A DNA stretch of 61,121 nucleotides from the NCBI GenBank assembly GCA_012008225.1, contig GCA_012008225.1_4768.1. One strand, written 5' to 3'. This stretch comes from a phage. The notes beneath the pieces are model-generated. The model made no database searches. It saw only the letters and a program-made list of their open reading frames with translations, and was not told where the DNA came from. The number at the start of each line of letters is the position of its first letter. The stretch's first letter is position 1. Of this stretch, positions 1 to 61,121 are shown one piece after another. A program made the translations under genes and the position numbers.

Positions 1-103
1 TTCCGATCCAAGAACCGATTAAGCCACCGATACCACCGCCAACGGCGGCTGCACCAGCTTCACCACCGAAACCACCACCTAAACCGCTCGGAATAAGAGT
101 CAT
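1..103 (-). CDS. Glycine-rich small protein, N-terminal fragment (gene runs off the left edge)
   Basis: ATG at 103..101 on minus strand; translation MTLIPSGLGGGFGGEAGAAAVGGGIGGLIGSWIG stays open to position 1. Confidence 0.35.
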   Translation of the reverse strand, partial: MTLIPSGLGGGFGGEAGAAAVGGGIGGLIGSWIG

Positions 104-235
104 GTCAGACATAGGAAATCTCCATATGGATTTGTTAAGCGAATGTAACCAACTGGTTACGAAGTAAAGCATACCCCTTAACATGGTTTTTACAATGATC
201 CATATGTAAAGATTTTGTAAATTAGGGTTGACAGC

Positions 236-263
236 CAATAAAAAGCGCGCCCGAAGACGCGCT
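236..263 (-). terminator. Rho-independent terminator downstream of the tail-fiber gene
   Basis: Minus-strand RNA forms 8 bp stem AGCGCGUC/GGCGCGCU (one G-U pair) with UUCG tetraloop, followed by UUUUAUUG. Confidence 0.55.
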
Positions 264-279
264 GAGAAGTTAGATGTGG

Positions 280-2040
280 TTATGGAAGACTAGTTTGCTG
301 TGAACCATTCACTTCTTTTAATGCAGCTAATTCCGCTTCTAGGTTCTCCACCTTTTCCATCAAAGCAAGAATTGCTTCATGATGCAATGCCGCAGCTATA
401 CCGGAAGTGTTTACAGACTTCACATCACTCACGGATGAACCATTGCGTAATGCGACTGGGGAGGACTTTGTCTCTGATACTGCTTCAGGAAAATCCTTCT
501 CTACATCCTGAGCAATAAATCCATACCCAACTGAGCCATTTGTTTCTAGTACCCATTTAACCCCTTTAATGTTTCGCATCTTAGACAGTGGATCGTTTAT
601 ACGCTCAATATTACTTTTAATGCGTTTGTCGGATAAATTTCTCCATTCTTGACATTTTGCTATACCATCCGTCCCAAAAAGATAAGATGCAGCTCCTCCG
701 ATTCCGTCATAGACATTAAGCTGTGCCCTATCTAACAACGTACTACCGGAGCGAATACCACCAAATGTCCAGCTTCCATCATACCAATCGCCGCTTATAG
801 TGTTTACAAAATACCCTTCTGGTACATTGGCATAGTTTATCATCCTCATGGCGTTTCTTTCTATAGCAGCAACTCCAACGGAGTTTAACGGCTGTGCAAC
901 GAAGTCTTTTGCTCGTAGGTATGCGTCAACCTGTAGTGCGCCATCAGACCTTAGCGTGCCAATTTGAGTCTCTGCGCTTGGGAAGTACAAAGTCCCAACT
1001 TGATTAAATAACCACTCTTGAACCCCGTTTGATATCACTGCACCTTGTTCAGACGTTAATCCATCAATTTTCCCGTATGCTTGAAGATATGCTTGATGTG
1101 TAGTGGTTGTACCAATCTTGTATTCTGACTTTACGCTACCCCCTCTTACAAATGTTCCAGCAGAAGGTTTGACAGCATCAGCGTTTATTACACTCCATGA
1201 TGTATTTGCCGCAACGAAACCACCTGACGCACGGATTACCCACACACCGACAAAGTTTCGTGTAAGAATTTCATCATTTGATGCTCCGTAAATTGGACTT
1301 GAAATTGAAGCATTGAAATCACAAGTGTTATAACGCCCCGCGAGCGCCGCCGTCCCTGGGGGTATACCTTCCCCTTTTCCTTCCGGGAATGCGTTATTAT
1401 TTGCGGTAAAACAACCACCTGTCTGACCTAATACCTGGCCGTAAGTTTGAGCGGAATATGTGGTGAAAAAACCTGTAATATTTGGCGCAGCGGATTCGAA
1501 CAGTTGCCCATTCGCAGAGGAATTCCCCCCATCACCTCGACCATAAAGCGCACGGATTGAACCTTCCTGTTTACCGTTCTTATCAGGTACTCGGAACGTT
1601 GTTGCACCATCGCCCGTTGAATACTTTCCGCGTTGAAATTTATCGCCAAGCCAGTCGGCGTCACTTATTGGGGACAGCATCTGAGCATAAGCCCATAGTT
1701 CAGGCCAGTCAGCACGATTAAGTAACTGACCATCTGCAACAACTTCATACGGTTGTATATATGCACGACTATCCCGAAGATGGAAATCCCCTACCCCGTA
1801 ATTCATTACCCCGTTCATTGTTGGACCAACTGTACCTGTGTTGATTAAGTTCTCAACCCAACGTTTAGTTGTTGCATCATAATCGCTAACGGGGTCTCCA
1901 GCTAATGGTGTAGACCCAATTGGTCGGACGTTTAACCACGCAGCAGCGCGGTCCGCAAGATCAGATAAATTATTACTTTTATCCATCTTTTCGTCTTTAA
2001 GTTTTGTAATGTCCTGAGGGATATTAGTATAAGTAGTCAT
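280..2040 (-). CDS. Tail fiber protein with C-terminal intramolecular chaperone (peptidase S74-like) domain
   Basis: 586 aa ORF; ATG at 2040 with GAGGTGA upstream; C-terminal region has SDKRIKSNIERI...GVKWV...GYGFIAQDVEK, typical of the self-cleaving chaperone domain of endosialidase and T5-type fibers. Confidence 0.8.
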   Translation of the reverse strand: MTTYTNIPQDITKLKDEKMDKSNNLSDLADRAAAWLNVRPIGSTPLAGDPVSDYDATTKRWVENLINTGTVGPTMNGVMNYGVGDFHLRDSRAYIQPYEVVADGQLLNRADWPELWAYAQMLSPISDADWLGDKFQRGKYSTGDGATTFRVPDKNGKQEGSIRALYGRGDGGNSSANGQLFESAAPNITGFFTTYSAQTYGQVLGQTGGCFTANNNAFPEGKGEGIPPGTAALAGRYNTCDFNASISSPIYGASNDEILTRNFVGVWVIRASGGFVAANTSWSVINADAVKPSAGTFVRGGSVKSEYKIGTTTTHQAYLQAYGKIDGLTSEQGAVISNGVQEWLFNQVGTLYFPSAETQIGTLRSDGALQVDAYLRAKDFVAQPLNSVGVAAIERNAMRMINYANVPEGYFVNTISGDWYDGSWTFGGIRSGSTLLDRAQLNVYDGIGGAASYLFGTDGIAKCQEWRNLSDKRIKSNIERINDPLSKMRNIKGVKWVLETNGSVGYGFIAQDVEKDFPEAVSETKSSPVALRNGSSVSDVKSVNTSGIAAALHHEAILALMEKVENLEAELAALKEVNGSQQTSLP

Positions 2041-2050
2041 TGATCACCTC

Positions 2051-2317
2051 TTATGCCCAGTTACGTACACAGGGATTCTTAATAATGAATTGTTCAAACT
2101 CTGACAAGTCTACATTGTTATCTATTATTCTTATGTTTATATAATAACCCTCTTTGCCAATGACAACTGGAGTCCTACTTTTCGGGTCATCTACTATGAG
2201 GACAAAACCAATTTCATCTACAAACACTTTACCGTAGTTTGTCTTAAGCCAGTTACTATTAATGACAACATCCCGATAATGTTTTTCGTCTTTAAATTGC
2301 AAATTAATATCTTTCAT
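2051..2317 (-). CDS. Hypothetical protein between the two fiber genes (possible fiber assembly or accessory protein)
   Basis: 88 aa ORF; ATG at 2317; call is by position only. Confidence 0.5.
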   Translation of the reverse strand: MKDINLQFKDEKHYRDVVINSNWLKTNYGKVFVDEIGFVLIVDDPKSRTPVVIGKEGYYINIRIIDNNVDLSEFEQFIIKNPCVRNWA

Positions 2318-2318
2318 T

Positions 2319-4427
2319 TTAAACTTTCTCCCTCATTTGACTATCCGTTAATACTCGATTCCATATTCTAAGGTTACGAATATGACCATACAATTTAGTT
2401 GAATCTGAAGGTCTACCGCCTATCTCCAGCAAGGAATCCGGAGATAGTCCTTGCCACGTTGAACCGGAGGATGTTATATTCTTAAACCCATTCAGAAACG
2501 ATGTTACATCACCATTTTTTGTATGTATGAATCCCCATACGGATGGTATACCTACCCCGCTAAATGAAGCTCCGTTTGATCCTGTGGGAACTCCAGTTTC
2601 TTTATTTAAAAAGTAAACGCTTGGTACGCGTGTAGCTATAAGTAACTCAGATACAAAAGATTCTCCAGCTGTATTATATTTATTGTTATCCATTATCATT
2701 GGGTATGTATTACCTAATTGAAAGTTATCCCAGTTAATACTTACCTCAGCAAGGAGGGAAATATTCGTTCCTGAAAAATTATTTCTCGCAGGTATAGTAG
2801 CATAATCTAGAGCCCTTGTTGCAGGAGTGCTTCCAGTAATAATGAAGGAGGATGCACAAAAGCCCTTTTCAAATTGCGGAGTACAAAAGGATATTGTATC
2901 CCCAACTTGCACGTTATCCCCGTTAGAGCCGCGGGCATAGTTAATACTCCCAATCATAGCACCTGCAATATCGGAAAATTTACATATTATTTCAACCTTC
3001 AGCCATCCGCTATCTTCTTTGATAATTCTGTGTGTTACGGTTCCTCTAGCTTCTAGTGTAGATGTCACCTCCCCTGTGTCGCACGACACTATAGATCTTA
3101 CAACAAGAATAAGGGCATTATCTTCTCCTAACGCATAGAATTGAGGAATTATGGAAATATTAGTTGCTTTCACTCTAATAGATAAGGTTGCGTATTCGTT
3201 CTGTTCACAATATATGTTGTTATTGTATTCGCAATAAAATAGTGAGGGTGTATCACCGTGACCGTTTTCATTTGCGGTTGCGGTAGTATATGTAAATCCA
3301 TATTTATCGACGCCGTAAGTAATGTTGCTACGATACTTATCACTATTCAATGAAGCGGGGTCGTTACTGAAAGTAATGTGATTTGTCCTCTGTCCTTCAA
3401 TCAAGAGTCCTTGCTTTTCAAATCTAGGTTCATCGATATTGGCAATACAAAATTCACCATGTTTATTTATGTATGTTGCATTTGATGCGCGGGAGAAACT
3501 AACAACCTTATCAGAGGGCATTGTAATGACATCTTCACCGACTGTTATTTTCTTATAGCCTGGCGAGTAACCTGCAATCATTTCAAGCGAGTCATTAAAT
3601 GGAATCCACACGTCAGGGAAAGGTTGAAGATCCGGAGCCCTGTTAGCTGCAACTTCCGCACGGTCTGCTTCTGCCTTTGCACGATCCGCGTCGTTTTTAG
3701 CTGCGGTTGCGCTTGTACCTGCGTTGCTTGCTTGTTTTCCAGCTTCGGTGGCGCTATTGCTTGCTTGCGTAGCTGAAGCAGCAGCAGCGTCTTTTAGCGC
3801 GGTAGTTTCCGTTACTGCGCTGTCCTTAATACCCTGTGTGTCTGCTTTTAACTGCTCAACGTCAGATTTTAGACCTTGAATTGTGGTTACAGCTTGTGAT
3901 GCAGTGTTAGCAGAACCAGCAGCGCCAGCTTGTGCTTGTCTAGCAGCGTCTTCACTAGCTTTAGCATCATTTTTATAGACAAGTGCATCCGAAGCAGATT
4001 GAGCAGCTGAAGCCTTACTATTACGAGCGTCCGTAGCATCTGCGTTTGCTGCCGCAGCAGAGCGGCCAGCTTGCAAAGAGTATTCTTCAGAAGCAGCCAC
4101 AAGTTGTTGAACTTGTTTGATGACATCTGGTGTTAGTTCTTCTTCCACCCAATTAACAAGATAACCATTAAGTGACCCATCCGGACTATCTGCATATAGG
4201 ACAATTTCTCCAGCCTTATATGGTTCTTTTCCTTGAGGGCCCACTATAACCACATAGTGTCCTGGGTTCATTGTGATATTATATGCACCTTGAGAATCTG
4301 TACGGAATATCGCTTCGCTACTACCTAACACTATGAGTGTATTACTTCTTGCTATCAAGGATACGGTTGCATTAACAATAGGTTTATTCAAACCATCTGT
4401 TAGGATACCATATAGACGAATTGTCAT
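2319..4427 (-). CDS. Side tail fiber protein (lambda Stf-like N-terminus)
   Basis: 702 aa; ATG at 4427 with AGAGGT upstream; N-terminus MTIRLYGILTDGLNKPIVNATVSL resembles lambda Stf, followed by Ala/Ser/Gln-rich fibrous region. Confidence 0.7.
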   Translation of the reverse strand: MTIRLYGILTDGLNKPIVNATVSLIARSNTLIVLGSSEAIFRTDSQGAYNITMNPGHYVVIVGPQGKEPYKAGEIVLYADSPDGSLNGYLVNWVEEELTPDVIKQVQQLVAASEEYSLQAGRSAAAANADATDARNSKASAAQSASDALVYKNDAKASEDAARQAQAGAAGSANTASQAVTTIQGLKSDVEQLKADTQGIKDSAVTETTALKDAAAASATQASNSATEAGKQASNAGTSATAAKNDADRAKAEADRAEVAANRAPDLQPFPDVWIPFNDSLEMIAGYSPGYKKITVGEDVITMPSDKVVSFSRASNATYINKHGEFCIANIDEPRFEKQGLLIEGQRTNHITFSNDPASLNSDKYRSNITYGVDKYGFTYTTATANENGHGDTPSLFYCEYNNNIYCEQNEYATLSIRVKATNISIIPQFYALGEDNALILVVRSIVSCDTGEVTSTLEARGTVTHRIIKEDSGWLKVEIICKFSDIAGAMIGSINYARGSNGDNVQVGDTISFCTPQFEKGFCASSFIITGSTPATRALDYATIPARNNFSGTNISLLAEVSINWDNFQLGNTYPMIMDNNKYNTAGESFVSELLIATRVPSVYFLNKETGVPTGSNGASFSGVGIPSVWGFIHTKNGDVTSFLNGFKNITSSGSTWQGLSPDSLLEIGGRPSDSTKLYGHIRNLRIWNRVLTDSQMREKV

Positions 4428-4543
4428 TTTTACCTCTTATCTGTAAAATTAATAGATATTTCAGGGCATACAAATATGGTAAATTAAATTAGAATATAAA
4501 ACAATATTATCTATCGTCTTTAACCACATTATTTGGAGTGACT

Positions 4544-5509
4544 ATGCCAGAGGGTATTTATATAAACTACAATGACGGCAGACCTGCAATGCAAATAACA
4601 GCAGGACTACGCGCCCCGTCCTTTTGCGCTAACTTCAATCAACGCTGTCAATCCGATAAGACGCTAACCATCAACGCACCTTTAACGCCGGGATCGCAGC
4701 TTATCGTTATTATGACTAACCCTGTTGAAGTGTTAGAAGTATTTGATCAGACGCTAGTCATTCCAGATCCAATGTATGTAACGTCAGTGACTCGAAACGG
4801 CGACAGTGGGGTGACGTTGCGAGGCGCAGATGGTCTTGGTGCTTATAGTGGATTGCCGCAATGGGCGGGGGTGGTTATGGAACTGCTACCTGTAGGAACG
4901 CGAAACGAGGGTCTATTTGTGGCTAACTCCACGGACTTCACAGCAATATCCAACGCAGCCTTTCTCATGACTTGTCAGTATTCCCAGTATGTATGGGTTA
5001 ACGGTAGTATGCCATTACCTGTCGGTGGTGTTCCGTTTGCTCGCTGGAACGATCCTAACGTGTCAGTAGGTTTTGATGGTTCGAATATTATCGTTCGCAA
5101 CGCAGCATATGGTGGAATCGATGACGTAGCGGCTTCTGTTGGAATGGAATTAGTAATATTTAACAACACTCCCCCACAGCCCGGTAATGGTATTACCATG
5201 ACGAACAGAGCTGGGCAAGTTACGTTCTCCACGGTTAAGAAGCCTTTTGTATTCAACGGAACAGTAGATCTTAGCGCGGGCTGGCAAAATATTGGTAACA
5301 GCTTAATACAGCTTGCATACACAGGTACGCTTATTGAGAACAACGGAGGTTATAATCATATTCGCATGAACGGCATTCGCATGGCAGATAATGTGGTAGG
5401 TGCCGTAAGAAACCGCGTGGTAGGCAACTACTCGAGACGACAATTCCAATTGCCCGGTCGAAACGTGGTGATCTCAACACCACTCATGGTTATACCAAAT
5501 ATGTATTAA
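4544..5509 (+). CDS. Hypothetical protein encoded opposite to the surrounding tail genes (candidate moron)
   Basis: ORF-track frame 4538..5509; ATG at 4544 is 5 nt after GGAG; AT-rich upstream region; followed by hairpin 5511-5532. Confidence 0.6.
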   Translation: MPEGIYINYNDGRPAMQITAGLRAPSFCANFNQRCQSDKTLTINAPLTPGSQLIVIMTNPVEVLEVFDQTLVIPDPMYVTSVTRNGDSGVTLRGADGLGAYSGLPQWAGVVMELLPVGTRNEGLFVANSTDFTAISNAAFLMTCQYSQYVWVNGSMPLPVGGVPFARWNDPNVSVGFDGSNIIVRNAAYGGIDDVAASVGMELVIFNNTPPQPGNGITMTNRAGQVTFSTVKKPFVFNGTVDLSAGWQNIGNSLIQLAYTGTLIENNGGYNHIRMNGIRMADNVVGAVRNRVVGNYSRRQFQLPGRNVVISTPLMVIPNMY

Positions 5510-5510
5510 T

Positions 5511-5532
5511 AAACGGGGCACATGCCCCGTTT
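5511..5532. terminator. Bidirectional hairpin between convergent genes
   Basis: AAACGGGGC-ACAT-GCCCCGTTT, 9 bp perfect stem; A/T-rich flanks on both sides; lies between plus gene end 5509 and minus gene end 5543. Confidence 0.5.
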
Positions 5533-5542
5533 AAATATTTGA

Positions 5543-8182
5543 TCACCAGCGTCCTACTATGACAACACCCCCACCGGATAACGGGACGCGAATACCATTA
5601 CTATCAATTGTAATACCCCCATTTCCGTTGAAACCAAATTGACCAGCGTTAGCAACGACCGTCCCTCTGACGGTAACGTTATTAAATACGCAATAACCGT
5701 CTTTTGTAATTGCCCACCCTTGATCGTTCCCATTCCAATTATTGGACTGAATCACATTACCTATTTTAGCATTTGTAATTGAACCATTTTCAATAAAACC
5801 ATCTCTCAAGAACGCCTGACCGTTTTTAATAGCAAACGCAAGTTGAGCAGCTCCAGCTACAGGGTTGTAAACAGCAAAGTTATCCGCACTTACCATGAAG
5901 TAAGATTGGAATTGACCTCCGCTACCTTCTATACCTAACTGCATACCGGCGACATATTTATTACCGTTACTATCAATCTGAACTTTTTGCCCCCATTGAG
6001 CAGAAAGTTTACCATTAAGATCTGCTAATGCTTGGGATTGTTGTTGAACTGTAACCACAACGTCGCCAACGCTAGTCTGCACTGAATCTATCTTGGAGGC
6101 TTGACCTTCTACAACTTTAGACAATTCTGTAACGCCATCGTCAACTTTCTGTACAGTCTCCATGAGGTTTTTGAAAGTTTCAGTCTCCTGGAACTCCTTA
6201 TCCATGATTTCAATGATTTGCCCAGTTTCCGCCCATACCCGGGCTTCAACTTCAACAAACGAAGACGATCCGAAGGCATTGATTGTGCGAACATACCAGT
6301 AATAAACATGGTCATTGAGCAAATTGTTCTTTTGCCATACAGTGCCCATACCTTCACGAGTAGCTTCTCGTTCAACGACATCCGTATTGGTGGATGATAA
6401 TTTTGTTTCACCTGATGTCCAGAAATCGAACTGAGTGCTGACGCTAGTAAGTTCAGAAATTTTTGGAATAAGTGTTAAAGAAAAATAACCGTTTTGTACT
6501 TCGACAGAAGAAGGTGGTGGTGGAGCTTGAATATTAAATTCAAGATAAGCCTCAGGGGATATTGCCCCACCGTGTGACACAGCTTGGACGTGCGCTGTAT
6601 ACGCACCACGTAACAGACCAGTAACTCTAACACTTTGTCCTGGGACTTGTGCGGTCCAAATAGTTACACCGCCCTGTCGCACGGCTACGCGGTTGTACGC
6701 CACTTGCCCCATATTAGTCCAGGATAACACACCCTGTACCACATCGCTAATCTGCAAAATCTGGTACTGTAGATTTTGTGGTTGAGCAACACCGCCACTT
6801 GGTAAATCTACAAGATCTGGGCGGTCCATCGGTTTACCGATAGCATCGTCCCACATTTCCAGGAAATCTTGTCGTAGAGTAATGTCTACTCCACCTTTAG
6901 GGTTGAAAGACCATTTAGTTACTCGCATCTCGACATTTTTCATTCCAATCTGAGAAATAGTAACTTTTACATACATTCCTGGTCGAAACTTATAACCTTT
7001 CATGTTACAAGGAATTTCAATTGTGCGACCAACACGTTTACGACGTAAAATAATATTGGATAAACGTTGGGCTTGATATTCACTTGTTACAAATCGGAAA
7101 TCCATATCCTGGGTTATTTCTGCACCATCTTTTTCCACCCATTCTTTGACCACAACAGGGGGGAAGTCGGCTTCAACATAGTTCTGTTTAGGATCTATGA
7201 ATGTACCAGTGATTGTGTTAGTTCGTTCCTTATAGGACGTCTCCGGGATGATTTTAATATCACCGGAAATACAACTTTCGTCCAAAGTCATTGTTGCTGG
7301 ACCATAGTATGCACCGACCAATAATCCGTGCTTACCGGCTATATATGTCAATTCCCCGCCGCAAGCCTGCAACATTGCATCAAGGATTTTAGCAGGTGCT
7401 TCATCTACTTCGAATTCTCCATTGATTCTATAGCGTCGCTCCGTGGAACCATCTGCGTTAGAAACATATTCGTCACATATATTCGCAGCTTCTTTGAACT
7501 GCTCCCAGTTGATATGTTCGTCGCTACGTTTCAAATATGTTCGGAAATAATCCAGTATAACTAATGCCGCGTTATCACTGAACACAGTATAGCCGGATCT
7601 AGGGTCATATACACGTCGTCCTCGTTTTAGAAGTTTGATATTTGGTAAACCAGAAGGGAATTTTTCAGCATTAAATTTGAAACTAATACGAAGCCAAGCA
7701 ATACCTTTACCAATCATATCATCCTTCCAGGAAGGACAATTTTCCCGCATAAACGGGTCTACAGTCTGACGGTCGTTATGAAATTCCCAGCTGACATATT
7801 GTTCGAAAGTTTGAATAAGGTCGTCCCCAAGCCAAATATCTCCAATTCCTTCCAATGGATGTGACGCAACAACTAACGCCATATGGAGAAGTTCATCTTC
7901 ATCTTGGTCACCGGGCTGTTCTTCTGCAAAAGTCATGACTCCAGAAGCTACAGTTGTACCATATACGACAGTTCTGGCTGCTGCCGCGGCACGTAATACT
8001 TGTTTACGCTCCTGCTGACCTTTATAAGCATTGAAATTTGTATTTGGTGTCTTAGTTAATAGTGCGCCAGCTACGGTTGCGGTCATACCGATAGCTAAAG
8101 CTACACCTGTCGCAATCCATCCCGCCGCTGCCGCAGCAGATGCACCAATTGCAATTGCTGCTCCAATTATTGCTGGTGGCAT
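5543..8182 (-). CDS. Tail tip host-specificity protein (lambda J-like) with N-terminal gpI-like hydrophobic segment
   Basis: ATG at 8182 preceded by GGAGG (ORF-track TTG at 8194); C-terminal half has J-like fibronectin-type region (YYWYVRTINAFGSSSFVEVEA); N-terminus MPPAIIGAAIAIGASAAAAAGW resembles C-terminal part of lambda gpI. Confidence 0.8.
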   Translation of the reverse strand: MPPAIIGAAIAIGASAAAAAGWIATGVALAIGMTATVAGALLTKTPNTNFNAYKGQQERKQVLRAAAAARTVVYGTTVASGVMTFAEEQPGDQDEDELLHMALVVASHPLEGIGDIWLGDDLIQTFEQYVSWEFHNDRQTVDPFMRENCPSWKDDMIGKGIAWLRISFKFNAEKFPSGLPNIKLLKRGRRVYDPRSGYTVFSDNAALVILDYFRTYLKRSDEHINWEQFKEAANICDEYVSNADGSTERRYRINGEFEVDEAPAKILDAMLQACGGELTYIAGKHGLLVGAYYGPATMTLDESCISGDIKIIPETSYKERTNTITGTFIDPKQNYVEADFPPVVVKEWVEKDGAEITQDMDFRFVTSEYQAQRLSNIILRRKRVGRTIEIPCNMKGYKFRPGMYVKVTISQIGMKNVEMRVTKWSFNPKGGVDITLRQDFLEMWDDAIGKPMDRPDLVDLPSGGVAQPQNLQYQILQISDVVQGVLSWTNMGQVAYNRVAVRQGGVTIWTAQVPGQSVRVTGLLRGAYTAHVQAVSHGGAISPEAYLEFNIQAPPPPSSVEVQNGYFSLTLIPKISELTSVSTQFDFWTSGETKLSSTNTDVVEREATREGMGTVWQKNNLLNDHVYYWYVRTINAFGSSSFVEVEARVWAETGQIIEIMDKEFQETETFKNLMETVQKVDDGVTELSKVVEGQASKIDSVQTSVGDVVVTVQQQSQALADLNGKLSAQWGQKVQIDSNGNKYVAGMQLGIEGSGGQFQSYFMVSADNFAVYNPVAGAAQLAFAIKNGQAFLRDGFIENGSITNAKIGNVIQSNNWNGNDQGWAITKDGYCVFNNVTVRGTVVANAGQFGFNGNGGITIDSNGIRVPLSGGGVVIVGRW

Positions 8183-8598
8183 CAAACCCTCCAAACATCT
8201 GTGATTTTAATCTTATTAATTGGGAATGTCACAACACCATTCGGTCCCATAGCCCATACGAATCCAGTCCATAATATACCGGCAGTTAATCCTAGCTCAC
8301 CTTCAAATGTAACAACATCTCCTCTTTGTGCAAAATTCTTTTCTATTCTTTCACCTAAGTAGATATCTAATAAAGCTGGGAGGTGTGTTGTACCAACTTT
8401 CTGAATTGTAAATTTCTTACTCCCTAATTCCGTGCTATATTTTCCAACTATTTCACTATAAATATTTGTTCCGTATTGTGCATCGATACACTTTGCGGCA
8501 AACGTGCAACAATCATTTTTACCCCAAGAAAAAGGAGTAGACGACAACTCCTTTACCGTGGTCAATAAACGTGTCTGCCACCCCGGAGTTTTACTCAT
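8182..8598 (-). CDS. Tail assembly protein, NlpC/P60-like (lambda K-like)
   Basis: Motif SWGKNDCCTFAAKC typical of NlpC/P60 catalytic Cys; ATG at 8598 overlaps the upstream stop (ATGAGTAA); ORF-track frame extends to 8766, so start is uncertain. Confidence 0.55.
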   Translation of the reverse strand: MSKTPGWQTRLLTTVKELSSTPFSWGKNDCCTFAAKCIDAQYGTNIYSEIVGKYSTELGSKKFTIQKVGTTHLPALLDIYLGERIEKNFAQRGDVVTFEGELGLTAGILWTGFVWAMGPNGVVTFPINKIKITDVWRV

Positions 8599-9175
8599 AC
8601 GTGAATCCTGGCGCATCTTTTTTACTTCCCCAATAGATTGAACGCTCTGCCATTTGTGCAACATATCTAAAGAAGCGATCCCCCGGATGTAATCTTTGTT
8701 GACTTTCATCCGTATAACGATCTGGTAAGCCTTGTTGCCAACGTTCAAACACGTTAGCAACAACATAACTCAATGCGTTCTGTCGCCCTGCTTGTAATGA
8801 TGTGTCGGTAATGAATCCTTCAAATAAGACATTAGATGCGGAAATTGTACCGGATTCATTCATTACCGCAATGTAACAGATAACACTACATCCGATAACT
8901 TCTTCATTTAAAGTCTCGCCTACAAGACTCATATCTAGCCCACTAAGAGCCATAGACATCGTACTTGAACTTGTGCTGTTTTCCTCTGTAATAGATCCAA
9001 CATCCCCAAGTGTGCCAACACCAAGAAACGTCTGGCCATTGATAATAACAACACCTGTTCCTGTATGAACTCGTGTCACGCCGGATGGAAAATGTATTTC
9101 CGCAGCTAATACTAAAGTAACGTTTGGCTGCTCCATTGCGCTAAGAAGATCGTCACTAAATGGGCTGAATAACAT
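8591..9175 (-). CDS. Minor tail protein (distal tail, L-like by position)
   Basis: 194 aa ORF; ATG at 9175 overlaps upstream stop; position between tape measure and K/J genes. Confidence 0.55.
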   Translation of the reverse strand: MLFSPFSDDLLSAMEQPNVTLVLAAEIHFPSGVTRVHTGTGVVIINGQTFLGVGTLGDVGSITEENSTSSSTMSMALSGLDMSLVGETLNEEVIGCSVICYIAVMNESGTISASNVLFEGFITDTSLQAGRQNALSYVVANVFERWQQGLPDRYTDESQQRLHPGDRFFRYVAQMAERSIYWGSKKDAPGFTYE

Positions 9176-9765
9176 TAGAATGCCTCTGAGAATTTTAAAG
9201 TAAATGAGTTATTAAAAGCCGGTTGACGTTTAACACCATTAGTATTTTCAGATAACCGAAAAGTCCCTTGTGGCTTTTGAGTTTCAATCTTTGCGCCATT
9301 TGGAGGAATACTTCTTAGCATTGGGGCAATACTTAGAATCACATTACCAGAGGAATCACTCCATGCGTCCTCTGTTATTAATTTCAACTCATCATTGACT
9401 GTTATATAATCACCTTCGCGTAGAACAAGTTTATCATAATCCCAACCTTTAGTAGATAAAGTTGTCCCACTGTTATTCGCACCATTGACCACAGGTGCTC
9501 CCATTGACGGTCTTCCCCAACGCCCGAAATCTTGAAGCATAATACGACCGGATTTACCATCAAGTCTAGCTAATAATGATTCCAGTTTTCTTGATTCCCA
9601 GTCATTCAGATTATTGAAAGTTAAAGATGCCTCCCACCTAGATCCTGGGTAGGCCACAGTCTGAGAAGCCCCGTTAAAGGGGCTTATAAATTCTACAGAG
9701 TTCGATACTAGATGCCATTCCATCTCGGAAGGTCTAATTTCATCGGGCCAGGTTAATATTGCCAT
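9175..9765 (-). CDS. Minor tail protein (distal tail, M-like by position)
   Basis: 196 aa ORF immediately downstream of tape measure gene; ATG at 9765. Confidence 0.55.
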   Translation of the reverse strand: MAILTWPDEIRPSEMEWHLVSNSVEFISPFNGASQTVAYPGSRWEASLTFNNLNDWESRKLESLLARLDGKSGRIMLQDFGRWGRPSMGAPVVNGANNSGTTLSTKGWDYDKLVLREGDYITVNDELKLITEDAWSDSSGNVILSIAPMLRSIPPNGAKIETQKPQGTFRLSENTNGVKRQPAFNNSFTLKFSEAF

Positions 9766-9767
9766 CT

Positions 9768-12700
9768 TTACCCCAAAGCCATTCTTCTAATAGATCCACG
9801 GTTAGCAAAGTCTTGGAGTACCATGTTATAACCTTGTTGAGCGCCATCTCTTGCAGCCTGCTCAACTGCACTTTTCAAAGCCGCATCACCGTTACCTTGG
9901 ATATTAAAGTTCTGGTTAATGATAACACCACCACCCGAATTATTGCCAGTATTTGATTGTCCTTTGATAAAGTTAGTAAAGTCCGCGTTCTGTTGTGGGC
10001 TAAGAACTCGTTCACCTTTATTCAGAAGCCATGTACCCTCTTCTGGAACGTTCGATATACCATCGTGAGCCATACCAGTAAGAGCGACACTGGACAATGT
10101 CGAGATAATGTTAGCACCAGCGGCCGCAATGGTCGCGTAGTTGGCCATTTTCTGCATCGGTGTCAGTGCTGTCGGGTCAGCTAACACCTGCGACAGTGCG
10201 GTAGTGATACTTAACATCGACTGTGCAATACTGAACGATTTAGACAGTGCGAACATAACCCTGTAAGCACCACTCGCGTCATCACCAGCAGCCGCCATAA
10301 TTGTGGTCATTGACCCAGCCATAGAGCTTAGACTTTCAATGTAAGCCATTGCTGTCTGGTTCTGTGCGAGCATCTGTTTTTGAGCGTATTTCAACTGAAT
10401 GTCGTGTCGTATGCGCTCATAGTTCTCCTTGATAGCGGTTAGTTGCTCTTCTTTACCAGCAGCTAATTCAATCGCTGTTTCATACTGGGATTTAAGTGTT
10501 GCAAGTTCAGCAGCTTCTTGATCGGCAGCTTGTCCAGCAGGGTTCAACTCAGATTGCATCTGCGCACGTTTTGTATAATAATCCGCCTGCAGATTTAATC
10601 TAGCTGTATACGCCTGTTGCTCTGTCAATAAACCAGCTTCAAGTAACTGGTTTATTTCTTGCTGGGCTTCTTTGTATGCACGAACCATTGCAACACCTGG
10701 CTTATACTGCTCCGCCAGTTCTGCACGTTTCAAATCATACTTACGCTGGATAGCAAGCAATGCGTTCTGTAATTCTTCTTCAGATGCTTTAGCTCGTTCA
10801 GCTTTATCGCGAATAGCACGAACTTCAGCTTCTTGCTGTAAGTTAAGACGCTGTAAACCAGTAGCACCACGCGCTTCCACACGTTCATATGCTTTATCCC
10901 ATTGTTCGGCATAACGTGCGGCAGCTTTATTGTCTTTCTTATTCTGACGCTCTTTTTCTTGCTGTTCATGGATCTTCTTCTGAGCGTCATAGTTCTTTCC
11001 AGACAAGTTGATAAATTCAACTAAACCTCGTTGCTCATCTGTCAATACAGCAGTTGCGTCAGCGTGACCGCTAATGTAATTCTTGATGAACGCTTCGTTT
11101 TCTTTATACTTTTTACCAAGAGCCGTCTGAGCATCTTTCAGGATGCTTGCTTGTCGTGCATGACCAGACATCTTCAATTGAGCAACATCGAACTCATTAT
11201 TCTGAGCTTGGATTGCACTGACTAGCTCCTGCGAACGACCGGCAGCAGAACTGATGTTAATAGTCAACTGCTCGTTTTCTGCTTTGAGTGCATCAGTATG
11301 ACCCATTACAGCAGCAGTTAAATTGTTCAGTACAGTCGTTAAGTTAGATTTAACTTGTTGTGCCTTTTGCTCAAGAGTGGATATCTCACCAATCTTAATA
11401 GCAACGTCACCTTCTAACTCCTTACGGTCTTTAGTGAGTCGGTTATACTCGCTTGTTCCTTCAGTCGCTTCAGCTTGATAGCGCGTTACTGTGCTAAGAC
11501 GGTTCTTTAATTCAGCCAACTCTCTGTTTTCAGCAGCAATCTGTTCGTCTAACGTAATAGCGGCACGTTGCAACTGAACACTAAGAGCTCGTTGCTGTTC
11601 AAGAGTTGTTTCTTTTAACTTGTTCTTTAAGTCTTCCTGAGAAGATGCAAGGTTCTGTGCATCCTGAACGGCTTGTTTACTGTTTTGACTCCACATGAAC
11701 CATGCGGCAGCAGCCAATGTGACCACACCTACAGGTCCACCCATCAGTCCCATTACCGTTCGCAAGCCGGTCATGGTAACAGTAAGCACACGGGACGCTA
11801 CAGTCGCGGCAGCCATACGCGCCTGCATGGTAGTCTGGGCAATAGCAACCGCTTCCGTAGCTTCGCGTACCTGCCGCGTATTCTGCATGTATGCGTTGAG
11901 TGTCGCTATACCTTTATAATACGTTTGGTTGGCTTGCAATGCTGCCTGAATCTTGGTGCGCTCGGCTGCAACTTGTGCTAACGTTGCTTGTGCTTCGTTA
12001 TAGCGAGCTACTGCGGATCGTGTGATACCATCAATAGTCTTAATGTTTATAGCCGAGCTACTTGCCTGTATTGCATTGAGCTTGATGAATGCTGCAATTT
12101 GTGCGGCCAGGGCAGTGATCATTCGACCGCCAACAATAGCAGCAACACCGATTGCCGTATTAGACAGCAAGGTGAGGTGGTCTGTAGCAGTTTCGATCAC
12201 GGCACCCATAGAATTGACCACAGTTTGTACTGAGGTCGACGTTCCCGCGAATTTAATTAAGTTGTTATTCGCAATCTCCATTCGTTGCGAGAACGTTGGT
12301 ATCGTACGACCAAACTCATCATCAATGGTGGATGCAGCTTTAGAAATGGAGTTAATAACAACGTCAGCGGTCAACTGTCCAGTGTTGGCCATCTGGCGAA
12401 GACCAGCAGTACCGACACCAAGACCATCTGCAATCATCTTACCAAGACGAGGAGCCTGTTCCATTACAGAACGGAATTCATCCCCACGTAACACACCAGA
12501 TTGCAAACCCTGTGAGAACTGAATAATAGCAGCAGTAGATTCAGCAGTAGTTGCACCTGAAACAATCATTGCCTTGTTAATTGTTTCAGTAATCTGAGCG
12601 ACCTGCTTACCAGTTACACCGTACTGGTTCAGCGAACGTTCCATACGAGCATAAAGAGTTGACGTAGCTTCCAGGCTCGTACGAGTTCTTTGAGCAATAC

Positions 12701-13028
12701 CAAATACTCGCTCTTGGATGTCAACCATCTGCTCGTTTGCAGAGTTGGCGTTAGCAAGTTTGTTTGTAACGTCCAACCACGCATCTGATAACTTAGCAAG
12801 CCCACCGACGTAGGATGTCAGTGTGGTTACAGTCATTACCGTATAGATTGCACTAATGGCTTGATGGAACGCGTCAGCACTTGTAGCCGCACGTTGAAAA
12901 CCATTCTCCATACGCGAGCTGACAGTCTCAACTCTTACACCTGCCGCTTGCAAGCGTCGCAGTGCTGTTTCCGCATTCTGGATACCTTCAGCACGGACTC
13001 TAATGACGATGTCAGCTGCATCAGCCAT
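9768..13028 (-). CDS. Tail tape measure protein
   Basis: 1086 aa, Ala/Gln-rich coiled-coil composition with hydrophobic central segments; strong SD AAAGGAGGT before ATG at 13028; lies downstream of chaperone frameshift pair. Confidence 0.9.
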   Translation of the reverse strand: MADAADIVIRVRAEGIQNAETALRRLQAAGVRVETVSSRMENGFQRAATSADAFHQAISAIYTVMTVTTLTSYVGGLAKLSDAWLDVTNKLANANSANEQMVDIQERVFGIAQRTRTSLEATSTLYARMERSLNQYGVTGKQVAQITETINKAMIVSGATTAESTAAIIQFSQGLQSGVLRGDEFRSVMEQAPRLGKMIADGLGVGTAGLRQMANTGQLTADVVINSISKAASTIDDEFGRTIPTFSQRMEIANNNLIKFAGTSTSVQTVVNSMGAVIETATDHLTLLSNTAIGVAAIVGGRMITALAAQIAAFIKLNAIQASSSAINIKTIDGITRSAVARYNEAQATLAQVAAERTKIQAALQANQTYYKGIATLNAYMQNTRQVREATEAVAIAQTTMQARMAAATVASRVLTVTMTGLRTVMGLMGGPVGVVTLAAAAWFMWSQNSKQAVQDAQNLASSQEDLKNKLKETTLEQQRALSVQLQRAAITLDEQIAAENRELAELKNRLSTVTRYQAEATEGTSEYNRLTKDRKELEGDVAIKIGEISTLEQKAQQVKSNLTTVLNNLTAAVMGHTDALKAENEQLTINISSAAGRSQELVSAIQAQNNEFDVAQLKMSGHARQASILKDAQTALGKKYKENEAFIKNYISGHADATAVLTDEQRGLVEFINLSGKNYDAQKKIHEQQEKERQNKKDNKAAARYAEQWDKAYERVEARGATGLQRLNLQQEAEVRAIRDKAERAKASEEELQNALLAIQRKYDLKRAELAEQYKPGVAMVRAYKEAQQEINQLLEAGLLTEQQAYTARLNLQADYYTKRAQMQSELNPAGQAADQEAAELATLKSQYETAIELAAGKEEQLTAIKENYERIRHDIQLKYAQKQMLAQNQTAMAYIESLSSMAGSMTTIMAAAGDDASGAYRVMFALSKSFSIAQSMLSITTALSQVLADPTALTPMQKMANYATIAAAGANIISTLSSVALTGMAHDGISNVPEEGTWLLNKGERVLSPQQNADFTNFIKGQSNTGNNSGGGVIINQNFNIQGNGDAALKSAVEQAARDGAQQGYNMVLQDFANRGSIRRMALG

Positions 13029-13839
13029 TATTTACCTCCTTTATTATTTGCTTGAGCGTGATTTATGAGTTCTTGTTGACGTCTAATATCAAACGCTTGT
13101 CTTTCAAGGCAAATCTGTCGAATTAATTCACGCTCTCTAAACTCAAGTTCTACACCTATGTATTCTTGCCAGGCGTTAAATTCGCTGTAACTGAATTTAT
13201 CACCATTATAAAAGTCAAGAAATAGCTTGTAAATGTATCTGAGTTCGTGCGGTACGGAGCTGGATTCGTACTTTGCTAGTAAGGATGGAGTCTTACTAGT
13301 GACTTTTTTAACGTGCTGGAGATGCTTAATTGTTGGAGTCTTACTGCCCGCCGGGCAACTGTGCAATTGCCATTCGAGCAGTAAGTGATCAATTAGCTTT
13401 TCGCGGGATCTTAGAAAAAAAGGGAATCTTGCGCTGCCAGACGATTAATGTCGTCATAAGCAAACGGGTTATTATTAAAGAATTCCATGAGGTTGTCTTC
13501 GTTGCATTCTTCTTCGAAGCTCCACGAAGCAACCAGCTTACAGAACGCTCGCATATTGATGTCATCGAGCATATCTTTATCAATTTTTTCAAAAGATCCG
13601 TTAGCAACGACAAGCGCACTAATCTGACGTTGTGCTTTTAAATCCGCTTGACGGAATTCTTCGCTGTGGCGGTTGCGAATTTTCAACCAGTGACCTGTAT
13701 CGCCCTGTCCTGGGAAAACAAGCGGGTAATGCAGCAGCGGAGCGTTTTCTAATTTCTTTTTCAAGTTAAAGTCACGGAAAGATGCACTAACAGCTTTCTT
13801 TGCAACTTCAGTAGATACTTGTTTGTTTTCTGAGGGCAT
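13028..13839 (-). CDS. Tail assembly chaperone G-T fusion made by -1 programmed frameshift
   Basis: -1 frame is open from the slippery heptamer through 13028; frame arithmetic confirmed (G codons start at coordinate = 0 mod 3, T frame = 1 mod 3). Confidence 0.55.
13411..13839 (-). CDS. Tail assembly chaperone (lambda G-like)
   Basis: 142 aa; ATG at 13839 with AAGGAA upstream; ends ...DSLFF-stop on the slippery site. Confidence 0.7.
   Translation of the reverse strand: MPSENKQVSTEVAKKAVSASFRDFNLKKKLENAPLLHYPLVFPGQGDTGHWLKIRNRHSEEFRQADLKAQRQISALVVANGSFEKIDKDMLDDINMRAFCKLVASWSFEEECNEDNLMEFFNNNPFAYDDINRLAAQDSLFF
13414..13420 (-). other. Slippery heptamer T_TTT_TTC for -1 ribosomal frameshift
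   Basis: Minus-strand sequence CTT TTT TTC TAA at the end of the G ORF; X_XXY_YYZ pattern. Confidence 0.55.
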
Positions 13840-13879
13840 AATCGTTCCTTAATAAAACGGGGTTTACACCCCGTTTCAA

Positions 13880-15061
13880 TTACTCACCAGGATTAACAGC
13901 AACAAGGCAAGGCGTGCTCGGTATAGTACGCCCATGTGAATCTGTTACTTCACACACATACTGACCAGCATCCGCTTCTTGCGCGTTAGATTTAGTGTAC
14001 GTCGCTTGTTTAGCATCTGGAATAACAACCCCACCTTTCTTCCACACATAGGTATAAGGTTCTGCACCACCTTTGACCACAACTGAAAGTGTTAGCGCCT
14101 GCCCTTTAGTGATTGTCTTATTAGCGGTAAGATCCGTCGTGAAAGACATTGGAGGAAGTTTGGTAATACGAATGCTGTAACCTTCGTCCTGATCCAATAG
14201 ACCAGTATAACTCATGTTCAGCATAATATCGCCTTCGCCATCGATTGGACGCGGAGCTTCCGTAATCTTGATACGGGGCATACTGAAGCGATAACCAGCA
14301 CCAGTTGTGCCGTCCAGGATATCAATAGTCAGGTCACTTTCCTGTTCGTTCAGGAACTTACTACGCAGTTTGTTATCTTCGTAGTAGGCGGTCAGTGTAC
14401 CACTGATCTGACGACGTTTAGAGCTTGGCTTGATAGAGAACTTGGAACCAACAACGAAACGTGGCTCAATGCCGTTCTCAAGGTTAATCGCCATCTCAGT
14501 GATAACATCAACAGACACATCACCCATAGTTAGCTTACCAGAGAAGCCATCCATAGGGGAGGTGGTTGTACGAGTACCTTTAGTTAGACCGGACGGAAGA
14601 GTAGCTGCCTGTTCCATTGTACGACCAACGATACCAAATTCCACGCTGGTGATAGCTTCAGCACTTACAGTGATTGCAAGACTGTTAACTTCACAACCGC
14701 GATAGATGGTATACGGGAAGTCGGGAATGTCCGCGTTATAGTCAATAAAGGTAAAAGACTGGCGCTCGATGCTTGCGGTCAACACTTCACCCGCAAACGT
14801 ACCACGTAATGCACCACCCAACAGGTCATCAAATGTCTCATAAGACAGTTCACCCGTTGCTGTACCTTCTACGTGACGAGCACCAAGACGGAAATCCGCC
14901 ACTTCCGCGTCATCTCGAATTTCTTCAGATTGCAGAGTAGCGATTTTAATATCAAGACCCGATTTAGTAGCACGAAAGACCTTCAGAGTTCCGCTAGACG
15001 GAGTGACACCGGAGGTCTGTTCTTTGATGTAATAGCTACTATAACGTGAACCTTCAGCCAT
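13880..15061 (-). CDS. Major tail protein with C-terminal Ig-like domain
   Basis: 393 aa; ATG at 15061 with AGAGGA upstream; C-terminal ~90 aa resemble a bacterial Ig-like domain (TLSVVVKGGAEPYTYVWKKGG...YVCEVTDSHG); position upstream of chaperones. Confidence 0.75.
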   Translation of the reverse strand: MAEGSRYSSYYIKEQTSGVTPSSGTLKVFRATKSGLDIKIATLQSEEIRDDAEVADFRLGARHVEGTATGELSYETFDDLLGGALRGTFAGEVLTASIERQSFTFIDYNADIPDFPYTIYRGCEVNSLAITVSAEAITSVEFGIVGRTMEQAATLPSGLTKGTRTTTSPMDGFSGKLTMGDVSVDVITEMAINLENGIEPRFVVGSKFSIKPSSKRRQISGTLTAYYEDNKLRSKFLNEQESDLTIDILDGTTGAGYRFSMPRIKITEAPRPIDGEGDIMLNMSYTGLLDQDEGYSIRITKLPPMSFTTDLTANKTITKGQALTLSVVVKGGAEPYTYVWKKGGVVIPDAKQATYTKSNAQEADAGQYVCEVTDSHGRTIPSTPCLVAVNPGE

Positions 15062-15063
15062 CG

Positions 15064-15531
15064 TTATATCCTCTGTTTAGGCTCACGTGCGAGCCAGTAG
15101 ATTGTTACATATTGAGCATCCCAAACACCTTCAACACCACCGCGAGTGAAGTCTGCAATTGACGTTTGCCCACCTTGAGAAAACGTCTTTCTTGTCAGTC
15201 TTAACATGCAGCCATCCGGTGCCTGGAGCTGTCTTGGTACACTAAAGATTTTACTCACATGTCCAAGAACAGCATTAGATTCTTCAATACCAGTATTCAA
15301 TTGTGAATATACACCAATCTGTAAAAACCCACGCATTTCATTATCGCCATAAGGGCCTAACGTTACAGGATCTTCACTGGATGGGGTATTGATAATCTTT
15401 AACCACACTTTAAAGCCGCTGGCATCAAATGTCAAGTTCTTCCACGCCATAGCGTGTGACATTTCAGCATAGTTATTCACTAAATGTGATTTCAGGGTAT
15501 CTTCGACCCATTGAAACGGATACGGGATCAT
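15064..15531 (-). CDS. Tail terminator / tail completion protein (by position)
   Basis: 155 aa ORF directly upstream of major tail protein gene; GGGAG before ATG at 15531. Confidence 0.45.
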   Translation of the reverse strand: MIPYPFQWVEDTLKSHLVNNYAEMSHAMAWKNLTFDASGFKVWLKIINTPSSEDPVTLGPYGDNEMRGFLQIGVYSQLNTGIEESNAVLGHVSKIFSVPRQLQAPDGCMLRLTRKTFSQGGQTSIADFTRGGVEGVWDAQYVTIYWLAREPKQRI

Positions 15532-15947
15532 TTATCAAAGCTCCCAAGTTTAAATCCACTGAATGCCTGTCCACCTCTTGCGATGTTCTTACGCAACATA
15601 CCGTTCGGAGCTTGCTTACTGTAACCCTCATATTCAATCTTCTGAGCATAAGGTTTACCGTTACCAAAATAAATATCCCAATCTTGATGGATTGGGAGAT
15701 ATCTTATTTTAGTAAACAATCTTTGTTTGGTAGCAGCTCCGGACGGGTCTTCCGGTAGATTGTCCTCAATAAGGTCGGGTGATTTCTGTATCTGCCAACT
15801 TCCGCGTAATCCACCGTCCTTAACAGGAGTGTCATCAACAACAGCACTAACGAAGCCATAAAGTCTTTGTTTCACCTCACCTGCGGCTTTTTGCATAGCT
15901 CTTAATTGAGCACTGGTAAATTGATCACGGAAGCTCTTCTTAGCCAT
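15528..15947 (-). CDS. Head-tail joining / neck protein (by position)
   Basis: 139 aa ORF; ATG overlaps upstream stop (TAATG). Confidence 0.45.
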   Translation of the reverse strand: MAKKSFRDQFTSAQLRAMQKAAGEVKQRLYGFVSAVVDDTPVKDGGLRGSWQIQKSPDLIEDNLPEDPSGAATKQRLFTKIRYLPIHQDWDIYFGNGKPYAQKIEYEGYSKQAPNGMLRKNIARGGQAFSGFKLGSFDK

Positions 15948-16321
15948 TAGGAACCGACCTTAACGTAACTAATGATTGTAGTTCCACCCGCACCGATAGG
16001 CTCAACTGCATTGACCGTAAACGAACGACCTTTGTGGTCAATAAATTTAAAACCAATGCAGTCTTCCAGGCTAACACCTTCAGGTTCGTAGGTAATGAAC
16101 ACTTTTTCACCTTGAAGGATTATGCTACCGTTTACGTTAGTCTTTGACTGCTCATCATAGAACAAACGTAGTGGTATTTCCTGTTCCTTAAAAGTCGGAG
16201 CCCAGGGCTTTGATTCACTTCCCTCTTCTTTTACTTTGACAATGAGTGTTCCATCGAAACCAATTTCTTGGTCGTTCAACATCTCATGTGCCATTGCAAT
16301 AAACTCTGAAGCAATTGTCAT
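15947..16321 (-). CDS. Head-tail joining / neck protein (by position)
   Basis: 124 aa ORF; ATGA overlap with upstream gene. Confidence 0.45.
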   Translation of the reverse strand: MTIASEFIAMAHEMLNDQEIGFDGTLIVKVKEEGSESKPWAPTFKEQEIPLRLFYDEQSKTNVNGSIILQGEKVFITYEPEGVSLEDCIGFKFIDHKGRSFTVNAVEPIGAGGTTIISYVKVGS

Positions 16322-16827
16322 CGTATTACTCCTTGTGATCCAGAGCTTCGTAGGTAGTCATTTATCAAAGCCCAGAAACGTGGATGTGGTGTTGCGCTTT
16401 CTAACACAGCACTCTGACCGACTGCGTATTCAAGTGTCAGTGGACCAAGAACACGCTTTTTCAGTGCGTAGTTGGTACTGTTACTTAATAACGGCTTACC
16501 GCTCTGCACCGTATCCGCGACCAGTTGGGCCTGTGCCCGCTTAATTGCTACAGGTATGGTGTTACCTGGAATCTCTACACCGTCGCTGTATAAGCCGCTG
16601 CGCGGGAATTGTAGCTCCTGATCCTGGTTGGTGCGCTTACCCTTATAGCGGTTAAGACTCTCCATAAAATCCATCGCATTGATAAGCATAGGTTTCAGCT
16701 TATCCTCTGCGGGAACCTTAAGTCCACGGTCTTCTAAATACTGCGTAGCATATTCAACATCAATATAGCTATTTGCATTAGGTACACAAGACCCATCTTC
16801 AACAATGATAGTCACAGCCATATGCAC
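16318..16827 (-). CDS. Head completion / connector protein (by position)
   Basis: 169 aa ORF in head-tail joining block. Confidence 0.45.
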   Translation of the reverse strand: MHMAVTIIVEDGSCVPNANSYIDVEYATQYLEDRGLKVPAEDKLKPMLINAMDFMESLNRYKGKRTNQDQELQFPRSGLYSDGVEIPGNTIPVAIKRAQAQLVADTVQSGKPLLSNSTNYALKKRVLGPLTLEYAVGQSAVLESATPHPRFWALINDYLRSSGSQGVIR

Positions 16828-16828
16828 C

Positions 16829-17158
16829 TCAAGCGATATCTATTGTAGCATTAAGAATTTGACCGTCTGCGCTTATAATTTTAATATCATATCTTGCAGC
16901 GGACGATTTGTTGATTGTAAAGGTCTGCAAGTCAAACTGGTTTTGTGAAACTAGTTCTTTATCTTTAAAGACCTGTACAACGTAAGGCGTCTGGCCATTC
17001 TGCCACGTCATAACGTAATCAGTATCTACGACACCTGTCGACGGGGGCGGCGTTACCCACCCCAGGACACCGCTTACAGGGTTCAACGTGGCATCTCGAC
17101 GACGTCTGTTACGTTGCATCGTATGAAACAAGAACTTTTTGTCTGTTCGAAATGCCAT
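16829..17158 (-). CDS. Hypothetical virion protein
   Basis: 109 aa ORF in morphogenesis block. Confidence 0.45.
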   Translation of the reverse strand: MAFRTDKKFLFHTMQRNRRRRDATLNPVSGVLGWVTPPPSTGVVDTDYVMTWQNGQTPYVVQVFKDKELVSQNQFDLQTFTINKSSAARYDIKIISADGQILNATIDIA

Positions 17159-17166
17159 ATGTCACC

Positions 17167-17838
17167 TTAACGAGTGCGGATACCGTTACGAACAACCATA
17201 CGAGGTTGATTGACCACATGTGGTACTTGAGCCATCTGGTCGCGGAAAGATGCTAACGTGTGAGCCAGCTCTGTCTTAGGCTTACGACGTTCAATTTCCG
17301 TGTTAACTTTTGCATACAGTTTAGCACGAGATTCAACAAGTTCGTGCATTGCAGATAACATCTGGTTGTCTGCGTTAACTTGTTCCGAAAGAACTTTTTC
17401 ATATTCCTTAAGCTCTTCCACAGAAACAGTGTCAAAGTCAATGTCTGGAATATCTTTCAGCATTGCTTTAACTGTATCGCTTACGTTGACTTCTAGAGCT
17501 ATTCGCGCAGTGACAAGTGATTTACCGTTAGCAGTTTCCTTATCTGCTTTAACCTTAGATAAGGACTCATATTGTGCATTGTCGGTATCTGCAACAACTT
17601 CCGTCTGTTCGGTTTCCTGCATGGAGGAAGTGTCATGCTTTTCTTCATGTTCAACGTCCTCAATTACAGGATTTGAACGAGTGAACCCAGGAGCAACAGA
17701 ATTAACATCTTCTCGCGTGACGGACGGGCCAACTGTAAACTTCAGTGCTTCAATTTTAGGCAGACCATCGGCAGTCCAATGATTGTCGTTCTCAACATTG
17801 AGTTTACGAAGCCCTTCAATGATCTTGTCTTTCATCAT
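17167..17838 (-). CDS. Acidic coiled-coil morphogenesis protein
   Basis: 223 aa, Glu/Asp/Lys-rich. Confidence 0.45.
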   Translation of the reverse strand: MMKDKIIEGLRKLNVENDNHWTADGLPKIEALKFTVGPSVTREDVNSVAPGFTRSNPVIEDVEHEEKHDTSSMQETEQTEVVADTDNAQYESLSKVKADKETANGKSLVTARIALEVNVSDTVKAMLKDIPDIDFDTVSVEELKEYEKVLSEQVNADNQMLSAMHELVESRAKLYAKVNTEIERRKPKTELAHTLASFRDQMAQVPHVVNQPRMVVRNGIRTR

Positions 17839-17907
17839 TCATTCCTCAAAATAAAAGGTGTTACAAGCGAAGTGTAACACCCTTTAAAACATCTAGCAAT
17901 TTAACGT

Positions 17908-18342
17908 TTACACTACAGAAGCAGCAGACCAGGCTTGCGTTAATGCAGTTCCCGTAACTTCTGTCCCATAACTGTCTTCAACGGTACAGTTGACACTGAA
18001 CGTTTTACCCAGCATACCTTCTGGAGCTGTACCAGAGATCTTAGCTTTATTAACGTCTGTGTTTTGAAGGGATAACGCATCACCAGTTCCAGCAGCAATC
18101 TTGAACTTATAAATATAAGAACCATCGTCTGCTGGATCTACTTCTTTAGCACGAATGTAGAAAGTTAGCGGTGTACTCACTTTCATAAGACCAGCAGGGA
18201 TTGTATCCTGCCAACCGCTTTCACCGTCAGCTGAATATTGGACTTTACCTACAGTCTTAATTTTCTCTTTAGGTGTTGCATCCGAACCGTGACGTTCGTG
18301 TCGTACATAACGGCGGTGTCTTGAGTGACGTTGATAACGCAT
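17908..18342 (-). CDS. Putative head decoration protein with Ig-like domain
   Basis: ATG at 18342 preceded by AGGAGGAAAC (ORF-track start 18369 is further upstream); Arg/His-rich N-terminus then beta-rich domain; directly downstream of capsid gene. Confidence 0.5.
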   Translation of the reverse strand: MRYQRHSRHRRYVRHERHGSDATPKEKIKTVGKVQYSADGESGWQDTIPAGLMKVSTPLTFYIRAKEVDPADDGSYIYKFKIAAGTGDALSLQNTDVNKAKISGTAPEGMLGKTFSVNCTVEDSYGTEVTGTALTQAWSAASVV

Positions 18343-18358
18343 GTTTCCTCCTAACAAA

Positions 18359-18381
18359 AAAGGGACCATATAGGCCCCTTT
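18359..18381 (-). terminator. Hairpin (attenuator or weak terminator) downstream of major capsid gene
   Basis: 9 bp stem with one mismatch (AAAGGGACC / GGCCCCTTT), loop ATATA, followed on minus strand by UUGUU. Confidence 0.3.
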
Positions 18382-18399
18382 AATTACATGGCTAAAGCA

Positions 18400-19503
18400 T
18401 TAAGCGTGTTCGCGAGTGATCAGGCGAGCAATCTTAATCTGTTTACGCTCAGGGAATACACGAGCCCAGTTGGTAGCAGTTTTCAGAGCGGCGTTATCCG
18501 GACCACCTTCAGCAGCAGTACCAACCCATGCGTGACCGACAGGGTGAATGATGTTTTCCCAGCGGTGGAACAGGATTTCAGAACCACCACCTTTGTAGGA
18601 TGCAGGTTTACGTTCAGTTTCAACAGGAACTTTCGGTGAACCAACACCTAACTGGAATGCACCACGACCAACAAGCCAGGTTTCGTACTTACCGCTATCG
18701 TGAGGCATCATATCATCAACGATAACTTCACGACCCATGTAGGTCGGGATCATTACTTCAGCACGAGCATCCGGGATGAAGTCGATCAGGTTCATAAGCT
18801 GCATACGCTGGTAGACCACACTGTGAACCATCATCATGGACAGCTCGTTCAGGGAGTCACCCATAGTACCAGCAGCCAGGATAACACCAGCCGGGTTGAA
18901 GTTAGTTACACCGTCAGTGAAAGATGAACCAGAGATATCGTGGGTCATATCGTTCTGAACGTGAGTAGACTTCTTATCACCGGAACCAGTCGGAGCAGCG
19001 GCGTTCATAGCAAACACACCACCTACAGTTGCAACGAATGCACGTTGCAGACGGCTCTGACGGTAGCTTGCCACTAAGTTAATGATAGCATCCAGCGGGT
19101 CAGGGGAGATCAAGCTGTCCAGCAGGTCCGCGGAACCCCATGAATGGTTACGGGACAGACGGATCTGAATTTCACGCCCAGATTTGATACCACCAGGAGT
19201 AGAATCGGTTGAATCGCTTGCGCTTGAAACGTTTTCTTCGTCGCGATCCAGGTCTTTGAAGAAACGCTGGTTAAAGGTAGTACCTTCACCCATCAATGCA
19301 GCGTTAAGACGCTCAGAAATCTCAATAGCACCAGACTGAATCAGTCGGGACTTTTCAGTTGTGCGGTTCTGTACATACGGTACGAAGATCTCTGGAACGA
19401 TAACATCTGCAAGTTCAGTGATTGCACCACGACGAACAGCAGACAGAAGAATTGAATTGGTAGCTCGCAAATTAAGCATCGGAGCTGACAGAATTTTAGA
19501 CAT
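18400..19503 (-). CDS. Major capsid protein
   Basis: ATG at 19503 preceded by GGAGA (ORF-track TTG start at 19635); ~367 aa; codon choice looks typical of highly expressed genes; position after scaffold. Confidence 0.7.
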   Translation of the reverse strand: MSKILSAPMLNLRATNSILLSAVRRGAITELADVIVPEIFVPYVQNRTTEKSRLIQSGAIEISERLNAALMGEGTTFNQRFFKDLDRDEENVSSASDSTDSTPGGIKSGREIQIRLSRNHSWGSADLLDSLISPDPLDAIINLVASYRQSRLQRAFVATVGGVFAMNAAAPTGSGDKKSTHVQNDMTHDISGSSFTDGVTNFNPAGVILAAGTMGDSLNELSMMMVHSVVYQRMQLMNLIDFIPDARAEVMIPTYMGREVIVDDMMPHDSGKYETWLVGRGAFQLGVGSPKVPVETERKPASYKGGGSEILFHRWENIIHPVGHAWVGTAAEGGPDNAALKTATNWARVFPERKQIKIARLITREHA

Positions 19504-19641
19504 GGTAGTCTCCGCAAAGTTAATCGATTTACTTTGGAACTCTACCGCCGTGGGAGGCTCCAATAATCCTTGATTGATCGGAGCCCGTGCTCCGGTTGAT
19601 GTAAAACTAACACCAACCGGAGGGAGTGTCAACAAATTTTA

Positions 19642-20520
19642 TTATTTTTTAACTGGACGTACTGGACGCTTCAAGTCCACGCCAGCCATGGCTGCCAGAC
19701 GGCCTGCTTTTTCAGGATTTTCACGAAGAATTTTACCCTGCTCAGTAAGGTTCCAACCGTCGGCACTCCACGGGTTCTTACCAGCAGCGCCAGGAGTACG
19801 TGAGCCACCAGCACCACCGCCAACGTTTCCAGGGAACCAGTGAGGTTTCTTATCCTGAATGTCCTGTAACCACATTTCTGGAGTGATCCCAGGAGTTACG
19901 CCCACACCGTCGCGTGTCACAACCTGACCGTCTTCGGTGAGCTCAAACAAACGAGAACCAATCAGTTCCACGTCGTCAATAGCTTCCGTGATCACTTTAG
20001 CAGACATTGCAGCCTTGCTAAGAGCGGTCTTAACGATGCGGTTCTTCTCTTTTGTGGTCAGCTCTTCTACTTGCTTCTCATAGGTAGAAAGTTTGTTTTT
20101 CAGCTCGTCACGTTCACGCTCAAGCGGAGTTAACTTGTTACGGATTCGTACGTTAATGATTTGCTCCAACTTTTCATCATCAACTTTATCCGCACGCAGT
20201 TTAAGCTCTTCATATTCAGCGTCGCGCTGCAAGAGTTCGTCAATATCACGTCCGTTCAGCTTACTTAGCTTACTCTTGACCGCTTTATGATCGTTGCGTT
20301 CTTTTTCAAGTGCGGATTGCAACCTGTCAATATTCTGTTTACCACCACCCTTTACACCAGTGAGGATCCACTTATCGCCTTCTTGGGAATAATACTCACG
20401 AGCATTTTCCGGGATTTCATCTTCAGAAGTATATTCAAGTTCCAATGCACCAAAACGAGGCATGGACTGGAAGAAGCCAGCGGAATAAGCTACCGCTAGA
20501 TGAATGTGATATTTGTTCAT
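19642..20520 (-). CDS. Scaffolding protein
   Basis: Coiled-coil Glu/Lys/Arg-rich central region; between portal and capsid genes; ATG at 20520 after GGAGAA (ORF-track GTG at 20547). Confidence 0.6.
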   Translation of the reverse strand: MNKYHIHLAVAYSAGFFQSMPRFGALELEYTSEDEIPENAREYYSQEGDKWILTGVKGGGKQNIDRLQSALEKERNDHKAVKSKLSKLNGRDIDELLQRDAEYEELKLRADKVDDEKLEQIINVRIRNKLTPLERERDELKNKLSTYEKQVEELTTKEKNRIVKTALSKAAMSAKVITEAIDDVELIGSRLFELTEDGQVVTRDGVGVTPGITPEMWLQDIQDKKPHWFPGNVGGGAGGSRTPGAAGKNPWSADGWNLTEQGKILRENPEKAGRLAAMAGVDLKRPVRPVKK

Positions 20521-20548
20521 AAAATTCTCCATTGTGGACCGTTCCACT

Positions 20549-20580
20549 AAAAAGCGCGATAGACCGTTCTACCGCGCTAT
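20549..20580 (-). terminator. Imperfect hairpin between portal and scaffold genes
   Basis: AGCGCG...CGCGCT stem with internal bulge; followed on minus strand by UUUUAG. Confidence 0.3.
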
Positions 20581-20651
20581 AAAGACTAATACATCATTAA
20601 GAATGAAGCAACTATTTTTTACTCTTGGCTTTTGCTTTACGTTGCACGCCT

Positions 20652-22178
20652 TTACTTAGCGGCATTTTCATTCCCCGTCTGTTCTCCAGTTGTTTGCTGG
20701 ATCTGGTTCTGATCGTTTTTAACTTGAGGTAAAAGGAACGGGTATTCTTTGCGCTCCTCCTCAAGCCGTTTCATCTCCTCTTCAAACGTCAAAGAGGTCA
20801 TTCCCTTATCCTGCAACCAATTGTGCATAGACTCAGCACATAACGGAGCACCAAGATTCTTGGCAGTCTGCACCTGCACCAATTCTTGGCCTTCAATATT
20901 AGCTTTGCTGAAGTCAAGGTTAGGTGTAACTTTAACTTCATCTGGATTTAATCCCATCCATATAGCACAAATACGAAGGATTTTTTCTAACGCAGCAGCA
21001 CCAGTCTTAGCAATACCAACTAATGAAGCAGTTTTAGTGATAAGACGTGTTTCCAGTGCGTCACCAGATTCTTGAGAAGCACTTTCTGCACTGGTTAAAT
21101 GCCCGGAACGGGTCTGAGCGTCCTTATGGTCAGCTTCAAGTGCTTTACGTTGCTCCGGTAAACCTTGTGAATTAGTACCAATGTACTTGGCATCACCGTC
21201 CGGAGATACATCAATACGAGCACCAGCACCAACACGAACAGGAGCTTTATCATCAATTACGTCACTGTTCGTAATACCACCACGAACAACCAGCGTATCT
21301 TGGCTCTGCATAAACAAAGCCTGTCGATAGTCAGCTTCACCCTGATAGATGGAAATACATCTGTTTGCTAATGCAAGTAGCGGTGGCTTATCCGGTTCTG
21401 GTACTAAGTCCATAGCGTTACAGAATACGAAAGGTATCTGCTCAAGTGGAGTACCTTTATATTGAGGGACTACGACATCAGAGCTTACTTCTTCTGGTTC
21501 GTCACCCTCACCAGGAAGCAATTCTGTCATGTACTGCCCGTACACGTAACCGCTATCTGATGGTTCATCTACATTGGCACTTCCAAGAACAAGAACTCGA
21601 TATTGAACTTTATAAGTCCAATCAAATGAAGTCTTGTCCATTACTTCTTTGGACTCATCTAATACAACTAGGTTAAGATTAAGTGAACCAAGATCATCTT
21701 CACCATCGTCCCAGTTCCGTATACTTAACGCCTCGTATACCGCGATGTATGGCAGCGTGTCGCGGGTACTTCCCGCTGGCAGCTCTAACAGAAGGCCAAG
21801 ACGACCATCGCGTAGCTGTAGCTCGTTTATGCGGCGTAGCAACTGATCTAAACCTTCGCGCTTGCTGGTAGCAGCTTGACGAAGTGGTTCCATTGCTGAA
21901 GGCAACTGGATAATAGCTGCCTTGCTATGCAACATACCACCGTGGTTGATTACTGCATCCGCCACATATTCCGGGAACACTGCACGTTCTTTATAATCGT
22001 TATAACGAGTATAGCCATCTTCGCCTGGTTTCATACCGTCATAACGCATAGCAGGTGTCGGTGGAAGATACAAAGTACCTTGAGCTTTGATGTGGTCAGC
22101 TCCAAGGAAACAGTCTCGCATCTTCAACCATAATGCACTAAACTGTAAATATTTAGGATGAACCGAAGAAATGGCCAT
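20652..22178 (-). CDS. Portal protein
   Basis: 508 aa ORF immediately downstream of terminase large subunit; AAGGAG 8 nt before ATG at 22178. Confidence 0.65.
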   Translation of the reverse strand: MAISSVHPKYLQFSALWLKMRDCFLGADHIKAQGTLYLPPTPAMRYDGMKPGEDGYTRYNDYKERAVFPEYVADAVINHGGMLHSKAAIIQLPSAMEPLRQAATSKREGLDQLLRRINELQLRDGRLGLLLELPAGSTRDTLPYIAVYEALSIRNWDDGEDDLGSLNLNLVVLDESKEVMDKTSFDWTYKVQYRVLVLGSANVDEPSDSGYVYGQYMTELLPGEGDEPEEVSSDVVVPQYKGTPLEQIPFVFCNAMDLVPEPDKPPLLALANRCISIYQGEADYRQALFMQSQDTLVVRGGITNSDVIDDKAPVRVGAGARIDVSPDGDAKYIGTNSQGLPEQRKALEADHKDAQTRSGHLTSAESASQESGDALETRLITKTASLVGIAKTGAAALEKILRICAIWMGLNPDEVKVTPNLDFSKANIEGQELVQVQTAKNLGAPLCAESMHNWLQDKGMTSLTFEEEMKRLEEERKEYPFLLPQVKNDQNQIQQTTGEQTGNENAAK

Positions 22179-22190
22179 CTGTTGAACTCC

Positions 22191-23789
22191 TTATGTCCCC
22201 ACAGTCTTACCGACACTACCGCCACGTGCTTCGTTGGCTATACGATAACGAGCTTCGTCAGCAATGTGGTCTTCAGAATCAGTATCGACATCATCAAGAT
22301 CATCTTCGTCTCTAGCAAGAGTTGGAACAAGATCTATAAAGTGATGACAGTTGTCAAAAATAAACATAGAAGGTCTTTCACGTAGAGCGGCAACCTTAGG
22401 ATCTGGAATTGAAGCAGCTAAATATTCCCGCATTCGCTTCCAACCTGCTTTACGTGATCCAGGAGATTTATCACTTCGAATCCACTGTACACCAGGATAA
22501 GACCGACCATTGATAGTTATTGGCTTAGACATTGTTGCCGCGGTGCTGTTACCGTCTTTAACGTCCCAAATGCTGTTATCAGCAGGTCCTGGAACTACGC
22601 GACCGTATAAACCAGCTTCAATTTCCCTGACGATGATACCACGAGCAATTTCAGAATCCAATAATCTTAAACCTTCGTTCGGTTTCCCGTTAGTACCATA
22701 CCACTCCATGATCCTAAACAAGTCACCTCGTACAGTTCGTACACGACGCCCATTTGGATACACGATATCACTACCATCACTTCTTGCCCACCAACCGACA
22801 GAAAATGGTTTACTCGAACCCCAGTCAAATGATCTATCGATTCTCCAGGAGTGAGGTATCGGGAATGGTTTGACCACATGTATATTCTGGCGCCACAGGT
22901 CATCGAACATACCGCCGGACGTAATATCCCAGCTACCACCGAGCCACGCCATGCGGAGGTTAGGATCGTCAATGTTTACAAGCTGTGCAACATACTCAGG
23001 TGTTAAGTTGCGGTTCTCTCGGTATGAACCAAATATATGGCAGCGAGTACGAACTACGTCTTCCCGTTTCTGTGTACGCGGGTTGAATACGTTCGTTACT
23101 TCCTTCTTCATTGATCCAAGCGGACAAGAGTTAATAAAATACTTCTTGACCCAGTTATGTCCAACTCCAAATGGGTTAGTCGTAGAAAAGATCTGCAACG
23201 GCAAAGGTGGTAGTATGAACTGCATTGCGTATTCGTGGTCCGGTTGAACAAGGACAAGACGCCCAGTTCTTTTATACACATCACCGTCAATAATTATTGG
23301 GTTTTCTTCTGCAACGAAGGATGTACGGTTACAGGACTTCATTGCTTCATAAAGTCCACTATCAGGATATTTAGTTAATTCGTTCCATCCAATAAATGGA
23401 AATTCCTGACCGTGGTACAGCCAGTAATCCTTAGGCTTTTTAGCAACACGGAACATTAGTTCTTCGCCGCTAGGCCACACCCATTTATAGTCTGACTTGG
23501 AAGATAAGAACTTACAACCGTCATTAAATTCAGGAAACCAACGTTGTGACTTTGCTACTAAGTCATCTAAGTTTTTGTATTCTCGGTCAAAAATAATACC
23601 GCGCCAATGTTTCCCGTACCCCATGCCAACATAACGACGAAAACGCATCAACTGCGCATCAGTCTTTCCAGGACCACGAGTACCATGATAAAGGATCTCA
23701 TCGGCTGGGCAACTCAGTGCCAACACCTGAGATCCTGGATGCGGTTTCCATACTACCTTAGTGGACTGTGTCTGAATCATTGAGTCCAT
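22191..23789 (-). CDS. terL: Terminase large subunit
   Basis: 532 aa; Walker A-like GTRGPGKTD near N-terminus, C-terminal nuclease-like region; AAGAGG before ATG at 23789; overlaps small subunit gene. Confidence 0.85.
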   Translation of the reverse strand: MDSMIQTQSTKVVWKPHPGSQVLALSCPADEILYHGTRGPGKTDAQLMRFRRYVGMGYGKHWRGIIFDREYKNLDDLVAKSQRWFPEFNDGCKFLSSKSDYKWVWPSGEELMFRVAKKPKDYWLYHGQEFPFIGWNELTKYPDSGLYEAMKSCNRTSFVAEENPIIIDGDVYKRTGRLVLVQPDHEYAMQFILPPLPLQIFSTTNPFGVGHNWVKKYFINSCPLGSMKKEVTNVFNPRTQKREDVVRTRCHIFGSYRENRNLTPEYVAQLVNIDDPNLRMAWLGGSWDITSGGMFDDLWRQNIHVVKPFPIPHSWRIDRSFDWGSSKPFSVGWWARSDGSDIVYPNGRRVRTVRGDLFRIMEWYGTNGKPNEGLRLLDSEIARGIIVREIEAGLYGRVVPGPADNSIWDVKDGNSTAATMSKPITINGRSYPGVQWIRSDKSPGSRKAGWKRMREYLAASIPDPKVAALRERPSMFIFDNCHHFIDLVPTLARDEDDLDDVDTDSEDHIADEARYRIANEARGGSVGKTVGT

Positions 23790-24315
23790 TTAAAGTATCC
23801 TCTTGCAGCTTAGTCTGAGACTCCCCGGCAACTCTTTCCCAATCGTCCATAGAACCGACCATAGGAACCAGCATAACACCAGTAGATACACCAACATCCA
23901 TCTTCTGTTGCTTAGGAGCTTCAAATCCAAAGATGCTACATAATTGTTTATATGCAGCAACACGAGCAGCTTGAGAAGATCCAGGACCACGATAAGTGGA
24001 TTCAAATCTAAGACCTTCAATGATGCGCTGGCGCTCTTGTTCTATTTCATATTTGCGGTCACGGTCACGTTCAGCACTTCTTGCTTTCTGCTGTTGAAGT
24101 TCTTTGATTCGTCTTTGGCAATAGCTATCATCCTGAAAACGTTTGGCATAATCAAACGCCATTGCGGAGCTCATACCAACACGTTTACACGCATTAACCC
24201 AATCATAATCGAACAGATATTCTTCAACGACAGAGTCACGTATAGCCATCTCTTCTTTAGTGAGATCGGCTTCGTATTCAATGCTACGTGTCCAAGGTAG
24301 AATAGGCTTTACCAT
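23758..24315 (-). CDS. terS: Terminase small subunit
   Basis: ATG at 24315 preceded by AGGAG (ORF-track TTG at 24372); N-terminal DNA-binding-like region and basic coiled coil; directly upstream of large subunit. Confidence 0.7.
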   Translation of the reverse strand: MVKPILPWTRSIEYEADLTKEEMAIRDSVVEEYLFDYDWVNACKRVGMSSAMAFDYAKRFQDDSYCQRRIKELQQQKARSAERDRDRKYEIEQERQRIIEGLRFESTYRGPGSSQAARVAAYKQLCSIFGFEAPKQQKMDVGVSTGVMLVPMVGSMDDWERVAGESQTKLQEDTLNGLNDSDTVH

Positions 24316-24343
24316 AACGTTACTCCTGTCGATTCTTGACACG

Positions 24344-24372
24344 AATATAAGCGGTGGATTAAGTAATTGCAA
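24344..24372 (-). promoter_or_regulatory. Sigma70-like promoter upstream of the terminase/structural operon
   Basis: On minus strand TTGCAA (24372..24367), 17 nt spacer, TATATT (24349..24344). Confidence 0.35.
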
Positions 24373-24394
24373 GGGTTATAGTAAATGTCAATAA

Positions 24395-24430
24395 AAAGCC
24401 CGCTCGATATAAATTCAAGGAGCGGGCTTT
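24395..24430 (-). terminator. Hairpin terminator between lysis genes and terminase operon
   Basis: 11 bp perfect stem AAAGCCCGCTC/GAGCGGGCTTT with 14 nt loop; U-rich on minus strand after stem. Confidence 0.4.
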
Positions 24431-24444
24431 ACTTATAAACCAAT

Positions 24445-24681
24445 CTACATTTCAACTTTAGGAATGTACGTTATCTCCCGGATGTCTTGTCTGATTTGTT
24501 CGACCTTGTTGACCACATAAACAGGTGGTGTTGAAGGTTGCAAATTTACCCTATGTCTCTTGTGCATCTGATCAATGGCGATAGCACTGACTCCAATTTG
24601 TGCAAGTCCAATCATCATATAGATGAAAAGCAATCGCGGTTTCTTACACAATATAAGAAGATCATTGATGAAGTGACGCAT
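24445..24681 (-). CDS. Small membrane protein (possible antiholin or holin partner)
   Basis: 78 aa with one hydrophobic segment LLFIYMMIGLAQIGVSAIAI. Confidence 0.45.
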   Translation of the reverse strand: MRHFINDLLILCKKPRLLFIYMMIGLAQIGVSAIAIDQMHKRHRVNLQPSTPPVYVVNKVEQIRQDIREITYIPKVEM

Positions 24682-24683
24682 AG

Positions 24684-24992
24684 TTAACCTCTTTCCTTTT
24701 CTCGGTCACATGCTTGCGTTTTTCTCCGTAGAAACTTTAGCATGGTTCTTGAACCTGACCAAGATAACACGCCTATGAACGCCCCACTGAGCCCCAGTGG
24801 GACACCATGTTCCACGTTAATTACACCTATCAAGAAACCAAAGAATGCAGAAAAAGCACCCTCTTGAATGAAGGCGCTGAGTCTGAACCTTTCTTTAGCA
24901 TCATGGGTTCTTGCAGCGTAGCCAAGGGAACCCCCTACCATCGCAATGGCAGTGAGAATAAAGACTATATTCCAATCCCAGTTCGGCGACAC
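24684..24992 (-). CDS. Holin-like membrane protein
   Basis: 102 aa with three hydrophobic segments and charged C-terminus; GTG start with AAGGGG upstream; adjacent to endolysin and spanins. Confidence 0.55.
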   Translation of the reverse strand: MSPNWDWNIVFILTAIAMVGGSLGYAARTHDAKERFRLSAFIQEGAFSAFFGFLIGVINVEHGVPLGLSGAFIGVLSWSGSRTMLKFLRRKTQACDREKERG

Positions 24993-25005
24993 TTATAACC
25001 CCTTA

Positions 25006-25440
25006 CTATGCCATGTGGATACCCGCGAGCAAGACTTCATCAGAATAAGGTTGCACACCGTTCTCATGCTTGATAATCGCTTTCACAATCTTTAACATGA
25101 GTTTATCATCGGTCAATGAAATCGGCTGTTCTGCACCAACACCACAAGCCTTAGACACAGATTGAATATAGGCTTCAGTGTTATTTTCATTCGGCGGAGC
25201 CCAGCGCGAAATAATTTCCCGTACAGTGTCAATTCCCTTATTGCCGACACGCTTCATCCCTTCGCGGTTGCGGTAGTTTAGTAGAATACGGGTAATGGCG
25301 CGAATACCGTATTTTACATCGATAAACTGACAGAAAGAACGGTCAGTTCGTTTGTCTTCTGGAACAAGACCTTTCCAGTTATCACCCCAACGAATATTCC
25401 CTGGATTGTTATTCCGGATGCCTCGTGGTTGCACAGTCAT
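25006..25440 (-). CDS. Putative endolysin (peptidoglycan hydrolase)
   Basis: 144 aa soluble protein with N-terminal RGIRNNNPGNIR motif; called mainly by position between spanins and holin. Confidence 0.5.
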   Translation of the reverse strand: MTVQPRGIRNNNPGNIRWGDNWKGLVPEDKRTDRSFCQFIDVKYGIRAITRILLNYRNREGMKRVGNKGIDTVREIISRWAPPNENNTEAYIQSVSKACGVGAEQPISLTDDKLMLKIVKAIIKHENGVQPYSDEVLLAGIHMA

Positions 25441-25531
25441 AAAAAAGCTCCATTCAGTTAAACCGAATAGAGCATAGTTGAATTATCACACGTACACAAT
25501 CAATTATGTGCAATTAAGATTGAACGTTTAG

Positions 25532-25876
25532 TTACGCAATCCGGCAAGGACTTTGCAGTTTATCACCTTTCTTTACGCGGATTTCGCATTGCATCATACT
25601 GTAATTCGCACTGCTCTCCGGCAACACGATACTTTTCAGCCTCTTCTGCCACTTGTCTGTATTCTGTGACGCTTTCTGAATACAGTTCGGTGAGCACACG
25701 GGCGATCTGGGCGGTTGTCTTGCTGTCGGGCTGAGGGCCGGCAGCGTCACCGAGGTACTTACGGACGGTTGTGATTTCGTTGTGCAACCTGTCATTAGTA
25801 GCGCGATAATCATTAAGATCGGCAACCAAAGACTCAATGCGAGATTGGTATTGACGTTCGATAGCGTCTTTCTCAT
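25532..25876 (-). CDS. o-spanin (Rz1-like outer membrane lipoprotein)
   Basis: Overlaps the end of the i-spanin gene in another frame; signal peptide LALSLWLPILMIIALLMTGC with lipobox Cys, proline-rich mature part; start ATG at 25876 is inferred. Confidence 0.5.
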   Translation of the reverse strand: MRKTLSNVNTNLALSLWLPILMIIALLMTGCTTKSQPSVSTSVTLPALSPTARQPPRSPVCSPNCIQKASQNTDKWQKRLKSIVLPESSANYSMMQCEIRVKKGDKLQSPCRIA

Positions 25877-26060
25877 ATGCTCTTCGTTTCTCCTCCTCGA
25901 AATCAACCGCTTTCTGAGTTTCTTTTTGGTACGACACACCGGCATCGAAACCCTCCTTTCTAGCTGATTCTATGGCATTGTCATAAGCCCAGTTGGCTAG
26001 AATAACAATTAGGACAAGTAGTATCCAAGGTGCAACCTTACTAATTATTCTAAGGAACAT
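25563..26060 (-). CDS. i-spanin (Rz-like)
   Basis: 165 aa; N-terminal membrane segment WILLVLIVILANWAY then charged coiled-coil periplasmic domain; ATG at 26060. Confidence 0.6.
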   Translation of the reverse strand: MFLRIISKVAPWILLVLIVILANWAYDNAIESARKEGFDAGVSYQKETQKAVDFEEEKRRAYEKDAIERQYQSRIESLVADLNDYRATNDRLHNEITTVRKYLGDAAGPQPDSKTTAQIARVLTELYSESVTEYRQVAEEAEKYRVAGEQCELQYDAMRNPRKER

Positions 26061-26281
26061 ACCTTCTCACCAATTCCCATAGACAAGTATTGGATAGCAA
26101 GAAGAAACGCTATAGCGTCCTTCTTATCTCCTAAGTCTTTAAGAGCTTTGAATTTATCTTCAAGTTGCTGCACATGCTTCTCGAATTGTGGCAAAGCCTC
26201 AATCTCAGCCGCAGCCCCACGCATATATACTCTTGCAGCCGCTAATTGTGCATTAGTAGGATCAATCATGATGTTCTCCAA
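26045..26281 (-). CDS. Hypothetical protein
   Basis: 78 aa ORF. Confidence 0.4.
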   Translation of the reverse strand: MENIMIDPTNAQLAAARVYMRGAAAEIEALPQFEKHVQQLEDKFKALKDLGDKKDAIAFLLAIQYLSMGIGEKVCSLE

Positions 26282-26481
26282 ATTACACTATTTCGAATTT
26301 CATCATTCCAAACGTATTTCCCCTTCTCACCATTTTTATATGATGGAACAGAGAAAACGGATGAACATGGATATAGTTCTGATGTCGTTAAGCGTATACG
26401 CTTACCGTCAAAAGGTCCACCAACACAAAGGAACAGACCAGTCTTAGGCTTCTTCAAAATGGTTCCTCCCCACCTGTACAC
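26266..26481 (-). CDS. Hypothetical protein
   Basis: 71 aa ORF. Confidence 0.4.
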   Translation of the reverse strand: MYRWGGTILKKPKTGLFLCVGGPFDGKRIRLTTSELYPCSSVFSVPSYKNGEKGKYVWNDEIRNSVIWRTS

Positions 26482-26948
26482 TACGCTCTTTTCAGAGTAT
26501 GGGCTACGTCATAGAAGTTAACACCCTGACCACAACTGCTGCAATACTCACAAGACAACCGCACAGCTTCTTCGGCGCTGCAACCAGCCGCCATTGTTCC
26601 CATTAAGAACTCGAACGCACTACCTTCCGCTATAAATTCGTTAGTGTCTGGTAGACCTAATTTACCGTCACCGTAGATAGGATACACAACAAGATCTTGA
26701 GTGATCGCTATACCATAACGTGAATCCGGATTTAAATCAGAGAAAGGTTCTTTACGTCCATTCGGTGTAACACTCAGATGTTCTATGATATCAGTCACAG
26801 GACGTAGTTTACCAGACATTGCAACAAGACATAACCCAATACCTGGAATATCAACTCTGTGAACTTTATTCGTAGATGTTGCAACATTACCCCATGTGAC
26901 CTCACGATCTACAGCCAATACACCATTACGATAAGCAATTGCGGTCAT
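26481..26948 (-). CDS. HslV/proteasome-like N-terminal-nucleophile hydrolase family protein
   Basis: Starts M-TAIAYRNGVLAVDRE (Thr at position 2, as HslV TTIVSVRRNGHVVIAGD); later segment FIAEGSAFEFLMGTMAAG parallels HslV LIAIGSGGPYAQAAARA. Confidence 0.5.
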   Translation of the reverse strand: MTAIAYRNGVLAVDREVTWGNVATSTNKVHRVDIPGIGLCLVAMSGKLRPVTDIIEHLSVTPNGRKEPFSDLNPDSRYGIAITQDLVVYPIYGDGKLGLPDTNEFIAEGSAFEFLMGTMAAGCSAEEAVRLSCEYCSSCGQGVNFYDVAHTLKRA

Positions 26949-27298
26949 ATTAAACGCCCATATATGTGATAAATTTTATAAGCAGTAGAAAGACCAATAT
27001 TAAATTCTTTTGCTGCAACCTGAAATCTATTCTCTTCACCAGTGTAATTTCTAAGAAACTGATAAATTTCCTCTTTATCCAAGTTCCGGTTACGTGTGAT
27101 TGTCGAACCACCAAGCCGGCGCATGTCGCGTGTGGTCGCGAATCTTCGCTTGATCTGAGCTACTGTACCAACATACCAATACTTTGCCCCATTTTGCCCA
27201 ATAGCCGCGTGCACGCATCGCGGCGTACCTGTTTTAGCAAACTTGCGCTTTGCAAATTCACACGCGAGTTCTGCATTGTCAAAACGTTGCAAGCTCAT
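26945..27298 (-). CDS. Hypothetical protein (possible helix-turn-helix)
   Basis: 117 aa ORF. Confidence 0.45.
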   Translation of the reverse strand: MSLQRFDNAELACEFAKRKFAKTGTPRCVHAAIGQNGAKYWYVGTVAQIKRRFATTRDMRRLGGSTITRNRNLDKEEIYQFLRNYTGEENRFQVAAKEFNIGLSTAYKIYHIYGRLI

Positions 27299-27301
27299 GG
27301 A

Positions 27302-27742
27302 TCACTCCGGTAATATAATTTCGTAATCAATCAGGAAAGACCGCAGAGGATAAGCCAGTTCGTTTTCCTCTGCAATGTGGTCATAGGAATAGTATTGCTT
27401 TCCTTCAAGACCCTTCGCTGGGTCGTATACGGTTACACCTTCAAATCGCGCGTCGATAATGATCTGATGGAAAAGCCCAGGTAACTGCAAAGAGGGTACA
27501 GTCGCAAGATACAAGCGTCCAGGTCGGATCTGGTGCATACCAGCGGTCACATGCGGTTGTGCAAAGATACCTTGTCGATATAGATAACTAGCAACGTCAA
27601 TATGCCCACGAATATATTCTAGGCTAAATTCCTGGTCTACTTCTTTCGGATCTTTGTCAAGAAGCATAGCTAGGCAAGTTGCCATACAAGACATCATAGT
27701 CGGCTGGGTTTTATGGGTAATGCGATCGTTAATAGTAACCAT
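27302..27742 (-). CDS. Papain-like cysteine peptidase domain protein (C39-like)
   Basis: N-terminal QPTMMSCMATCLAMLL resembles the C39 Q...CG.ACLAM catalytic-Cys motif; downstream His in GLFHQIIID. Confidence 0.45.
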   Translation of the reverse strand: MVTINDRITHKTQPTMMSCMATCLAMLLDKDPKEVDQEFSLEYIRGHIDVASYLYRQGIFAQPHVTAGMHQIRPGRLYLATVPSLQLPGLFHQIIIDARFEGVTVYDPAKGLEGKQYYSYDHIAEENELAYPLRSFLIDYEIILPE

Positions 27743-28080
27743 TAGAACACTTCCTTAAACAAATCAAATTTAACATGCTCGTAGATTTTATTCAGCTGAG
27801 TCAGCTTACGAATAAACTCTTTACTGGTATTCTCGTCAATTGCACAGGTATCCGTCTGGATCTTCCATGTGTCGGAGCGCAAGCGAAGCAAGAATGAACC
27901 GTTCGGGTAAACCGTCTTCGCTTCTGGCATATAGTGCAGAATGCAGGATATCGTTCCTTCAGGTGGTATAAGAACAATATAAGTATCATTCACGTCGCTG
28001 TGACTAATAATCCAACCGCTCTGTAGTAAAGTATCGCGGAGCTGACAATACATTTTCGGAATAATAATATCTTTGGCCAT
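27742..28080 (-). CDS. Hypothetical protein
   Basis: 112 aa ORF, ATGA overlap with neighbours. Confidence 0.45.
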   Translation of the reverse strand: MAKDIIIPKMYCQLRDTLLQSGWIISHSDVNDTYIVLIPPEGTISCILHYMPEAKTVYPNGSFLLRLRSDTWKIQTDTCAIDENTSKEFIRKLTQLNKIYEHVKFDLFKEVF

Positions 28081-28445
28081 TATTGCACTTCCACAATTAA
28101 TAGTTCACCATGACGTTCACGAGCGAGATTATATAATTCTTGCTTCTGCCCAATACTTAATTCGCAGTCAAGGATTGCAATATCACAATGAAAGCCACTC
28201 GTACGAATAACAGTGTCTTCATATGAGTCTTTGCGATGAGAAACCAAACGAAGGTGAAAGCGATCAAACTGTACTACGGAAGACTCACGTGACAGTTGTA
28301 CACAACGAACGAATTCAGGATCTTCGCGCAACACTTCTTCAAGCTGCCGGCGATACTCATTAGTCGGGCACAAAGCAAAAGCGACGCGATCGTCTTTTAG
28401 CTGTGGTCTCAGCATAGACCAGGCTTTAACTATATTCTCGTTCAT
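28080..28445 (-). CDS. Hypothetical protein
   Basis: 121 aa ORF. Confidence 0.45.
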   Translation of the reverse strand: MNENIVKAWSMLRPQLKDDRVAFALCPTNEYRRQLEEVLREDPEFVRCVQLSRESSVVQFDRFHLRLVSHRKDSYEDTVIRTSGFHCDIAILDCELSIGQKQELYNLARERHGELLIVEVQ

Positions 28446-28529
28446 ATAACCCCTTTAACGTTAACGGAATAACTATAACAGGATACGCAAGTTGATTAAC
28501 ATAGCCGGCCGCAACAATTAGTGACCACA

Positions 28530-28817
28530 TTAAGGTAACGTGAACCAGCCTAAGTTCTCCGCACCGAGCAACCATGCGTACACAATCAGTGAACCTAAAA
28601 TAAGAACACTAAAGAAGTTCGCTTTCTTACGTTTGATGTTTGCAGCTTGTGGATTGCATACACACCATATGAAGAAATGTTTAACGACTAAATATACAAG
28701 TGAAATGATAACAGCGTAACGCATAAACGGAACATACCAGATTACAAGACCTAAAATAATTGCAAGAATCCAGTTAATACCTAGCCATATTGCACTACTG
28801 AAAGCCAGAACGAACAT
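28530..28817 (-). CDS. Small integral membrane protein, first gene of the minus-strand block
   Basis: 95 aa, three hydrophobic segments; ATG at 28817 with GGAGA upstream. Confidence 0.5.
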   Translation of the reverse strand: MFVLAFSSAIWLGINWILAIILGLVIWYVPFMRYAVIISLVYLVVKHFFIWCVCNPQAANIKRKKANFFSVLILGSLIVYAWLLGAENLGWFTLP

Positions 28818-29167
28818 AGCGGATCTCCTCTCGAGTATTTACATACAGAACTAACTTTATACGAACAATATAGGACAGGTGAGGTGAGGATATAAAGTGT
28901 CTAGTGACGAGATAATCTACAAACGATGAATCCTTGGCAGAGATCTAAGAGCCGCCCCGCGGCGTTACTATAACGTCCCGTGATCGTCAGTGAGGTGATT
29001 GTTACGTCATGTGACTGTTGCGCGCTCTACTGTAACGTTGTTTATTATTACACGCGTTATTATTTTTAATAGATTAGTATGCTATCTATTACATGACTAT
29101 ACTATAACGTCCAGTATAATTGCGTCTGTTACTATCCACCTGCCCACTATGTGCTGTCTATGTACGT

Positions 29168-29239
29168 GCTACCTGGTATTTCCGGCGCGTGCTGTTACCT
29201 GGTATTTTCGACACGCTCGCGCTACCTGGTATTTCCGGC
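29168..29239. repeat. Three direct repeats GCTACCTGGTATTTCCGGC (middle copy GTTACCTGGTATTTTCGAC) at 26-27 bp spacing
   Basis: Copies begin at 29168, 29194 and 29221 in the divergent intergenic region; first and third are identical 19-mers. Confidence 0.7.
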
Positions 29240-29317
29240 ACACCATCTACCGTATAGTCCCGGATGTTATTATTATGAAGTACAACTAAAAAAGTTCTAA
29301 AATAATGCAGATAATAG

Positions 29318-29346
29318 TTGCATCTGATACCCCGTTGTCATACTAT
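29318..29346 (+). promoter_or_regulatory. Sigma70-like early promoter
   Basis: TTGCAT (29318-29323), 17 nt spacer, TACTAT (29341-29346); ~75 nt upstream of first early gene. Confidence 0.45.
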
Positions 29347-29421
29347 AACTGCGTAGGGTTAAGGGGGTTTTTAAGCGGGACACGGGTTCCGCGCCCGCCT
29401 CACCCGAAGGGAGATTGCATT

Positions 29422-29727
29422 ATGTCCATTATCTACTTACCGCGTTCCATGTCCCAATCTCAGATTACTAAGCGCATTATCGGCAAGCGCCTGCATCAGC
29501 TGGGCCTTACTGCGGAAAAGGTTGACGGGGATTGGGGTTTCGATGAGTATCTGGTAATGCTCCCGGGCAACGAAAAGTATTCCAGCACCGCGTTATATAT
29601 TCGCATTAACGAGGACGGCACTGTTAGCTCTTATAGCGTAATGTACGGTCGCCCAGTATGCCAAGCTAACAGCCTTTGGTCTGTGTTCTGCTTCATTACA
29701 ATGATAGCTAAAGCTATCCAACAATAA
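29422..29727 (+). CDS. Early protein, paralog family A (copy 1)
   Basis: ATG at 29422 after GGGAGA (ORF-track frame from 29305); shares ITxRIIGKR and downstream pattern with gene 30871-31128. Confidence 0.6.
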   Translation: MSIIYLPRSMSQSQITKRIIGKRLHQLGLTAEKVDGDWGFDEYLVMLPGNEKYSSTALYIRINEDGTVSSYSVMYGRPVCQANSLWSVFCFITMIAKAIQQ

Positions 29728-29803
29728 TAGCGTGCTAATGGTTGCCCATTGTTGCAGTGGGCTCCCACTAGCAATCCGCTAGAACAACATGGAGATAATT
29801 ACA

Positions 29804-30283
29804 ATGGCTACTATCACTCGCGTAGCAAAAGATGCTCGCTTCTTCACTAATATGTCTAACGCTCGCCGTGCCTTGAAAAAGGTTCTGGATGTGGACACTG
29901 CGACAGCTAACAGCTTTATTCACCAGGAGCCTCTCGAAGACGGTGGCCGCTACTGGTTCAGCGAAAGCGCGGTTAATAAAGCAGCTAACGATCTGGTTGA
30001 AGCTGATAAAGCGACTGTCGTGGAAGTGACCACACAACCTGCTCCAACCGCTCCCGCTAAAAGCAAAACACGCAGCGAAACGCGCAACGGGGTCCGTCGC
30101 CCAATTAAAGGTAAATGTGCAGACGTTTGGAACGCTCTGGATAATATTTTGCCTGATGGTGTGCCAACTATTGGTAACGTCCGTGACCTTGCGAAAGCTA
30201 ATGGTTGGAATATTAATAATGCAACGATTGAATTCTACGCATGGCGTAAATTCCACGGGCTCAATAATAAAGGGGGCAACTAA
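29804..30283 (+). CDS. Hypothetical early protein
   Basis: ATG at 29804 after GGAGA; 159 aa. Confidence 0.55.
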   Translation: MATITRVAKDARFFTNMSNARRALKKVLDVDTATANSFIHQEPLEDGGRYWFSESAVNKAANDLVEADKATVVEVTTQPAPTAPAKSKTRSETRNGVRRPIKGKCADVWNALDNILPDGVPTIGNVRDLAKANGWNINNATIEFYAWRKFHGLNNKGGN

Positions 30284-30285
30284 TT

Positions 30286-30360
30286 ATGTTCTACTTATTA
30301 GCGTTCTTGGTATTCGGAGCTCCAATAGTTGCGGGTCTGTATTATACGGAGGGCAAATAA
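30286..30360 (+). CDS. Candidate 24-aa hydrophobic micropeptide (MFYLLAFLVFGAPIVAGLYYTEGK)
   Basis: ATG at 30286, 8 nt after AGGGGG; not in ORF track (too short); ends at TAA 30358-30360. Confidence 0.3.
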   Translation: MFYLLAFLVFGAPIVAGLYYTEGK

Positions 30361-30361
30361 T

Positions 30362-30547
30362 ATGGAAACTATAGTTCTTTATTGTTGGGTTGACCTGGAC
30401 GAACACGAATATTGTGTGAATATTAACAACGGACCAGTCCCGGACGTAACTTTCGCATCCTATGACGAAATGGATGCGTATGTAAAAGGTTTCCGCGAGT
30501 GCGCTCGCATTGCAAATATTAACGTGACTGTAATTTTACCGGAGTGA
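30362..30547 (+). CDS. Hypothetical early protein
   Basis: ATG at 30362 after GGAGGG; 61 aa acidic protein. Confidence 0.5.
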   Translation: METIVLYCWVDLDEHEYCVNINNGPVPDVTFASYDEMDAYVKGFRECARIANINVTVILPE

Positions 30548-30552
30548 CTATC

Positions 30553-30798
30553 ATGGCCCAAGCTATTATCACCAAATTCGTGAACCCGACTTCCGCTCGC
30601 GCTCCGCGCGTAAAAGCAACAGGCTGGAACGGCTCTGTAACTATCACATGGCGTGACGATGTGGGTGTTTACGGCAACCACCGCGCCGCAGCGGAGGAGC
30701 TGATCAATAAGTTTAACGCTAAAGCGGGAGTTGAGTTTGAGATTATCTCCCACGGGGAGCTCCCGGATCAAAGTGGTTACGCGTTTATCGTTGCATGA
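30553..30798 (+). CDS. Early protein, paralog family B (copy 1)
   Basis: ATG at 30553 after GGAG; similar in pattern to gene 31158-31406 (M.AI..K...PT.S...R.KA.G ... AAA.EL ... G.LPD). Confidence 0.6.
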   Translation: MAQAIITKFVNPTSARAPRVKATGWNGSVTITWRDDVGVYGNHRAAAEELINKFNAKAGVEFEIISHGELPDQSGYAFIVA

Positions 30799-30870
30799 GT
30801 GACATATACATTGCCCATAGTAACAGTGGGCAATAATATGCACTTCGCATAGTTAACTGAGGAAATTATT

Positions 30871-31128
30871 ATGTCTACAATATTAAACCAGTCAATGATC
30901 ACCCGTCGCATTATCGGCAAACGTATAGCTAATCTTGCGACTATCACCGCAGAGCTGGAAACTTTCGGTAATAACGCGCGCAAATATCGCGTCCGTTGCA
31001 ATGGTCTTAACGTTTATTTAACTGTGTTCAACGACGGTAGAGTTCACGCGGAACTGCATACTATGGGCCGCCTGGTTGCAACAGCGTCCACGCTGGCGGG
31101 CTTCATCAACCTGTTAAAAAACTGCTAA
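30871..31128 (+). CDS. Early protein, paralog family A (copy 2)
   Basis: ATG at 30871 after GAGGA; MSTILNQSMITRRIIGKRIANL aligns with copy 1. Confidence 0.6.
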   Translation: MSTILNQSMITRRIIGKRIANLATITAELETFGNNARKYRVRCNGLNVYLTVFNDGRVHAELHTMGRLVATASTLAGFINLLKNC

Positions 31129-31157
31129 CATTTAAAATTGTAACGGAGATAACTAAT

Positions 31158-31406
31158 ATGAACGCTATCCATGTCAAAGCACTGGCACCGACTCAATCCA
31201 AAGGTATGCGCTTTAAAGCAGTCGGCCTCGGTATGTGCGCAATAACTGCAAACGACTACAACCTGAACGGTGAAGCAAACGCCGCTGCCGCTGCGCAGGA
31301 GTTACTCGATAACTACAACATGCAGAACAGGTCACTTCAACTTAAGATACTTGGAGTTGGTACGCTTCCAGATAATACCTGGGCTGTACTATTAACTTGT
31401 AAATAA
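31158..31406 (+). CDS. Early protein, paralog family B (copy 2)
   Basis: ATG at 31158 after ACGGAG; aligns with gene 30553-30798. Confidence 0.6.
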   Translation: MNAIHVKALAPTQSKGMRFKAVGLGMCAITANDYNLNGEANAAAAAQELLDNYNMQNRSLQLKILGVGTLPDNTWAVLLTCK

Positions 31407-31429
31407 GTTCTAACTGCATTATACAGTCC

Positions 31430-31466
31430 GCGCCCTGTTGAAGTCCAACGGGGCGCTTTCGTTTTG
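31430..31466 (+). terminator. Rho-independent terminator ending the early operon
   Basis: 11 bp stem GCGCCCTGTTG/CAACGGGGCGC (one G-U pair), loop AAGTC, then TTTCGTTTTG. Confidence 0.7.
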
Positions 31467-31469
31467 TAC

Positions 31470-32430
31470 CCGCACCACCTCCCGCGTTACCCTGCTGACC
31501 ACATGTTACTCACCCATAACTGCACCATTCGCGCTCTAAGAGCGTAACTCCTTCCTCCGTACATTACCATAGACTCCAAACTAGTCGCTTTATACGCCTT
31601 TACAGCGATCCGCTCCCTGCTTCCCTGTACGCGATTTTGCGGCATTTTCGCCCCTCACTGCCACCATTGCACTGATCCAACCGCTTTATCGCGCTACGCG
31701 CCCCATTTTCGCGGCTATTTTCGCTTTATGGGCTACCCGCTACACCGATCCCAGCCACCAAACCTCACCGAAATGCTCGCTTTCACCGAAAAATCCGACA
31801 TTTATACCATAAAATAGAATCGTTTTCGGGCTACAAAAATTCAGACTCAAAAATCCGATTCGCTCCGAAAGTCACTTCAACAAAAATCGCTTGCAATCTA
31901 GTTTTCTTTTGTGTTAGACCGCGTGCCCGCATTATGCGCGTGCGCGAGCTTGTGAGCGCCTCGTTGTTGCGCAACAAATATTTCTTATATTGCTCGTATA
32001 TTGTCGCTTAATATACGAAATGAAAGGAGGTAAGTGCATGAAAAATAAGGTAAAAATGTGTATGTGTGTGTATTTATATAAATTTTATAAAGATTTTTTA
32101 TTTTTGAGTTGTCTACTGACGACCCCACGAGACCCCTTTATAAATAATATAAATCACTATAAACCTCCCAATCCCCAAAATTTTCCCTTATTTTTCATAC
32201 ACTTCGCTTCGCCGTTTCGTATATTGCTGGATCTTTATAAATTGTGCATTTTTTCACCGATCTTTATAAATTTGCAAATTCTCACCTTCAGACTGTTGTA
32301 ATTTTTGCAAAAGCAAAAACTTTGCATATACAAAACACCGCAAAACATCACAGTTGCAAATAGCAAAAACTTTGCATAAATTAAAACTTGGCAACTGAAT
32401 TTCAAAATCAGTCGATTTATTATTATCAAG
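31470..32430. promoter_or_regulatory. ~1 kb noncoding repeat-rich region (candidate replication origin / regulatory hub)
   Basis: GC-rich part with reiterated short motifs (CGCTTTAT x3, ATTTTCGC x3, CACCGAAA x2, AAAATCCGA x2); perfect 14 bp palindrome TTGTTGCGCAACAA (31964-31977); AT-rich part with direct repeats GATCTTTATAAATT (32230, 32259) and AGCAAAAACTTTGCATA (32312, 32362). Confidence 0.4.
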
Positions 32431-32439
32431 GGTGAGGTT

Positions 32440-33060
32440 ATGCGCAATCGTAAAATTGAAATAACACACGCACACGTACAAGAAATGTTCGGTTACGACG
32501 AAGTGATGTACGCCAAAGCGGTAGCCATATTAGAACAGCACAAAGACAGCCTAAGTAATGTGGTCAAAACGTGGAAGGAGGCTGGCCTCGTGTTGCGGCC
32601 GAATGCGGTCAAGACGCTGGACGACGGGCGTAAATATATGTGCTGGGCAGCTCCGATGTTTGGGATGATGTTCACTATCGACATCTACTTCGCATACTGG
32701 TTGTTACACGCGGATTTTGTGATTCCGCTCGACAAGTACATGCACAGCAAAGGGTTCAATAGTTGCTTTGACGTGTGTCCTGACACGGAAGGCAACGGTG
32801 TTATGATCCTGGGCTTTAAGTGGGTGGGCGATAAGTGTGAAATAAGGCCGCTGCGATATCCGCGTGGTAAAGCGCGTCGTGCATATATCGAAGACGGTAT
32901 TGTTCATTGGTGCAATGTAACGAAGCGTCGAATGAGCACTGACCACATTGCGCATATCAAAGAGGGCCTCGTTAGACTTCAGACGAATAATAATGGTAAT
33001 GTGCAGTTACAGAAAGAATTGCAAGAACTCATTGAATACATTGATCAGTTCGGAGCGTGA
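32440..33060 (+). CDS. Hypothetical protein
   Basis: 206 aa; ATG at 32440 after GGTGAGG. Confidence 0.6.
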   Translation: MRNRKIEITHAHVQEMFGYDEVMYAKAVAILEQHKDSLSNVVKTWKEAGLVLRPNAVKTLDDGRKYMCWAAPMFGMMFTIDIYFAYWLLHADFVIPLDKYMHSKGFNSCFDVCPDTEGNGVMILGFKWVGDKCEIRPLRYPRGKARRAYIEDGIVHWCNVTKRRMSTDHIAHIKEGLVRLQTNNNGNVQLQKELQELIEYIDQFGA

Positions 33061-33061
33061 G

Positions 33062-33331
33062 ATGGTTGACAAACAAGATCTGCTTCCTAAGTGGTATCCA
33101 GATTATCGTGAGTCGGATACTTTGATGCGTATTCAGTTTATCTTGGATCACCAGACTGACTTTTCATTACATTTAAGGGAAGAGCTCCGGCAAACGAATA
33201 TGAAGAACTTATGGGCTATCAAGAAACGTCTTCGTTTAAGGGAGCATCTTAATGACCTGCATAAAGTTATGCAGCAACTTATACGGTACAGCATCCGTAT
33301 TAAAGAATCGCATGATATCTGGAGGAAGTGA
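33062..33331 (+). CDS. Hypothetical protein
   Basis: ATG at 33062 after GGAG; ORF-track frame 32948..33331. Confidence 0.5.
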   Translation: MVDKQDLLPKWYPDYRESDTLMRIQFILDHQTDFSLHLREELRQTNMKNLWAIKKRLRLREHLNDLHKVMQQLIRYSIRIKESHDIWRK

Positions 33332-33336
33332 CGGGA

Positions 33337-33669
33337 ATGATCAAGTTAAAATGGTACGTGGATCCTGAGCCAACAGGGCCATACAGGTCTTTCCAACGTA
33401 GAGGGTGGCCGACTTGTTACAACGGTAATCCTGATAAAGAAGATTGCGATGTGCTTGCAACCATTGTGAGTCTTAACCGTGATGGATATGAAGGTCATTA
33501 CGCAAGGGCGACAGACTTACGTCTGAAAGTCCGTATATACTTCAAGGTCGGTGGAGAACACCGCACAGGACTCTCTAAGGAAGAGTTCAGTAGCATTGCT
33601 GAAGCAAAGGCATGGCTTAAAACCTTCTACAAGAATAACCCTCAATACTACCCATTTAAGGAGAAGTGA
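33337..33669 (+). CDS. Hypothetical protein
   Basis: ATG at 33337, 10 nt after GGAGGA (ORF-track GTG at 33328). Confidence 0.55.
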   Translation: MIKLKWYVDPEPTGPYRSFQRRGWPTCYNGNPDKEDCDVLATIVSLNRDGYEGHYARATDLRLKVRIYFKVGGEHRTGLSKEEFSSIAEAKAWLKTFYKNNPQYYPFKEK

Positions 33670-34019
33670 TGGAAACAGTAAGTAATTCACCTTTATATAA
33701 AGCAAAGGTGCGACTTCTTGAACAAGCTAAACAGCTCGACCCGGTTACAAATCCTGATTTACTTGACGCTATTGTGAATGCGATGGAAGTTATGGACGCG
33801 GCGGACTTCCTGCTCCATCGTGTGTCGCACGTTGCCAAGGCTTTAGGTTACACGGATAATGTCGAAGATTTTCAAAGTGCGTTCGAATACCTTATGCGTA
33901 ACCGTGAGAAGGCGCTTGTGGTGGATCGGCAATATCAGCTTATCAAAAATAAATCGAAGGTCGAACGTCTACTTCGTGAGACTTTGGAAATAGTAACGGG
34001 AGGTGAAGATGCAAATTAA
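33669..34019 (+). CDS. Hypothetical protein
   Basis: ATG at 33669 overlaps upstream stop (TGATG); AAGGAG upstream. Confidence 0.55.
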   Translation: METVSNSPLYKAKVRLLEQAKQLDPVTNPDLLDAIVNAMEVMDAADFLLHRVSHVAKALGYTDNVEDFQSAFEYLMRNREKALVVDRQYQLIKNKSKVERLLRETLEIVTGGEDAN

Positions 34020-34395
34020 TCTTACTCAGAAGGCTGTGCGGTACTTCGGTGAAGTGTTCTTTGTTCCAGTGTGGGCCAAATATCTTGCGGTAGACGAGGA
34101 CGGTACTTTAACTGCATTTGAGAATGAACCTCAGTGGTGTGAATGTATTGATGGCGATGGTTTTTGGGTATTAACTGAGCCAGGTATTGAAATCGATATC
34201 TGTTATAACGTAGATCTTGAAGGTATGGATTTCAAAGAAACGTGTGTTAATATAGACTATAAAGTAAGCGACAATCCTCATGACCACACTGAATGGTTCG
34301 AACGTATACGCAAAGATGATTATAAGCGATCATTGCTAGGCAAATGGACGCCGAAATGTGGTCAACTGAATAAAGAAGGTGATAAAGATGAATAA
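34009..34395 (+). CDS. Hypothetical protein
   Basis: ATG at 34009, 5 nt after GGGAGG. Confidence 0.55.
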   Translation: MQINLTQKAVRYFGEVFFVPVWAKYLAVDEDGTLTAFENEPQWCECIDGDGFWVLTEPGIEIDICYNVDLEGMDFKETCVNIDYKVSDNPHDHTEWFERIRKDDYKRSLLGKWTPKCGQLNKEGDKDE

Positions 34396-34924
34396 AGAAT
34401 GTGTGCGTTTATATCAAGAGCGTGACGCTTTTGAATTAGATAAAGCTGGTGGCTTTTATTCTCGTCATGTTATGGCAATGACGTCCGAACAATTGCATAG
34501 TAAAAGTGCTATTGCTGCGGAGTTGGGCCATCGTGATATGCGAATTGAACAATTGGAGAAAGAGTTGCAGGCTCTTCGCTCTATCCTTGCGGATCCTGTT
34601 ATTATCCCTCGTGAAATGACAGACGACATTGGTGAAGCTATTGCCCGGGAGGCACATTGTTGCGGCGGCATTGCGTACAGCATTTATGAAGCAATTATTG
34701 CAGTAGTTAAAGAGCCGTTCAAGAATACTACGCTAACTCAAGAAGAAATTGATATTCTTCAGACTGACATCCTTACTTTGTGCAAGCGTATTAAAGACGC
34801 GTATGAAGAAGGTTTATTTGATAAGCAATGGAACCAGGAAGTTCAGACAGACGAACAACTGTGGAACGCGTCTACTGCGAAACGTATCCATGACGCATTG
34901 ATCAAACAAGCTATGGAGCAATAA
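34388..34924 (+). CDS. Hypothetical protein
   Basis: ATG at 34388 after AAGGTG; 178 aa. Confidence 0.55.
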   Translation: MNKECVRLYQERDAFELDKAGGFYSRHVMAMTSEQLHSKSAIAAELGHRDMRIEQLEKELQALRSILADPVIIPREMTDDIGEAIAREAHCCGGIAYSIYEAIIAVVKEPFKNTTLTQEEIDILQTDILTLCKRIKDAYEEGLFDKQWNQEVQTDEQLWNASTAKRIHDALIKQAMEQ

Positions 34925-34926
34925 TT

Positions 34927-35196
34927 ATGATCACAGCACAAGAAGCTCGTACAAATAGTGAAAACTTGGATACCAGTGCATATCTTGATGATTTGGATAA
35001 ATGGATTACTAAAGCGTCTCTAGATGGCAGGGATCATATTAAATTATTTAAAAAGCCATATAGTGAAATTGGTAGTCCTAATGCACGTCCTGTAATGAGA
35101 AAGGTGACTGAACAACTGGTATCATTTGGATATAAAATCAAATATAACCAACCACTGAGTCAGATGGACACTGAAAGTGTAGAAATTTTATGGTAA
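34927..35196 (+). CDS. Hypothetical protein
   Basis: 89 aa; ATG at 34927. Confidence 0.5.
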   Translation: MITAQEARTNSENLDTSAYLDDLDKWITKASLDGRDHIKLFKKPYSEIGSPNARPVMRKVTEQLVSFGYKIKYNQPLSQMDTESVEILW

Positions 35197-35211
35197 TCTT
35201 GAAGGTAATAT

Positions 35212-35610
35212 ATGTTAGTTAAACTTGTTGTTGATGTTAAATTTGAAGAACCAATTAAAGGTCAGAATATCCATACTTTGGAAATTGGCTCTTTTAATGT
35301 AGATAAATTAATCAAAGGACGATTAGCTGGTTTAGACTTGCCTTGTGATATTAACCACAGACTCCCCGTTGAGTCCACAGCTAAAGTCCGCGGAAATGGA
35401 CGCATTCTATCTTTTTCTGATTCTATGAAAGATTGGGAAGATTTAAAGTTTATTGTCAGCTCCCGCATATTGAATGCACAATGTAAGGCGGATTCGGATA
35501 ATTATATGAAACACTTTTATCCGAGAATAATGTTTAGAGATAGAATTAGTATCTCTAAAGAACAGATAATGTGTAAACCTATTGTTTGTCGCTGGGTCTT
35601 AGTACCATAA
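35212..35610 (+). CDS. Hypothetical protein
   Basis: 132 aa; ATG at 35212 after GAAGGT. Confidence 0.55.
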   Translation: MLVKLVVDVKFEEPIKGQNIHTLEIGSFNVDKLIKGRLAGLDLPCDINHRLPVESTAKVRGNGRILSFSDSMKDWEDLKFIVSSRILNAQCKADSDNYMKHFYPRIMFRDRISISKEQIMCKPIVCRWVLVP

Positions 35611-35613
35611 TCT

Positions 35614-35633
35614 GCAGGGGGTTAACCCCCTGC
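35614..35633. promoter_or_regulatory. Perfect 20 bp GC-rich palindrome GCAGGGGGTTAACCCCCTGC
   Basis: Lies 4 nt after the stop at 35610 and upstream of TATATACTAT; no U-tract follows, so either an operator or an RNA hairpin. Confidence 0.4.
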
Positions 35634-35683
35634 GATCCATCAGTATATACTATGTGTGTCCTAATGGATCGTAGGAGAATAAC

Positions 35684-35920
35684 ATGTCAGATTTAATTAC
35701 CGTTCACTATTATGGTTCAGATGTAGAAGTACCAAAAGACACAAGATATATTGCAACAGATTCTGATGGTTGCGTGTACGCATTTAATAATGACAAGCCC
35801 GTCTTTAATGAAAAGGTTGGTACATGGTGTGTTTACACGAATTCTTTTAAGCTGGTAGATGTCAACTTTGATGTTGTACCATCCCGTTCGTTATTTGAAA
35901 TTAATCCCGCTACGTTTTAA
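35684..35920 (+). CDS. Hypothetical protein
   Basis: 78 aa; ATG at 35684 after AGGAG. Confidence 0.5.
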   Translation: MSDLITVHYYGSDVEVPKDTRYIATDSDGCVYAFNNDKPVFNEKVGTWCVYTNSFKLVDVNFDVVPSRSLFEINPATF

Positions 35921-35929
35921 GGTAATAAC

Positions 35930-38479
35930 ATGCTGGAACTTTTTCCTCAAGAAATTAAACAATACGAACAGTGGGCTGTCTGCGGTTTTCATCCAGGTAC
36001 ATCATCAGAAAAACAACCTTATGTATGGGACGATGATTTAGGGGATATGGTCCCACTTCGTAAAGACGGCAACGATAAAAAACCGTCTAACTTGCATTTA
36101 CTAATGTCCTTTGAAGATGCGGAACGTTGTATTCGTTACTATAACGAAATCGGTCATAATCTGCGTTTAGGTTTCTATCTACTTCCAAGTGACCCGTTCT
36201 GTTGTATAGACATGGATATTAAAGATACCATGTCTGAAATGGAAAAGAAAGTTGCTGGTGAACGATATAAGAAGATTGTTGAATCGTTCCATAGCTATAC
36301 GGAAATTTCCAGAAGTGGTGATGGACTGCACACATGGATTTATTCTATCCCTCAGGCTGGTAAGCGCCGTGATGGTGTGGAAGTGTATTCACAGTATCGC
36401 TTCATTATCTGTACAGGTGATCACTGGGATGTTACTCCGCGTACCGTGTCTGGTGCTCCAGGTAGTGAAAGCGAAGGGTACATTGCGAATCTCATTCATC
36501 AGCTTATGTCAGAGATGAGCGAGATTAATGAGTCCGATGGCTTCCAAATGTTGGAACTTACTGAAGAGGATTTCAGTAATGATCCATATGCAATGGAAGA
36601 TCAGGATGTTTATATCCAGTTGTGCGAACAAGAAAACGGAACATTGTTTAAACAGCTATGGGAAGGTCGTTGGAGAGCTGAAGAAGTTGATACTTCTATC
36701 GGTGAACGTTGTTTCCCTTCTCAGTCTGAAGCAGAATTTGCATTAATTGACTTTCTTTGCTTTAAGAGCAAGTACAATTTCCAGGTAAGGCGTCTATTCA
36801 TGTATTCACCAATGAGTAGTCGTTACGATGATTCACGTCGTATGCCTGGTGAAAAGATTAAACGTCCGTATCACCTGGATAGAATGATTCGCAACTATCG
36901 CTATGATGCCCATGTCAAATCTATGGGACTTATGCAGATAGTTCAGAATAACGTTAATGCAGCTATAGAGCGCACGGAGAAACTGCGTCAGGCAACTACA
37001 CCAGAACGCCCACCTGAAGAAGTGTTGACCACAGATGGTAATTATACTGAGGAGCAGGCGGACGGTTTAGCCTGGCCTCCGGGCTTTATGGGTGAGGTTG
37101 CTCGTAATATGTATAAAGCGAGCCTGTTACCCATTAAAGACATTAGTATTCTGTCTGCTCTTGCTTTATTTAGTGGTATGTGCGGTAAGGCGTGGAACAC
37201 AGTTACACGAAGTGGTTTGAACAACTACTTTGTATTAATTGCACGTTCTGGTATTGGTAAAGAAGCGTTTCGCTCTAACATTGAAACCATTCTTTCTCAG
37301 GTGTCCAATTATGGCGGTCAGGATGGGCAGCAGATATTCGGTATTGAACGTGTTTTAGATACCAGTACCTATGCGTCTGATGCTGCATTGCGCAAAGACG
37401 TCATAATGGATACGTCGGTCATGTCCTGCGGCTCATCCATTAACTATAAGACTGAAGTCGGTGCGTTTTTCCGTAACGGTAAGATGGAAGTCGGTAAAGC
37501 TAAAGACATTATGGATGAAATGCTTTCCCTTTATGATAAGGGGCATTTCTATGCTTTTTCTGGTGGTTCAAAGCACTCTAGCAAAGATAATACGACCGCT
37601 GGTGGTAAAGTCAAGGCGTATAGTTTTGCAGGTGAAACAACACCAGATGAATTTTATGGGAACGTTGATGACCGCATGATGTCAAGTGGTTTCATGTCTC
37701 GTATTATTGCATGGGAATGTACAGCTAACCGTCCGCTGATGAATAAGAGTATGCTTCTGGAATATCCAGAATCTATCCTGCGCACTATTGGGGCTATCTA
37801 TAAACAAGCTGTGCGTATTATGTCAGGGACTGCTCCATGTTATGTTGAAATGGAAGCAGATGTACACGAAGCGTTTGATAACCTTGATAATGTTGTTGCG
37901 AAGTTTCTGAATAGCGGCAATGACGGTGAACAGGTGCAAGATGAAGTAATTCGTCAGATGTACACAAGGAAGGCGTTGAAGGTATTGCGTATCGCCTCCC
38001 TTCTTGCTGTAGCGGATAACAGTGAGCGTCCTGTTGTTACTATGGAACATTATCGTTGGGCCGAGTCATTTATTGATCAGGGTAACGAACGTTTCTTAGA
38101 GAAGCGCAATAGTGGGCAGATTGGATCTACAGATAGTACCAGTCGTGAGAAAATAATGCTCAACTCTATCAAGAAGTTCTTGGATGGGGAAGTTAAAGCT
38201 GGTGTGTATAAACGGTTCCCAATGTTTAAGGACGCGTTTATTGTCACACGAAGTGATTTATGCACAGTATGTCGCCAGTTCAAGGCTTTTAAACAAACAA
38301 GAAATGACAACATCTTGCAGGTCATAGACAACACAATTTATGGTTTGATGTCTATGGAAGTTCTTACTGAAATGAGGCCAATGGACTTTTCAAGTTTCTT
38401 CGGTGCAGAGTTTACACCACCGAGGATGAAATGTTATTTGGTGGACATCGAGAGAATGAACGAAGTCATTAAGTTATAA
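35930..38479 (+). CDS. DNA primase-polymerase (archaeo-eukaryotic primase superfamily) with large C-terminal domain
   Basis: 849 aa; motifs CCIDMDIKD (DxD), SRSGDGLHTW (SxSGxGxH) and CTGDHWD in N-terminal third; C-terminal part may be a degenerate helicase-like domain (SGIGKE). Confidence 0.65.
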   Translation: MLELFPQEIKQYEQWAVCGFHPGTSSEKQPYVWDDDLGDMVPLRKDGNDKKPSNLHLLMSFEDAERCIRYYNEIGHNLRLGFYLLPSDPFCCIDMDIKDTMSEMEKKVAGERYKKIVESFHSYTEISRSGDGLHTWIYSIPQAGKRRDGVEVYSQYRFIICTGDHWDVTPRTVSGAPGSESEGYIANLIHQLMSEMSEINESDGFQMLELTEEDFSNDPYAMEDQDVYIQLCEQENGTLFKQLWEGRWRAEEVDTSIGERCFPSQSEAEFALIDFLCFKSKYNFQVRRLFMYSPMSSRYDDSRRMPGEKIKRPYHLDRMIRNYRYDAHVKSMGLMQIVQNNVNAAIERTEKLRQATTPERPPEEVLTTDGNYTEEQADGLAWPPGFMGEVARNMYKASLLPIKDISILSALALFSGMCGKAWNTVTRSGLNNYFVLIARSGIGKEAFRSNIETILSQVSNYGGQDGQQIFGIERVLDTSTYASDAALRKDVIMDTSVMSCGSSINYKTEVGAFFRNGKMEVGKAKDIMDEMLSLYDKGHFYAFSGGSKHSSKDNTTAGGKVKAYSFAGETTPDEFYGNVDDRMMSSGFMSRIIAWECTANRPLMNKSMLLEYPESILRTIGAIYKQAVRIMSGTAPCYVEMEADVHEAFDNLDNVVAKFLNSGNDGEQVQDEVIRQMYTRKALKVLRIASLLAVADNSERPVVTMEHYRWAESFIDQGNERFLEKRNSGQIGSTDSTSREKIMLNSIKKFLDGEVKAGVYKRFPMFKDAFIVTRSDLCTVCRQFKAFKQTRNDNILQVIDNTIYGLMSMEVLTEMRPMDFSSFFGAEFTPPRMKCYLVDIERMNEVIKL

Positions 38480-38481
38480 AA

Positions 38482-38504
38482 AATGGGCGCATATAGCGCC
38501 CATT
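38482..38504. terminator. Bidirectional rho-independent terminator
   Basis: AATGGGCGC-ATATA-GCGCCCATT, 9 bp perfect stem, between convergent genes ending at 38479 and 38508; A/T-rich on both sides. Confidence 0.6.
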
Positions 38505-38507
38505 ATA

Positions 38508-38738
38508 TTATTCGTGCAATTCTAAGAAACCGCATACGACATATTCAAACATCTCATCATAATCTGGTGTTGAAAAGTCTCCAACGTGATACTCACCTTT
38601 CTCGAACGTAACCACAGTTGAAGAGTTCATGTATGTGTACCTAATCTTGTGAGTTCCGTCTGTGCAGTTGTGTGAGAATTCCTCTGACTTGTTCATTGCA
38701 GTTCTGATGTTTCTTTTTACAAGATCTTGGTGAGTCAT
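38508..38738 (-). CDS. Hypothetical protein (lone minus-strand gene inside plus-strand block)
   Basis: 76 aa; ATG at 38738 after GGAGGAA; own promoter upstream. Confidence 0.5.
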   Translation of the reverse strand: MTHQDLVKRNIRTAMNKSEEFSHNCTDGTHKIRYTYMNSSTVVTFEKGEYHVGDFSTPDYDEMFEYVVCGFLELHE

Positions 38739-38761
38739 TTTGTGTTCCTCCGCTTACAAAC

Positions 38762-38801
38762 TGTATAATACATACTATAGAGCATTTCCTTAGGAATGCA
38801 A
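38762..38801. promoter_or_regulatory. Back-to-back divergent promoters
   Basis: Plus strand: extended -10 TGTTATAAT (38762-38769). Minus strand: TTGCAT (38801..38796), 16 nt spacer, TATAGT (38779..38774). Confidence 0.4.
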
Positions 38802-38836
38802 TAGGTATCAAGAATTATTTTACGTCCGAGGGTCAA

Positions 38837-39124
38837 ATGTCCAGTTACAATCTAGCAGCTATTAAAATTGTGTACGGTGCTCTATACCAGGATGAGGAGT
38901 TCCCAGGCATTGAGCAGGCAATTAAAAGAATCAAGTCTAATCGTGTTGACTCGGAACAACTGTTCGCCTATGCTTTAGCCATCTCCGGTAATAAAGTACA
39001 AGGAAGTTACTACAAGATTCTGTCCGATCAGTTAAGGAATGTGATACTAGAAAGAGATTTAATACGAAATACGGTAATTTTGAAAGGTGAAGATAATGAA
39101 CTGGCAAAATTATTTCGAATATAA
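38837..39124 (+). CDS. Hypothetical protein
   Basis: 95 aa; ATG at 38837 after GAGGGT. Confidence 0.5.
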   Translation: MSSYNLAAIKIVYGALYQDEEFPGIEQAIKRIKSNRVDSEQLFAYALAISGNKVQGSYYKILSDQLRNVILERDLIRNTVILKGEDNELAKLFRI

Positions 39125-39575
39125 TGCTGGGCAATTATATTGGAAAACTAAGCCTTCCAAACGTATTAATATAGGACAGAAGGCCGGATCCGTTAATTGT
39201 CAGACTGGTTATGTTACAATTCAATTTCAAGGTAAGATTTATCAAGCCCACCGAATCATTTGGGAAATGCACTACGGACCAATTCCAGAAGGGATGGAGA
39301 TAGACCATATCTGGCACGATAGGAAGGACAACCGTATAGAAAACCTGAGGTTGGTGACTCGTACAGGTAATCAGCAGAATAGGTCAAAAGGTAAGAATAA
39401 TAAATCAGGTGTCGTTGGGGTTAATTGGAATAATAAAGAAAATAAATGGGAGGTGTTTATAGGTGTTAACGGTAGGCAAAAATACATCGGTCTTTTCGTT
39501 GACTTTAACGAAGCAATTAAAGCTCGTAAACAAGCCGAAGACAAGTATGGGTATCATGAAAATCATGGAAATTAG
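39096..39575 (+). CDS. HNH homing endonuclease with AP2-type DNA-binding domain
   Basis: ATG at 39096 (ORF-track GTG at 39087); HNH region EIDHIWHDRKDNRIENLRLVT...NQQN; C-terminal GVVGVNWNNKENKWEVFIGVNGRQKYIGLFVDFNEAIKARKQAEDKYG is AP2-like; free-standing between genes. Confidence 0.8.
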   Translation: MNWQNYFEYNAGQLYWKTKPSKRINIGQKAGSVNCQTGYVTIQFQGKIYQAHRIIWEMHYGPIPEGMEIDHIWHDRKDNRIENLRLVTRTGNQQNRSKGKNNKSGVVGVNWNNKENKWEVFIGVNGRQKYIGLFVDFNEAIKARKQAEDKYGYHENHGN

Positions 39576-39585
39576 GAGTTAAAAC

Positions 39586-39783
39586 ATGCAAAAGCATCAA
39601 CCTCTGTATAAAGTCCGTCGTCTCGGTGGTGGTCTCTACGCAGTAGAGCGCAATAAACGTTCTATTACAATCGTCAGTGTTAAAGTGGGATCACGTAAAT
39701 TCTATAGCGTTCCTAACTGCTCACCTTTGTTACCAACACTGCGCGACGCTGTGTTGTATGTGCTTACTGGTACATTCTTCTAA
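39586..39783 (+). CDS. Hypothetical protein
   Basis: 65 aa; ATG at 39586 after AGGAG. Confidence 0.45.
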   Translation: MQKHQPLYKVRRLGGGLYAVERNKRSITIVSVKVGSRKFYSVPNCSPLLPTLRDAVLYVLTGTFF

Positions 39784-39799
39784 CTTTAAGAGTATTCAA

Positions 39800-40021
39800 A
39801 TGACAGATAAAGAATTAGTAGTTTGTGAACAAAAGACGAGGGAGTTCTTCGTATCCTATAGTTATCACAAAGGACAGATGGTATCTCCAGGATTTGGACA
39901 TGTATTTGTAAAGGCTCCGTGTATTAGCAGGGAGACAATTGAAGGTACTGTTCAACTTCTTAAAGAATCGAATTCCTTCGATGTTGTTATTATTCTTAAT
40001 ATCATTGAGCTGGAGAAATAA
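39800..40021 (+). CDS. Hypothetical protein
   Basis: ATG at 39800 in ORF-track frame 39677..40021; 73 aa. Confidence 0.5.
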   Translation: MTDKELVVCEQKTREFFVSYSYHKGQMVSPGFGHVFVKAPCISRETIEGTVQLLKESNSFDVVIILNIIELEK

Positions 40022-40022
40022 T

Positions 40023-40241
40023 ATGTGTGATAAATGTAAAGAAATGATGATAGACGAGAGAATGTTAGTGTCTCTGGCAATCATTGAAGCAGCCCAGAAT
40101 TCCTTCATTGAAGCCTATCGTTTATGTAAACCAGAATCATCGTTAGATGAAATTGAGAAAGCCTGGCAGAAATCAAATACATGCAACGTATTGGGACATC
40201 TTATGGCGAGCGAAGAACAACCTAAAGAGAATTTACACTAA
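40023..40241 (+). CDS. Hypothetical protein
   Basis: ATG at 40023 in ORF-track frame 39939..40241; 72 aa. Confidence 0.5.
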   Translation: MCDKCKEMMIDERMLVSLAIIEAAQNSFIEAYRLCKPESSLDEIEKAWQKSNTCNVLGHLMASEEQPKENLH

Positions 40242-40549
40242 TGCCTAGCAAAATATACAAAGTGTTAGGATGGAAGCCTTATACTTTTCGCTCAAACTAC
40301 GACAAGGAAATGAAGTGTAAACGATGCCCAAAGTGTGGTCACACTGAATTTACAGAAACTGTTGTAGCTCAAGTTGATGGATACTATTCACCTGTGTGCG
40401 AGTCAAAGATTAATTGTAATCATTGCGGGCAAGAGGTAAACTATTGGGCATACGGTTACTACGAACCACATCATATGGTTGCAGATCGTAGCATGTCCAT
40501 GTTAATTAATCGTATTGAAGATAAATTAAGGAGAACCAGTTTACCATGA
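40241..40549 (+). CDS. Zinc-ribbon protein
   Basis: 102 aa with CKRCPKCGH ... CNHCGQ cysteine pairs; ATG overlaps upstream stop (TAATG). Confidence 0.55.
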   Translation: MPSKIYKVLGWKPYTFRSNYDKEMKCKRCPKCGHTEFTETVVAQVDGYYSPVCESKINCNHCGQEVNYWAYGYYEPHHMVADRSMSMLINRIEDKLRRTSLP

Positions 40550-40725
40550 GTAAGAAAACCGATATCCGCAATCGCAATGCCGCTATTACTGCTTATCGTA
40601 TGCGGGAGAAAGGTTTTACTTATAACCACATTGCTGAACATCTTGGTAAGAAGCCACATCAAATTAAATCGCTCATTCTGTTAGGTGAGCGCCTGGAATC
40701 TTTAAATGAGGAGACGACACAATGA
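40546..40725 (+). CDS. Small helix-turn-helix DNA-binding protein (59 aa)
   Basis: Not in ORF track; ATG at 40546 overlaps upstream stop (ATGA), AGGAGA upstream; sequence AAITAYRMREKGFTYNHIAEHLGKKPHQIKSLI is HTH-like; stop overlaps next ATG. Confidence 0.4.
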   Translation: MSKKTDIRNRNAAITAYRMREKGFTYNHIAEHLGKKPHQIKSLILLGERLESLNEETTQ

Positions 40726-40997
40726 ATGTAACTGTACGCCAGCCTAATAAGAAAGAAAAGGACATGATGATTGGCTTTACTATGCCTGCGCCACTTGTAC
40801 ATATCGGAGCGTTATTACGCTGCACAAACGCGAACACGCGGCGCTTTACGCATAACTCTGTGTATAGAGTTCACCGCACGGTACACAATGTCCGTAGCGG
40901 CCTAGCTTTGCCTGTGGTACGTGATGATAACGGGCTGGAAGTTGTTTGCACTTCGCTGTCATTTTCTATGGGCCATTGGCAAAAATGTACGGTATGA
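40722..40997 (+). CDS. Hypothetical protein
   Basis: 91 aa; ATG at 40722. Confidence 0.5.
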   Translation: MNVTVRQPNKKEKDMMIGFTMPAPLVHIGALLRCTNANTRRFTHNSVYRVHRTVHNVRSGLALPVVRDDNGLEVVCTSLSFSMGHWQKCTV

Positions 40998-41138
40998 CCT
41001 GTGAATTCTGACGAATTCATGTATTGTAATCAAACACGTAAACAGGTTAACATTATTTGCGAGAGTGGTTGGTAGATTACCCCTTTTCGAAGGCTGTCTC
41101 TCGCTGACATGTTATTATCTATTATATGCTTCGCTTTC

Positions 41139-41166
41139 GGGGGTACTTGTGTACCCCCTATTTTTT
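41139..41166 (+). terminator. Rho-independent terminator
   Basis: GGGGGTAC-TTGT-GTACCCCC (8 bp stem) followed by TATTTTTT. Confidence 0.65.
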
Positions 41167-41183
41167 AGATGGAGATTTATAAC

Positions 41184-41645
41184 ATGGGAGCTAATCCTCG
41201 TACTAAAGGTCAGACAGGCGAGCGTGAGATTTGTAAATTCTTTAATGATATCTACGAAGAAGTTTACGCCGCTCTTGGAATGACTTATCCAGAAAAGCCC
41301 ATAGCACAGCGTAACCAGAATCAGAGTGCCGTAGGTGGTTGCGATATCACAAATACCTGTTTCTATGCGGTGGAAGTTAAACGCCAGGAACAGTTATCAA
41401 TTAACACATGGTGGGCACAGTGTGTTAAGAGTGCATTAGAAGCAGACAAGTTTCCAGTTCTTATGTACCGTCAGAATAAAAAGCCCTGGCGCGTAGTCCT
41501 GTATATGAATCCTATCATGCTTTTCGCTGATGAAGCGAAACATCACCCCGAAGATCCGCCGAGATGTGAAATATCCCTGGAAGATTTTCGGATAATCTTT
41601 AAATCACATGCCTATGAATATATCAAGAGGAATGGTCACGCTTAG
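41184..41645 (+). CDS. Putative Holliday-junction resolvase / PD-(D/E)XK nuclease (Hjc-like)
   Basis: ATG at 41184 after GGAG (ORF-track ATG at 41169); G.TGEREI...L ... D ... YAVEVKR pattern resembles archaeal Hjc-type resolvases. Confidence 0.5.
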   Translation: MGANPRTKGQTGEREICKFFNDIYEEVYAALGMTYPEKPIAQRNQNQSAVGGCDITNTCFYAVEVKRQEQLSINTWWAQCVKSALEADKFPVLMYRQNKKPWRVVLYMNPIMLFADEAKHHPEDPPRCEISLEDFRIIFKSHAYEYIKRNGHA

Positions 41646-41657
41646 GAGGTGTAAGAA

Positions 41658-41800
41658 GTGAGTTGTGAGGAAAGTCCCGTTCAATGGTGTGAACGTATGC
41701 AACGGGAAGCTGAAACTGGTGAGGATGCTTATCGTTATTATCAGTTAAAGCAACAATGGGAACAACGTCTAACTAATGAAGAGAGTGAAAAACATGAATA
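41658..41800 (+). CDS. Candidate small ORF (47 aa) with strong SD
   Basis: GTG at 41658 follows AGGAGGT by 7 nt; not in ORF track; stop overlaps dUTPase start region. Confidence 0.25.
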
Positions 41801-42318
41801 AGAAAGACGATATGTCTAATGTCATTAAAGATGCAACTGTCAAAGGTACTATTGCAGTTGAAGACGGTGCTGTGAAAGGTTTTACTGTGGAACAGCTAAT
41901 TGTGGAGCTTCTTACTGACACTGCTCAAATGCCACGATTTGCTACTCCTGGTTCTATGTGCTTCGACATCTACGCGGATGAACCTGAACCTGTGACAATC
42001 TATGCTGGTCGTGCGTACACGTTCAACACGGGTATTAAGTTGCAGATCCCTCATGGTTACGGCATGGAAGTCTATTCACGTAGCGGTCATGGATTTAAAC
42101 ACGGGATTCGTTTAGGTAACTGTATTGGTATCATTGATCATGATTACCGTGATGAGTTGAAAATACGTCTGCACAACGACTCTTATGCACCTTACACGGT
42201 TCAGGTCGGTGAACGTATTGCACAGGCGCGTCTTGTGGAGCTGGTTCGTATGCGTATTGTTTCTGGTGTGGTAGAAGAAACAGGCCGCGGTGGTTTTGGT
42301 TCTACTGGTAAGTTGTAA
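41776..42318 (+). CDS. dut: dUTP diphosphatase
   Basis: Trimeric dUTPase motifs: YSRSGHG, GIIDHDYRDE, QVGERIAQARL, C-terminal RGGFGSTGK; alternative starts at 41794 or 41812. Confidence 0.85.
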   Translation: MKRVKNMNKKDDMSNVIKDATVKGTIAVEDGAVKGFTVEQLIVELLTDTAQMPRFATPGSMCFDIYADEPEPVTIYAGRAYTFNTGIKLQIPHGYGMEVYSRSGHGFKHGIRLGNCIGIIDHDYRDELKIRLHNDSYAPYTVQVGERIAQARLVELVRMRIVSGVVEETGRGGFGSTGKL

Positions 42319-42393
42319 TCATATTTAGGGGTATTTACAAGGAATTTAATTCTAAGTATTATACCCCTGTTAGCAAACAACGAGGGCAATAAC

Positions 42394-42819
42394 ATGGTCC
42401 AGTTACCAGAAATGAACTTAACTGAAGAGCAGAAGTACGAGCTCCTTTACAACTGGTATTCTAAGAAAGAAGAATTGGCCAAAGTGCAAGCGCAAGAACG
42501 CGCACTGCGCCAAAGTGTGGTTAGCGTCTTCTTTCCAGATGGTCTTAACGAAAATACTAACAAGATCAAACTTGATACAGGTGATGATCTTGTTGTAACT
42601 CAACCTTATACGCGTAAAGTTGATAAGGCTATCTTTAGTCAAATTCTTCCAGATCTTGTAAAAGCTGGAGTTGACGTCAACGAAGTTACTGAAACTAAAG
42701 TAGAACTTCGAGTTGCTAAATACCGTCAGTTAACACCGGAACAGTTGGCAATCTTTGATGAATGTGTGACCACAACTCCAGGTTCTCCGCAGGTTAAGAT
42801 CGCTGTTAAGAAGGGTTAA
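42394..42819 (+). CDS. Hypothetical protein
   Basis: 141 aa; ATG at 42394 after GAGGG. Confidence 0.55.
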   Translation: MVQLPEMNLTEEQKYELLYNWYSKKEELAKVQAQERALRQSVVSVFFPDGLNENTNKIKLDTGDDLVVTQPYTRKVDKAIFSQILPDLVKAGVDVNEVTETKVELRVAKYRQLTPEQLAIFDECVTTTPGSPQVKIAVKKG

Positions 42820-43410
42820 ATGCTCATCACGATAATATCGGATGCGTCGTTTTGTCACCGTACTAAATGTGGAGGCTATGGAATTTGGGTGGCCTCCAAA
42901 CGGGGTAAGAAGGCTTTTGGCGGCTCTGCACATGGTCACACGGATAATACCGTAGTTGAATGTATTGCAGTAGCTAACGGTTTATATCACGGCATAGAAG
43001 CTGGACTTATCTACACAAACGACGTTATATTATTCCAGACGGACTGCAAAGCAGCAATCCATATGTTCGAAGGTAAACGTCCACCGAGAGGAGAAGAACA
43101 GCAAGTATATAAATGGTTCATGGATACTATTGTCGAGAATAGACTTAGTTTTCAATTCCGTCATGTTAAAGGTCATTCGGGTAGGATGGATTCCCGTAGT
43201 CTTGCACAAGACAAGTGTGATGAAATTGCGGGTATGCACATGCGAAAAGGTAGACGACGCATGGACTACGATAAGTTAAAAGTAGATACAGCAAAATCCG
43301 TTATTCCTAAACCGAAGAAAGTTAACATTGAGAAACAACAATCTTGGGTTAGGAAGTTAAAACTTCTTGTTCGGGAACACACAAAGGTAAATTTCAATGG
43401 CTCGATTTAA
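42820..43410 (+). CDS. RNase H-like protein
   Basis: N-terminal IISDASF...GGYG, central E, C-terminal VKGHSGRMDSRSLAQDKCDEIAG resembles RNase HI H.G...N..AD.LA motif. Confidence 0.65.
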   Translation: MLITIISDASFCHRTKCGGYGIWVASKRGKKAFGGSAHGHTDNTVVECIAVANGLYHGIEAGLIYTNDVILFQTDCKAAIHMFEGKRPPRGEEQQVYKWFMDTIVENRLSFQFRHVKGHSGRMDSRSLAQDKCDEIAGMHMRKGRRRMDYDKLKVDTAKSVIPKPKKVNIEKQQSWVRKLKLLVREHTKVNFNGSI

Positions 43411-44341
43411 ACCTTATCTAGCAACAGATTGGGATTCAGCTAAACAGAAATATCCTGTAGGTATTATGCCTAAAATTGACGGCGTTCGTGGAATGAAGCC
43501 GTTTGGGGAACTTGTTGGACGAAGTCTTAAATCTTTTGCAAATAAGCAGGTCGCAAAGGTGTTTGGATCTCCCATCTATGATGGTATGGACGGTGAGCTT
43601 GCCGTTGGGAACGAAACGGACTTTGACTTATGTCGCAAGACAAGTAGTGCAACATCTAAAATTGAATGTGAATACGTTTGGACGTGGCATGTATTTGATT
43701 TGTGCGAACCAAACGTTGCACATCTGCCATACAAAGAGCGTTATGACATGCTCAAGAAGTACGTGGACGAATGCCACGCAAACGGCGAGTTGATGGACGT
43801 GAAGGTTGTGCCGCTGTATGTGGTCAACAACGAACAAGAACTCCTGGAGTGGGAAAATATTTGGCTTGATATGGGGTACGAAGGCGTGATCATTCGTGAC
43901 CTTGAAGCGAAATATAAATGGGGTCGTAGTACGCAGCGTGAAGGCGGTTATCTCCGCATTAAACGTTTCACTGATGGTGAAGGTGAGATCATTCGTATTA
44001 TCGAAGGTTGCACCAACGAGAATGAAGCTCAAATTAATGAATTAGGGCAAACTTATCGTTCAAGCCATCAAGCTAATATGATACCGAATGGTATGGTTGG
44101 TTCATTTGATGTTCGCGTTCTTACAGTACCGGAAGGTCTTGAAGGTCTTATTGAAGTTGGACAAGAAATGCGTGTAGGTGCTGGTCGTCTTACTCACGAA
44201 GAACGTAAATATTACTTTGAGCATCCTGATAAATTCATTGGGAAGATTTCTAAATGGAAATTCTTTGCTCACGGTATGAAGGACAAGTTGCGTATTCCTA
44301 CGCATCAAAGTTTCCGTGATCCAACGGATATTAGTGAATAA
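43397..44341 (+). CDS. ATP-dependent DNA ligase
   Basis: Adenylation motif I KIDGVRG near N-terminus; 314 aa. Confidence 0.8.
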   Translation: MARFKPYLATDWDSAKQKYPVGIMPKIDGVRGMKPFGELVGRSLKSFANKQVAKVFGSPIYDGMDGELAVGNETDFDLCRKTSSATSKIECEYVWTWHVFDLCEPNVAHLPYKERYDMLKKYVDECHANGELMDVKVVPLYVVNNEQELLEWENIWLDMGYEGVIIRDLEAKYKWGRSTQREGGYLRIKRFTDGEGEIIRIIEGCTNENEAQINELGQTYRSSHQANMIPNGMVGSFDVRVLTVPEGLEGLIEVGQEMRVGAGRLTHEERKYYFEHPDKFIGKISKWKFFAHGMKDKLRIPTHQSFRDPTDISE

Positions 44342-44347
44342 TCACGT

Positions 44348-44376
44348 TTGCATTCAGGGTAATTGGGTCCTAGTAT
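44348..44376 (+). promoter_or_regulatory. Sigma70-like promoter upstream of recombination genes
   Basis: TTGCAT (44348-44353), 17 nt spacer, TAGTAT (44371-44376). Confidence 0.4.
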
Positions 44377-44405
44377 TGCAGCCGTAACCACACAAGAGGT
44401 AACTT

Positions 44406-45152
44406 ATGCAATTTACAACTACCGCTCAAGCAGTTCTGGACACTGGTGTCAAGATGCTTGTGTATGGTGAATCCGGTATGGGTAAAACCATGCTTACAGC
44501 AACTCTTCCAAGACCGTTGCTGATTTCTGCGGAGTCTGGGCTTTTATCTTTAACACCAAATAACATTGCTCGTGTATTTGGTGAAAACAGACCAGATATC
44601 TGTTACGATATTCCAACCATCACGGTTGAAAATATCCAGGATGTGGAGCAGGCTTATGTTTGGGCGACTAACCCTGCAAACAATCCTGTAGGTGAAGATG
44701 GTTTACCGCGCTTTCAGTCTCTTGCGCTGGATTCACTTACTGAGATTGCTGAAAAGTGCCTTAACAATGCGAAGCGTACTGTGAAAGATCCGCGTCAGGC
44801 TTATGGGGATCTCATTGAGAAGATGCAAACTTTAGTTCGCGCTTTTCGAGATATTCCTGGACTTAACGTGTACATGGCAGCTAAAATGTCCCGTAACAAG
44901 GACGAGTTGACAGGTATTACGTCTTACGGTCCTTCTATGCCTGGTGCAAAATTAGGTCCAGAATTACCATACTTTTTTGACGAAGTGTTCAAAATTAGTG
45001 TTGGTAAAGACCAAAATACTCAAGCAGATTTTCGTTATCTGCTGACCAGACCAGATCTGTCAAATGTATGTAAAGATCGTTCTGGTTCGTTAGAACAGAT
45101 GGAATATCCACATCTCGGTGCAATCATTAACAAAATCAAAGGGGTACAATAA
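44406..45152 (+). CDS. Sak4-like RecA-fold ATPase (single-strand annealing / recombination)
   Basis: Walker A GESGMGKTM near N-terminus; 248 aa; followed by an SSB-like gene. Confidence 0.7.
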   Translation: MQFTTTAQAVLDTGVKMLVYGESGMGKTMLTATLPRPLLISAESGLLSLTPNNIARVFGENRPDICYDIPTITVENIQDVEQAYVWATNPANNPVGEDGLPRFQSLALDSLTEIAEKCLNNAKRTVKDPRQAYGDLIEKMQTLVRAFRDIPGLNVYMAAKMSRNKDELTGITSYGPSMPGAKLGPELPYFFDEVFKISVGKDQNTQADFRYLLTRPDLSNVCKDRSGSLEQMEYPHLGAIINKIKGVQ

Positions 45153-46042
45153 TGGCCGGTTTAGGAATGCAATTTAACGCTGGACAACACGCAGAGCGTC
45201 AACACAATAGCTTGATGCCCGCTGGTTGGTATGTTGTTCAGATTGTAAACTCTGAGATCAAACCGACTAAAACTCCAGGCGGTGCGCGTCTGAATCTTCA
45301 GTTTAAGATTATGCAGGGTGATTTTGCTGGTCGTGTAATGTTTGGCGGTTACAACGTCAAGAACGCGAACCCTGTCGCTGTACAGATTGCAATGGAAGAA
45401 CTGGCAGAGCTGTCTCGTGCTGTTAAAGTTCCAGTTTGGAACGATACCGAACAACTGCACGGTATTCCGTTCAACCTGAAAGTGAAAGTTCGTCAGCAAC
45501 CTGGCTATGAGCCAAACAACGAACCTCAGATTTATCAAGCAATTGATAATATGGAAGGTGTTGTATACGCAACTAAAGCGGACATGGCTAACCTGCCTAA
45601 ATCAACTCCGGCAGCGGCAGCACAGTCTCCGGCATTTGGTGGCGGTGCGTTCGGTGGTACTCAGCAACCACAGCAGCAACCGCAGCAGGGTTTCCCGGGC
45701 GCATTTGGGCAGCAGCCGCAGCAACAGCAGCAGCAACCTCAGGCTCAGGGGTTCCAGCAGCAACAACAGCAACAACAGCCGCAGCAGTCTGGAACAGTTG
45801 ATTTTAACAGTGCGGCACAATCTCAACCGTGGGCTAATGGTGCGCAGCAACAGACTCAGCAGCAACCTAACTGGGCAACTCAGCAGGTACAGCCTGGAGC
45901 AGAGCAACCACAAGCTCAAGCTCAGAATACTGGTACTGCTAACCATGCAGAACCTGAAGTCCAGGATGATATCGCTAAAGCAGCTCAGACCAAGACTCCA
46001 CCGTGGAAACGTTCCACTGAAGGCGATGACGCTGCACAGTAA
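45152..46042 (+). CDS. Putative ssDNA-binding partner protein with Gln/Pro-rich low-complexity linker
   Basis: ATG overlaps upstream stop (TAATG); N-terminal ~150 aa globular region, then Q/P-rich tract, acidic C-terminus; function inferred from linkage to Sak4. Confidence 0.45.
   Translation: MAGLGMQFNAGQHAERQHNSLMPAGWYVVQIVNSEIKPTKTPGGARLNLQFKIMQGDFAGRVMFGGYNVKNANPVAVQIAMEELAELSRAVKVPVWNDTEQLHGIPFNLKVKVRQQPGYEPNNEPQIYQAIDNMEGVVYATKADMANLPKSTPAAAAQSPAFGGGAFGGTQQPQQQPQQGFPGAFGQQPQQQQQQPQAQGFQQQQQQQQPQQSGTVDFNSAAQSQPWANGAQQQTQQQPNWATQQVQPGAEQPQAQAQNTGTANHAEPEVQDDIAKAAQTKTPPWKRSTEGDDAAQ
45662..45787 (+). repeat. CAG/CAA-rich low-complexity coding tract (poly-Gln/Pro)
   Basis: Encodes QQPQQQPQQGFPGAFGQQPQQQQQQPQAQGFQQQQQQQQPQQ. 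Confidence 0.8.
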
Positions 46043-46061
46043 TTAAAAATCATGTTATAAT

Positions 46062-46088
46062 AAAGCTCCTCCGGGAGCTTTATTTTTC
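46062..46088 (+). terminator. Rho-independent terminator
   Basis: AAAGCTCC-TCCG-GGAGCTTT (8 bp stem) followed by ATTTTTC. Confidence 0.7.
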
Positions 46089-46104
46089 TATATAGGACTA
46101 TGAT

Positions 46105-47055
46105 ATGCCACATTTTTATCCTGCTACTAAGACAATGGAGTTATTCAATGACTGTATTGAACGAGATCAAGGATCCGCTTACAGAGTATGGCTCGGAAAA
46201 GTATTACCGCATATTGAAGACGCATATAGAGAGGGAGATGGCGGATTCCGTTCGCATCTTGGGATTAGTCTTATCGGGCAAGAATGTAGTAGAGCAATCT
46301 TCTACGGATGGCGATGGGCAACTAAACCACACTTTAACGGTAAAACCTTACGTCTATTCAATCGCGGGCATCTTGAAGAAGGTCGCTTCGTGGCCTTACT
46401 ACTTACCGCCGGTATGCAAGTCATCCAACAAGACGAAAATGGCAGCCAGTATCGAGTTAGCTATCTCAACGGGCACTTTGGCTCCGCGATAGATGGTATT
46501 GTCATTGGTTGCCCTGACATGCCACAACCTTCTACACCAATCTTGACAGAGATGAAAACGCACAATAACGATTCGTTCAAGAAACTTGTCGTTAATGGTG
46601 TGATGGAATCCAAATGGGAGCACTATGTTCAGATGCAGGAATACATGTTGTATTATGGACTCCCAGCCGCTCTTTATATTGCAGTTAATAAGAACACGGA
46701 CGAGATTTGGGCAGAGCTTGTACCGTTTGATAAAGAAACCGCAGAACGCTACAAAGAACGTGGATTTGTAATTGCACTGGCAGAATGCCCACCACCTAAG
46801 ATCAATGAAAGTAAGTCTTACTATAAATGCAAATGGTGTGACCACAAAGCAGTATGCCACAACAACAAAATGCCTGAAGTTAACTGCCGCACTTGTAAGC
46901 ACTCATATCCGCTTGAAGATGGAACCTGGAGATGTGCAATCAAAGTGGCTTCTGCTACTGCATACATCACGGATGGAACCGAAGGTGTATTAACGAAGGA
47001 AGATCAGATGACAGCATGTGGTCAATACGAAGCAGCAGATTATTACGGTGAGTAA
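46105..47055 (+). CDS. PD-(D/E)XK nuclease with C-terminal cysteine cluster (Cas4/RecB-like exonuclease)
   Basis: Motifs DGIVIG ... EMKTH ... YVQMQEY, then CKWCDHKAVC ... CRTCKH; 316 aa. Confidence 0.65.
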   Translation: MPHFYPATKTMELFNDCIERDQGSAYRVWLGKVLPHIEDAYREGDGGFRSHLGISLIGQECSRAIFYGWRWATKPHFNGKTLRLFNRGHLEEGRFVALLLTAGMQVIQQDENGSQYRVSYLNGHFGSAIDGIVIGCPDMPQPSTPILTEMKTHNNDSFKKLVVNGVMESKWEHYVQMQEYMLYYGLPAALYIAVNKNTDEIWAELVPFDKETAERYKERGFVIALAECPPPKINESKSYYKCKWCDHKAVCHNNKMPEVNCRTCKHSYPLEDGTWRCAIKVASATAYITDGTEGVLTKEDQMTACGQYEAADYYGE

Positions 47056-49059
47056 ATGTTCAAACTACGTGATTATCAGCAAGAAGCTGTAAATAGTACA
47101 TTGCGCTATTTCATCAAGTATGGTGAAAAGTCAGGAAATCCTGTTATCTTGTTACCTACAGGGACTGGTAAGTCCCTTGTAATTGCTGGTCTATTAAAGA
47201 CAATTCATGATAATTGGGGTAGTACCCGCATGATGGTAATTACTCACGTAAAAGAATTGATAGACCAGAACCACGATAAGTTTAAGAAGTTGTGGCCTGA
47301 AGCACCGACTGGTATTTATAGTGCTGGTATGGGCCGCAAAGATAAGAACGCAATGATAACGTTCGCCGGTATTCAGTCTGTTGCAAAACAAGCTAAATAC
47401 TTTGAAGACGTTGATATTATTATAGTTGACGAATGTGACCTTATTAGTCCAAACCAGCAAACAAGTTATCAGAAGTTCTTTGCGCACATTCGTGAAAAGA
47501 ATCCATATCTAAAGATTATCGGTCTTACTGCTACGAGTTGGCGTCTTGGTTTTGGTTCTATTATCAAAGATGATTATGCGCCTAACGCTTTATTTGATGA
47601 AATCGTATTTAACGCGTGTACCGTAGAGTGCTTCAACTGGTTCATCGATGAAGGTTATCTTGTTCCGTTAGTACCACGTAAAACAAAGAAAGAGTATGAT
47701 GTAAGTGGTGTTCATACTCGAGGCGGTGAGTTCATTGAAAGTGAACTTCAAAAGGTTGTAAACGATCCTGATGTAACTCGCCATTTATTAGATGATGCAA
47801 TTAGTATTGCGGAAGAAGAGAATAGAATGAGTTGGCTTATCTTTTGTGCTGGTGTAGACCATGCAAAAGATGTAAAAGACTATCTCAATGAACGCGGTAT
47901 TAGTTGCGAAGTTGTAACTGGTGATACACCGAAAGCCTTGCGTGACCAGTACCTTATTGACTTTAAAGCTGGTCGTTTGCAGGCAATAGCGAACAACAAC
48001 GTATTAACGACAGGCTTCGACCATCCGGGTCTTGACTTGATAATTGGTATGCGCCCGTCCCAATCTTCCCGACTATGGGTTCAGATGCTTGGACGTGGTA
48101 CTCGACCTGATTATGCTGATGGTTTTGATTTGACCACAACAGAAGGTCGTTTGCAAGCTATCTCCGCTTCGCATAAACAGAACTGTCTTGTACTGGATTA
48201 TGCTGGTAACACAAGACGTCTTGGGCCTATTAATGATCCTGTCATTCCTAAGCGTCCAGGGCAGAAAGGAAAGTCCGCTGCACCTGTTAAAGAATGCCCG
48301 GTATGTAAGACCTGGAACCATGCGTCGGTTCGCTATTGCGGTGGGTTAAAACCATTCGATACAAGTAGTATGTCTCATGAGGAAATACTCTATCTACAAG
48401 GATTAGGTTATACCATTACAAATAATAAAGCGTGTCGTGCTGGTTATTGCGGTCATGAGTTTACTTTTGAGAAGAAACTAATGGCGAGTGCTAGTACGAA
48501 GGCCATTATCAAGAATGATTTACCAGTCACTGAAGTATTGAAAGTTGATATGGTTAGTTACTATCGTCATGAGAACAGGGGTGACCGTTCTAAGCCACCA
48601 ACACTTCGTGTCGACTATCTTTGTGGCTCACAAACTATTCAACAATATATTTGCCTGTTCCATACTGGTTTTGCAGGCAAGAAAGCGCGTAACTGGTGGC
48701 GTGAGCATTGCAGCTTGGCAATCCCAGCCAACATCGACGAAGCCCTCAATGTGGTCAGCCAGCTCCGTGTACCGACGCACATTTATGTCAACTTGAAGGG
48801 TAAGTTTCCTGAAGTGTTGAATAGTTGTTATGACGGTAGTGAGTTCGGTAAGAAAGAAGCAACCAACGAACGTCCGGTTGTACAAATCGCAGCAATGAAT
48901 GGCTTGTCCCAGTTTGGTGGAAGTTATACGAATAAGTTTGATGAAGACGAGCAGACTGATTCTCGTACGACAGTATTGCATTCTACGTCTAATCAACCTA
49001 TTCTTAATGGTAACGGTAAAGAACTACCACCAGATTTTGATGACGACATTCCATTTTGA
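47056..49059 (+). CDS. SF2 DNA helicase with C-terminal SSB-like acidic tip
   Basis: LRDYQQEAV, Walker A PTGTGKS, Walker B DECD, helicase C-terminal motifs, zinc-ribbon CPVCKTWNH; last eight residues DFDDDIPF (codons 49033-49056). Confidence 0.85.
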   Translation: MFKLRDYQQEAVNSTLRYFIKYGEKSGNPVILLPTGTGKSLVIAGLLKTIHDNWGSTRMMVITHVKELIDQNHDKFKKLWPEAPTGIYSAGMGRKDKNAMITFAGIQSVAKQAKYFEDVDIIIVDECDLISPNQQTSYQKFFAHIREKNPYLKIIGLTATSWRLGFGSIIKDDYAPNALFDEIVFNACTVECFNWFIDEGYLVPLVPRKTKKEYDVSGVHTRGGEFIESELQKVVNDPDVTRHLLDDAISIAEEENRMSWLIFCAGVDHAKDVKDYLNERGISCEVVTGDTPKALRDQYLIDFKAGRLQAIANNNVLTTGFDHPGLDLIIGMRPSQSSRLWVQMLGRGTRPDYADGFDLTTTEGRLQAISASHKQNCLVLDYAGNTRRLGPINDPVIPKRPGQKGKSAAPVKECPVCKTWNHASVRYCGGLKPFDTSSMSHEEILYLQGLGYTITNNKACRAGYCGHEFTFEKKLMASASTKAIIKNDLPVTEVLKVDMVSYYRHENRGDRSKPPTLRVDYLCGSQTIQQYICLFHTGFAGKKARNWWREHCSLAIPANIDEALNVVSQLRVPTHIYVNLKGKFPEVLNSCYDGSEFGKKEATNERPVVQIAAMNGLSQFGGSYTNKFDEDEQTDSRTTVLHSTSNQPILNGNGKELPPDFDDDIPF

Positions 49060-49066
49060 GGCTTAT

Positions 49067-49306
49067 ATGGCAAAGATGACTTTCAGGAGTAATGACCATT
49101 TACCAGAAGAAGGTGAATGGAAGACTTTTAAAGAGTGGGAAGAGTTAGGTTATGGTGTAATTAAAGGTGAAAGAGCTAAACGGTTTATTCACGGTGTTGC
49201 AGTTTTTCACGAAAGTCAAGTAATCAATATTGAAGATGAGTTCGAAAAATATAAACGTGAAGAACTGCAAGGAATGTATTGTGGACCAGAATGGTGGAAG
49301 GATTAA
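49067..49306 (+). CDS. Hypothetical protein
   Basis: ATG at 49067, 7 nt after GAGG (ORF-track frame from 48899 overlaps helicase); 79 aa. Confidence 0.5.
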   Translation: MAKMTFRSNDHLPEEGEWKTFKEWEELGYGVIKGERAKRFIHGVAVFHESQVINIEDEFEKYKREELQGMYCGPEWWKD

Positions 49307-50029
49307 ATGTACATATTAGTCGATTATGATCGGATGCAGGTATTAGCCAAGCATCCAAACTTCCAACGTCTTCATGAGTATGGAATTCTGTGTTGTAGCG
49401 AAAGCTCCGTAGTTCTTCCGTTGGAAGTTGAAGAACTCTATAAAGAGTTTGATGATGTACAAATGCAACTTTTGTACATCAACTTAACGGGTAATAAGCA
49501 AGGTGCTTTATATCCAAAGAAAATGATCAGTAAGATTATTCACTATTTTTTAAATGAGATACCGGAGACAGTAATAGATGCGGATGTGGCTGAACAAGCG
49601 GACTGGGCAATTGCTAGTAATAAAGAGGGTGAGTGCATGTACCGCGAAGGCAGCTCTGTTCCAGATTTGGGGGAGGAGCCTAATATTCAAGTACGGAATG
49701 ATAGTTCATTGGAATCCACCATCATTGACGGCCCAACCGTACAAACAAACATGGGCGTACAACTGGCATGGACACCGACAAAAGAGCGGCAAGGTACTAG
49801 CACACCGGCAACCGAAAAACGTGCCGCAACGTCGCGTACAGCCGGCACTCGCGATATTATTTTCGCTGTTGCTGACGAAATGTGGAAAGAAGCTTGTGAA
49901 CCTCGTGACAAGAAGGAAATCCTTCAGCTTAGAAAACAAATGATGGATCGTTTAGAGACACAAGGTGTGAAGCGTAATACATCAAGTAATACATTAGGGG
50001 TCTGGGTAAAAGAACGTGGCTTAAATTAA
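49307..50029 (+). CDS. Hypothetical protein
   Basis: 240 aa; ATG at 49307 after GGAAGG. Confidence 0.55.
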   Translation: MYILVDYDRMQVLAKHPNFQRLHEYGILCCSESSVVLPLEVEELYKEFDDVQMQLLYINLTGNKQGALYPKKMISKIIHYFLNEIPETVIDADVAEQADWAIASNKEGECMYREGSSVPDLGEEPNIQVRNDSSLESTIIDGPTVQTNMGVQLAWTPTKERQGTSTPATEKRAATSRTAGTRDIIFAVADEMWKEACEPRDKKEILQLRKQMMDRLETQGVKRNTSSNTLGVWVKERGLN

Positions 50030-50041
50030 TTAACTAAAATA

Positions 50042-50070
50042 TTGCATAGTTCTTTTAGAGGGGTTATAGT
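50042..50070 (+). promoter_or_regulatory. Strong sigma70-like promoter
   Basis: TTGCAT (50042-50047), 17 nt spacer, TATAGT (50065-50070). Confidence 0.5.
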
Positions 50071-50125
50071 GCAACCACTTAGAACGTAGTTCACAACCAA
50101 TAACCACACTGTGAGGATTTAAATC

Positions 50126-50950
50126 ATGGCTAAAGAGAAAACTGAAGATCAACTGTTGGCTGAAGAAGCCGCGAAGAAAGCCGCTGCGGAAGCTGAAGCA
50201 AAGAAAAAACGTGAAGCTGAAGAAAAAGCAGCGCGTGAATTGCAGGCTAAAGTTGACGCCGCAATGAACGAAGCCACTGCCGGTTACAATGTGATCGAAG
50301 GTGCTATGTCCGCTGTTAAAGAACAGTTTGACACTCTGCACGAAGGTTCGTTGCTGGACGAAGTTAAAGCAGTTGAAGGGGTAGTTACCGCTCAACTGAA
50401 GACCGCTAAAGAAGGTCTGAAAGCTGTTAAAGCAGCAGCACGTAAAGTTAAAGACAACGATCAACTAAAAACTGCCGTTGCAGCATCTGAAGATCTGGTT
50501 TCCGGTGTTGAAGCCACTCTGAAAGATGTCAAAGGCCGTGTATCCGCTGCCCGCGAAGCCACTAAAGCCGCTGAAAAAGCAAAACGTGACGCTGACCGCG
50601 CTGAGAAGAAACGTCTGCAGGACGAAGAGCGCGCTCGTAAAGCAGCAGAACGCGAAGCTAAGAAAGAGCCGGAACAGAACGGTATTCGTAAGCCTGGTGC
50701 TGGTACTCTGTGCCGTGCTGCATGGGACATCTTTGACGCTGTTACCATGGAGCTGGGTCAGACTGCACCGATCAGCTACGTTCTGCCGGTTGCACTGGAC
50801 AAAGGCCTGAACGAAGCGAACGTCAAAGCGGAATATGCTCGCTGGAAGAAATACATGGGCATTACTGGTCGCGTATCAGTTCCAGTACCTGCTAATATTG
50901 CACAGGCGGCCGCTAACGTAGAAATTCCGTCTCAGAAATCTGCAGAGTAA
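50126..50950 (+). CDS. Ala/Lys/Glu-rich protein, probably abundant (possible DNA-associated protein)
   Basis: 274 aa; GAGGAT before ATG; codon choice dominated by CTG, CGT, GGT, AAA, GAA, GCT; N-terminal ~190 aa predicted helical, charged; flanked by own promoter and terminator. Confidence 0.65.
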   Translation: MAKEKTEDQLLAEEAAKKAAAEAEAKKKREAEEKAARELQAKVDAAMNEATAGYNVIEGAMSAVKEQFDTLHEGSLLDEVKAVEGVVTAQLKTAKEGLKAVKAAARKVKDNDQLKTAVAASEDLVSGVEATLKDVKGRVSAAREATKAAEKAKRDADRAEKKRLQDEERARKAAEREAKKEPEQNGIRKPGAGTLCRAAWDIFDAVTMELGQTAPISYVLPVALDKGLNEANVKAEYARWKKYMGITGRVSVPVPANIAQAAANVEIPSQKSAE

Positions 50951-50974
50951 TCTGTAGACACTTCGGAAACTCAG

Positions 50975-51003
50975 AAGGGGCATTTACTGCCCCTTTGTTA
51001 TCT
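50975..51003 (+). terminator. Rho-independent terminator
   Basis: AAGGGGCA-TTTAC-TGCCCCTT (8 bp stem) followed by TTTGTTATCTT. Confidence 0.7.
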
Positions 51004-51018
51004 TACCCCGAGGTTCAA

Positions 51019-51783
51019 ATGTTTGCACAAGCCATTATCGCCCACCACTGGGCTCAAGCCAAATTTGGAAATCATATGAAAATTATTAATACTCAGGAAC
51101 CTGAAAAGTTAGTTCGTGAACGCGGTATTCTTGATGTACATTCCATTTTTCATACCATTCAAGGTGAAGGCCCATTTTGTGGTCAACCTGCCGTATTCGT
51201 TCGATTAGCTGGTTGTAACCTGCAATGCCCAGGTTGCGATACAAACTATACGTCCAATCGTAAGAAAATGAGTCATAACGATATCTGGCAAGAGATTGTC
51301 CGTGTTACTGGTGAAGCTAAGACTGAATTAGTTGTTATTACTGGTGGCGAACCTTTCCGTCAACCTGAAGTTGTTAATTTTATTAACTATCTTATTGATA
51401 TGAAAGGATACCGTGTACAGGTTGAAACTAACGGAACTATGCCTATCCCGCGTGAACTCAACTATAGTTGTGTGGTAGTATGTAGTCCTAAGGCAGCAAA
51501 GATTCATCCTAGTGTTTCCGCCAGAGCAGACGCTTTCAAATATGTAATGAAAAGCGGAAACGTCAACGAGGAAGATGGATTACCGTTGCAAGCACTGGAT
51601 CACCGTGCAACACCATTTATCGCACGTCCTTCGGTACACTTTAAAGGTGATATCTACCTTCAACCTATGGATGAACAGGATGACAATGCTAATAAAGCAA
51701 ACGCTCAAGCTGTCGTTAAATATGCAATGAAGCATAATTACATCGTGCAATTGCAGATTCACAAGTATTTAGGTGTAGAGTGA
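51019..51783 (+). CDS. queE: 7-carboxy-7-deazaguanine synthase (radical SAM, QueE)
   Basis: TIQGEGPFCGQPAVFVRLAGCNLQCPGCDT radical-SAM cluster motif; ATG at 51019 after GAGG (alternative ATG at 51076; ORF-track start 50995). Confidence 0.85.
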   Translation: MFAQAIIAHHWAQAKFGNHMKIINTQEPEKLVRERGILDVHSIFHTIQGEGPFCGQPAVFVRLAGCNLQCPGCDTNYTSNRKKMSHNDIWQEIVRVTGEAKTELVVITGGEPFRQPEVVNFINYLIDMKGYRVQVETNGTMPIPRELNYSCVVVCSPKAAKIHPSVSARADAFKYVMKSGNVNEEDGLPLQALDHRATPFIARPSVHFKGDIYLQPMDEQDDNANKANAQAVVKYAMKHNYIVQLQIHKYLGVE

Positions 51784-51895
51784 AGTTATACATATTCAGA
51801 AACGCGTGGATGATTGCTGTGGCTAATGACCATTATGCTGGTGACGGTCAACGCGCTAGAAGACATGGTATGTTCAACTGATAAGGTAAATCGTT

Positions 51896-52654
51896 ATGAA
51901 TAAGCATATTCAATTACTCGGTCAAATTGTTCCACAAAATGTGTTAAACCAGTGTCTGTTTGATGAAGACGGATTTGTAAAACATTATGTGACCACAGTT
52001 TCTCAAGCGGCGTCCAATACAGCTCTTGCATCTGTAATTCGAGAAGGATATTTAGTAGATGTTCTGAACGATATCAGTCCCGAACTCACTGTCTTTGTCG
52101 AAGGTATGGATGGAAATGATCTTATGAACTTAAAGACAGTCTATAACACGCATGTAACGCCTCCGCGTAATGCGCTTTACAAATGGCGCATTAGTGCTTC
52201 TGTTAGCGGAACACAGAAAGCGGAAGAAGTGGAAGAGATAGTTAAAAATCATAAAACTTCTTCTGAAAAATTAGCTGGTATCATGGAAGATGTACTTTCG
52301 AGCGTCTTTAAAGTTGATCGTAACAAAGAAGGCGAGCCTGAACTATTCGTTAATGAAGCGTTTGTTAATAAGAATTGCGTCCAGGATATTAAAGCTCCAC
52401 GTCCAAATAAATATATGCGCAAAATCAAAAGTTTTGAATCCCATGACATTAACGGTAGCCCAATTGAAATTGATGTGTGGGTTGACGTGTACGACGTAAT
52501 TAAAGCATTCAATGTAACCAGTGGGCCCATGCAACATGCACTGAAGAAAGTGCTGTGTGCTGGTGAGCGCGGTCATAAAGACTTACTGGAAGACCTCAAC
52601 GATATTATTGCATCCGTTGAGCGTGAAATTGAAATGGTTAAAGAAGGTAAATAA
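51896..52654 (+). CDS. Hypothetical protein embedded in the deazaguanine operon
   Basis: 252 aa; ATG at 51896 after AAGG; no motif I recognise. Confidence 0.6.
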   Translation: MNKHIQLLGQIVPQNVLNQCLFDEDGFVKHYVTTVSQAASNTALASVIREGYLVDVLNDISPELTVFVEGMDGNDLMNLKTVYNTHVTPPRNALYKWRISASVSGTQKAEEVEEIVKNHKTSSEKLAGIMEDVLSSVFKVDRNKEGEPELFVNEAFVNKNCVQDIKAPRPNKYMRKIKSFESHDINGSPIEIDVWVDVYDVIKAFNVTSGPMQHALKKVLCAGERGHKDLLEDLNDIIASVEREIEMVKEGK

Positions 52655-52655
52655 T

Positions 52656-54071
52656 ATGTGCTCCATCTTTGGTGTTATTACTAATGGTCAACCTGAACGT
52701 GAAATTATCCGTAACGACATTGATGATCTTATTAAAGCTAGTATCAACCGTGGTCGTGATGGTCTTGGTGTACGCTTTACGCATGGTGACCACAGTATGC
52801 ACCCGCAACGTATCGTCAGTGTCGGTAAGGAAACATCGCTGGAACGTCTTGTTAAAGTGGGGCGCATTGCATCTCATGCTGGAGCTATTGGTAGCTTCAC
52901 AATGATTGGTAACGCTCGCGCTGAACCGACTACAGAGTGGGTCATTGACAAGAACGAGTGGGACCAACAACCATATCATCTGGATGGTTGGACTATTGTT
53001 CATAACGGTACTATTGCGAACGATAAAGACCTTCGTACCTATGCACTACAGACTAAGATTGATAGTGCTGCAATTGTTGAACAGTTAGCAGAATGCACAC
53101 TTTCAACAGATGAAATGTGTCTGTCTGATTTAAATTACCTTTATAACGTATTCCATGAAGTTGTTCGCAAGTTGAAAGGGAGTTACGCAATCCTTGCAAC
53201 GCATGATTCAATTCCTGGGTATGTGTTTGCAGCATGTAATTACCGTCCAATTTGGATTGGTAAGACTCATACGGGTATGTATTTCGCCAGCCAGGAAGAT
53301 ATGCTACCTACCCGCGCTATTAAGCAAATGCTGAAACCTTACACCTGTAATGTGGTCACATCGACTGGTGTATGCAGTGAGGTTGATCTTATTCCAAATA
53401 AGCAGACTCAACGCGCGTTAGTTGTCGCCAGCGGTGGTATGGACAGCACAGTAGCAGCTCAGATGTGTAAGTCCAATGGTTTGGATGTCACTCTGATTAA
53501 CTTCCAATATGGTTGTCGTGCAGAAACTAATGAGCTGTATGCTATTCGCAAGATTGCGGAGGTGATGGAGGTTCCATTGATTGAATTTCCAATCCCAATC
53601 TACGATAAGAAAGACAGCCCATTATTTGATCAGGATGCTGCAATTGCGGGCGGTGAAGAAGGTGCTGAGTTTGCCCACGAATGGGTTCCAGCTCGTAACC
53701 TTGTAATGCTTTCTGTCGCTACTGCATACGCAGAAGCTAACGGTTTCGACTATATTGTTCTTGGTAACAACTTAGAAGAAGCTGGAGCCTATCCGGACAA
53801 CGAGCCCGAGTTTATTAACCGCTTTAATCAGGTGCTACCATTCGCTGTAGGCGACGGTAAGCGCGTTGAAGTGCTCATGCCGGTAGGTAACTTAATGAAG
53901 CACGAAATTGTCGCTACAGGCCTGCGTTTAGGGGCCCCACTTGAGCATACCTGGAGCTGTTACCGTAACGGGGATTTGCATTGTGGTACTTGTGGCCCTT
54001 GCATGATGCGTCGGACTGCGTTTAATATTAATGACGCACAAGAAGTTATTAAATACGAAAGCGAGGAATAA
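52656..54071 (+). CDS. queC: Glutamine amidotransferase fused to 7-cyano-7-deazaguanine synthase (Gat-QueC)
   Basis: ATG at 52656 (ORF-track frame from 52557); N-terminal MCSIFG (class-II amidotransferase Cys2), PP-loop ALVVASGGMDS, C-terminal WSCYRNGDLHCGTCGPCMMR zinc motif. Confidence 0.85.
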   Translation: MCSIFGVITNGQPEREIIRNDIDDLIKASINRGRDGLGVRFTHGDHSMHPQRIVSVGKETSLERLVKVGRIASHAGAIGSFTMIGNARAEPTTEWVIDKNEWDQQPYHLDGWTIVHNGTIANDKDLRTYALQTKIDSAAIVEQLAECTLSTDEMCLSDLNYLYNVFHEVVRKLKGSYAILATHDSIPGYVFAACNYRPIWIGKTHTGMYFASQEDMLPTRAIKQMLKPYTCNVVTSTGVCSEVDLIPNKQTQRALVVASGGMDSTVAAQMCKSNGLDVTLINFQYGCRAETNELYAIRKIAEVMEVPLIEFPIPIYDKKDSPLFDQDAAIAGGEEGAEFAHEWVPARNLVMLSVATAYAEANGFDYIVLGNNLEEAGAYPDNEPEFINRFNQVLPFAVGDGKRVEVLMPVGNLMKHEIVATGLRLGAPLEHTWSCYRNGDLHCGTCGPCMMRRTAFNINDAQEVIKYESEE

Positions 54072-54072
54072 A

Positions 54073-54609
54073 ATGGGTTACACTGTTATTCGTTCACATG
54101 AGATTTGCGCTGGTCATCGTGTTGTAGGGCATGAAAGTAAGTGTCGCCATCTTCATGGCCACAACTATAAGTTCCATTTTAAAGTTGCACCAAAGAAAAC
54201 ATTGTCGGAAGGCTACGTTAAGTCTGTAAGTGGATTTGCTCTAGAAGGTTCGCTGGACGACGTAGGTCGCGTTATCGACTTTAGTGTGGTTAAAACTACG
54301 CTTTGCCAGTGGTTGGAAGATAACTGGGATCATAAGTTCCTGCACTGGGAAAAAGACTTGCTAATTGACGGGTTGAAAAATTTAGTAAGCCAGGAGTGGA
54401 AGATGTCTTCCAGACCGAGTATAAGTGAGCTTGATGGTGATGCGTTTTTTCATTCATTGGTAGCTCTTCCGTTCAACCCTACCGCCGAAAACCTAGCTGC
54501 ATATATGGTCAACGTAATTGGGCCACAACTGCTTGACGAACATGGTGTTGAACTGGTAGAATGTACCATTGAAGAAACGTCTAAATGTCATGTTAACTAT
54601 TGCAAATAA
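54073..54609 (+). CDS. queD: 6-carboxy-5,6,7,8-tetrahydropterin synthase (QueD)
   Basis: ATG at 54073 after GAGGAA; [13 protein letters not shown] zinc-binding motif. Confidence 0.8.
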
Positions 54610-54635
54610 TTGACCACACAAGGAAACTGCAAACC

Positions 54636-55256
54636 ATGTCGAATGTAAATTATCTGGAATTAAAATCTCACCAAGAACAAATTCAAGCGGCTGTAAGAAA
54701 CCTTCTAGCTATTATTGAAGGGTATGATACTACTGATCTCCGTGAAGGTTTGGTGGAGACTCCAGATCGTGTAGCTAAGGCCTATGCTACATGGTTCGGA
54801 GGTTATTCTGTTGATATCGAAAGACTGTTCAAAACCTTTGAAGATGGTGGGGAAAACTGTAATGAAATGGTGGTCGTCCGCGATATCCCTGTCTACAGTC
54901 ATTGCGAGCATCATATGGCTCCTATTATTGGTCATGCGGTGGTCGGATATGTCCCAAATGGAAAAATTGTTGGTCTCAGTAAGTTATCTCGTGTGGTTGA
55001 TGCTTTTGCTCGACGTTTGCAAGTCCAGGAGCGTCTAACTAACCAAATTGCGGATGCCATTGTGGAACACTTAGACCCGAAAGCTGTTTGTGTCTACATT
55101 GACGCCAAACATATGTGCATGGAGTCGCGCGGTGTTAAGCAGGTATGCGGCAGCTCCACTATTACCAAAGCGTTCCGGGGCGCTACAGAACTGGAGCATG
55201 GTAGCGATATTGGTAAAGAATGGCGCCGGGAGTTCCTTGAAGCGTGTAAAAAGTAA
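54636..55256 (+). CDS. folE: GTP cyclohydrolase I (FolE)
   Basis: ATG at 54636 after AAGGAAA; [46 protein letters not shown] closely matches bacterial FolE. Confidence 0.9.
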
Positions 55257-55291
55257 CTGATTTGCGAATCATACATTATCTTTAATATAAT

Positions 55292-55316
55292 AAGCGCCTA
55301 CGGGCGCTTATTTGTT
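55292..55316 (+). terminator. Rho-independent terminator
   Basis: AAGCGCC-TACG-GGCGCTT (7 bp stem) followed by ATTTGTT. Confidence 0.6.
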
Positions 55317-55325
55317 AGGTGAACA

Positions 55326-56279
55326 ATGCACAGAGAAGATATCAACTATACCTTTCAGATTTATATGGCTGCCGTATATACGAACAGCTATAAACCGGGA
55401 ATGAACCGCTATGTTAAACTCAACGAACAAGAAAAACGTGTTGTCGAAAATATTCCAAATATCCTTGAATCCTGGCACTACGTTGGAAAGCAATCCTATG
55501 TTGATGCCATGCGTGCCGATGGGGCCAAGATATTCCTCGACTCCGGAGCGTTCTCAGCTTACACTTTGGGAGTTACGTTATCAGTTAAAGAATACTGTGA
55601 TTACATCCAACGAAACATAGATATCATCCGTGTGGAGGATGGTTCACTTATGGCGTCTGTACTCGATGGTATCGGAGATCCACTTCAAACGTGGCGCAAC
55701 CAGGAAGAGATGGAAGCCAGAGGTGTAAGACCTTTACCATGCTTCCACGCCGGCGAACCTTTTGAATACCTGGACCATTATGTACGAAATTATGAATATA
55801 TCACTCTCGGTGGTCTTGTTGGAGCGAGTACACAACAACTTCAGGTATGGCTAGACAGGGTATGGGATAAACACCTTGTAGACGGTAGTGGGCGAGCTAA
55901 GATCAAAGTCCATGGCTTTGGTATTACGTCCCGCCCACTTATGGAGCGTTACCCGTGGTACTCCTGTGACTCATCCTCCTGGATTCAATCTGCCGCGTTT
56001 GGTGCTATTGAAACTCCTAAGTGGGGCCCAATGCAGGTATCCGAAAAGTCACCGTCACGCCACTATCAAGGGCAACATATCTGCAATCTTTCAGAAATAG
56101 AACAAAATAACGTTCTGCGCTACTTAGAGGAGTCAGGTTTCACATACGAACGACTTTCAACGATATACGAATCACGCGCTGCATACAATTTATGGGCGTA
56201 TGGTGTGGTCAACGCTATGATTCTTGCTAACCACAATGGGAAGTTCAACGAACGTCTCCAGGATTTATTTGACGAATAA
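55326..56279 (+). CDS. dpdA: DNA-guanine transglycosylase DpdA (tRNA-guanine transglycosylase homolog)
   Basis: TGT-like FLDSGAFSAY motif; AGGTG before ATG; linked to queE/queC/queD/folE. Confidence 0.8.
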   Translation: MHREDINYTFQIYMAAVYTNSYKPGMNRYVKLNEQEKRVVENIPNILESWHYVGKQSYVDAMRADGAKIFLDSGAFSAYTLGVTLSVKEYCDYIQRNIDIIRVEDGSLMASVLDGIGDPLQTWRNQEEMEARGVRPLPCFHAGEPFEYLDHYVRNYEYITLGGLVGASTQQLQVWLDRVWDKHLVDGSGRAKIKVHGFGITSRPLMERYPWYSCDSSSWIQSAAFGAIETPKWGPMQVSEKSPSRHYQGQHICNLSEIEQNNVLRYLEESGFTYERLSTIYESRAAYNLWAYGVVNAMILANHNGKFNERLQDLFDE

Positions 56280-56287
56280 GGTTACTT

Positions 56288-57280
56288 ATGGATTTGCTTG
56301 ATGCTTTAAAGTTTGTTCAGGGTTCTGTAGCTAAGAAAGAACTTCAGGAAGGTTTAACTCACTTCCGTATTGTTGATGGTACTGTGCGCGGGTTCAACGG
56401 AACTATTTCATTGTGTAGTCCAGTGCCGCTGAATATTGACTGTACACCTAAAGCTGAACCAATGTTGAAGGCTATTGCAGCATGTGATGAAGCTGTACAG
56501 ATGACAATGTTAGCGAACGGCAAGTTGAGTATTAAGTCTGGTGGCTTTAAGGTTAGTGTGGATACTCTTCAGAAACCAACTGCACACGTAGAGCCAGAGG
56601 GAACAATTCACGAAATAGACGGTCAACTTTTTCTCAACGGTTTAAGCCGTGTAACGCCGTTTATAAGCGACGATGCTTCCCGCCCGTGGTCTTGCGGCGT
56701 GCTGGTAAAACAGGGCAGTATGTACGCGACCAACAACGCTAGTATTATACAATATTGGTTCGGTGCTGTATTCCCTGTAGATTGTGTTGTGCCACGTATG
56801 GCCATCAAAGAATTATTGCGTATTAAAAAGCCACCAGTAAGAATTCAATGTACAGATACCAGCATGACATTTCACTACGAAGACGGTTGTTGGTTGCGTA
56901 CCCAATTGTTGGAATTAAAGTGGCCTAACATTGATAAGATAATTGAGCGTACAGAAAAGGGGTCCGACGTCTATACGCTTGATACTGAGCTTTTTAATTG
57001 CTTAGAAAAGATAAAACCGTTCTGTGAGCGGGATGGGCGTATTTACATGGAAAATGGTGTTGTACGCACACATTACAACGAGCTGGATGGTGCTAGTGCA
57101 ATGTTCCGTGAATCTAAGTCAATTGGCGTGTATAATATAGATCTCATTATGCAGTTGAAAGGACTTGCAACGGACTGGGATGCTTCGCGTTTCAATGAAA
57201 AGGACGAAAGGGGTCTTTCAACTCCTATTATTTTTTATGGTGAAAATCTACGTGGGGTAATTGTAGGATTTCGTCTATGA
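56288..57280 (+). CDS. Putative sliding-clamp-like processivity factor
   Basis: 330 aa directly upstream of and overlapping the polymerase gene; weak resemblance to beta-clamp N-terminus. Confidence 0.4.
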   Translation: MDLLDALKFVQGSVAKKELQEGLTHFRIVDGTVRGFNGTISLCSPVPLNIDCTPKAEPMLKAIAACDEAVQMTMLANGKLSIKSGGFKVSVDTLQKPTAHVEPEGTIHEIDGQLFLNGLSRVTPFISDDASRPWSCGVLVKQGSMYATNNASIIQYWFGAVFPVDCVVPRMAIKELLRIKKPPVRIQCTDTSMTFHYEDGCWLRTQLLELKWPNIDKIIERTEKGSDVYTLDTELFNCLEKIKPFCERDGRIYMENGVVRTHYNELDGASAMFRESKSIGVYNIDLIMQLKGLATDWDASRFNEKDERGLSTPIIFYGENLRGVIVGFRL

Positions 57281-59250
57281 GAAAAGATGCTATTGGTTTC
57301 TTTTGGGAGGATTTACCTCCCGCTAAGAAAGAGAAGAAACAGAAAGTAAAACGTCAACCAGTTGAAAGGGTATGGGAACGCCCGGACTACCTTCCAGGTC
57401 TTGATGCAGCAATGCGTTTTGCAGCTAATGATCCGCGTATGACAGACGGTGAATTAGTGGAGATGTATTTTGCACAAGAAACGTTCGTATACGATATAGA
57501 ATGCTATAAGAACTATTTTCTTGTGGCGTTTAAAGGGGTTAAGTTCGGTAAGGTTTATTATCTAGAAATGACTGCCGGTCAGACACTTGACACGGAAAAA
57601 TATGAATGGATAATGAAGAACTTTCGTACTGTTGGTTTCAACTCAAGAAACTACGATAATACGATGACATTCCTTGCCATTGCTGGTTTAACTGTTGACA
57701 AGCTGAAAGAAGCAAGTGACAGGATGATCCAGGAAGAGTGGGCTCCGTGGGATATTCTTAACAGCTTTGGTGTAAAACAGTTTTGGATTGACCACATTGA
57801 CGTTCAAGAGGTAGCTCCTGGCTTCGGTTCGTTGAAGCTGTACGGTGGCCGTATGCACATGCAGAAGCTCCAGGACTTACCATTCCCACCACATTGGGCG
57901 TTATCAGTAGAACAGATTGCTATTGTGCGCTTCTACTGTATCAACGACCTTGATACAACAATGGCTCTGTTTAACTCATTGGAAGAGCAGATCCATTTAC
58001 GTGAGATTATGAGTGAAGAGTATAAAGTAGACCTTCGCTCTAAATCCGATGCACAGATTGCAGAAGCTGTAATCCGCCATGAAATGAAGGAAATGCTGGG
58101 CTTCGTACCACAGAAGGGTATGGTGGAAGTCGGTAGAACCTTTAGGTACAATCCTCCAGTGTGGTTAGGTTTCCAAACTCCACTAATGAAGTCTGTATTT
58201 CAGGTTGTGCTTGATAGTTACTTCCGAGTTGCAGAAGATGGTAAAATTAAGCAACCATCAACCATGAACTCTTTGAAGTTTACAATCAATCAGACAACTT
58301 ACAACATGGGTATCGGTGGTCTGCACTCATGCGAAGAGTTAATGGAGATTGTACCATCTGAAGATGAAGAGATGTGGGATGCTGACGTAACGTCATACTA
58401 CCCAATCTGTATCATTAACCAGCAACTGTATCCTGAACACCTGGGCCCACGTTTTATTGATATCTTCGTTAAGATCGTAGAACGACGTATTGCAGCTAAG
58501 ATGGCTCATGACGATAAGACCGCACAAACTCTTAAGATCGTTATCAACGGTTCCTATGGTAAGTTCGGTTCACCGTTCTCTATTCTGTATGCACCGCACC
58601 TTATTATTCAGACTACACTCACAGGTCAGTTAGCTCTACTTATGCTCATTGAGACACTAGAGCTTAACGGTATTCAGGTCGTTAGTGCTAACACGGATGG
58701 TATCGTTATTAAGCCTTGCAAAGCTAAGAAGCAATTAATGACGGATATCATTAAGTGGTGGGAGGAAACAACGGGCTTTGAAATGGAGTTGAACCAGTAT
58801 CTGCGCCTTAACTCTGCAAACGTTAACAACTACGTTGCAATCAAGGCGGATGGTAAAGCCAAGCGTAAAGGTTGGTTCGCAGAGACTGGCTTAGCTAAGA
58901 ACGCTGAAGGTGAGATTATTATGGATGCAGTTGTTAATCTGCTTCGTGACGGTACACCAATTGCCAAAACTATCACAGAGTGTCAGGATATTCGTAAGTT
59001 TGTTTGTATCAAGACAGCTAATGGTGGAGCTGCGTGGAATAGTGAGCCGTTAGGTAAGGTTGTTCGCTGGTATTACACAAAAGAAGAAGTGCCTGAAATA
59101 TTGATAGTCAAGAGTGGTGGACGTGTCGGTAAGACAGCAGGTGGTAAACCTATGATGGAACTCACTGACCAGCTACCGCCAGATCTCAACCACGAAGTAT
59201 ACATAGCTAAAGCGGAAAAATTGCTGGAAAAACTCGCATACGCCGCTTAA
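57277..59250 (+). CDS. DNA polymerase, family B
   Basis: Exo I YDIE, exo II YCINDLD, motif A DADVTSYYPICII, motif B KIVINGSYGKFG, motif C ANTDGIV; 657 aa. Confidence 0.85.
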   Translation: MRKDAIGFFWEDLPPAKKEKKQKVKRQPVERVWERPDYLPGLDAAMRFAANDPRMTDGELVEMYFAQETFVYDIECYKNYFLVAFKGVKFGKVYYLEMTAGQTLDTEKYEWIMKNFRTVGFNSRNYDNTMTFLAIAGLTVDKLKEASDRMIQEEWAPWDILNSFGVKQFWIDHIDVQEVAPGFGSLKLYGGRMHMQKLQDLPFPPHWALSVEQIAIVRFYCINDLDTTMALFNSLEEQIHLREIMSEEYKVDLRSKSDAQIAEAVIRHEMKEMLGFVPQKGMVEVGRTFRYNPPVWLGFQTPLMKSVFQVVLDSYFRVAEDGKIKQPSTMNSLKFTINQTTYNMGIGGLHSCEELMEIVPSEDEEMWDADVTSYYPICIINQQLYPEHLGPRFIDIFVKIVERRIAAKMAHDDKTAQTLKIVINGSYGKFGSPFSILYAPHLIIQTTLTGQLALLMLIETLELNGIQVVSANTDGIVIKPCKAKKQLMTDIIKWWEETTGFEMELNQYLRLNSANVNNYVAIKADGKAKRKGWFAETGLAKNAEGEIIMDAVVNLLRDGTPIAKTITECQDIRKFVCIKTANGGAAWNSEPLGKVVRWYYTKEEVPEILIVKSGGRVGKTAGGKPMMELTDQLPPDLNHEVYIAKAEKLLEKLAYAA

Positions 59251-59256
59251 TAAAAT

Positions 59257-59284
59257 GTGGGCCAATACATTTGTACTGGCCCAC
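59257..59284 (-). terminator. Hairpin terminator between convergent genes
   Basis: GTGGGCCA(A)TAC-ATTT-GTA(C)TGGCCCAC, 12 bp stem with one mismatch; U-rich on minus strand. Confidence 0.45.
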
Positions 59285-59320
59285 AATAAAATGCCCTAAA
59301 ATGCCGCACGTTGCTTCTGC

Positions 59321-59590
59321 TTATTCTTCTTTTTCTTGTTTTTTATTTGATTCTTGGATGCCTAGCACAGCCAAGACCTTCACAGCAATACGTTGTGCAA
59401 TATCAACTTGTTGATGAGTTAACTTACCTGAACTCATTACAGACATGATGCCGGATAATGAGCCCATGGATTTAAAATCATTAAAAGCAGATTTTAGGAT
59501 ATCTAATTCTGAGTGGCCTTCATCTACTACAACATGAGCTCGTATTGCTAGTTGTTTTACTACTTTATCAATACCTTCGTTCTTTGTCAT
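59321..59590 (-). CDS. Hypothetical protein
   Basis: 89 aa ORF. Confidence 0.5.
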   Translation of the reverse strand: MTKNEGIDKVVKQLAIRAHVVVDEGHSELDILKSAFNDFKSMGSLSGIMSVMSSGKLTHQQVDIAQRIAVKVLAVLGIQESNKKQEKEE

Positions 59591-60129
59591 TTAACTTCAC
59601 CTTTCTGCTCTGGCTTGACCACAGTTTGCGGTTGCGCTTGAGGTTCTGGAGTTTGCGGTTTCGCGTGTAACACGCTCTGATCTATCGTTGGTGGCCATGG
59701 GCTAATGCTCTCACGGGATTCTACAGGCTGCGCGGGTTCCAGACCTAAGAACTTACTTACGAATTCACCTGCAAAGTCAGAGTTATCGCTTACATATACG
59801 TGCATACGATCGAGATCGGATTGGCTAATGGAGTTCGGAGCTATTGTGATCTTAAACTGGTGGAAGCCAACATACATCACATTCACTGGACGTTCGATAG
59901 TACCTGGCGTTGGTGGTATCACACCCATTATCCAACAATAATGAACCCGACCATCTGCCATAGGTTCGCAACCAGCATTTAGCCAGCTGACCTTTTGGTG
60001 CGGAAACGCAGTCGTTGAATCTGTAGCGTCCCGACGTAACGCCCATTCAACGCCGCCAACACTGATGGAGCTTTTCGGTTTCATACCATTGAATTGAGTA
60101 ACGCCCATACCATTGTTTATATTCTGCAT
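59587..60129 (-). CDS. Hypothetical protein with Pro/Gln-rich C-terminus
   Basis: 180 aa ORF; ATGA overlap with downstream gene. Confidence 0.5.
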   Translation of the reverse strand: MQNINNGMGVTQFNGMKPKSSISVGGVEWALRRDATDSTTAFPHQKVSWLNAGCEPMADGRVHYCWIMGVIPPTPGTIERPVNVMYVGFHQFKITIAPNSISQSDLDRMHVYVSDNSDFAGEFVSKFLGLEPAQPVESRESISPWPPTIDQSVLHAKPQTPEPQAQPQTVVKPEQKGEVK

Positions 60130-60145
60130 GTCGGCTTCCTATCTC

Positions 60146-60511
60146 TTACATCTCTTTCATTTTCTTGAGTGCGCAAATACAGGCCGCCGCAAGATCAGTT
60201 AGTTCTTTTTCTACACCAGTATGTGAACCTTCAGCTTTCTTTTCCATCAGTTCACGATACTCCATTTCGACAATTGACATCATGCCGCCGGACTTGCTAC
60301 TGTACGCCGCCCAAGTCGACGGAGGCTGTTCCATCCGCTGATGCACATCTGCCATAACTGCCATAGATTCATGATCTCTAGCATGAAGTTTATCATGTTC
60401 GTGATACTCCTCTTTATGGTGTTCGTCCGTCTTGTAAACCAGATGAGGTAACACAATCATTGGAAGACGAACATGTGGTAACGCAAACGTGGCTATCTTA
60501 ATGTGACCCAT
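60146..60511 (-). CDS. Putative MazG-like nucleotide pyrophosphohydrolase
   Basis: 121 aa; acidic helix motifs EMEYRELMEKKAE and EKELTDLAAACICAL; AAGAGG before ATG at 60511. Confidence 0.4.
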   Translation of the reverse strand: MGHIKIATFALPHVRLPMIVLPHLVYKTDEHHKEEYHEHDKLHARDHESMAVMADVHQRMEQPPSTWAAYSSKSGGMMSIVEMEYRELMEKKAEGSHTGVEKELTDLAAACICALKKMKEM

Positions 60512-60576
60512 ATGTCTGACCTCTTTTTAAAAACGCCCCGTGAGAGGCGTTTAGTTGACCACACTTTAGGATCTTA

Positions 60577-61121
60577 TCAACCACAGCAACCAGTCGGCGG
60601 AGTCGGAGGAGTTGGCAGCTTGAAGTTAACGAGTTGTTCAACCTGATCGATTTGACACTTCAGTTTCGCGGTCTGAGCCTGCTGAGAGATCAGGAAATCG
60701 CGTGACTGGATCTGGGACTTCAGATCACAAATTAGGATTGCTTGACGATCAGCTTCTTGTTTCAACAGCAGAGCGCGGGTTTCGTTACCCTGACGTTCGA
60801 TGTTGAGGTTGGTTTCGCAGCAGCACTCTTGAGCTCGTAATTGAGCTTCATAAGCAATACGCTGTTGTTCATAGGATTGAGCGCAGATAGCGTTGGCGAT
60901 CTGGTTAGTGCCCTGCTGAACCTGATTATTCAGACCAGCGAAGCCTTGCACGGATGCCAGCAGGTTTTGAGTGTTCTGCTGAGTGATACCGTTAAAGGTG
61001 GAAGCGGCAGAACGCTCTACAGTTAGGTTAGTACCGTTCTGACCTTGGATAGTCTGCAGAGTGCCGTTGTTGATAGCTTGCAGAATAGCATTGGTGTCAA
61101 CTGATGCTTGAACTTCTACAG
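60577..61121 (-). CDS. Asn/Gln/Thr-rich protein, C-terminal fragment (gene starts beyond the right edge)
   Basis: Frame is open from 61121 to stop at 60577; composition fiber-like; C-terminus ...PTPPTPPTGCCG. Confidence 0.5.
   Translation of the reverse strand, partial: VEVQASVDTNAILQAINNGTLQTIQGQNGTNLTVERSAASTFNGITQQNTQNLLASVQGFAGLNNQVQQGTNQIANAICAQSYEQQRIAYEAQLRAQECCCETNLNIERQGNETRALLLKQEADRQAILICDLKSQIQSRDFLISQQAQTAKLKCQIDQVEQLVNFKLPTPPTPPTGCCG

Follow-up and report, generated by a model that had tools for sequence, protein, structure and literature searches.

The phage locus closest in architecture to the one described here is Repeat Region 3 of T5, although the likeness is one of layout and membership of the same class is not established. 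Repeat Region 3 comprises 1.2 kb of untranslated DNA, crowded with repeats, inverted repeats and palindromes (Davison, bioRxiv 10.1101/866236). It is highly conserved, sits mostly inside the left terminal repeat and extends 270 bp into unique DNA (bioRxiv 10.1101/866236), and the injection stop signal is believed to reside in it (bioRxiv 10.1101/866236; Heusterspreute et al. 1987 cited therein).

Here we consider a gene-free kilobase (positions 31470-32430, ‘the region’) within a 61,121-bp stretch of phage DNA, the whole of which we refer to as the ‘window’. We think that it is probably the junction of a direct terminal repeat (DTR) of ~3.2 kb with unique DNA. As in T5, about 1 kb of untranslated, repeat-dense DNA would then lie at the inner end of a long DTR that carries small early genes; both elements overrun the repeat boundary by a few hundred bp, and both are highly conserved among relatives. 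Unlike T5, the window phage has no paired DnaA boxes, its DTR is 3.2 kb long as opposed to 10 kb, no A1/A2-like genes are recognised in it, and the two elements share no sequence similarity.

The concatemer junctions of T7 and T3 provide a second precedent, by analogy, for how such a site may work. There, the repeat is reportedly flanked by arrays of short repeats and by pac sites, and a nearby palindrome is said to be implicated in hairpin-mediated duplication of the repeat. The T7 terminal repeat is 160 bp long and gene-free, and its processing is coupled to the phage RNA polymerase. Like these junctions, the present locus would belong to an exact terminal repeat that is cut in a sequence-specific manner at either boundary, and it too has arrays of short words that adjoin the repeat and a palindrome near one boundary; it differs from T7 in that the cut, as placed by homology, would fall inside the loop of the palindrome.

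In SPP1 pac (pacL-pacC-pacR) and lambda cos (cosQ-cosN-cosB), sites that bind the small terminase subunit lie on either side of the point of cleavage, and repeated or symmetric putative sites are likewise found within about 200 bp of the predicted cut here. However, those systems have headful-permuted or cohesive-end genomes rather than long exact terminal repeats, and consensus IHF sites are absent from our region.

Phage identity and the probable position of the genome ends

The window represents all, or almost all, of the genome of a Nonagvirus (a 9g-like siphovirus, Queuovirinae), in which the genes left of ~28.8 kb (late genes) lie on the minus strand and those from 29.3 kb onwards on the plus strand. 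A slightly wider interval, 31400-32440, is present at full length and with 86-94% identity in 16 of 18 Nonagvirus GenBank records. We found no homologue of it in phages outside Nonagvirus (sensitive blastn included), no similarity to it in 5,426 E. coli genomes (chromosomes, plasmids and prophages), and no distant homologue of the region, or of the gene that follows it, beyond Nonagvirus. Searches across the window for tRNA or tmRNA genes, for Rfam matches and for a long internal repeat all came back empty.

The evidence for a terminal repeat comes from two relatives. The region has two matches in the record of HdK1 (64,059 bp) and two in that of HdSG1 (63,595 bp), with a DTR at both ends of each record (3367 bp in HdK1, 3363 bp in HdSG1); both had been linearised at the point where most reads ended abruptly (PMC6563267). 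Carried over to the window by homology, the repeat would be as follows, where here and below a slash marks the boundary.

28949-32141, plus strand: predicted DTR of 3193 bp, starting at GAGCCGCCCCGCGG, by homology to HdK1 and HdSG1
32134-32145, plus strand: right end of the DTR, CCCTTTAT/AAAT, by homology to the HdK1 and HdSG1 ends

The outer boundary has the sequence GAGCCGCCCC, and the exact 14-mer GAGCCGCCCCGCGG found at window 28949 forms the outer repeat end in both HdK1 and HdSG1. Window position 28949 equates to 28243 of the 9g record, and in 9g itself 91 reads start at 28,243, from which Kulikov et al. inferred a physical end (PMC4276943); the same study inferred a terminal repeat that it could not size, and reported just one read-start hot spot, at the equivalent of 28949, and no right end (PMC4276943). 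The left boundary is placed identically in HdK1, in HdSG1 and by the 9g hot spot, and it sits within an unbroken run of 51 columns in which 16 genomes do not vary.

The inner boundary aligns to window 32141 in HdK1 and to 32144 in HdSG1, in the context …GACCCCTTTAT/AAAT. In HdK1 the inner repeat ends with …GACGACCCCACGAGACCCCTTTAT, and in HdSG1 it ends 3 bases further on, with …TTTATAAA, such that the right ends of the two phages are 3 nt apart; the HdK1 record begins at the complement of …CCCCTTTAT and the HdSG1 record at …CCCCTTTATAAA. The position of this end falls inside TTTATAAA, which is an 8-bp palindrome. By homology, 32141-32144 would also be the end of the virion DNA in the window phage, with 31470-32141 (~670 bp) of the region inside the repeat and 32142-32430 (~290 bp) outside it; a boundary so placed has the position seen in the exact DTR junction class.

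Most deposited Nonagvirus genomes omit this repeat of ~3.2-3.4 kb, and the literature that we searched yielded neither a published Nonagvirus repeat length nor a PhageTerm result. A metagenome scan with a 15-mer, a probe too short for the purpose, fetched 120 contigs, three of which were true relatives and none of which ended at the boundary.

A conserved, non-coding region

We aligned the region across 17 genomes (11 GenBank isolates, five IMG/VR contigs, two of which are JenP1 and JenP2, and the window); percentages of invariant columns were computed on one set of 11 genomes. From left to right, it divides into the following parts, the terminator standing just ahead of it.

31430-31466, plus strand: intrinsic terminator, closing the operon of small early genes in the DTR (29305-31406)
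31470-31636, no strand assigned: left C-rich non-coding part, 73% invariant columns (11 genomes), no codon periodicity
31637-31920, no strand assigned: C-rich core with clustered short words, kept in 17 of 17 genomes
31921-32004, no strand assigned: three-allele cassette, with discrete alleles a, b and c of similar length, 30% invariant
32010-32225, no strand assigned: imperfect palindrome of ~215 bp, with nested arms at 32010-32060 and 32176-32225
32038-32301, plus strand: Shine-Dalgarno (SD)-led open reading frame (ORF) of 87 amino acids, rejected as a gene
32111-32123, plus strand: candidate terminase recognition word GTCTACTGACGAC, which also precedes the left DTR boundary
32226-32430, plus strand: AT-rich array outside the repeat, 30% GC, upstream of the gene at 32440, which is the first early gene of the unique DNA

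The region is non-coding, yet under purifying selection. In none of the non-coding blocks do the variable columns follow a three-base period (p 0.17-0.98), whereas those of the adjacent gene do (p = 3e-7), its codon positions 1, 2 and 3 being invariant at 75%, 84% and 56%, respectively (11 genomes). This agrees with the first-pass annotation, which had seen no convincing gene for ~1 kb and had set apart, as encoding an odd product, a single ORF at 32038.

That ORF (32038-32301) would make a Phe/Leu/Cys-rich protein of 87 amino acids. It opens with a perfect SD (AGGAGGT at 32025) and an ATG at 32038, and some annotators have called an ORF here; across 11 relatives, however, the annotations show differing ORFs or none. 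Because homopolymer runs within it gain or lose single nucleotides, the frame gives products of 87, 67, 36, 35 or 14 amino acids in the 17 genomes. The product belongs to no PHROG or Pfam family, the frame has no codon periodicity, and it runs straight across the DTR boundary. A protein-coding gene at this position is, in our view, extremely improbable.

The terminator has a stem of 11 pairs (8 of them G-C) followed by a T run; it is kept in 16 of the 17 genomes and annotated as such in HdK1, HdSG1 and SP8. The exception is JenP1, in which a homing endonuclease gene replaces window 31407-31636, terminator included; 31470-31636 must therefore be dispensable.

The short words that the first-pass annotation had listed are all present where it had placed them:

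31586, 31682 and 31722: CGCTTTAT
31644, 31705 and 31717: ATTTTCGC
31766 and 31784: CACCGAAA
31790 and 31850: AAAATCCGA
31964-31977: perfect 14-bp palindrome TTGTTGCGCAACAA
32230 and 32259: GATCTTTATAAATT
32312 and 32362: AGCAAAAACTTTGCATA

It had described them as ‘iteron-like’; they are reiterated and enriched beyond chance, but at 8-14 nt and with irregular spacing they are not classical iterons of 17-22 bp. Four of the eight copies of AAAATCSV in the window fall within 260 bp; the region also contains five of the 20 window copies of TTGCAAA (p about 1.5e-8), five of the 31 copies of TTTTCG (p about 2e-6) and three of the 18 perfect palindromes of at least 12 bp.

In the C-rich core, the words are ATTTTCGC (three copies), AAAATC(C/G) (four) and CACCGAAA (two), set in DNA with a GC skew of -0.39 (over 31470-31920). 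Constraint here is considerable: 78% of columns are invariant over 31640-31919, against 56% at third codon positions (11 genomes), and the 40-nt stretch 31797-31836 has 38 invariant positions. We looked for a structured RNA in this C-rich half and rejected it, since neither strand folds better than expected (z -0.69 and +1.09) and Rfam has no matching family. A protein that binds the C-rich DNA would best account for its conservation, and the core is probably an array of putative protein-binding sites, as judged from its clustered words.

Next to it, the cassette (alleles typed in 17 + 3 genomes) is one of two segments of the region that vary freely, the other being 32321-32392. Alleles a and b contain the 14-bp palindrome, which is missing from allele c.

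To the right of the cassette, GC content falls to ~30% (32005-32430), compared with 43% for the window. The AT-rich array outside the repeat holds the two copies of GATCTTTATAAATT and the repeats D1, D4 and D6; it is built of units of the form TTGCAA(A)-N16/17-TA…, in which the spacers are TGCAAA…TTTGCA inverted repeats, and 82% of columns are invariant over 32186-32320 (11 genomes). From their layout, these units look like regulated host-type promoters and operators for the gene at 32440. By eye, TTGCAA-17-TAAATT can be picked out at 32354-32382 and TTGCAA-16-TATACA at 32305-32332; each scores 8 of 12, and a scan of 32142-32430 for plus-strand promoters at a threshold of 9 of 12 returned none. 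As a separate observation, HdK1, HdSG1 and ESCO3 depart from the other genomes both in the AT-rich units and, at the same time, in the N-terminus of the protein encoded downstream.

The 13-mer and the large palindrome at the predicted right-hand end

The block that precedes the right boundary (32005-32144) is 87% invariant (11 genomes), and several signals are concentrated in and around it. Upstream of the boundary stand ACGACCCC and ACGAGACCCC in tandem, as well as GTCTACTGACGAC. The word CTTTATAAA has just four copies in the 61-kb window, all of them at 32084-32270, where they surround the right boundary; one copy contains it.

The 13-mer GTCTACTGACGAC has a sole other match in the window with up to two mismatches: GTCTAGTGACGAG, at 28899-28911 and in the same orientation. 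A consensus, GTCTA(C/G)TGACGA(C/G), thus stands ahead of both boundaries, 18 nt from the cut at the right end and about 37-38 nt from it at the left. At the right boundary the 13-mer is invariant in 17 genomes, and at the left 14 of 16 genomes have it, HdK1 and JenP2 carrying variants; allele c of the cassette contains a second copy, TGTCTACTGACGAG. When the two boundary regions are aligned locally, the 13-mer gives the top alignment, and no similarity beyond it was found by that means; the support is modest, with a match as good or better in 4 of 300 shuffles.

The imperfect palindrome of ~215 bp encloses the boundary. Its arms are nested: an outer 11-nt inverted repeat (I9) pairs 32010-32020 with 32215-32225 at 100%, and a 29-nt inverted repeat (I1) pairs 32032-32060 with 32176-32204 at 86%. 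The 19-mer AAGTGYATGAAAAATAAGG occurs in the window only at 32032 (plus strand) and 32186 (minus strand), which is to say in the two arms and on opposite strands, and so the ‘perfect SD + ATG’ of the rejected ORF is one arm of a symmetric element. The right DTR boundary falls in the loop. Measured against shuffles, the fold has a z of -5.3 as DNA, -6.8 as plus-strand RNA and -4.95 as minus-strand RNA; across the 17 genomes, 99% of pairs are kept.

We suggest that the shared 13-mer, or else the arms of the palindrome, may be what terminase recognises; both are put forward as candidates from their sequence and placing. The most conserved block and the large palindrome are, to our mind, explained better by a DTR end than by an origin.

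The same palindrome could also be read at the RNA level, as a plus-strand hairpin of 215 nt that would either be processed by RNase III or mask the SD-ATG from which a tiny leader peptide is translated. It is indeed the plus-strand RNA that has the strongest fold z, and the retention of pairs would suit such a structure, as would the SD and ATG, which are invariant, and the first six codons (MKNKVK), which are kept in most relatives. Moreover, at 12 sites a one-sided change leaves G·U (G·T in DNA) on the plus strand, compared with three sites at which it leaves A·C, an asymmetry that is suggestive only, and a weak hint of selection on the plus-strand fold. The G·U excess, however, comes from a few linked allele blocks, and the pairs are kept mainly through invariance; there is a single compensatory change, with a covariation score that was matched or exceeded in 115 of 500 shuffles (17 genomes). 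Nor does the palindrome match any Rfam family at gathering score or E ≤ 1. A strong terminator stands at 31430, and a search for a promoter ahead of the hairpin gave none. What would fold as a hairpin can be read just as well as a palindrome in DNA, its loop enclosing the genome end, and only one of the arms is included in the right-hand repeat copy. On these grounds we hold a functional RNA hairpin to be quite improbable, and continue to read the palindrome as part of the DTR junction.

Replication, DNA entry and packaging

The first-pass annotation had proposed a replication origin or a dense operator region. The second of these is a plausible reading of the last 200 bp on the right, in which TTGCAAA…TTTGCA units have promoter-like spacing; the first found no specific support. 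As an origin, the C-rich words would serve as initiator sites and the 30%-GC half as an unwinding element, much as in lambda ori, P1 oriR and plasmid oriV, where reiterated words are also accompanied by an AT-rich stretch. Clustered, reiterated words do adjoin a 30%-GC stretch, the DNA is strongly conserved and non-coding, and the cumulative GC-skew has its minimum near 32.3 kb. Yet that minimum arises from the composition of the C-rich DNA and from the switch in gene orientation at the same place. The words are 8-14 nt long, occur in two to four copies and are irregularly spaced, unlike the 17-22-bp iterons of such origins; a more iteron-like set, three 22-nt repeats with a spacing of 26-27 bp, is found elsewhere, at 29165-29239. 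There is no consensus DnaA box in the region (one-mismatch matches only, all in the AT-rich part), and genome-wide the matches with at most one mismatch are not enriched (150, with 153 expected). The region likewise has no IHF consensus site, and no initiator gene is recognisable nearby by PHROG or Pfam, the neighbouring proteins being without known function. An origin is compatible with the junction reading, but we consider it unlikely.

The parallel with T5 raises a different prospect, namely that the small genes of the DTR form a pre-early module and that the untranslated DNA at its inner end is a signal for injection to stop and resume. By this analogy, the 3.2-kb DTR would be a T5-like first-step module in a siphovirus of ~60 kb, with the array and the palindrome acting to pause or license entry through a signal unrelated to DnaA boxes; we regard both the general idea and this specific form of it as decidedly unlikely, more so than an origin. 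The layout is suitable, with repeat-rich, untranslated DNA at the inner DTR end (~670 bp inside and ~290 bp outside), and the non-coding DNA is about as conserved as codon positions 1 and 2 of the next gene. The DTR carries six small genes, including two paralogue pairs, without known function and with a promoter (29093-29120) and terminator of their own. Set against this, the paired DnaA boxes that are a conserved hallmark of the T5 element are lacking, and no A1/A2 homologue was recognised, the DTR proteins all being assigned to PHROGs without a known function. JenP1 does without the leftmost 170 bp, and the literature searched offered no evidence of two-step transfer for any Nonagvirus.

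We return, then, to the DTR junction, and to a reading towards which we lean: a composite of DNA-level signals and, as such, a familiar kind of phage feature. From left to right, the terminator would end the small-gene operon carried in the repeat, and the conserved array of C-rich words that comes next would bind a protein. The three-allele cassette would act as a spacer between this array and the 215-bp palindrome, which would carry the invariant GAGTTGTCTACTGACGACCCC-ACGAGACCCCTTTAT/AAAT in its loop. Terminase would cut replicated DNA at ACGAGACCCCTTTAT/AAAT, thereby generating the right end of the virion chromosome. Outside the repeat, AT-rich promoters of host type, with inverted-repeat operators, would start the first unique early operon.

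A similar arrangement may extend beyond the genus. Seuratvirus CAjan has a 630-bp repeat-rich gap of unrelated sequence at the equivalent map position, and the layout therefore seems to be conserved across the subfamily.

For Nonagvirus, this analysis narrows the physical ends of the genome down to a few nucleotides (window 28949 and 32141-32144), and offers candidate packaging signals in the form of the 13-mer common to both boundaries, the cut palindrome TTTATAAA and the 215-bp palindrome. Reading the region as a junction would help in annotating these genomes correctly, given the spurious ORFs that have been called in it, and the junction would be useful in studies of the cutting and duplication of exact terminal repeats of this length. 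Given the likeness to T5, stepwise entry of DNA could also be examined at little cost in a phage that is far smaller. Finally, Nonagvirus phages have deazaguanine-modified DNA, and the junction signals may prove useful for the engineering of such phages.

Repeated motifs, promoters and palindromes

Just inside the left boundary of the terminal repeat (placed by homology at 28949-32141), the early promoter zone of the window carries two sets of repeated sequence:

29165-29239: three direct copies of the 22-nt unit CGYGCTACCTGGTATTTCCGGC, at a spacing of 26-27 bp
28966-28981 and 29100-29115: the motif TACTATAACGTCC(C/A)GT, present twice

The triple repeat lies directly 3' of a sigma-70-like promoter (29093-29120) and 5' of the terminal repeat's first gene; it is more iteron- or operator-like than any part of the non-coding region at 31470-32430, where the repeat joins unique DNA. 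As for the shorter motif, its first copy sits 17 nt inward from the left repeat boundary, and its second overlaps the -10 element of the predicted early promoter.

At the right repeat boundary we also observe a promoter-like site; only concatemers and the left repeat copy would hold it in complete form. Elsewhere lie the two longest perfect palindromes of the window:

32144-32171, minus strand: promoter-like TTGGGA-16-TATTAT, directed leftward over the repeat boundary
35614-35633: GCAGGGGGTTAACCCCCTGC, perfect palindrome of 20 bp
26389-26404: TAAGCGTATACGCTTA, perfect palindrome of 16 bp

Genes within and at the edges of the repeat

The operon lying inside the terminal repeat (29305-31406), the gene content of which differs from relative to relative, includes two pairs of paralogues, both assigned to PHROGs of unknown function:

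29305 and 30871: phrog_13865 pair
30544 and 31158: phrog_3199 pair

In two Nonagvirus relatives, insertions of homing/HNH endonuclease genes sit exactly at the edges of the repeat unit:

JenP1 (L020), 2896-3369: directly after the last repeat-borne gene, in place of the terminator
HdK1 (L004), 3536-4015: just beyond the left repeat boundary

Related phages and contigs

In the Seuratvirus CAjan (L141), a 630-bp gap (1164-1793) separates small early genes from the main early operon, and contains many TAGGGT/ACCCTA words together with AT-rich runs; it occupies the same map position as the non-coding region of the window, but the two are unrelated in sequence. The junction sequence of the window is also present in a 77.6-kb contig from a human gut metagenome (UEYF01000106.1). 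No Nonagvirus genome reaches this length even with its repeat added, so the contig may have been assembled past its own start (‘wrap-around’) or may come from a larger relative. For 9g, read coverage has been reported to be ~1.5-fold higher across the early genome half and to change abruptly at the mapped end (PMC4276943, section 3.5); a 3.2-kb repeat is insufficient to account for this rise.

A three-allele cassette

Within the non-coding region, one segment is found in three versions of almost constant length, and sits between two ultra-conserved blocks:

31921-32004: swap cassette with three alleles (columns 563-650 of A2, the alignment of 17 genomes that includes the window)

The alleles are not distributed according to overall similarity, with allele b, for instance, being common to 9g, JenK1 and BRET; this pattern in the aligned sequences suggests that the cassette has been exchanged by recombination.

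Follow-up and report, generated by a model that had tools for sequence, protein, structure and literature searches.

The RadD-like SF2 helicase encoded in the window (the whole stretch of 61,121 nucleotides under analysis, from a Nonagvirus, i.e., a phage 9g-like virus) ends in the C-terminal tip of bacterial SSB. In related loci this tip is a conserved, module-level feature that shifts among the helicase, an adaptor protein, the beta-clamp and SSB, so that it would serve the phage DNA-replication machinery as a movable docking tag. Our preferred reading, to which we assign a probability of roughly 45%, is that the tail works as a portable docking peptide of the SSB-tip type, recognised by host SSB-interacting proteins.

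The helicase gene occupies positions 47056..49059 of the plus strand, where it is the sole long open reading frame, and its 667-aa product terminates ...KELPPDFDDDIPF*. The initial annotation had labelled it an SF2 helicase, which agrees with the Pfam matches (ResIII, DEAD and Helicase_C at aa 2-350); its identity can be narrowed to that of a RadD homologue. In a PDB sequence search (phmmer), RadD (6jde) matched aa 2-417 with E=2.7e-64, and RadD chains provided the top eight Foldseek matches (E~1e-35 over ~640 columns), the next match having E~3e-16. The two RecA-like motor domains (aa 2-417; 47059..48306, plus strand), aligned with RadD residues 3-387, contain the Walker A motif PTGTGKS, motif II VDECD and motif VI QMLGRGTR, and the columns G38, K39, S40, D125, E126, Q343, G346, R347, G348 and R350 are invariant in the family alignment. 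Equally invariant are the four cysteines of a zinc-finger region (C414, C417, C428 and C465; 48295..48450, plus strand), at the aligned position of which RadD has its CPAC. A folded C-terminal domain follows (aa 487-616; 48514..48903, plus strand), which MAFFT aligns with that of E. coli RadD until ~aa 593, and AF2 pLDDT remains above 90 until about residue 610. The protein is a full-length RadD homologue, with motor domains, zinc finger and C-terminal domain; this RadD-type body has no OB-fold ssDNA-binding domain, and the SSB-like protein of the phage is encoded by a separate gene (45152-46042).

Across residues 617-667 AF2 pLDDT is below 50. This region comprises a disordered, hypervariable linker (aa 617-659; 48904..49032, plus strand), with a column entropy of ~3 bits at about half occupancy, and the SSB-type tip DFDDDIPF (aa 660-667; 49033..49056, plus strand), followed directly by the stop codon (49057-49059). 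As had been noted in the initial annotation, these codons reproduce the tip of E. coli SSB: the K-12 protein terminates ...EPPMDFDDDIPF, and its final eight residues are those of the helicase (8/8). Given the six-frame amino-acid composition of the window, DFDDDIPF is expected by chance 3.5e-7 times anywhere and 1.8e-8 times right before a stop codon; the window holds no second copy, and none of its other plausible genes has an acidic, Phe-ending tail. The layout is also that of SSB, namely a disordered, poorly conserved linker and then a tip that closes the chain, its carboxylate being free, with no likeness seen between the helicase and SSB linkers. In contrast to E. coli SSB, the carrier is an SF2 helicase with one tip per polypeptide rather than an OB-fold ssDNA-binding protein, and its partner binding is putative. 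E. coli RadD (YejH; PDB 6jde, 7r7j and 8h5y), which is homologous over the RecA-like domains, zinc finger and C-terminal domain, ends ...LAHELRG, with neither linker nor tip; RadD reads the SSB tip, whereas the phage homologue, set in a phage Sak4/DUF669/Cas4 module, also carries one.

The initial annotation had made its proposal of SSB mimicry depend on conservation of the tail in homologous helicases, and such conservation was found: 117 of 121 close relatives, with identity down to ~44%, end in ...PF. By position, P at -2 is retained in 119/121, F at -1 in 117/121 and D at -5 in 104/121. Within Nonagvirus the tip codons vary only synonymously and the linker varies non-synonymously, and the sister lineages P0002-P0006 end in PMDFDDDIPF, a 10/10 match to the end of E. 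coli SSB. These PF ends, the ten-residue match and the SSB-like order of linker and tip uphold the mimicry as real and selected, and point to strong purifying selection on the tip beside a hypervariable linker. Family members have 20-86 aa after the last folded-domain motif, tandem second tips occur in 5/120 relatives, and helicase-borne tips are also present in a second, distant clade; relatives sharing 32-50% identity, drawn from many environments and hosts, have the tail as well. Variants include KIPF, AVPF and PPF, and some E. coli phages of the family deviate from their host, for example Seuratvirus, whose tip reads ...DDPDYVPF although the host tip is DFDDDIPF. In some lineages, such as Roseomonas-type prophages, the tip is absent near the helicase. 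It should be noted that prophage matches in genome contigs were mostly mis-binned phage contigs in MAGs; the cultured hosts are all Proteobacteria with the same SSB tip. In GenBank, this helicase is encoded by 457 phages.

Among ~180 related loci, the tip is borne by the helicase in 64, by a small four-cysteine protein in 44 and by the beta-clamp homologue in 36, and two carriers occur together in only one locus. Unlike in E. coli SSB, the carriers in these relatives include a zinc-ribbon mini-protein of 62-74 aa, encoded just downstream of the helicase by a gene that in most loci overlaps the stop codon of the helicase gene, and a beta-clamp. For example, the clamp of phage 73 terminates ...NYEDDIPF, and clamps with the tip are found in Septimatrevirus-like relatives; the clamp of the window phage has none, and some clamps end at the fold. 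In some related Sak4-DUF669-Cas4 modules the tip is on the DUF669 SSB-like protein. On the helicase tree a minimum of four carrier switches suffices, compared to ~64 with shuffled labels, and these few, clade-structured switches indicate that deeply diverged lineages have kept the tag despite its changes of carrier. Locus mining was far more productive than a protein search with the 66-aa small tip protein, which gave 13 close relatives. The window ORF at 49067-49306 (...CGPEWWKD) was considered as a decayed small tip protein and rejected, as its PHROG differs (24889 versus 23504) and it has no CxxC. Among 116 sampled viral genes ending in DDDIPF-stop, most of the classifiable carriers belonged to SSB families, and five were RadD-like, one a clamp and one a DnaB-like helicase. 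The SSB-like Bas52_0087 (FDDDIPF) and the HK620 SSB (NDYPPF) are likewise phage-encoded proteins with a host-type tip, but their carriers are SSBs, the ordinary case; such phage proteins have been proposed or shown to act together with host SSB partners (ExoI/SbcB) or with Sak4. No description of the tip on a phage helicase or clamp was found in the literature searched.

The helicase belongs to a replication and recombination module, all on the plus strand. Its first gene encodes a Sak4-like (AAA_24) single-strand annealing ATPase (44406..45152), with synteny conserved in related loci, followed by a DUF669 (phrog_6015) SSB-like protein (45152..46042) with an OB-type N-terminus, a Q/P/G-rich linker and a PPW motif (nt 45998-46006), and by a Cas4-domain (PD-(D/E)XK) exonuclease (46105..47055; phrog_1990, E=7e-115) directly upstream of the helicase. 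The DUF669 protein has no DIPF tip and never bears it in this phage group, where PPW is conserved instead; [PA]PW is present near the C-terminus in 57/57 DUF669 homologues of the related loci. Further along lie a beta-sliding-clamp (DnaN) homologue (56288..57280; phrog_947), annotated as 'processivity factor', whose family profile matches bacterial beta clamps with E=4.8e-10, and a DNA polymerase gene (57277..59250), assigned by synteny and by the annotation of relatives, including the near-identical phage FritzHoffmann; this gene was the 'pol' reference when related loci were compared for synteny by BLAST. The same replication region includes, by domain matches, a primase with an AEP domain and DUF3987 (35930..38479). 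Related loci retain the polymerase, clamp, Sak4 and DUF669 genes, and no clamp loader was recognised among the scanned module proteins or in the annotations of relatives.

We propose that the tip, a copy of SSB-Ct that a flexible, disordered stretch of ~45 residues links to the RadD-type helicase, may act in trans as a docking peptide. The helicase would work within the Sak4, DUF669, Cas4-like exonuclease, beta-clamp and polymerase module, and, as the phage SSB-like protein ends in PPW, the host-type tip would give this phage machine a handle on readers of the host SSB code. Related phages have the tip on the helicase, the neighbouring zinc-ribbon adaptor, the beta-clamp or SSB itself. The suggestion of the initial annotation that the tail might serve to load the helicase at SSB-coated DNA is unsupported, as the SSB tip binds pockets of partner proteins rather than SSB-DNA. 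We infer that the tip binds a protein partner, host SSB-interacting proteins being the most likely receptors and our best guess. The known pockets into which SSB-Ct docks are those of chi, PriA, RecQ, ExoI, RecO, RNase HI and RadD (PMC10238739). Within the host clamp loader, the chi subunit would be an attractive candidate: the phage has a beta-type clamp of its own but no loader that could be recognised, and the homology of this clamp to DnaN suggests that it needs one. The fullest version of this proposal, in which the host-type tip became uncoupled from a phage SSB using a private PPW code and is now a portable address label that borrows the host clamp loader via chi to load the DnaN-like clamp at phage forks or D-loops, is a good deal more speculative and seems unlikely.

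A receptor within the helicase itself or elsewhere in the phage is an equally economical explanation, the helicase being homologous to an SSB-tip binder, and it is a serious rival because RadD itself binds SSB tips. SSB-Ct is bound by RadD with Kd ~5 uM and, by itself, is enough to stimulate the RadD ATPase (PMC10238739); this stimulation and the acceleration of RecA strand exchange are biochemical properties of RadD (PMC10238739 and PMC8887467). The tip might thus occupy the RadD-type SSB-Ct pocket in motor domain 1 of the phage helicase, a possibility that we regard as rather doubtful. Since the phage SSB has no such peptide, the phage would supply an activating one: on the helicase, where it could act in cis or from one molecule to another, on a small subunit dedicated to activation, or on the clamp. 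A clamp-borne tip would couple the helicase to the polymerase-clamp. Full-length homology to RadD agrees with this scheme, as does the occurrence of a single ligand per genome, which fits a single receptor, and the translational coupling implied by the overlap of the small tip gene with the helicase stop codon fits a dedicated helicase partner. The pocket of RadD is hydrophobic and framed by R21, R49 and R145 (PMC10238739), and its equivalents in the phage motor domains, conserved in all carrier groups, include F19 (essentially invariant), L46, I121, I155, K153 (RadD R145), which is K or R in 120/121 relatives, and R58, to which RadD R51 corresponds. However, E. coli RadD depends on each of these three arginines, and two of them have no conserved counterpart: at the R49 position the phage proteins have N, G or S, next to a five-residue insertion, and the R21 position varies or falls in a gap. 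Moreover, the pocket is just as conserved in lineages without a detectable tip, so that its conservation lends no specific support and is uninformative as a discriminator between the receptor readings. In AF2 models of both the window helicase and a short-linker relative (P0097), the tip stays disordered at pLDDT ~33-35 with no cis docking, which argues weakly against stable self-docking of the tail. Finally, a self-occupied pocket, if constitutive, would give no positional information, and the fused form simply does without the zinc-ribbon body of the small protein.

Internal coupling of the kind known from T7, with the tip bound by a phage partner in replication or recombination, such as the DNA polymerase, Sak4 or the DUF669 OB fold, strikes us as improbable. 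Its parallels are the acidic, Phe-terminated tails of T7 gp4 and gp2.5, which act on basic patches of the T7 polymerase, and the SSB tail of HK620. The gp4 C-terminal tails bind the gp5 basic patches, and their deletion lowers processivity (PMC12593628); in HK620, the SSB tail NDYPPF is needed for Sak4 stimulation (PMC5928155), and PPF-type tips are also present in the family studied here. Conservation of the polymerase, clamp, Sak4 and DUF669 genes across related loci is in line with such coupling, as is a viral contig (L390) encoding a DnaB-like primase/helicase that ends in DDDIPF. Like the window protein, gp4 is a phage helicase (a helicase-primase) with an SSB-like acidic, aromatic-terminated tail serving as a flexible docking element; however, gp4 is a hexameric SF4 (DnaB-like) enzyme rather than an SF2/RadD-type one, and its tail, for which the gp5 basic patches are the known receptor, mimics that of the phage's own SSB, gp2.5, whereas the window helicase has the tip of the host SSB, from which the end of the window phage's own SSB differs. 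The exact match to the host SSB tip, rather than a generic acidic tail, speaks against a phage receptor, and for these phage proteins a pocket is neither known nor shown. With the polymerase as receptor, the tethered function would vary by lineage, being the helicase here and the clamp there.

The idea that the phage recently captured the host ssb 3' end by accident, or that the tail is due to chance or non-functional, is effectively refuted because the tip is conserved family-wide: although the final 30 nt match E. coli ssb at 23/30, the DNA differences are synonymous third positions plus one codon, as shared protein sequence alone predicts, the linkers are dissimilar, the tail extends to the relatives at 32-50% identity in many environments and hosts, and the chance expectation is ~1e-8.

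Bacterial genome maintenance relies on SSB tips as its central means of recruitment, and they have been proposed as an antibiotic target. If the docking-peptide reading is correct, these phages would gain access to the host SSB interactome through a protein bound at the fork instead of an ssDNA-wide SSB, which would be a new mode of hijacking; this view rests on the exact host tip being carried by non-SSB phage proteins and kept through repeated carrier relocation. Alternatively, the phages may have internalised the SSB-RadD activation switch, in which case the family would represent a natural 'tip-in-cis' variant of RadD and bear on the cellular role of RadD. The E. coli phages of the BASEL collection (Nonagvirus and Seuratvirus) make the tip experimentally tractable, and the finding may also matter for defence systems that detect phage SSB-like proteins or disturbances of ssDNA metabolism.

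The helicase gene of the window (47056-49059, + strand) encodes a 667-aa protein with the C-terminus ...NGNGKELPPDFDDDIPF*, whose final eight residues, DFDDDIPF, are the same as those of E. coli K-12 SSB (...SNEPPMDFDDDIPF). The initial annotation had described an SF2 helicase with the E. coli SSB tip, and both parts of this description are borne out. The window represents a phage 9g-like siphovirus (Nonagvirus, Queuovirinae), and at the DNA level the helicase gene is 95–96% identical to those of BRET, JenP1, 9g, FritzHoffmann and 14 further records. The protein matches the Pfam domains ResIII, DEAD and Helicase_C (aa 2-350); among solved structures, the closest sequence match is to E. coli RadD (6jde/7r7j; E=2.7e-64; aa 2-417 aligned to RadD residues 3-387), and the alignment with RadD includes the zinc finger and continues in the C-terminal domain up to approximately aa 593. 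The top eight PDB matches of an AlphaFold2 model (mean pLDDT 87, built from 107 sequences) are all RadD chains (E~1e-35, ~640 aligned columns), followed by SauUSI at 3e-16. Given the sequence match, the full alignment and the RadD-only top structural matches, the helicase body is a full-length RadD homologue with the motifs, architecture and fold of this SF2 family. However, E. coli RadD ends with ...RLAHELRG and has neither linker nor tip. Residues 617-667 are the addition of the phage helicase to the RadD body and are predicted to be disordered (pLDDT <50, about 33 at the tip). The window helicase bears a bona fide SSB C-terminal (SSB-Ct) motif on a predicted disordered linker, yet it is not an SSB, since an OB fold is absent. 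Intein or homing-endonuclease domains (PF05204, PF05203, PF14528) occur in some helicase relatives, and others have 340–390 extra residues N-terminal to the core; long relatives include P0033 (995 aa) and the representatives P0124, P0127 and P0133 (900–1583 aa).

The tail is conserved in homologous helicases. In a set made up of the window protein and 120 relatives from databases (44–99% identity), 117 of 121 end in PF (IPF in 96, VPF in 20), with D at position -5 in 104 and at position -4 in 94 proteins, and the ~60 columns preceding the tip show an entropy of ~3 bits and half occupancy. Helicases of sister lineages end with PMDFDDDIPF, a 10/10 match to E. coli SSB, and a second, internal copy of the tip lies 21–31 residues upstream in five of the 120 relatives. 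Differences among the tip codons within Nonagvirus are all synonymous (GAT/GAC, CCA/CCG), and N/T, P/H and P/S replacements are seen in the linker next to them. In a deeper set of 150 representatives of 50%-identity clusters (38–52% identity), linker and tip are present in only 29, and the remaining proteins stop at the folded domain (...KYPEIxxYEF); therefore, the tail is an appendage of particular clades.

The helicase is the final gene of a conserved four-gene block, where it follows a Sak4-like AAA_24 annealing ATPase (44406-45152), a DUF669/phrog_6015 SSB-like protein (45152-46042) and a Cas4-domain exonuclease (46105-47055). Genes for primase, RNase H and ligase lie upstream of the block, and two conserved unknowns, 7-deazaguanine genes, a clamp-like "processivity factor" (56288-57280) and a polymerase lie downstream. 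A profile built from the clamp family matches bacterial beta sliding clamps (DnaN) across most of its length (E=4.8e-10); the window clamp stops at the fold, without a tip. The conserved unknowns, phrog_7864 (49307-50029) and phrog_11298 (50126-50950), which have no assigned function, separate helicase and clamp in most related loci; some phrog_11298 relatives begin with a SAP/HeH-like motif (...ELRAACKEAGIKNYGKMNNDGMRAAL...). A 79-aa ORF directly after the helicase (49067-49306, phrog_24889) shows a weak resemblance, below threshold, to the N-terminal ssDNA-binding domain of ArdC, an anti-restriction factor (PF08401; E=2.7e-4, 21.6 bits against a cut-off of 22.6 bits).

No other plausible gene of the window encodes an acidic Phe-ending tail. 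In the DUF669 protein, an OB-type N-terminus is followed by a long low-complexity Q/P/G-rich linker, and the C-terminus reads ...TKTPPWKRSTEGDDAAQ. Judging from its sequence, the phage SSB-like protein carries a distinct C-terminal label of its own, since it lacks a DIPF tip and contains a PPW motif (45998-46006), and since [PA]PW occurs 2–15 residues from the C-terminus in all 57 DUF669 homologues of related viral loci (L004-L080). This motif resembles a "tip" of a private, non-acidic kind. DUF669 itself ends with DDDIPF in some other modules of the Sak4-DUF669(-Cas4) type (L344, L369, L372) and there represents a fourth tip carrier.

We surveyed 198 related loci from IMG/VR and four GenBank phages for ORFs ending in [IVLM]P[FWY]. 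Among the 181 loci with a complete helicase ORF, the tip is carried by the helicase in 64, by a small four-cysteine protein in 44 and by the beta-clamp homologue in 36; one locus (L161) has two carriers, in another (L181) the tip is on a 67-aa Cys-containing ORF labelled Cas4exo by reference BLAST, and no tip was detected in 35. Cultured phages with a helicase-borne tip include Nonagvirus, Seuratvirus GottfriedDienst (...VDDPDYVPF) and Nipunavirus PaMx25 (...YADLDDDIPF). The small protein (62–74 aa, phrog_23504, no assigned function) ends with ...W..[DE][IVL]PF and is encoded immediately 3' of tail-less RadD-like helicases, its gene starting at or, usually, overlapping their stop codon (e.g., ...VVVVGCPEWLGEIPF); examples are L068 (5201-5401), L045 (4547-4744) and, in culture, Salmonella phage BP63 (L087, 5652-5873; ...FDYDVPF) and Stenotrophomonas phage Bhz54. 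Septimatrevirus-like DnaN-like clamps carry a short linker and a ...[DE]DDIPF tip in Pseudomonas phage 73 (L086, 5980-7122; ...NYEDDIPF) and 35 further loci (L088-L179). Several of the 35 tip-negative loci have variant or decayed ends on the clamp (...DDNFPPF, ...DDEIQF, ...SDDISV) or the small protein (...YMEEPPF, ...IPDMPT); others are on truncated contigs or are true absences.

In a neighbour-joining analysis of 168 distinct helicases, with E. coli RadD as the root, the carrier state requires at least four changes; with shuffled labels, the mean is 64.5 and the minimum 56. Loci with the tip on the helicase fall essentially into a single clade of 62, window included, those with the tip on the clamp into one or two clades, and the small-protein state lies at the base of the tree and is paraphyletic; the small four-cysteine protein appears to be the ancestral carrier. 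Contigs from bins of Lentisphaerae, Victivallales and Verrucomicrobia contain a second, distant helicase-tip clade (32–35% identity; DFDPDDIPF, DFDDDEIPF and similar). The tip has thus been retained, almost always with one carrier per module, while being relocated within one replication/recombination machine.

Non-SSB carriers are a minority but are not unique to the RadD-like helicase, as follows from a sample of 116 viral genes ending with DDDIPF-stop: 34 are canonical SSBs, and among the 47 genes scanned against PHROGs, SSB families are the largest annotated category; three are DUF669, five RadD-like, one a clamp and one a DnaB-like primase/helicase, and the remainder are unannotated small proteins. 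The DnaB-like protein (phrog_239, ...GGDDDIPF), a truncated ORF of an unrelated IMG/VR contig (L390), suggests that host-type SSB tips also occur on replicative helicases outside the RadD-like family. Several families of small viral proteins (60–100 aa) with no assigned function end with DDDIPF (L282, L303, L311, L357 and others), for example one of 73–75 aa with the pattern M.D.FI.A...KYEAEI...GIGEHPQF...DDDIPF.

The tip copies SSB-Ct exactly, is under selection and is held by a flexible tether; it would serve as a docking peptide for an SSB-Ct pocket on a partner protein; such pockets are found on chi, PriA, RecQ, ExoI, RecO, RNase HI, RadD and others (PMC10238739). The initial annotation had proposed SSB mimicry that hijacks or competes for host partners; the exact, conserved copy supports this idea in part, and host SSB-interacting proteins are tentatively proposed as its receptor, with a probability of roughly 0.45. 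The tip matches the host code exactly and the phage SSB lacks that code, which points to a host receptor, but the divergent tips in some E. coli phages of the family count against it. Helicase, adaptor and clamp serve interchangeably as carriers, which would fit a handle that any protein at the fork could offer to a trans-acting factor. One particular candidate receptor is the host clamp loader, via chi, because the DnaN-type phage clamp, sometimes tip-bearing, has no recognisable loader: none was recognised among the module proteins scanned or annotated in relatives. Docking into the helicase's own RadD-type pocket is less likely: RadD binds SSB-Ct, the peptide stimulates its ATPase (PMC10238739), the hydrophobic positions of the pocket are conserved, as are K153 and R58, and the small tip protein is translationally coupled to the helicase, but of RadD's three essential arginines two are not conserved, the tip is undocked in two AF2 models, and tip-less lineages show the same pocket conservation. 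Slightly less probable still is binding to a partner encoded by the phage, for example the polymerase or Sak4, by analogy with the T7 gp4/gp2.5 tails that bind gp5 (PMC12593628) and the HK620 SSB tail that stimulates Sak4 (PMC5928155); the window tail may work like that of gp4 in principle, although the helicase is not of the gp4 type (SF4). Finally, a tip produced by chance or recent capture is effectively excluded, the octapeptide being expected 3.5e-7 times in the window and 1.8e-8 times directly before a stop from the window's own six-frame composition, and recent capture from host ssb being ruled out by the DNA-level differences (23/30 identity over the last 30 nt, with synonymous differences and one changed codon) together with the family-wide distribution of the tail.

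Full-text literature searches returned no account of an SSB tip on a RadD-like helicase or beta-clamp from a phage, or on the small four-cysteine protein; the closest item, a 2026 preprint, concerns an FDDDIPF-tipped phage SSB-like protein that triggers DRT10. A large group of replication modules of Proteobacteria phages contains a portable, conserved tip of the SSB type, which is best regarded as a new form of a known interaction device.

What the first reader, a model, noticed from the sequence alone, without database searches (positions are those of the whole stretch)
51019..56279. Complete 7-deazaguanine DNA hypermodification cluster (QueE, unknown, Gat-QueC, QueD, FolE, DpdA)
Seen in sequence: six contiguous plus-strand genes with diagnostic motifs for radical-SAM QueE, an amidotransferase-QueC fusion, QueD, GTP cyclohydrolase I and a tRNA-guanine-transglycosylase homolog. 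Established knowledge: this gene set lets phages build preQ0 from GTP and have DpdA exchange it into DNA in place of guanine. Inference: the amidotransferase fusion predicts the amidated base archaeosine (dG+), as reported for Escherichia phage 9g, so the virion DNA is probably hypermodified and restriction-resistant. Of everything I can place, this system matters most in the window.
Basis: partly seen in the sequence, partly recalled or inferred. Interest (0 to 1): 0.8.

Follow-up and report, generated by a model that had tools for sequence, protein, structure and literature searches.

The report
Known phage archaeosine DNA-modification gene cluster
This is the well-studied gene set that phage 9g and its relatives use to swap about a quarter of the guanines in their DNA for the modified base archaeosine, which blocks many bacterial restriction enzymes; it is real and intact here, but it is already known.

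Summary
Six contiguous plus-strand genes occupy 51019-56279: QueE, an unknown ORF, Gat-QueC, QueD, FolE and DpdA. The window is a 9g-like phage (genus Nonagvirus). The region is 90-93% identical in DNA to HdSG1, JenP2 and 9g, in the same gene order. Protein identity to 9g is DpdA 99.7%, QueE 96.5%, Gat-QueC 94.7%, QueD 84%, FolE 84% and the unknown ORF 81%. All expected catalytic motifs are present.

For 9g the pathway has been shown experimentally. Its folE, queD and queE complement E. coli mutants. dpdA alone puts dPreQ0 into plasmids.

Three caveats apply:
- DpdA gets no significant Pfam, NCBIfam or PDB-sequence match. Its assignment rests on PHROG 887, near-identity to 9g DpdA, and weak alignments that place the catalytic aspartates correctly.
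- The unknown ORF is probably not a core pathway enzyme. Its C-terminal domain occurs in 767 phage records, most outside the 9g-related group, and other Gat-QueC phages lack the ORF.
- Whether amidation comes before or after insertion into DNA is unresolved.

Novelty: already known. Interest: low.

The parts
50974..50996 (+). Terminator-like GC-rich hairpin followed by a T run, between the upstream gp09-like gene and QueE. It marks the 5' edge of the cluster.
   Evidence: Consensus scan; sequence read. This is a pattern match only.
51019..51783 (+). QueE, a radical-SAM 7-carboxy-7-deazaguanine (CDG) synthase, 254 aa
   Evidence: Pfam Radical_SAM 8.5e-12. Five NCBIfam QueE models with E from 1e-26 to 1e-22, all below their cut-offs. 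PHROG 2076 at 1.9e-69. CNLQCPGC motif at residue 66. 96.5% identical to 9g gp08, which complements E. coli delta-queE (PMC6884629).
51780..51881 (+). 33-codon micro-ORF whose GTG start overlaps the QueE stop. It matches ChristophMerian bas19_0034. Whether it is a real gene is uncertain.
   Evidence: Translations agree at 30 of 33 residues. The spacer is 94.6% identical to ChristophMerian and partly deleted in 9g.
51896..52654 (+). Unknown two-domain protein, 252 aa, the homolog of 9g gp07. The N-terminal part (about residues 1-165) is lineage-specific. The C-terminal part (about residues 170-250) is a widespread phage domain with the motif NKYxRxI...VDVYDV...QHxxKKxLxxGxRGHKD...DLxDI..S..R..E.
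   Evidence: No Pfam, NCBIfam or PDB hit. PHROG 18443, unknown function, 4.2e-154. Alignment A1 shows 20 invariant residues, all in the C-terminal part. AF2 mean pLDDT 67.5, with the C-domain mostly at 83-93. Foldseek against PDB found nothing below E 0.2.
52656..53306 (+). Gat-QueC, N-terminal class-II (Ntn) glutamine amidotransferase domain, residues 1-217
   Evidence: GATase_7 1.4e-06. GlmS N-terminal model 6.4e-11. Starts with Met-Cys; GNAR at residue 85, HNG at 116, DSA at 136.
53412..54071 (+). Gat-QueC, C-terminal QueC domain: an ATP-dependent 7-cyano-7-deazaguanine synthase, residues 253-471
   Evidence: Pfam QueC 1.7e-55. TIGR00364 1.5e-43. PP-loop SGGMDS at residue 259 and Cys cluster C435...CGTCGPC at 443. 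The whole protein is 94.7% identical to 9g gp06.
54073..54609 (+). QueD, 6-carboxy-5,6,7,8-tetrahydropterin synthase, 178 aa
   Evidence: Pfam PTPS 1.4e-21. TIGR03367 1e-17. PHROG 2389 at 5.8e-55. CRHLHGH motif. 84.2% identical to 9g gp05.
54636..55256 (+). FolE, GTP cyclohydrolase I, 206 aa
   Evidence: Pfam 4.6e-63. TIGR00063 at 194 bits, above the 181.6 cut-off. CEHH and HMCMESRG motifs. 83.6% identical to 9g gp04, with a different N-terminus.
55262..55315 (+). Promoter-like site (TTGCGA, 18 nt, TATAAT) followed by a short GC hairpin and a T-rich tail, in the FolE-DpdA spacer
   Evidence: for the promoter-like match, 10 of 12 positions. The hairpin AAGCGCC-TAC-GGGCGCTT was read by eye. The region has fewer promoter-like matches (10) than its shuffles (mean 14.5), so this is not evidence of function.
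55326..56279 (+). DpdA (DpdA1 subfamily), a DNA guanine/7-deazaguanine transglycosylase, 317 aa
   Evidence: 316 of 317 residues identical to 9g gp03, which inserts dPreQ0 into DNA in E. coli. PHROG 887 at 2e-98. D72 in LDSGAF and D215 are invariant or near-invariant in 54 diverse homologs. The family profile's best PDB hit is bacterial DpdA 7ui4, which aligns D215 with the nucleophile Asp256, but only at E 0.21.

Best explanation
This is a phage-encoded, self-sufficient pathway that replaces part of the guanines in the phage's own double-stranded DNA with 2'-deoxyarchaeosine (dG+).

Steps:
1. FolE opens GTP to dihydroneopterin triphosphate.
2. QueD converts that to 6-carboxy-tetrahydropterin.
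3. The radical-SAM enzyme QueE contracts the ring to 7-carboxy-7-deazaguanine.
4. The QueC half of Gat-QueC uses ATP and ammonia to make 7-cyano-7-deazaguanine (preQ0).
5. DpdA, a TIM-barrel relative of tRNA-guanine transglycosylase, excises a guanine base from duplex DNA after replication. It does so through a covalent aspartyl-sugar intermediate (D215 as nucleophile, D72 as acid/base) and inserts the deazaguanine base.
6. The Cys2 glutaminase half of Gat-QueC supplies ammonia that turns the nitrile into the formamidine of archaeosine.

With modest preference (about 55:45) I think preQ0 is inserted first and amidated on the DNA. The reasons are that DpdA alone inserts preQ0 and that archaeal amidotransferases act on preQ0-tRNA.

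The outcome is virion DNA with roughly a quarter of G as dG+, which blocks many Type II restriction enzymes.

Shown experimentally for the 9g orthologs: steps 1-3 by complementation, DpdA-dependent dPreQ0 insertion, dG+ dependent on DpdA plus Gat-QueC, and restriction resistance. Inferred for this window: everything, by orthology and intact motifs. The catalytic roles of D72 and D215 and the order of the last two steps are also inferred. The embedded unknown ORF and the 33-codon micro-ORF are treated as non-core passengers.
For: The region is orthologous and syntenic with 9g, JenP2, HdSG1 and ChristophMerian at 90-93% DNA identity over 93-100% of the query in 18 records. Annotated gene orders match. 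Per-protein identity to 9g is 81-99.7%, with the same lengths.

All catalytic motifs are intact.

Experimental basis in 9g: PMC6884629, PMC5567051, and the summary in PMC10516641.

DpdA active site: D72, D114, H141 and F198 are at least 90% conserved, and H196 and D215 are invariant, across 54 homologs down to 31% identity. The weak profile hit to bacterial DpdA 7ui4 aligns F198 with Leu236 and D215 with Asp256, the nucleophile. hhalign places FLDSGAF on E. coli Tgt TDSGGF. In several homologs an intein sits two residues upstream of D215, which is typical of active-site positions.

DpdA is the most conserved cluster protein across diverged Gat-QueC phages: 88-93%, against 59-74% for the other enzymes.
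Against: Nothing in the sequence can show that the DNA is actually modified.

QueE, QueD and QueC score below NCBIfam's equivalog cut-offs.

FolE and QueD are only about 84% identical to the tested 9g proteins.

The order of amidation and insertion is explicitly unknown in the literature. The 30- to 500-fold higher modification level when Gat-QueC is present could favour the G+ free base as the preferred DpdA substrate.
Confidence: 0.9

Rival explanations
1. Same pathway, but in the other order. Gat-QueC makes the free archaeosine base (G+) from CDG through preQ0 without releasing it, and DpdA inserts G+ directly into DNA. preQ0 insertion would then be a side activity.
For: With DpdA alone only 0.03-0.3% of G becomes dPreQ0. 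With Gat-QueC, 9-18% becomes dG+. In a delta-queC host only dG+ is detected, and the phage gat-queC does not restore queuosine, which suggests preQ0 is not released (PMC6884629). Fusing a glutaminase to QueC fits an ammonia tunnel serving a single active site (inference).
Against: DpdA1 demonstrably accepts preQ0. The archaeal enzymes ArcS, Gat-QueC and QueF-L are described as acting after preQ0 is inserted into tRNA. The authors themselves say the order is unknown. Nothing computed here discriminates between the two orders.
Confidence: 0.4
2. The cluster yields dPreQ0 (or dADG) rather than dG+ in this particular phage. The Gat domain would only feed ammonia to the QueC reaction.
For: The related Seuratvirus phages (CAjan, Seurat) with plain QueC carry dPreQ0. 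QueC chemistry itself needs ammonia (established knowledge of QueC).
Against: Gat-QueC here is 94.7% identical to the 9g enzyme that gives dG+. It keeps Cys2, HNG, the PP-loop and the Cys cluster. In 9g, dG+ is the modification reported in virion DNA.
Confidence: 0.05
3. The genes modify tRNA (queuosine- or archaeosine-like) to tune translation during infection, not DNA.
For: This was the historical reading of phage 'queuosine' genes. Database names such as 'queuine tRNA-ribosyltransferase' persist.
Against: 9g dpdA does not complement E. coli delta-tgt and does modify plasmid DNA, and dG+ is measured in 9g DNA. The window's DpdA differs from it by one residue. No queA, queG or queH is in the cluster.
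Confidence: 0.02
4. The unknown ORF (51896-52654) is a genuine seventh component. It would be an accessory factor that couples QueE to Gat-QueC or raises or targets DpdA activity.
For: In four diverged Gat-QueC contigs (Gat-QueC 61-68% identical) a full-length homolog always sits directly between QueE and Gat-QueC, with abutting start and stop codons, while other junctions of the cluster vary. In the window its stop is 1 nt from the Gat-QueC start. A protein with the same C-domain lies inside the Seuratvirus cluster. The N-part is seen only next to Gat-QueC.
Against: dpdA plus gat-queC alone give 9-18% dG+ in E. coli. NP1 has QueE immediately followed by Gat-QueC. Vid5 has an unrelated 63-aa ORF there, and K9PH25C2 has only a truncated N-part. 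The C-domain is in 767 phage records, including Jerseyvirus, Rtp-like and Acinetobacter phages, and in contigs with no deazaguanine genes nearby. It is the least conserved protein of the cluster (44-47%). It has no fold or family match.
Confidence: 0.12

Closest known systems
Enterobacteria phage 9g dG+ cluster (gp08 QueE, gp07 hypothetical, gp06 Gat-QueC, gp05 QueD, gp04 FolE, gp03 DpdA; genus Nonagvirus, Queuovirinae)
   Same: Identical gene content and order, the same flanking genes (helicase and gp09-like upstream, sliding clamp and DNA polymerase downstream), and the same protein lengths. DpdA matches at 316 of 317 residues, QueE at 96.5%, Gat-QueC at 94.7%.
   Different: FolE, QueD and the unknown ORF are only 81-84% identical. 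The FolE N-terminus differs. The QueE-to-unknown spacer is 112 nt and carries a 33-codon ORF shared with ChristophMerian but partly deleted in 9g. None of these differences touches a catalytic motif.
Seuratvirus dPreQ0 cluster (Escherichia phages CAjan, Seurat)
   Same: FolE, QueD, QueE and DpdA are embedded between helicase and clamp/polymerase. QueD-FolE are similar at the DNA level, 76-81%. A protein with the same C-terminal domain lies inside the cluster.
   Different: It has plain QueC without the amidotransferase, so the base is dPreQ0 rather than dG+. In the related contig L006 the ORF just after QueC has a weak Pfam Vut_1 hit. The C-domain protein has a different N-part and sits before QueD.
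Bacterial Dpd restriction-modification system (Salmonella Montevideo DpdA/DpdB/DpdC; DpdA structure 7UI4)
   Same: Guanine-for-preQ0 exchange in duplex DNA by a TGT-like TIM-barrel enzyme with an aspartate nucleophile and an aspartate acid/base (PMC10164549). The window's D215 and D72 align with these residues.
   Different: Bacterial DpdA needs the ATPase DpdB, and its abstract names dPreQ0 and dADG as the products (PMC10164549). It modifies less than 0.1% of G (PMC10516641). Sequence similarity to the phage DpdA1 family is at the noise level (E 0.21). No DpdB or DpdC was seen in the window's cluster.
[quoted passage not shown]
   Same: The same preQ0 supply route, and the same Gat-QueC fusion architecture used to reach the formamidine base.
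   Different: The substrate is tRNA position 15, not DNA. The transglycosylase is arcTGT.

Membership tests
9g-type phage dG+ DNA-modification cluster | Complete GTP-to-preQ0 enzyme set (FolE, QueD, QueE, QueC domain), each with intact catalytic motifs | tested here: met
   Pfam hits above gathering score for all four. Motifs CEHH/HxCxxxRG, CxxxHGH, CxxxCxxC, and SGGxDS plus the Cys cluster are present. All are full length relative to 9g.
9g-type phage dG+ DNA-modification cluster | QueC fused to an N-terminal class-II glutamine amidotransferase with Cys as the first residue after Met | tested here: met
   One 471-aa ORF starting MCSIFG. GATase_7 and GlmS-N hits lie upstream of the QueC domain. 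HNG and DSA motifs are present.
9g-type phage dG+ DNA-modification cluster | DpdA1-type DNA transglycosylase encoded in the same cluster | tested here: met
   99.7% identical to 9g DpdA. PHROG 887 at 2e-98. 2718 homologs in the word-indexed search and 6262 cluster representatives.
9g-type phage dG+ DNA-modification cluster | dG+ actually present in virion DNA, and restriction resistance | not testable with these tools
   Needs LC-MS/MS and restriction digests. It is known for 9g only.
TGT/DpdA transglycosylase superfamily (for the DpdA gene) | Significant match to a TGT or DpdA profile (Pfam TGT, PF23859 DpdA, NCBIfam) | tested here: not met
   The window protein has no hit. Only 1 of 54 family members touches PF23859, at E 0.042. 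PDB sequence searches gave E of at least 0.21.
TGT/DpdA transglycosylase superfamily (for the DpdA gene) | TIM-barrel fold resembling TGT | tested here: inconclusive
TGT/DpdA transglycosylase superfamily (for the DpdA gene) | Conserved aspartate pair (acid/base in a DSGxF motif; nucleophile) and base-stacking hydrophobic residues | tested here: met
   D72 and F76 in LDSGAF have the same D-x3-F spacing as Asp95 and Phe99 of bacterial DpdA and as TDSGGF of E. coli Tgt. D215 is invariant and F198 near-invariant, and they align with Asp256 and Leu236 of 7ui4. The 20-residue tag offset is inferred from both residues matching. The underlying alignments are weak.
QueE (7-carboxy-7-deazaguanine synthase) | Score above the NCBIfam QueE equivalog cut-off | tested here: not met
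   Best score is 93.5 bits against cut-offs of 200-300. The assignment therefore rests on QueE models being the top five hits, on PHROG 2076, and on 96.5% identity to the 9g QueE that complements delta-queE.

The most novel reading that the evidence does not exclude
The embedded 252-aa ORF (51896-52654) is not a passenger. It would be a lineage-specific accessory subunit of the dG+ machinery. Its N-terminal part is found only directly upstream of Gat-QueC, and its strongly conserved C-terminal domain (20 invariant residues) is shared by hundreds of otherwise unrelated phages and would be a new DNA- or nucleotide-handling module. If so, it could explain why natural 9g reaches 25-27% dG+ when the two-gene reconstitution gives 9-18%. 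It could also contribute to the still-unknown target motif.
Probability: 0.1. Interest if true: 0.45.

Novelty: already known. Interest (0 to 1): 0.12.

Why it matters
For this window it settles the annotation. The phage is a Nonagvirus whose DNA should be expected to carry dG+ at roughly a quarter of its guanines.

Practical consequences:
- Many restriction enzymes will not cut the DNA, so cloning and restriction mapping will be affected.
That is expectation, not something tested here.
- The phage should evade many host Type II restriction systems.
- It should be vulnerable to defences that recognise 7-deazaguanines. The Dag1 glycosylase degrades 9g DNA in vitro (bioRxiv 10.1101/2025.10.29.685425).

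It adds no new biology beyond another member of a characterised genus. The open questions it touches are already posed for 9g: the order of amidation versus insertion, the DpdA target motif, and the role of the gp07-like ORF.

Tried and rejected

(2) Function of the unknown ORF. There was no Pfam hit even at E 5 across 28 homologs, and no NCBIfam or PDB hit. The AF2 model had no Foldseek match in PDB. From memory, I thought the C-domain resembled Pfam DUF3310. No such hit appeared, so I drop that idea.

(3) The hypothesis that the unknown ORF is an obligate partner of Gat-QueC. This was weakened by NP1, Vid5 and K9PH25C2, by the wide distribution of the C-domain, and by three contexts without deazaguanine genes.

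(4) The third pac-like repeat that Tsai et al. report inside the 9g tgt gene. No match with up to 2 mismatches to the 12-bp core was found in the window's dpdA.

(5) Promoter and terminator scans. Matches in the cluster are no more frequent than in shuffles, so no operon structure is claimed.

Full report
**What is there**

The ORF list for 48-59 kb shows six long, non-overlapping plus-strand ORFs between 50995 and 56279. They lie between a superfamily-II helicase plus two hypothetical genes upstream, and a sliding clamp and DNA polymerase downstream. I refined the starts by comparison with annotated relatives:

| Gene | Coordinates | Length |
|---|---|---|
| QueE | 51019-51783 | 254 aa |
| unknown | 51896-52654 | 252 aa |
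| Gat-QueC | 52656-54071 | 471 aa, starts MCSIFG |
| QueD | 54073-54609 | 178 aa |
| FolE | 54636-55256 | 206 aa |
| DpdA | 55326-56279 | 317 aa |

The unknown ORF, Gat-QueC and QueD are separated by single nucleotides.

**Is it more than chance?**

Yes. Four products hit their Pfam families above the gathering score: Radical_SAM 8.5e-12, QueC 1.7e-55 with GATase_7 1.4e-06 upstream of it, PTPS 1.4e-21, and GTP_cyclohydroI 4.6e-63.

In NCBIfam the five best hits for the first ORF are all QueE models, with E-values from 1e-26 to 1e-22. FolE passes its equivalog cut-off. QueC misses its cut-off by 1.6 bits, and QueD and QueE are below theirs.

PHROGs gives strong hits for five products: QueE 1.9e-69, Gat-QueC 2.4e-284, QueD 5.8e-55, FolE 1.9e-77 and DpdA 2e-98.

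The catalytic motifs are all present:
- QueE: CNLQCPGC
- Gat-QueC: Cys2, GNAR, HNG, DSA, SGGMDS and C-x7-CGTCGPC
- QueD: CRHLHGH
- FolE: CEHH and HMCMESRG

**Where the window comes from**

Megablast of the region finds 18 phage records covering 93-100% of it at 90-93% identity. All are Nonagvirus: HdSG1, JenP2, ESCO3, SP8, 9g, JenK1, ChristophMerian, FritzHoffmann, BRET and SE1. The rest of the window behaves the same way, at 92-96% identity. The published 9g pac-site core occurs twice at 28953-28985. The window is therefore a 9g-like phage genome that is not identical to any deposited record.

Protein identities to 9g:

| Protein | Identity to 9g |
|---|---|
| DpdA | 316/317 |
| QueE | 96.5% |
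| Gat-QueC | 94.7% |
| QueD | 84.2% |
| FolE | 83.6% |
| unknown | 81.0% (95.6% to ChristophMerian) |

**What is known about the orthologs**

In 9g, folE, queD and queE each restore queuosine in the matching E. coli mutant. dpdA alone gives dPreQ0 at 0.03-0.3% of G in plasmids. dpdA plus gat-queC gives dG+ at 9-18% of G, also in a delta-queC host but not in delta-queD. gat-queC alone gives nothing (PMC6884629).

9g virion DNA has dG+ at 25-27% of G and resists about 71% of more than 200 Type II enzymes, including every E. coli-derived enzyme tested (PMC5567051). The 9g enzyme is classed as DpdA1 (PMC10516641). Replacing QueC by Gat-QueC is the published predictor of dG+ over dPreQ0.

**DpdA, the weak point of an HMM-only check**

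The window's DpdA has no hit in Pfam, NCBIfam or PDB sequences. Pfam now has a DpdA family (PF23859), but only 1 of 54 DpdA1 homologs touches it, at E 0.042.

I tried to establish the link independently. A full-library profile search shows a large family of 6262 cluster representatives. In a 54-sequence alignment reaching down to 31% identity, P138, H196, S213, D215 and R284 are invariant. D72-S73-G74-A75, D114, H141 and F198 are at least 90% conserved.

That profile's best PDB match is the bacterial DNA preQ0 insertase DpdA (7ui4), though only at E 0.21. The alignment puts F198 on Leu236 and D215 on Asp256. Asp256 is the proposed nucleophile, Asp95 the acid/base, and Phe99 and Leu236 stack the base (PMC10164549). 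The 20-residue numbering offset is my inference from both residues matching and from the retained His-tag.

LDSGAF has the same D-x3-F spacing as Asp95 and Phe99, and hhalign places it on TDSGGF of E. coli Tgt, at low probability.

Taken together, fold membership is plausible but not proven here. The functional assignment stands on the one-residue difference from the tested 9g protein.

**The 'unknown' gene**

It has no Pfam, NCBIfam or PDB match and no structural match. It has two parts.

The C-terminal part, about 80 residues, is very conserved. There are 20 invariant residues across 28 homologs, in the motif NKYxRxI...VDVYDV...QHxxKKxLxxGxRGHKD...DLxDI..S..R. It occurs in 767 phage records, all annotated as hypothetical. 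These include Jerseyvirus, Rtp-like and Acinetobacter phages and contigs with no deazaguanine genes nearby.

The N-terminal part is found by tblastn only in 18 Nonagvirus records.

Evidence for a functional link:
- In four diverged Gat-QueC contigs the full-length homolog always lies directly between QueE and Gat-QueC, with abutting codons, while other junctions vary.
- Seuratvirus-type clusters carry a protein with the same C-domain before QueD.

Evidence against:
- Two genes suffice for dG+ in E. coli.
- NP1 has QueE immediately followed by Gat-QueC. Vid5 has an unrelated 63-aa ORF there. K9PH25C2 keeps only a truncated N-part.
- It is the fastest-evolving protein of the cluster, 44-47% against 88-93% for DpdA.

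I therefore treat it as a non-core, lineage-specific ORF. I put about 10% on it being a real accessory factor.

**Mechanism**

GTP is converted by FolE to H2NTP, by QueD to CPH4, by QueE to CDG, and by the QueC domain (with ATP and ammonia) to preQ0. DpdA then exchanges preQ0 for guanine in duplex DNA after replication, and the nitrile is amidated to the formamidine using glutamine-derived ammonia from the Gat domain.

Which of the last two steps comes first is unknown. I lean slightly towards insertion followed by amidation. The large rise in modification level when Gat-QueC is present keeps the opposite order credible.

**Verdict**

The system is already known from phage 9g and its genus. 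Interest is low. The value of the finding lies in annotation and in warning about modified DNA.

Noticed in passing
window 51780-51881 (+): A 33-codon ORF (VKLYIFRNAWMIAVANDHYAGDGQRARRHGMFN) whose GTG start overlaps the QueE stop. It matches ChristophMerian's annotated bas19_0034 at 30 of 33 residues. The stretch is partly deleted in 9g.
   Followed up: partly
window 52400-52654 (C-terminal ~80 aa of the unknown ORF): This is a sharply conserved small domain with 20 invariant residues. It is present in 767 phage records across Jerseyvirus, Rtp-like, Acinetobacter, Vibrio and other phages. All are annotated hypothetical, with no Pfam family and no PDB fold match. It appears to be a widespread, uncharacterised phage domain.
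   Followed up: partly
homologs P0205, P0210, P0217, P0266 (not in the window); insertion point corresponds to window DpdA residues 212/213: Several DpdA1 homologs of about 600-640 aa carry an insertion of about 310 aa that begins with Cys (CMTEEDH.VLT) and ends in VTGN, followed by SVDSSSW. This is the signature of an intein. It sits two residues upstream of the invariant aspartate D215. Pfam gave no hit for these proteins.
   Followed up: partly
window 51019-56279 compared with loci L003, L011, L012, L013: Conservation across the cluster is very uneven. DpdA is 88-93% identical in lineages where Gat-QueC is 61-68%, QueE 66-70% and FolE 59-63%. Within Nonagvirus, DpdA is 99.7% identical to 9g while FolE and QueD are about 84%.
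   Followed up: partly
window 54063-55250 (QueD-FolE): This is the only part of the cluster with DNA-level matches to Seuratvirus phages (76-81%). The window's FolE is closer to a Seuratvirus-like contig (78%) than to FolE of other Gat-QueC lineages (59-63%). That suggests the queD-folE module is exchanged between genera.
   Followed up: no
whole window, both strands: G followed by A accounts for 26.9% of all G, and GA plus the first G of GGC for 30.7%. These are close to the 25-27% dG+ measured in 9g and the 32% dPreQ0 measured in CAjan. The published 9g digests fit a GA target in part: EcoRI, BamHI, EcoRV, BseRI and EarI are resistant, and RsaI and Hpy166II cut. But TaqI (TCGA) cuts and HindIII (AAGCTT) is resistant. 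This may be coincidence.
   Followed up: no
window 28953-28985 (-): Two copies of the 9g pac-site core SRYCRCGGGRCG lie 21 bp apart, against 0.07 expected by chance. The third, cryptic copy reported inside the 9g tgt gene was not found in the window's dpdA with up to 2 mismatches.
   Followed up: partly
window 1-61121: GC skew is negative from 1 to about 32000 and positive from about 32000 to the end. That would fit two oppositely oriented gene blocks; I checked gene strands only for the plus-strand replication and modification genes from about 47 kb onward.
   Followed up: no
locus L017 4687-5025 (Klebsiella phage K9PH25C2): Between QueE and Gat-QueC this phage has a 112-aa ORF homologous only to the N-terminal part of the window's unknown protein. 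It lacks the C-terminal domain and overlaps the Gat-QueC start. It could be a natural truncation or a frameshift.
   Followed up: no
window 50974-50996 and 55262-55315 (+): There is a terminator-like hairpin just upstream of QueE. In the FolE-DpdA spacer there is a promoter-like TTGCGA-18-TATAAT followed by a small GC hairpin. DpdA may therefore be transcribed separately. These are pattern matches only.
   Followed up: no
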